A DNA stretch of 20,000 nucleotides, from the NCBI GenBank assembly GCA_039621445.1, contig CP154954.1:3779060-3799059 (forward strand), read 5' to 3'. The translations under genes were made by a program, and so were the position numbers. Within the stretch, counting starts at the first letter, position 1; every line of letters begins with the position of its first letter. Origin of the DNA: Euglena gracilis (Eukaryota). Positions 1 to 20,000 of this stretch are shown one piece after another. The notes below the pieces were generated by a model. The model did no database searches. It worked only from the letters and a program-made list of their open reading frames with translations, and had not been told where the DNA came from.

Positions 1-777
1 CTTGTCAACGGCTTGTCTAGCCAATCGGCCAATCTGATTTCCAATGGGCTGTTCAAGAGGGGGGGTCTGCTAGCATCCCTAACTTGTAGGGAAAAATTCC
101 CAATGGCGCGCACAAAGTGCCAGAATTTCTTACCGATGCTGTTTGCATTCCTTTGCAGTTTTTTTTTTGCTTTTTGCTTGCTTCCCTATGTTTTCTGTTG
201 TTTCATTTTTATTGTCATTTTTTTCTGCACGGAGTTGTCTCCCAAAGATTAAAAATATGTCCCTCTAAAAGAGAACATTCCGAGGCAGGATTTCTATCCA
301 ACTTTTGCATTTTGCCATTGTTAATTCAGGTCCGTGTTTTTTTTGCATTTTTTATTTTTGCCTTTTATTAGATGTGTTTTCTTTTCCCTTTCCCATTTTT
401 TTGTTTTCTGCAAAAAGTTTGCCCCCGGCAGCAATTTTTTTTCGTGTTCTCACCTTCTTCAAATTTGGGTGGCCATGTTGTTTCCCTCCCCTCCCTGCAC
501 CTACTCTTAACAATTTCCACATTTTCCTGTTTGTTTTTGTATTCTTGTGCTTGCTCTGATTCAGCATTCTGAATTGCTCGCTTGATCTGTTTCCTGATGT
601 TTCGACAGCGCAGTTTGCCTTTTGTTTTGTGTATGGTGTTTCGGAATTTTTTTCCGGGACGTTGGCCCTGATGTTGGGGTGGGTGGGTTGTGGGTGGGTG
701 GGTCGATCACCTGGGGTTATGGGTGTGTGGTTTTTTTCAAAAGCAAAAAAGTGTATGCGTGGGTTGGGCCTGGCAGA

Positions 778-804
778 AAGTTCCCCCGGTGGGTGCAAGT
801 GAAG
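778..804 (+). CDS. Possible micro-exon of gene 1 (KFPRWVQVK)
   Basis: CTG at -8 upstream and donor AAG|GTATGA, phase 0. Joined to 2503 it reads WVQVK...ARARILL, paralleling the C2 C-terminal strands WVDIR...GRVRVSW. Tentative. Confidence 0.3.
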
Positions 805-1558
805 GTATGATCTCGACATTTGCAGCTTCATGATCAGGGAATTCATATCTGCAAGCGGTTTTCACAACATCTGCGTGGGTAGGCGTTTGAATTTTTTTTT
901 TACGTCCAGGTTTTCACACATGTGTGAAACCGCATTTGAAACATATTTATTTCCTATTTTCAGGTTCCGGTGCAGGATATTATCTATCCAGAAATGGATT
1001 GGGGCCAGCTCCTCACTGAACTCTTGTGGTACACCTGGGAGAAGAGCCCAACGTCATCAACCAAATTAGCTCAAAATGTGAAAGTCGATAGTTATTGATG
1101 GATGAAGATGCGAACAACAAATTAACCCCCTCCAATAGAAGTGCAGGTGCGCTTAGCGAACCGCTGCTCCGGCGTCGGGGGAGGGGGGTGCCTTCGGCGG
1201 CAGGGGGTGTGCTTTTATTTGCACCCTGCGCTTGTGGTGGACCCATTTGTCTATTGGGGGTGTTTACCCCTTGTGAAGTGCTTAACCACCCACCTAATAG
1301 AAGCGCGGGGCCGCTACAAGTGCACCCCCCCATTTTGATGGGATTTCTAAAGGAAATCAACAAAATCGCGCAGGTAGGGTCCAAATAGAAGCACCCCCCC
1401 CCCCGCCACAAGCGCACCCATGCTTCTATTAGGGGGGCGGGGTTTATTATTGTCCGTGGATCGTCCACTTGCTTTCACAGAATCATTTTCTTGCTTGCTT
1501 GCTTGCTTGCTTTCTTTTAACAGACAATGGACATTGTAGAACTGCTCCCAATGCCAAC

Positions 1559-2057
1559 CAGAGGTTTTTAAATTTGGTGACCCCAGGGAGGGTGGGTGGG
1601 TGCAGCCTCCTCTGGGGGTGGGGGTCGAGCCGAATGGGTGCACCCCCCCGGAGGGGGTGTTCCTCTATTTTTGGCACAAAGCACCGAATGATTTTTGGAC
1701 CCCAAAATTGACCCCAAACGTGGGCCCCCAGGGGTTTTTTTTTTACACTGGAGGGAACTCTAACCCCCCCCCCCACCCGGGCGTCCAGCCAGCAAGCAGC
1801 TTTTTTCCAGCCAGCCAGCTCCCGACCCCTGGGGGGTCCGCTAAAATTAAGTTCCGGCTGGACCGAAATTTTTTTTAAAAAAATCAAAAAGGACCAAAAT
1901 GGAATTTTTGGGTGGTTCTGGGTCTGGGTCTTCGCCTCAGAACTTTGGCTGAAAAATGCCAACCCGGCCGAATTTGGACTTTTTTTGTCTGTTTTTGGGG
2001 CCCGGCCGGACCCAAAACCAAACCACACCTCCACCCGGGTTTTTAAAAAGACTTTTG
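1559..2057. mobile_element. Diverged hAT-like MITE
   Basis: CAGAGGTTTTTAAA...TTTAAAAAGACTTTTG. Flanks ATGCCAAC / ATGCCAAG match at 7/8. Left end resembles 8435-8470. Confidence 0.6.
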
Positions 2058-2502
2058 ATGCCAAGTCAGTTTTAATTTTTTGCCAACAGCTCAGTTTTTT
2101 TTTCTTTAGGTGAAGTTATGGCCGCCTCTTCCTACAAAAAAAAAACGGGGGAAATTTGCGAAAGTTCAATGTCGGCCAAGTCCCCTCACCCCTGTTCTGT
2201 TTCGTTTTGACGTTCTTTCCTGAGAGGCTGCCCGCTGGGTCCCACATTGTCAGATTTTTTTGTCCAAAATGGAACCCAAATAGAAGTTCGAAGAAGTTTT
2301 TTTTTTGAGACGGAAGGATTTGGTGGCGGCAGGATTTTTTGTGAAGAACGTTTGGAAAAAATTGGCAGACTGTGAAAAAGGAATTTGAATATCATGCGGC
2401 ACAAAATTCGCCACAAAAATGCACAAAAATGCACAAAAATGCACATTATTTGAACAAATGCTCAAGGATGACACCCACCGTGTGCCACCCCCGTCCCATC
2501 AG

Positions 2503-2668
2503 CTGGGGGGGGGGGCTGGGCCCGACGATGTGGTGCTGGCGGTGCGGTCTGCCCGGGCCCGCATTCTGCTGAAGGCGGAGTCCTCCGGCCTCGCGCCGCG
2601 GCTGGAGGCGTGGAACCGGCTGCTGCTGTTTGACAACCCTTGGAAGTCGACGCTGGTGTTTGGCGCGG
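2503..2668 (+). CDS. Gene 1 exon (LGGGAGPDDVVLAVRSARARILLKAESSGLAPRLEAWNRLLLFDNPWKSTLVFGA)
   Basis: High GC3 codon usage, CATCAG acceptor (alternative non-canonical start at 2524), phase-1 donor G|GTGTGG matching the next exon. Confidence 0.7.
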
Positions 2669-5600
2669 GTGTGGCTGCCTGCCGACCCCCGTCGGGCAGC
2701 TGCGGTTGACCGCTGCACAAAACAAGCGGACTGCTGCCGGCTCTGCAATTTCAGACACTCCGTGGCAGAAAACAGACACGTGCTCTGAAATCTGCAGGAT
2801 GTCTTTCCCTGTGTTGTCCGCGAAAAAAACTCATTATTTTGAAAAGAGGGGCTGAAGTTGTGGCAGTCCTCAGTCACACAGGAGGGTTGTGCCAGGTGTT
2901 GCTCGAAACCAATAGGATCACCTGCATCAAGCTGGGCGTGATTGGTTTTTTTCCAGGTTCCGTGTTGTTTTGGTTCTCCATGCACACCTGGTATCATTCT
3001 GCGTTTGCCTTCCGTCCCCTCGTGCAGTGATGGCGTTCAATGGGGTGATGGGGCATTACCGCCTGTGGAGCCAGGACCGCACTTGCGTGTGAGAAGTCAA
3101 TAAATCCATCATCGGAACAGTGTAGCGCAATTCTCAATCAGGCTTTTCTGGAAGTCCGCACCTTCAGGGGTGGGTGCTACAGGCAGTCAGGGGTGGGGTT
3201 GTGGTGCTGCAGCGCCTGTCTCTGAAAGAAGCGGGGCATTTTAAGGGAAATTCACCTGGGTCAGCCAGGACCAATACCGACCCCCTCCCCCCCAGGGTGC
3301 CTGCGTTGGGTGGGAATCCCACAGCACTCACAGCACAAGGAATCCCGGGTTGAAAAAGCCTGCAATATATTTTTTTCACAAAGGAAGTTTAAGCATTTCT
3401 GTTTTTTTTTGCAATGCTGAAACAGGATTCTCAAACATACAATTATTATATGTCCGCTGGTCAAGTAGGTCGGACCCCCCCCTGGAGGTGGTGTCCAACT
3501 GTGCTGAACCGGGATCCGGTCCGTCCTGCCCCACCATTTTTCTTAACCCCAGAGTTGGTTATAGTGAACATTGTCTGGCCACCCGTGTGGCCCTGCTGCG
3601 GTGCCGGGCTTTTTTGCCTTGTTCGTTGCCAGCTATGTGATTGGGTACCGGCAGCGCGATTTCTGGACTGAAAAGGTGTGCCGGGTCCGCCACCGATTCT
3701 CCGGGTGCACCTGGGTAGGTCACATGGATGCATCCCGAGATGCACACCCGGACCCACTCCCCCGGCCCAACCTCCTAGATGCCTAGATACCCTGGATCAC
3801 ACTCAACCCCAACCTTTCCTTAACCCCACCAAACTTATCCACAACAGCCCTAATCCAAACCCTGAAGAATATCGGAACGAAATTGAAAGGATAATCCAGC
3901 TGACTGTGGGACGGGTCCTCTGGCGCTTGGTGACTATCAATTCACTGTCCTCAGGAGTGCACCAGAAAAGCAACTTCTGGGAACGAACCGCATATTTGGT
4001 AGAAGGAGTCATGGGCAGGTTTTGATATTATTCCAAACTGTGCCCCACCAAGACTTTCCTGGCAACAAACACGCTGGTTTTTCATTTCTTCTTCTTTGTT
4101 TATTGCAAGCGTGTTCTGTTTGGCCAAAGGCAACACTGGGTCAGCTGGATTGGCCTTGGCTGTTAACGCTCTGGCAACCAACAGCACACTTAGAAAACTG
4201 AACGTTGCTTGCGAGCACACTACTGGGCAACAGCTCCAGACAGTTCGTTCCTGATAGTTCACAATTAACTTTTTTGCCAGGGACATTTGTCTTCTTGTTT
4301 GAACCTGTCTTTGTCCCACTTAGGCTGCTCTTCCTAAAAAGTCAATAAACTACCACCATTTTGCCACTTAGTTTTAAGAAAGCACCGTGGATTTTAAAAG
4401 GTTTGCAAAAATGGCAGTTCTTTGCTTGCTTAGAGGCAGCATGTTGCATTGCTTGACAACACTAATGGATGCCATATGCACTTTGTGGAATTCCAAGACT
4501 GCTTCAAAATTTCAAAAGAGGTGTTCAAAAGCAATGATAATTTTGTGTTTCAGACTTTTTTAAAAGGGGTCAAAATGATCAAATGGGGTTTCTCGCTGGA
4601 TCTCATCAACTTGGTTTTTCGAAGGAAATGCTCCAGGAACTGATGCCAGATGGGGAATGTGTTGTTTGGCAGACATGATATTTCAAACTGAATATCTTCG
4701 CATGACACACCAAACTCGTAAGCGTTGCAGCTGTGTTACAGAACCCTGCCTCCCAAACCTAGCCACACCACGCCACCTTGTCAGGTGTGCAAACCATCAC
4801 ATATGAAATCAGAACGAACCAAGAAAACCAAGCAAGAACTTGGGAGGTGTGCCATCCCCAATGATATACTGATATGCACCTGTGTATCCAAAAATGAAAA
4901 TGTTTGTGTTTTTTCCATTTGCATTAATCCATAATTCTGAAATTTCCATATGCGATTGTTCTCAACCAACTACTGTCAGATTGATTAAACCCCCATCAGC
5001 GATTTGTCCAACCTTTTAAATTTATAAGTTTTTTTTTTAAAGGGATGTTGCTTTGATCTGCCAGGGGATTGTATTTATTAGGGAACTGCAAACTAGTTCA
5101 GTGCAAGTTCATGAATGATTCACACATTTGACACACACACATTTAATTTCCCCCTATTTTTCCAGTGGTAACCTCTTTTAAGGTGTCTGCTCTATCTTTT
5201 TTTGACAGGAGATTAAGCTTTTTGGGTTGTGACGAAAATTCTGGTATTTGGTATTTTGGGCTTTTGCTTCTCTCGGGATTGGGAAACATTTATTGGGCTG
5301 CGGGTTTCACAGCCCAGGTGTGAGCCGCACTCATTTGGACACTGCGCTGTTGACCACTGCAGCACACCCATACGATGTATCCGGCATTCCCATGCGTTCC
5401 ACCACACCCCAGGGTGATGGTCAGCACCGCGTGGCTGAACTGGCGGATCATTGACCGCTTCCTGTCCCTCGCCACCTGGCAGCACCCCCGCTCCAGTGTC
5501 CTGTCCAGGCTTTTCTCTTTTTTTTTTATACAGGAAGTGCGCACAGTTTTCACAGGTGAGCGCTATGGGCATAGGGGTTTTTTTAGTCGTGGACCCCCGG

Positions 5601-8600
5601 GGGGGGTAGGGTGGGTGGGTCTGGCCAAGCCCCCCCCCCCGGGGGGTCCCCCTGGAGGGGGGTGGGATATACGTTTCGGCGCCGAAGGCGCCGAAAAAGT
5701 GCTATTTTTAGCACTTTTCGCGATTTTCGGCCATTTTTTGTTGGTCCCCCGGGACCCCGCCCCCCCGGGGGGCCCACAGGGGGGGGGTGGGTTGGGGGGA
5801 CCCCCAGGGTTCGATATAAGGAGGGCGTACATGGTTTAGGTGGGGGGGTGTCCCCCCTCCCCCCCCCCCCCCTCCTGGCCCGCAGGGTGGTCCGGACCAC
5901 CCCCCCCCCCCACCTGCAAGGGGGGTCCGGACCGACCCTCGGGGGCAAAAATTGACCCCCCCAAAAAGGGTCAATTTTTTCCTCCGGCGCTTCGCGCCGA
6001 AAATTTTTTGCATTTTTGGCACATTTTTGCCCAAAAAGTGCCCAAAATGGCACTTTTGGGTCGTTTTGGGGGTCCAAACCTTTTGCGGGTTTTGAGGGGG
6101 TCAAAAATTTTCGGCCACCCTGACCGCGCACCTGTTTAGGTGGGGGGGGGTGTCCCCCCCCCCCCCCCCCCCCCCTCCCTGGGCCGCAGGGGGACTCCCC
6201 CCCCCCCCCCCCACCTGTCCTTATATCGAACCCTGGGGACCCCCCCGGTCTTAAAGAAACCCCTGTATGGGCAGCCAGGGGGGTGGGGCACTTTAATTCT
6301 AAAGCACACCCCCGGCGCGGAATATGCCAGGGGCCCGAAAATATCCATTTTCAAAGGAAATTTGCCTGGGTCGGCAGGGACCGGGGTTCAAAACAGACTC
6401 CGGGGGGGGGGGGGCCTGCTCTTGGCAGGCACCCCATCGCAAAAGGCACACCCCCTCCCCCCCAGGTTGGTAAAAAGGAAGCCTGGTCCTGTCCCTCGTC
6501 TTCTTCACCCTGTGCTTCCTCCTTGCGCTCATCCTGCCCGGTTGGGTGATGTTGAACTTCATCCTGGCGGTGTACCTCACCCTCGTTGTCGGTCTGGCAT
6601 GCTGTGCCTCGAGGTCATCCATATGGATCGGCTTCTTCCCAAAGCCAGTCTGCAGTGATGATGGCTCCATGCTGTGTTTTTCTTCCGCAGTTTTCGCTCG
6701 CTATCCGATTATTCGGTGCTTCACTTATGCCTCCCATTTGGATGGCGTGCGGCTACGGGCAAAGCCTTTCGTGCGACCCTATGTGGGTGTGTATGTCCCC
6801 ACCTTCCACACCCACAACACGCGTGAGGGGGCACACACAAACACACATGCAAGCATGCACACAGGGACATTGCTAGTTCTTATTTGTTGTGCCGGGGAGC
6901 CATTTTTTGGTGGTTTTTTTTGGAATGATGACCCGAGGGAGGGGATGGTAGCGATTTGTAATGGGACGATCCATTTTCCATTCATTCAAATGGACAAATT
7001 TTAAACCACATTTTTACTTTAAACTGCCTGGCACTTTCTCGAATCATGGTCACTATCCTGACCCCCATCCCAGCCAAATTTTAAACCACATTTTTACTTT
7101 AAACTGCCTGGCACTTTCTCGAATCATGGTCACTATCCTGACCCCCATCCCAGCCCCCCCCCCCCCGTTTACCTGGATTCAAGCTCTCTTGTTCGCCTTT
7201 CTTGCGTATTGGGTTTCCTGACGTTCCCTTCTTCCTCCGCACCCCGTCAGGCCGACTTGTCGTGACGGTCCACTGTGCCCACGGTTTCCGAAGCTCAGAC
7301 TACATATCCACCGACCCTTACGTTGTGGTGATGGTTGGCGAACAAATGGACCGGGTTCAGGGTGGCTTCCACAAAACACACGACACACACACACACACAC
7401 ACACACCCACACGCACATTGATCCACACAGGCTTTACAAGCACAGACACACAACCTCATATAGCCCAGACACAGCCCACACAGATGACTGACAGGCTCGC
7501 TCATGGACTTTTTCTGTGCTTTCCCCCTTATTCAATAAATCTGTTTTCATTCTCATTTTGCACGTTTTCATTTTGCAATTGTTTTTATGTTGTTTTTTTT
7601 GCATTCAACTGGCGCACGATGACACTCTGCTGGTACAAAGTCCAAGATGAAGGATATGCACCCCCTGTTTGAGGAGGTGTGATGCAATAGGTACTTGGCA
7701 GCATGGCAGCATGATGGAACAGTGCTCTGTGTGTGTGGGCAAGGTTGGATGCACCGTGCCGAACGTTGTTTCAGACCATGGAGTTCATCGTGTTCAGTCC
7801 CAACACACGTGTCCAAGTATTCCTGTGGGATTGGGACCGGTCTTCATCAGACGACTTCCTTGGGGAGGGGCAGTTCCAGACCACAGGTGTGCGCAATGAA
7901 CTCCTCCAGTGATGTGGCTCATAACCCCAATATGTGATGGAGAATTGGGGGAGCTTCGCGTTCAGTTGTGGTGGTCAGGATCTGTCCTCAGAGGTCTTTT
8001 CCTCCCGCCTTACATATTCCATGCTGGAGGGACACCTTTTGCCCAAGATCTATAGCGAGCATACATGTGAAATAAGGCACTCAAGGGGCAAAGCCTAACC
8101 TTCCCAAAAACATTCACCTTCAAATAGCCGGCAAATTAGGCATGACCTCCTTGGGGAAGTGCGGAACCCAAGGTGTCCCTCAACGTCCCTTCCTCTTCCT
8201 CCCTCCTCGGTGTTCTCCGAGGGAGTGTGTGAGGAGTCAATTTTTCAGCCTAAGATTTCAAGTGCCCGTGGTCAAGGCGTGGCGTTCCAGATGCGGAAGG
8301 AGGGGACTGACCTCTTGAAAAACAGGCAAAGGGCTCTGATGTTTGTTGGGGCCACTCGTTTGGGGGCCCAATTTGGATTTTTTTTTTGCAGATTCAAGTT
8401 TTTTTCAGAATCAGCCGGTGTTTGTTCATTCCAGCAGGGACTTTTTAAGGTTGGTGACGCAGGGAGGATGGCTTAGGGTTTCAATTTCGGGTGTCAAATA
8501 TTGGGCTCCAATTTTTTCGGTATTTTTGCTCCAAAAATACAGAAATTCTTTTTCTGGCGGATACCCACTTGATCCGACGGGGGTTCCCCATCAGAGGGTG

Positions 8601-8971
8601 GGTGGGTGGGTTGGTGTCCCCCCCCAGTCTAAAAAAAAAACCCTGTTTCTGTTCAGTGCCTTTTTGTTGGGCAACCTCCACCGTCGGGGGTTGCTGAGTA
8701 TGGCAAACCGGACCCACAGGGAACGCGGGATTTTGGGACCTAAAATCTCTTTGGGAACGCGGGTCACATCCGAAAGGTGTGACCCGAATGACCAGCACGT
8801 TGTATTTCACACCCCACCCTGTCTACACCCTCCCCCTGACCAGGGGCCCCCGGCGGCACCGCCAGCCGGGGCAATGTCTGGGTGGACATCCGCCCCCGCC
8901 CGGCCTGCTTTGCCGACTACAAGCGGTTCGTGTCCGGCCGCGTGCGGGTCAGCTGGCGGCTGGACGATGTT
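2503..8971 (+). CDS. Gene 1, spliced multi-exon span (5' and 3' incomplete): C2-domain membrane protein with an MCTP/PRT_C-like transmembrane region followed by a C2 domain
   Basis: Manual splicing of 11 exons with consistent phases gives ...WNRLLLFDNPWKSTLVFGAVMAFNGVMGHYRLWVPGFFALFVASYVIG...EGVMGRVMVSTAWLNWRIIDRFLSLATWQHPRSSVLSLVFFTLCFLLALILPG...RPYVGRLVVTVHCAHGFRSSDYISTDPYVVVMVGEQMDRTKSKMKDMHPLFEETMEFIVFSPNTRVQVFLWDWDRSSSDDFLGEGQF...WVDIRP...SGRVRVSWRL. Family assignment is by motif recognition, not a database search. Confidence 0.8.
3028..3068 (+). CDS. Gene 1 exon ((V)MAFNGVMGHYRLW)
   Basis: Pyrimidine-rich GCAG acceptor in phase 1. The 3' end abuts the non-canonical intron start AGCCAGG. 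Confidence 0.7.
3069..3600 (+). other. Non-canonical (euglenid-type) intron, AG...CG ends
   Basis: CAG at +4..+6 and CTG at -8..-6. CAGGACCGCAC pairs with GTGTGGCCCTG (10/11 including G-U). Removal fuses the flanking exons in frame. Confidence 0.75.
3139..3362. mobile_element. Diverged family A-like MITE inside intron 3069-3600
   Basis: CAGGCTTTTC...AAAAAGCCTG termini. Internal CATTTTAAGGGAAATTCACCTGGGTC resembles family A. Only CAAT is duplicated at the flanks. Confidence 0.6.
3601..3675 (+). CDS. Gene 1 exon (VPGFFALFVASYVIGYRQRDFWTEK), TM segment
   Basis: Follows the non-canonical 3' end CCCTGCTGCG and ends at donor AAG|GTGTGC. Hydrophobic and in frame with the previous exon. Confidence 0.7.
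3900..4018 (+). CDS. Gene 1 exon (LTVGRVLWRL...NFWERTAYLVEGVMG(R)); 5' boundary uncertain
   Basis: CCAG acceptor in phase 0 and AG|GT donor in phase 2, matching the exon at 5413. VMGRV...DRFLSLATWQHPRSS resembles the plant MCTP motif VAGRI...ERLQSLLSWRDPRAT as recalled. An alternative exon 3955-3998 in another frame is also phase-compatible. Confidence 0.5.
5413..5502 (+). CDS. Gene 1 exon (VMVSTAWLNWRIIDRFLSLATWQHPRSSV), PRT_C-like W-x-x-P motif
   Basis: CCCCAG acceptor and high GC3. Ends in phase 2 at the MITE-derived intron. Confidence 0.85.
5572..6265. mobile_element. hAT-like MITE nested in the family A copy, 8-bp TSD TATGGGCA
   Basis: TSD at 5564-5571 and 6266-6273. Termini TAGGGGTTTTTTTAG / CTTAAAGAAACCCCTG. 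Confidence 0.85.
5805..6235. mobile_element. hAT-like MITE family B, innermost nested copy, 8-bp TSD GGGACCCC
   Basis: Perfect 18-bp TIR CAGGGTTCGATATAAGGA / TCCTTATATCGAACCCTG. TSD at 5797-5804 and 6236-6243. Confidence 0.9.
6491..6591 (+). CDS. Gene 1 exon (SLVFFTLCFLLALILPGWVMLNFILAVYLTLVV), hydrophobic hairpin
   Basis: In frame with 5413-5502 after removal of 5503-6490. Phase-1 donor G|GTCTGG. Confidence 0.8.
6691..6786 (+). CDS. Gene 1 exon (FARYPIIRCFTYASHLDGVRLRAKPFVRPYV)
   Basis: TTTTCTTCCGCAG acceptor and G|GTGTGT donor, both phase 1. Confidence 0.72.
6995..7154. repeat. Perfect 80-bp tandem duplication within an intron
   Basis: 6995-7074 is identical to 7075-7154. Confidence 0.9.
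7251..7354 (+). CDS. Gene 1 exon, C2 domain N-terminal part (GRLVVTVHCAHGFRSSDYISTDPYVVVMVGEQMDR)
   Basis: Classic C2 pattern G-x-L-x-V-x-V-x-x-A...D...DPYV. GTCAG acceptor in phase 1. Confidence 0.9.
7355..7634 (+). other. Non-canonical/intermediate intron, GT...GT ends
   Basis: Starts GTTCAGGGTG and ends CACTCTGCTGGT, giving a 7-bp stem CAGGGTG/CACTCTG. Removal restores C2 sequence MDR-TKSK. Confidence 0.7.
7635..7676 (+). CDS. Gene 1 exon, C2 domain (TKSKMKDMHPLFEE)
   Basis: Matches the C2 pattern T-x6-[LM]-x-P-x-[FW]-x-E. Donor GAG|GTGTGA. Confidence 0.8.
7775..7886 (+). CDS. Gene 1 exon, C2 domain (TMEFIVFSPNTRVQVFLWDWDRSSSDDFLGEGQFQTT)
   Basis: C2 signature WDxD...DDFLG. TTTCAG acceptor and CAG|GTGTGC phase-1 donor. 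Confidence 0.9.
8844..8971 (+). CDS. Gene 1 exon, C2 C-terminal strands (APGGTASRGNVWVDIRPRPACFADYKRFVSGRVRVSWRLDDV)
   Basis: GACCAG acceptor in phase 1 and very high GC3. Followed by a CCC-CAGGCTTTTTT MITE-type intron start, so the 3' end is approximate. Confidence 0.8.
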
Positions 8972-9328
8972 CCCCAGGCTTTTTTTAAATTTATTTTGTT
9001 ATGGTAGTCCCCCCCCCCACGGACTTTGGGAAGCGGAGGGGGGGGGGGGCACTTTTTCCTGGGCCCAAACCCACCGCCAATACCCCCCACCCACAAATCC
9101 CCCCAGGGGTCCATGAAACCACCCACCCACCCAAAACCCCTCCAAAATTGGCCCAAAACCTTTGAAGTTTTTTTTCCTGGTCTAGCCTTCAGCCAGGCAA
9201 AAGACTGATCCGTGGTGCTCCTCAACCCCCCGGGGGGGGTCCAGCAGCCTAAACCCACCCACCCATTCTTGACCTCCCTGGGGGTGGGTCACAGGTCACA
9301 CAGTTGTTAAGTGAATCTCTGGCTCCTG

Positions 9329-9577
9329 CCCCTCATCGAATGGGCACGCAAGGGGAAGACATTACCGACACCCGGGGGGGGGGAGGGGGCTTTGGGGTGG
9401 GCAGTGCTTTGGTCCCCCAGCAGAAAGCACCAGGGTTTGGCAATGGCCGTTTTCCCGGGAGATTTGCCCGAGTCCAAAGAACCCCGCCGTTCAGTGCCCA
9501 CTAACACCAGCAGGCACTCCGCAAAGGGCGGCAAAAAGAAGCCTGACCTCACACCGCCCTCCGTTGCTCCACTGTGA
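9329..9577 (+). CDS. Possible terminal exon of gene 1 (PLIEWARKG...GGKKKPDLTPPSVAPL*)
   Basis: Open frame ending in TGA that could join in phase 0 to 8971. Splice boundary not convincingly resolved. Confidence 0.25.
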   Translation, partial: PLIEWARKGKTLPTPGGGEGALGWAVLWSPSRKHQGLAMAVFPGDLPESKEPRRSVPTNTSRHSAKGGKKKPDLTPPSVAPL

Positions 9578-9594
9578 CCGATGGAGGGGGGCCC

Positions 9595-10178
9595 CAGGGT
9601 TCGATATAAGGAGGGCATATGGGGTTTAGGTAGGGGGTGTCCCCCCCCCCTGGACTGCAGGGGGGAGAAAATTGCACCGTGCAATTTTTGCAATTTTGTG
9701 CAATTAATTGCACATGGCCTGGGATATTTTGTTTTGGAAAATATCATTTTTTGATGCAATTGAGAACTTGCCGTGTTTTTTTTTTTGCTGGGAAATTGAT
9801 GTACGTAGTGAAATTTCCGTTCAAAGGCTGTTTATTGTTGGTTTACTCAGTGTGCAAACCTTATCTTGAGTCCCCTGCCCAGGTGTCTTTGATACTTTCT
9901 CAACCAGGACTGGAGGGGGTCTGGTCCACCCCCCGGGGTCCGTACCGCCCCCGGGGGGATACCTGGAACCCGCAAAAGGTAAATTTTTTTCCGGCGCTTT
10001 GCACCGATTTTTTTTGCATTTTTGACAAATTCGTTTTGGGGGTTAAATCTTTCGGCCCGGCGCTTCGCACTGGGCTGACAATCCGTCACCTGGGCCACGC
10101 AATTGTTTAGGTGGGGGGGTGTCCCCCCCTTGACCAGGGGGTCCGGACCCCCCCCACCTGCCCTTATATCGAAGCCTG
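9595..10178. mobile_element. hAT-like MITE family B, second copy
   Basis: CAGGGTTCGATATAAGG...CCTTATATCGAAGCCTG. Flanks GGGGGCCC / GGGAGCCC match at 7/8. Confidence 0.85.
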
Positions 10179-12411
10179 GGGAGCCCCCAGCCAATTTCAT
10201 CCCCACCCCAAGTGCTGTTGACCAGCCACCTTCGGCGTGCTGGCCATCCACCTTTTTAAAAAGTGGGTTTTTTCTTGATGGTTTATCCCATCACCCACTT
10301 GCGCGATGCAAATCCTGTCCCGCAAGTTGTTGCACCATGACACGATGCAAAATTGTCTCGACCTGTGTGTTCTGATGTTGCCGTTTCAGTTTGCGCGAAA
10401 GCCTGTGCCATCATTAAAATAATATTAATAAAGTATATATTAAATTTTCAATAAATATAATGTTTTTTTCTGTAATACATTTTTATCATGAACAATCATT
10501 TGATTGTTTGCATCCATCTAATACAGGAGCAAACAGTCAAAAAAGTTTCCGACAGTGCACATTATCCCAATTGTGTCCCCCCCCCCTGGAGGGGATGAAA
10601 ATGCTTTGCTCCCCTCCCTGGGTTGGTAGGCATAAACCCGCCCCAAATAAAATAGTATCCCCCCAAATAATATTCCTCCCAAACAACATTCCTCAACTTC
10701 AGCCGCCCAAATAATATCCCCCCCCCCATTTTGCACAGAGCGCCACAGAAACAAAGGGAGCTGGGACCGTATTTTTTGCAAGTTTTACTTGAATTCCACC
10801 ATGTTCAGATTGAAAACAGACAGGAAAATACCAAAAGGTGCAACTTGAGACAAAAAAATCACCCCATTATGGGTTTTGATGGTAGAAGAAGCCTGGTGAG
10901 AGCAAAATTTTTTCCTCTTCTTGACCCCTTCCGTATTCGAAAACCAAACCCGGCCTCAGGCAAGGAGGTGAAGTGGCTCATGTAGTGACTCGTGGACCCC
11001 AACTTGATAGCAACCCCTGCCAATGCGGGCCGAGGGGGCATTGACTTCGACATGGTGACCATTTGGGCAAAAACTAACTTTTTTTTGCCGTTGGTCTCAC
11101 TGCCTCCTCAGTCTCCTCAGAGCCCTTAACACAATACAAGAACCACAATACCATTTAATCCCACTCAGTGCTTTGTTTTCCCAATTATTTCTGACCATTT
11201 TAAAGGTTGCGTCAGCACACCATCCAGTGTTAGGCAACTTCATTGTATGGCCAACTGTGCATCCCGTACCGGAACATGGCGCCCTCTGTCAACTTCATTT
11301 TTGCACTTTGTTTTTTCATTGTTTGAGATTGCTTTCATTGTTCCTGTCGTTTGGTTTTCCTGTACATTGCACATCTTTCAGTTGACTTTATGGTCGTCAC
11401 TTTTGATGCTGTGTCCTCCACAGGTCTATCTTTTTCTCAATGAACTCATAATGTGGTGACAAGTGACAAATCAATCATTATCTCTTTCTCACCCTGGTGT
11501 GTGAATTGGCCTGATCAGTCCCATCAGCATCACCCCCTGACGAGACCTCCTTTCCCCCCTCCCAGTTTTTCCAATTTTCCAATTTTTCCAATTTTTGTGA
11601 CAAGTTGAATTAAATTGATTGAGGGGGACCCATCTTCAGTTGGCAAAGGGAAGTTCTTTTTCCAAAATATGATCCGTGCTGCGAGCGAACCGGTGTTCGC
11701 AAGATTATGTTTAATTGACTACGTTGCTGCCTGCAATTTTTCCCCCTCCCTTTGTTCATTCATTCACATGTGATGATGAAAACCACAATCCTCACATGTG
11801 ATTATGACCACACGTGTCTTCTGTCTTCAATTTTATGCAGGTTAGAATGCCATTTCAGTGGATTATTCCTTTCTTTTGGATGCAAATTTCTTCTGCGCTC
11901 TGTATCTGCACTGCATCTCTGTGCCATTCCTCAGGAGCACTGAATGCCATCGTGCCTGCCATGCTGTCATGACCACACCGTGGCTTAGTGTTGACTGACC
12001 CAACCACAGGGGGGGGGGTATTTTTTTGTAAGTGCTGAAAATTTGACCCAACTTTTTTTCCCAGAAAGCGTCCAATAGCTGATTATCAGTAAAGATTATC
12101 TGAAAATTGCTAATTCTAACAGAAAAGTAATCGTTAGGACATCGGGGAGGAAATCATTAGGAAGTTGGGGATTTTGCACAGTTTCATTGCGAAAACACAG
12201 TCACATTTGATTTCGGGACCTCTTGTCATATTCAGGGGGGTCCCCGCCGTTCACTCACTGGGGTGGGGGGGGGGCGTAGTTTATGACTTCCATATCAGCA
12301 CACAAGGATATATGGCATGTGTACCTTTGGATACCTCCCCAGTATGCAAATGTACAGTTGCCATATATCCATGCATGTACACCCGTCGAAGGCTTATTTG
12401 GAGAGGGCCAG

Positions 12412-12552
12412 AGGCTGGAAAGCGACAGGGGTGGCCGGAACTCGCTGTGCGGCGACAGCCCCTCCAAGCGCGAGGCGGAGCACGATGTGGAGGACGAGGC
12501 GTACGAGCAGAACCGGACGTGGCTAGTGGTCGCCCTGCAGCTGTTCTGCCCG
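12412..12552 (+). CDS. Exon of a multi-pass membrane protein, gene 2 or continuation (RLESDRGGRNSLCGDSPSKREAEHDVEDEAYEQNRTWLVVALQLFCP)
   Basis: Strong GC3 bias. Phase-0 donor CCG|GTGATG matches the acceptor at 12933. 5' boundary approximate. Confidence 0.65.
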
Positions 12553-12933
12553 GTGATGGGGTTTGACCCGCTTGCAACGCAAACCCACTGTGGTGCAATG
12601 CAACGCAATGCAACACGTCACACTGCAAGATAGCACACCGCAGACCACACCACTCACACCACAACAGAATAAAATCTTTAAGAATCAACAAGCATGTGTG
12701 GCATTTAGGAAGCAAAAAAAATATTTTTTTTAATTCGGGAGGCCTGGTGGGGGGGATGGGATGGGTCCTCCACCAATCCACTGCGGCACCACGCAAGGAG
12801 AAATTGGACTTGATAACCGGAAGGGGGAAGACCCCGCACACCAGGATGGGCGGTCCCACCACCCCCCTGCTCCCCGACGGTTCGGACAGCCCTGTGGGCG
12901 TCTGGAGCTGGACACAGCCCTCTGTTTCCCCAG

Positions 12934-13047
12934 CTTGGCCCCGAGAGATCCTCTGGCAATTGGCCCCAAACCCATCCCCGGGCCCATCTGGTGTTCCTGA
13001 CCGCCTTGGCCCTCCCCTACGTCTTCGCGTGGTCGGCGCATCGCGAC
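12934..13047 (+). CDS. Gene 2 exon (LGPERSSGNWPQTHPRAHLVFLTALALPYVFAWSAHRD)
   Basis: TTTCCCCAG acceptor in phase 0 and a hydrophobic segment. 3' end approximate. Confidence 0.6.
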
Positions 13048-13700
13048 CACCAGGGGGGCGTTGGCAGTTCGGCCCCCGTTCTCCGCCCTGTGGTCAAAAG
13101 AAAAAAAAAACGGCTGGGCGGAGCCTGTGGGGGGGGGGGGGTGGATGACACTTTGGTCGATTTTCCAGAAGTCCGCATTTGTGTTCCCACCACGTCCTTG
13201 CATTCATTCCCAGGGGGGGGGGATTGGATTTGCTGGCATTTTCATGTTCCCATTGGAACGTCGGCAAACTGGCACAATCTATCTTGCTCCAACCTCAATG
13301 AATGCCACCAAACATCGTGGCCATCCCCCAAATAAGACCATGCGTCTGCTTTTTTTGTGCGCTTTGTTAAGAATCTCAAGGGAGTCTTATTATTTGGAGG
13401 TGGAGTAGAATTTTCGGATTTTTGATGAAGTTTGGCAGGTGTTATCTTTGGGAGGGCCTAATTCGGGGGGGGGGTATGTGATTCCGCTGTAATGAGTCCA
13501 TACCATCAATGCTGTGCATAGGCCTCTGCAGCATACCCATCGAAAGCTCCTCTGATTTTGACCCACGATGGCTCCCTTCCAGAATTTTTTTGATTATCAC
13601 CGCTTTTGTCTCTTTATGCATGTGTGGCATTTATTTCAAGGTGTGACCCAGTTGCATGCAATGCCACTAGCCCCATTCAGGTCTCATGACAATTTCAGGG

Positions 13701-14689
<989 letters not shown>

Positions 14690-14935
14690 CTGAGATTCTC
14701 CATTTCCAAAACACATCGAGAAATCCAGGGGCAGGATTTTGTTGAAACAAACGTGCACTTTCCCACCCACTGTGGTTGCCATGTTCATCCAGAATTTTCC
14801 CTCTGTTTTTTTGCCAAGACCATCTGTCCATCTGTCCAGAAGGAAACATTTTAATAGTTTGGAGTCAGTTTTGTATGTTTCGAACATGATTCTCAGAGAA
14901 GAAGGCTAAGGCTCTACCTAAAATGATACTCTTAG

Positions 14936-16303
14936 CAGGGATTCCCTCTGATTCGTGGCACGAATAATCACGAATAATCGCGAATTACCGCGAATTTTGG
15001 ATTTTTCGAAAATCACGAATAGTCACGAATAACACGAATAACCACGAATGAGATTTTTTTCCTGGGAATTATTTTTCTTTACAAATGTAGTCATTCAGCA
15101 TTCGGAACTGTGTTTTATTTGTTCTTTAGAAAATGTCTTCTTCGGATTCTGACGATGAGGTTGGGGACCGCTTCTCTGTTGCGCAACAACACTGGCCGCG
15201 AGCGACTTTGCTTTCTGCTTTTGTGATGGATCATGTTTCCAGCCAAAAAAGGGGTTTGTTTGGACAATGGAACGCTCACACAATGATGACACAGAGGTAC
15301 AATGTTGTCAACTATGTGTACCCCCCCCCCCCCCTTGTCCAACGACCGGGCTTGTCTGACGACCACCCTCTCCCCCAGTCAGAGGTGATCTTTTTTGCAT
15401 ACATACCATGTTGGTTCGGCCAAAATTGCTAAAAGTTGGCCAAAAACAGTCAAAAATGACCAAAAATGGCCAAAAAAATGGCCAAAGGTGGCCCAAAATG
15501 GCCAAAAGCCACAAAAAAAAATTGGCAAAAAAGGGCAAAAATGGCCAAAAGTTACCAAAAATTGCCCAAAGAGACCAAAAATGGGCCAAAGGGGGCCATT
15601 GTATGGCCAACAGCTGCCAAAGGTGGCCAAAAGCGACCAATCAAGGCGAAAAGTGGTTAAAATGCCTAAAAGTACCCAAAAATGCCCCAAAAATGGCCAA
15701 AAGTGCCAACCATAGTCAAGAAATGGCAAGAATGGCAAAAAAAAAACAGGCCAAAATGGCCATATACCCCCATCTTCGGTCAATTTTCCTCCGACTTGGG
15801 GTCCACCCCCCCCCCTTGAGCAACACCCTGCTGCTAAGGTGGTCCATAAGGGACGGGAATTTTTTTTTTCGTTAAGGACCGCCCCCCGGCCTGAGGGCCA
15901 AACAAGGCCGGCGAAGGGCGACCAGGGATTTGAACGGAGTCCAAAATTCAAAAGTCGAAACACACACTTTTTGACGTTTTGGGTGGATGGACGACAATTC
16001 AAGGGTGTCAGAAATCACTTTTTTCCCCAAAGTCGACCCGTTTTTTTTTTTGCCAAAATATCGCCACTTTTTGGTCATTTTTCCCTATGGATTTTTCATT
16101 GGATGTGTCGGGACGGGATTTCTTTTTTTGCTTAGGACCGCCCTGCTTCCTGCCGGCATCCCAGCAGTCCATCATTTAGCTGAAAACCGGGCGGATTTTT
16201 GGAACCACGAATAATCACGAATAATCACGAATAATCACGAATAATCACGAATAATCACGAATCAGAAATGGCGGTCCCCACCACGAATGGGAGGGAAACC
16301 CTG
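14936..16303. mobile_element. 1.37-kb non-autonomous TIR element with subterminal (CACGAATAAT)n arrays
   Basis: About 23-bp imperfect TIR CAGGGATTCCCTCTGATTCGTGG / CCACGAATGGGAGGGAAACCCTG. Flanking duplication CTCTTAG at 14929-14935 and 16304-16310. Confidence 0.8.
15415..15762. repeat. Degenerate ~10-bp satellite (TGGCCAAAAA-like)
   Basis: Repeated GGCCAAAA variants inside the 14936-16303 element. Confidence 0.7.
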
Positions 16304-16457
16304 CTCTTAGCCAAATTCCATTTCAACCGCTAGCATTCCTTGCTGACCGACCCGCTTTTGCAGCAATTATCTATGCGTATGTCTGAATGAATCTACTTTT
16401 TTTTATGACCAGAAAAATTGCTTTAAAAAGTCAAAAATATCCAATCCTCTTTGGCAC

Positions 16458-16750
16458 CAGGCTTCTTTTTAAGGAAAGTCGCTTAGTCTGGGGGGTGCTG
16501 TGGGAAAGCCGGGGGGACGGTCCTTTCGACCCCCCCCCCCCCAGGGGGTCGGGTTTTGTGGTCAGTGGTGCTATAGCACCCCCCCACCCGGCGCCTTCGG
16601 AGCCGGGGCCCAAAAATAGCCATTTTCAAGGGGAATTTGCCTTGGACGGCAGGCCCCAGGGTCCGAAACCGATCCCCCTGGGGGGGGGTGCCTGCTGTGG
16701 GCAGGCACCCGTAGCACAAGGCGCTCTCCGGGGTGGTAAAAAGAAACCTG
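16458..16750. mobile_element. hAT-like MITE family A copy
   Basis: CAGGCTTCTTTTTA...TAAAAAGAAACCTG. Flanks TTTGGCAC / CTTGGCAC match at 7/8. Internal similarity to about 6330-6485. Confidence 0.8.
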
Positions 16751-17629
16751 CTTGGCACAGCAGTCTAAGAAAAAAAACGGAACCCTAAACGACGCTTTCT
16801 CATGAGTCTCCTTCTGCATGCAAAATCAAGAGAGGAGGATTCAATATCTGCAAAAAGGCCAGGCGCCAACCCATGGGTCATAGTTCCCTACAAGAGGGAT
16901 CCAAAAGGTACAAAAAAACAGGATCCTGTGCATCCCTCTCTCTGGTTGTGGGATTGATGGGGTTGATTTGAAGGGGCTTTGAGGATGGTGGATGGTTGAT
17001 GGTGGATGGTTTCCGGGAAGAATTCAGAGAAAGGAGGGTCAACCAACGTTTGTGTCCTTTCCCACAAAAATGAGAAAATCATTTTGCAAAGGCATCAACC
17101 GTGCGAATCACAAAATTAGGCCAAAGAAGTGCGCGCATTTCCATTTCTTTTCTGTCTCAAAAATGACTACACCCTGAAGGCACTCCTCCAAAGCCGGGAT
17201 GGAAGGTCTGGGCCAATTTTGGTGGCCACCCATCGCTTTATTTTTGTTCCCCCCATTTTTTCCCGCACGATTCACCACCAAAATGGTGTCCTTTGGGGGG
17301 GGCACACTGCAACTGGCACTCCTCCTCAGCGGCGCAAGGTACGGCCAATGGGCTACACTTTGGTGGTCTACGCCGTTCTGTCTCCATATGCTCAAGGAGG
17401 CCCGAGGATTCCATCACCGTTTGATGGTTCTGTCGTTCTGAGCTTCACCAGACAATCCTGGTCACAGGAGCAGAGGTCTGGTACTTTTTTTTTGAATGCA
17501 AGTCTTTCCCTCCTGAAGGAACATTTCCACAAAAGGCGCTTTTCGGTTTTTCAAACTGTTCTGTCAAGCCAAGTTGGGTTCAGGTGACTGTCAAAAAGGG
17601 TGGCAAGCTGAACCCAGGCAAGCTCGCAG

Positions 17630-17666
17630 AACGTTACCTGGAACCGCAGAGGTGGGGGTTTCAGGT
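17630..17666 (+). CDS. Possible gene 2 micro-exon (RYLEPQRWGFQ)
   Basis: CGCAG acceptor. In frame with 17821 if 17667-17820 is removed as a non-canonical intron. Confidence 0.3.
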
Positions 17667-17820
17667 CCATAGGTTCACTGAGTGACCCCCCCCCCCCGGG
17701 GACACTTTTCCCGGGCCCAAACCCACAGGCACCCGCCTTTTTTTTGAAAACCCACCCACGCACGACCCCCCCCCCCCAGAGGACTGAGAAGTCACACAGG
17801 TGGTAAGTGAATCTGTGGTC

Positions 17821-18002
17821 GGGGACCCCCCTGACGACCTGCATCCTTGCCGCTGTCTCCTGGGCGTGCTATCGGCAGTACATGGCCACCCCGGCTGACT
17901 GTTGGTTGTGGCTCACGCTGGGCACCGTCCTCATGCTGCTCGTCTTCTCCACCCGCACAGCGTGCTGGCTCTTGGCGCTCCAAGTGGTCACTCCAGCATT
18001 CG
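17821..18002 (+). CDS. Gene 2 exon (GTPLTTCILAAVSWACYRQYMATPADCWLWLTLGTVLMLLVFSTRTACWLLALQVVTPAF)
   Basis: High GC3 with several hydrophobic helices. Phase-1 donor G|GTATTC matches the exon at 18625. Confidence 0.65.
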
Positions 18003-18085
18003 GTATTCCAATATTTTTTTAAAATTTTAATTATTTTTGAGGAAATTTGAATGATGTAAATGAGAAAATCTTATTTTATTTATTT

Positions 18086-18240
18086 GTTCATGCGTTCATT
18101 CATTCATGCATGCATTCATTCATTCTTCCATCCATCCATCCATCCATCCATCCATCCATCCATCCATCCATCCATCCATCCATCCATCCATCCATCCATC
18201 CATCCATCCATCCATTCAGACAGGCAGGCAGGCAGGCAGG

Positions 18241-18277
<37 letters not shown>

Positions 18278-18349
18278 GGACGGACAGACAGATAAAGAAT
18301 GGATTGATGAATGAATGAATGAATGAATGAATGGATGGATGGATGATGA

Positions 18350-18381
<32 letters not shown>

Positions 18382-18410
18382 CCTGCCTGCCTGCCTGCCT
18401 GCCTGTCTAT
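18086..18410. repeat. Compound tetranucleotide microsatellite (TTCA/TCCA/CAGG/CAGA followed by TGAA/TGGA/TCTG/CCTG)
   Basis: Directly visible. The second half is made of the reverse-complement units of the first. Confidence 0.9.
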
Positions 18411-18624
18411 CTATTTTATTTACTTCTTTGTTTTATTTATTTGCTAGTTAGCCATTTATTTTATTTTATTTTTTTTCTCTGATAAATGCTTTGAGAGCTT
18501 TTCAATCTCTCTAAGTAATTTCTTTAAATTGCTGAATCTCAATTTTGATTTCTGAAATCCCTTTGCAATGCTGAGTTCCCTGCGATTGAGGGATCAGGCC
18601 CACTATCCCCCTCCCTGCCCACAG

Positions 18625-18767
18625 GCGCCATCGTCGACATCTATTCAGGATTTGGCCTGGACGTGCATTCGTTTTTGCAACGTACGCTCAACCTCGTCCT
18701 GCCCAATTTCGTCATCTTCCTCCTCCTCCTCTTTTTCTCCCAAGTGTTGGAGTACAACAAGAAGCAG
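18625..18767 (+). CDS. Gene 2 exon (AIVDIYSGFGLDVHSFLQRTLNLVLPNFVIFLLLLFFSQVLEYNKKQ)
   Basis: CCCACAG acceptor in phase 1, CAG|GTCAGT donor, one TM helix. Confidence 0.75.
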
Positions 18768-19482
18768 GTCAGTTGCTTCCAGCCACTCGCTCCCCCCCCC
18801 ACCTGGTTGGGAGTTGCTGGCCAGGGGTATGCATGACCTCCCCATGTATTGGAGGCCCTTCGGCTTCGGTGGTGAGGTTGGTGGTTGGCGGACCCCCCCA
18901 TCTGGGTGTTTGGGGGGTGTCTCTCCCTGGCAGGTTCCAAAAATAGCGAAAGTTTTCTTCTGGCGCTGCGTGCCGGATAATGCAAAGAATTGCCCCTTGT
19001 TTTCTCTTTTAATTGTATTGCATTTTTGATGATGTTTTGGTGTTTTTCACAAAAAAGTTCAAAAAAATCAAAATGGGCATTTTTGGAGATGCTCTTTTTT
19101 ATTTTCAAAGAAAAATCAGGGGGTTTTCAACAATTTTGGCCGGGGGGCCCCCAACGACCCCACCGCGCAAAGAGAAATCCCTTTGGCACTTTTGGCACCC
19201 GTACAACCCATTGGTAGGGGTGGAACCCTGAAAAAAACCACCGCTCATTTAGTGCCCTGGCAAAAAACTCAGGTCACAAAACATCATGCAGTCAGATAAA
19301 AATAAAACGAATTGCAAAGCACCTGCAAAAAAGGGTGGGGGAACAATTCAAAAATAATATGCAATGATGATGGATCCAAAAAGCTCTCCATATACCGAGT
19401 GTGTTGGGTAACAACAAGGGGGGACACAACACGAACCCTCGACAAATGAAACACAAGGGAAAAAACACAAAAAAAAGAGGGA

Positions 19483-19994
19483 NNNNNNNNNNNNNNNNNN
19501 NNNNNNNNNNNNNNNNNNNNNNNNNNNNNNNNNNNNNNNNNNNNNNNNNNNNNNNNNNNNNNNNNNNNNNNNNNNNNNNNNNNNNNNNNNNNNNNNNNNN
19601 NNNNNNNNNNNNNNNNNNNNNNNNNNNNNNNNNNNNNNNNNNNNNNNNNNNNNNNNNNNNNNNNNNNNNNNNNNNNNNNNNNNNNNNNNNNNNNNNNNNN
19701 NNNNNNNNNNNNNNNNNNNNNNNNNNNNNNNNNNNNNNNNNNNNNNNNNNNNNNNNNNNNNNNNNNNNNNNNNNNNNNNNNNNNNNNNNNNNNNNNNNNN
19801 NNNNNNNNNNNNNNNNNNNNNNNNNNNNNNNNNNNNNNNNNNNNNNNNNNNNNNNNNNNNNNNNNNNNNNNNNNNNNNNNNNNNNNNNNNNNNNNNNNNN
19901 NNNNNNNNNNNNNNNNNNNNNNNNNNNNNNNNNNNNNNNNNNNNNNNNNNNNNNNNNNNNNNNNNNNNNNNNNNNNNNNNNNNNNNNNNNNNNN
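19483..19994. other. Assembly gap (N run)
   Basis: Run of N characters. Confidence 1.
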
Positions 19995-20000
19995 CTCGTG

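Follow-up and report, generated by a model that had tools for sequence, protein, structure and literature searches.

A nonconventional intron of Euglena gracilis that coincides with a transposon-like element and one copy of its 8-bp flanking repeat

In a Euglena gracilis gene for a C2-domain/membrane protein, a 988-nt nonconventional intron coincides with a 980-nt element bounded by terminal inverted repeats (TIRs) plus one of the two copies of an 8-bp repeat that flank it. We consider insertion of a transposon, followed by cutting of the RNA 3 nt before its CAG end and 5 nt after its CTG end, the best explanation of this intron (5503-6490), with a probability of about 0.8. Observed in its favor are the anatomy of the insertion, its membership in a repeated family, the presence of 8-nt flank repeats at four elements, and a 988-nt skip that is found in RNA and not in DNA. 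The cutting rule itself is taken from the literature; we infer that the element arrived by transposition and, more tentatively, that such elements are the reason for the rule. All coordinates refer to the window, the whole 20,000-nt stretch of DNA analyzed, and all features lie on its + strand.

The element (5506-6485; copy A of what we call family 1) is MITE-like, and it begins with CAGGCTT (5506-5512) and ends with AAGCCTG (6479-6485), as read directly, these termini giving way to a T-rich/A-rich stem. The ungapped TIR is short, with 7 perfect bases and then offset T/A-rich runs, and the open reading frames within the element look like low-complexity read-through. The two ends form a duplex of -18.7 to -21.1 kcal/mol (for -18.7, z = -2.55 versus 200 shuffles), in which CAGGCTT pairs with AAGCCTG. 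Immediately outside lie two copies of GTCCTGTC, at 5498-5505 and 6486-6493, so both the termini and the perfect 8-bp target-site duplication of the original prediction are in place. The direct repeat is in fact 9 nt long, by chance, because C is both the first base of the element and the base at 6494. The flank repeat nevertheless fits a length of 8 only, with 8/8 matches at that length versus 1-4 matches at the eight other lengths from 4 to 12, and at a single preset pair of sites 8/8 has a chance probability of 1 in 65,536. A 12-nt repeat near the insertion, at 5460-5471 and 6487-6498, shows that the exon is internally repetitive.

The insertion sits inside a coding exon. Its upstream part (5413-5502), placed by tblastn of the protein P0001 and by RNA joints at 4844->5411 (cut +2) and 5497->6486, ends in ...WQHPRSSVL, and its downstream part (6491-6591), whose first base is the purine G, continues with the hydrophobic SLVFFTLCF.... 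P0001 (eukprot EG_transcript_7506), a transcript-derived E. gracilis protein, reads ...WQHPRSSVLSLVFFTLCF... without interruption over the insertion site, and the paralogous proteins P0002 and P0003 have no indel there, in agreement with the earlier claim that removal of the element plus 8 nt restores the frame. The tblastn alignment of P0001 shows a few residue differences from the window.

RNA evidence came from two contig sets presumed to be RNA (X15 and X16) and from raw RNA reads (X21), set beside a DNA run (X1), and covers the 15 joints listed of 240; minor alternatives, such as a conceivable 1027-nt skip by way of the 12-nt repeat at 5460/6487 or splicing of the 3'-UTR element at 9595-10178, would fall among the others. 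The joint 5497->6486, which skips 988 nt, that is, the element and one copy of the repeat, is present in one contig of X15 (depth 142.6), in one contig of X16 (depth 100), and in 4+11 reads with 14 start places in X21; it is in 0 contigs of X1. Mapping of RNA over 5502-6491 thus yields the predicted object, a nonconventional intron with the limits of a TIR-bounded element plus one copy of its 8-bp repeat.

Because the repeat is perfect, any cut offsets that sum to 8 give identical RNA, so that RNA of the window haplotype alone cannot fix the 3/5 register; the joint allows 10 registers. GT-AG, GC-AG, and AT-AC occur in 0 of these 10, and no AG dinucleotide lies within 6484-6494, so the junction is noncanonical and free of AG, as had been proposed. 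Conventional GT-AG splicing of 5503-6490 is ruled out, no register being canonical. A purine opens the next exon only in registers 0 and 5. We placed the intron by the N3-CAG...CTG-N5/R code. Its ends, GTC-CAG...CTG-GTCCT/G, match the nonconventional splicing code N3-CDG...CH'G-N5-6/R, which Nomura et al. 2025 (PMC12501133) defined by knock-in experiments; the predicted spacing, 3 nt ahead of CAG and 5 nt behind CTG, is the one that this code prescribes. The N3 spacer is the last 3 nt (5503-5505) of the first repeat copy, and the N5 spacer is the first 5 nt (6486-6490) of the second. DNA of a second haplotype carries A in place of C at 6488, within the downstream repeat copy (X1, one contig, depth 16.7), and the sequence of an X16 RNA contig that shares the exon variants of this haplotype (6512, 6552, and 6569) remains compatible with GTCCTGTCC. 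Together, these two observations are suggestive of a cut at or past the third base of the repeat.

The prediction had called the intron "exactly" a MITE. A repeated element bounded by TIRs and a target-site duplication it is, but copy A is composite rather than a plain MITE because an element of a different CAG...CTG family is nested within it at 5805-6235; this nesting gives copy A its length of 980 nt. This family-2 element has termini CAGGGTTCGATATAAGG (14/14 inverted) and flanks GGGACCCC at 5797-5804 and 6236-6243 (8/8), and the summed contig depth over it is very high in DNA run X1 (bins 5655-6288). A second family-2 copy lies in the 3' UTR (9595-10178; stop codon at 9575-9577), with flanks GGGGGCCC and GGGAGCCC (7/8). 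The flanks of the two copies resemble one another (GGGNNCCC), a likeness that could reflect a target preference or be part of the element. In the 23 loci returned by a metagenome scan with the 17-nt family-2 end, the match was in every case one seed without extended likeness; these are chance matches, not Euglena contigs.

Family 1 likewise recurs in the window. Its terminal 14-mer has 8 occurrences at no more than 3 mismatches, versus a shuffle mean of 2.23 (0 of 200 shuffles reach 8), and the matches make correctly oriented pairs at 8975/9545 and 16458/16750. The latter pair bounds copy C (16458-16750; 293 nt), which has a TIR of 13/14 and flanks TTTGGCAC and CTTGGCAC (7/8) and is not known to lie in a gene. 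Length 8 alone fits the flank repeats of copies A and C. The 3' part of copy A and copy C are only 72% identical over 192 nt, so the family is not young, and the repeat of copy A is nonetheless intact. The former pair bounds copy B (8975-9545), which, with an N3 of CCC, an N5 of ACCTC, and then the purine A, makes up the last coding intron (8972-9550), also nonconventional. Copy B is exactly an intron, its joint 8971->9551 being present in X15, X16, and X21 with zero register ambiguity. It retains the family ends, is much diverged, has lost the flank repeat (3/8), and shows little internal likeness to A or C; whether its history is one of great age, of a chimera of two elements, or of another mode of origin is unclear from the sequence. 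Several copies with common terminal inverted repeats, as expected of a MITE, are thus represented by A, B, and C, which on these sequence grounds we regard as a real mobile family.

Three further nonconventional introns of the gene fit the code and have no repeat: 1003-2523 (flank matches 2/8), 3069-3600 (1/8), and 7355-7634 (1/8), the last being read through in the transcript model P0001. Flank matches in the five nonconventional introns mapped in the gene are, in order, 2, 1, 8, 1, and 3 of 8; one of five keeps the repeat, and the window therefore does not demonstrate a general 8-nt rule. We scanned the window for CAG...CTG pairs with a TIR of at least 11/14, excluding tandem arrays, which gave 31 pairs. 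The three with a TIR of at least 13/14 have 8, 7, and 7 flank matches of 8, the remaining 28 have 0-5, and 100 block shuffles of the window produced no pair with at least 7. Rfam found 0 families in the whole window.

Several other readings of the locus need to be weighed. The repeat could be due to chance or to coding constraint, the intron then being an ordinary old one unrelated to any mobile element, as the four nonconventional introns without a repeat and the internally repetitive exon might suggest. However, an 8/8 match at a fixed register has the low probability given above, and three other elements bounded by TIRs give 7/8, 8/8, and 7/8 in the same register, versus 0-5 at the 28 weak candidates; we find this reading scarcely credible. 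Nearly as hard to accept is an origin of the spliced form in DNA, either by precise somatic excision or because an empty allele or paralogue is transcribed. The data do show two haplotypes or close paralogues, and P0001 is not quite identical to the window, but none of the 12 RNA joints is in any contig of X1 (contigs being better at showing presence than absence), and X1 contigs of the second haplotype span the 3' junction of the element (record 5, 6349-6823). Both haplotypes seen carry the insertion, and the RNA of both has the same 988-nt joint. A stronger case, though in our judgment still a very improbable one, can be made for repair of a double-strand break with filler DNA, with the 8-nt repeat left by fill-in at a staggered break. 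Such repair is known to leave direct repeats at new introns, and Milanowski et al. 2016 (PMC4770533) so interpret the 8-nt repeat of a young gapC intron; copy B, which has no repeat, would also fit. Against this, the insertion is one member of a repeated family whose inverted ends recur elsewhere, in copies that have 8-nt flank repeats of their own; the second family behaves alike; and inverted CAG...CTG ends that directly abut the repeat are not a prediction of break repair.

Two other alternatives concern the machinery and the kind of transposon. Removal could be the work of an adapted spliceosome, not of separate machinery that reads the TIR stem. The data from the window fit either machinery equally, and an adaptable spliceosome is favored by a diplonemid study (PMC12621601). 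We nevertheless think this unlikely, given that no register has canonical dinucleotides and that, in published work, excised introns are reported to be circular and splicing not to depend on U1 pairing; a review describes excision of euglenid nonconventional introns as full-length circles, after the conventional introns. The strict 3-nt and 5-nt spacers from the CAG/CTG pair would, moreover, suit a ruler on a helix. As to the transposon, the sequence features give hAT about even odds. Among well-known superfamilies an 8-bp duplication is most typical of hAT, and that duplication is present here; P and other DDE families also make duplications of about 8 bp. A MITE-born intron from one of these is thus a reasonable, if less probable, option. 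The support for hAT is solely the duplication length and the CAG start. Against the hAT end motif YARNG, the family-1 start CAGGC fits 4/5 positions, deviating at the fifth base, whereas the family-2 start CAGGG fits 5/5. The hAT target pattern nTnnnnAn is matched at both positions by copy C only, at one by copy A, and at none by the nested copy.

Returning to transposon insertion with 3/5 cutting, we envision the following course. A non-autonomous DNA transposon, its inverted ends beginning with CAG and finishing with CTG, would insert into a Euglena coding exon and create an 8-bp target-site duplication. The nonconventional splicing system would then recognize the paired CAG/CTG ends and cut the RNA at fixed distances from them, 3 nt before CAG and, ahead of a purine, 5 nt after CTG. 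As 3 + 5 equals the length of the duplication, the RNA would lose the element and exactly one duplicate copy, and the reading frame would be restored without a scar. It is possible, although we rate it at somewhat less than an even chance, that the 3-nt and 5-nt spacers of the code exist because their sum is the 8-bp duplication of CAG...CTG (hAT-like) transposons, the whole forming a device for precise excision at the RNA level that makes exonic insertions neutral at once.

Parallels are found in several systems. Introner elements have reportedly been the subject of work by Gozashti et al., and Giroux et al., in 1994, are said to have described Ds acting as an intron in maize. hAT-family MITEs and maize Ds share with copy A an 8-bp duplication, CAG(G) ends, a non-autonomous nature, and removal from transcripts by splicing; Ds, however, is spliced at cryptic sites of the spliceosome, as a rule with a change in the message, whereas with copy A the message is restored exactly. 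Introners of Micromonas, Aureococcus, dinoflagellates, and others (PMC11282704) are likewise non-autonomous TIR/TSD elements whose insertion creates an intron, whose duplication contributes to the splice geometry, and whose exon is restored. They need the spliceosome and GT/GC-AG (or variant) sites, recruited in part from a 3-5-nt duplication (PMC11282704), whereas in copy A it is the distance from the CAG/CTG stem that determines the sites, and the duplication measures 8 bp. As with introners, genic copies are introns (A and B exactly so, A restoring the frame), but spliceosomal sites from element or duplication are absent from every register. The element works like an introner, but via the nonconventional code.

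With the euglenid nonconventional introns of PMC12501133, 5503-6490 has in common the lack of GT-AG, CAG at +4..+6, and CTG at -8..-6, as well as paired ends, a purine opening the next exon, and absence from mRNA. It is also a "slidable" intron with a direct repeat; that study set such introns aside for motif finding and left the origin open, whereas here the intron is a copy of a TIR-bounded repeated element with an intact 8-bp duplication. Intron 4 of gapC in E. agilis ACOI 323 (PMC4770533) is likewise nonconventional, with 8-nt direct repeats at its junctions and a recent gain, but the accessible part of the paper reads it as break repair and reports no repeated family, TIR family, or link to the 3/5 spacers.

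How euglenid nonconventional introns arose has been an open question since the 1990s. Proposals of a MITE origin have been made repeatedly, but in the literature as available they draw on inverted ends and "TSD-like" repeats rather than on families of elements that have been identified; an 8-nt repeat at a nonconventional intron of recent gain is likewise in print already (PMC4770533). The explicit link of the spacers to the duplication, 3 + 5 = 8, we did not find in the literature, and a search on Euglena transposon annotation yielded nothing relevant. The locus described here adds a multi-copy family with a fixed 8-bp duplication, two copies of which are RNA-verified introns, and suggests, by simple arithmetic, why the spacers measured by experiment are 3 nt and 5 nt long. 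It is concrete support for the idea that Euglena nonconventional introns begin as mobile elements. If the spacers do owe their lengths to the duplication, this would explain why ~70% of Euglena introns are nonconventional, and young nonconventional introns genome-wide should show 8/8 identity in the exact register, decaying with age. The question of origin thereby becomes directly countable across the genome, and the answer would also show how a genome can tolerate massive exonic transposon insertion.

The stretch is Euglena nuclear DNA, and its chain of short exons at 961-7354 is matched almost residue for residue by P0001, an E. gracilis transcript protein (eukprot EG_transcript_7506). The gene product combines a hydrophobic hairpin with a C-terminal C2 domain; the Pfam C2 match is weak when exons are taken singly, and PF00168 is precomputed for the paralogues. 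Within this gene, GTCCTGTC is present twice, at 5498-5505 and 6486-6493, around a 980-nt element (copy A, 5506-6485) that starts with CAGGCTT and ends with AAGCCTG. The original prediction held that removal of the element plus 8 nt from between these perfect duplicates restores the reading frame, and it does: the frame ...WQHPRSSVL/SLVFFTLCF... is unbroken in P0001 across the insertion site (5498-6493), where the paralogous proteins P0002 and P0003 have no residue gained or lost.

Four sequencing runs were mapped to 900-10400: X15 and X16, contig runs that behave as RNA; X21, raw RNA-seq reads; and X1, a DNA run. The long introns have zero depth in X15 and X16. A joint from 5497 to 6486, with 988 nt skipped, appears in one X15 contig (depth 142.6), one X16 contig (depth 100), and 4 + 11 X21 reads with 14 start places, and in none of the X1 contigs. 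The X1 contigs span intron-exon borders of the gene, including the 3' junction of copy A (record 5, 6349-6823); thus, the insertion is in the DNA, and its removal occurs at the RNA level. The 988 nt equal the 980-nt element and a single repeat copy. The mapping proposed as a check therefore bears out the earlier reading that the transposon copy is exactly a nonconventional intron (5503-6490), excised along with one 8-bp duplicate, and the observation at copy A is confirmed and RNA-backed. Nine letters are ambiguous at the joint, leaving ten registers (alternative placements of the joint) compatible with the RNA; GT-AG, GC-AG, or AT-AC borders occur in none of the ten, and conventional splicing of copy A is rejected. 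A 12-nt direct repeat, TCCTGTCCCTCG, lies at 5460-5471 and 6487-6498, overlapping the downstream duplicate. A hypothetical 1027-nt skip between its copies would keep the frame and lose 13 codons; it is absent among the 15 joints listed of 240, beyond which rare alternative joints may exist.

The nonconventional splicing code was established through knock-ins in E. gracilis by Nomura et al. (2025; PMC12501133). In this code, the spacer upstream of CAG (CDG) is exactly 3 nt, the spacer downstream of CTG (CH'G) is 5 nt with 6 tolerated, and the next exon begins with a purine. The borders of copy A read GTC-CAG...CTG-GTCCT, followed by G. RNA maps 12 introns in the gene stretch, 7 of them GT-AG, and the code is fitted by all five others, each with an RNA joint: 1003-2523, 3069-3600, 5503-6490 (copy A), 7355-7634, and 8972-9550, with flank identities of 2/8, 1/8, 8/8, 1/8, and 3/8.

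Several of the gene's introns have further features of their own. Beside the main joint from 1002 to 2524 there is a minor joint from 1003 to 2530, with 5 other letters between its two sides (a single contig in X15, of depth 88.2, and a single read in X21). Inside the same intron, the summed X1 contig depth at 1217-1533 is 56,832 versus roughly 20-60 in unique bins; this is another, nested high-copy repeat. The EG_transcript_7506 model retains 7355-7634 and terminates within it (...GEQMDRVQ.GFHKTH...), whereas the mapped RNA has it spliced out (GEQMDR/TKSKMKDM...), so the public transcript is a partly unspliced form. The conventional GT-AG intron 3676-4784 has an 8-nt direct repeat, AGGTGTGC, at its junctions (8 shared letters at the RNA joint), part of which is the AG/GTGTGC donor consensus usual in the gene's other conventional introns. 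This intron may also have originated by an insertion that duplicated 8 bp at a proto-splice site; no inverted ends were seen in it. In the conventional intron 6787-7250, an 80-nt unit is perfectly duplicated in tandem at 6995-7155.

Haplotype variation bears on where copy A is cut. Over 6349-6823, the X1 contig has seven differences from the window, five of them exon variants (6512, 6552, 6569, 6711, and 6725). All five also occur in X16 RNA contigs and part of them in X21 reads; at 6512, X15 has the window's letter. Because the variants are split between X15 and X16/X21 RNA, both haplotypes are expressed, both with the insertion and both with the same joint. At 6488, which is base 3 of the downstream duplicate and falls in the 5-nt spacer (intronic under the code), the same X1 contig has A for C, and RNA of this haplotype still fits GTCCTGTCC. 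Resting on one DNA contig and the count of shared letters in the joint analysis, this is suggestive of a cut at or past the third repeat base, consistent with the register joining 5502 to 6491.

By its ends, copy A belongs to a mobile element family. The family's terminal 14-mer has 8 matches in the window at ≤3 mismatches, a number that compares with 2.23 expected and that none of 200 shuffles attains; the matches fall into oriented pairs. Copy C, 293 nt long (16458-16750; inverted end 13/14, flanks TTTGGCAC and CTTGGCAC), is 72% identical to copy A over its 3' 180 nt (E 7e-28). Copy B (8975-9545) has the family's 13-14 nt at either end and an interior little alike; once CCC upstream and ACCTC downstream are added, its limits coincide exactly with those of the last coding intron, for which the RNA joint from 8971 to 9551 is unambiguous. 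An element of a second family is nested in copy A at 5805-6235, with ends CAGGGTTCGATATAAGG inverted at 14/14 and GGGACCCC on either flank. A relative of that second family in the 3' UTR (9595-10178, CAG...CTG ends, flanks 7/8) lies downstream of the stop codon at 9575-9577; RNA contigs surround it at 9551-9580 and 10193-10381, and the base after its 5-nt spacer is a pyrimidine. The flanks of these two copies are alike (GGGNNCCC), which may reflect a target preference or a part of the element itself.

When the whole window was scanned blindly for inverted-end pairs of the CAG...CTG type, 31 candidates lay outside tandem arrays. The three with 13-14 of 14 end bases matching have 7, 7, and 8 flank matches and the remaining 28 have 0-5; 100 block shuffles of the scan gave none with at least 7. 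The scan did not pick up copy A itself, whose inverted end, read without gaps, is too short: 7 perfect bases give way to offset runs rich in T and A. Length 8 is the only one at which copies A and C have a flank repeat. Other repeats in the window are a 1-kb (AC)n array (13703-14689), a degenerate 10-nt repeat, GGCCAAAAAT (15418-15742), a 10-nt repeat in 5.7 perfect copies (16206-16262), and CATC/CAGA tetranucleotide arrays (18097-18292); an assembly gap of 512 N occupies 19483-19994.

An 8-bp duplication and a CAG(G) start are hAT-type features. Copy A agrees with both, and its fifth end base and target pattern agree only partially. On these features, we would put the odds that the element is a hAT at about even.

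How might such an insertion be removed so precisely? With an 8-bp duplication t1..t8 around a CAG/CTG-ended element, a cut 3 nt upstream of CAG would separate t5 from t6 in the upstream duplicate, one 5 nt downstream of CTG would do so in the downstream duplicate, and ligation would leave a single t1..t8. By the arithmetic of the published code, any such insertion would therefore be removed scarlessly if t6 is a purine (G in copy A). We infer that this would hold for any CAG/CTG element with an 8-bp duplication, the window containing one intact case. Flank identity is at chance level in the other four nonconventional introns of the gene, including copy B with its family-1 ends. If those four are old, neutral decay of the half of each duplication that lies within the intron would explain the missing repeats, and the near-absent internal likeness of copy B would fit old age. 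Extension of copy A's duplicate-removing geometry to a general rule is unproven.

Much of the idea has previously been published as hypothesis. Milanowski et al. (2013) proposed a MITE-like origin (PMC3935182); the same group found a strain-specific intron of recent gain in E. agilis gapC to have 8-nt direct repeats, which they interpreted as break repair (PMC4770533); a 2024 review depicts euglenid introns with TIRs at +4..+6 and -8..-6 and "TSD-like" repeats (PMC11282704); and the 2025 code paper describes the origin as unclear, with MITE-like elements as its suggestion (PMC12501133). "hAT" and "duplication" are absent from the available text of the code paper, where "8 bp" stands for nothing but the -8 position, as are "hAT" and "8 bp" from that of the review. 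Within the main text of the literature searched, no statement was found that the two spacers add up to the length of the duplication, nor any named family of elements. The copy A locus is a clean, concrete example, and it renders the MITE-origin hypothesis countable.
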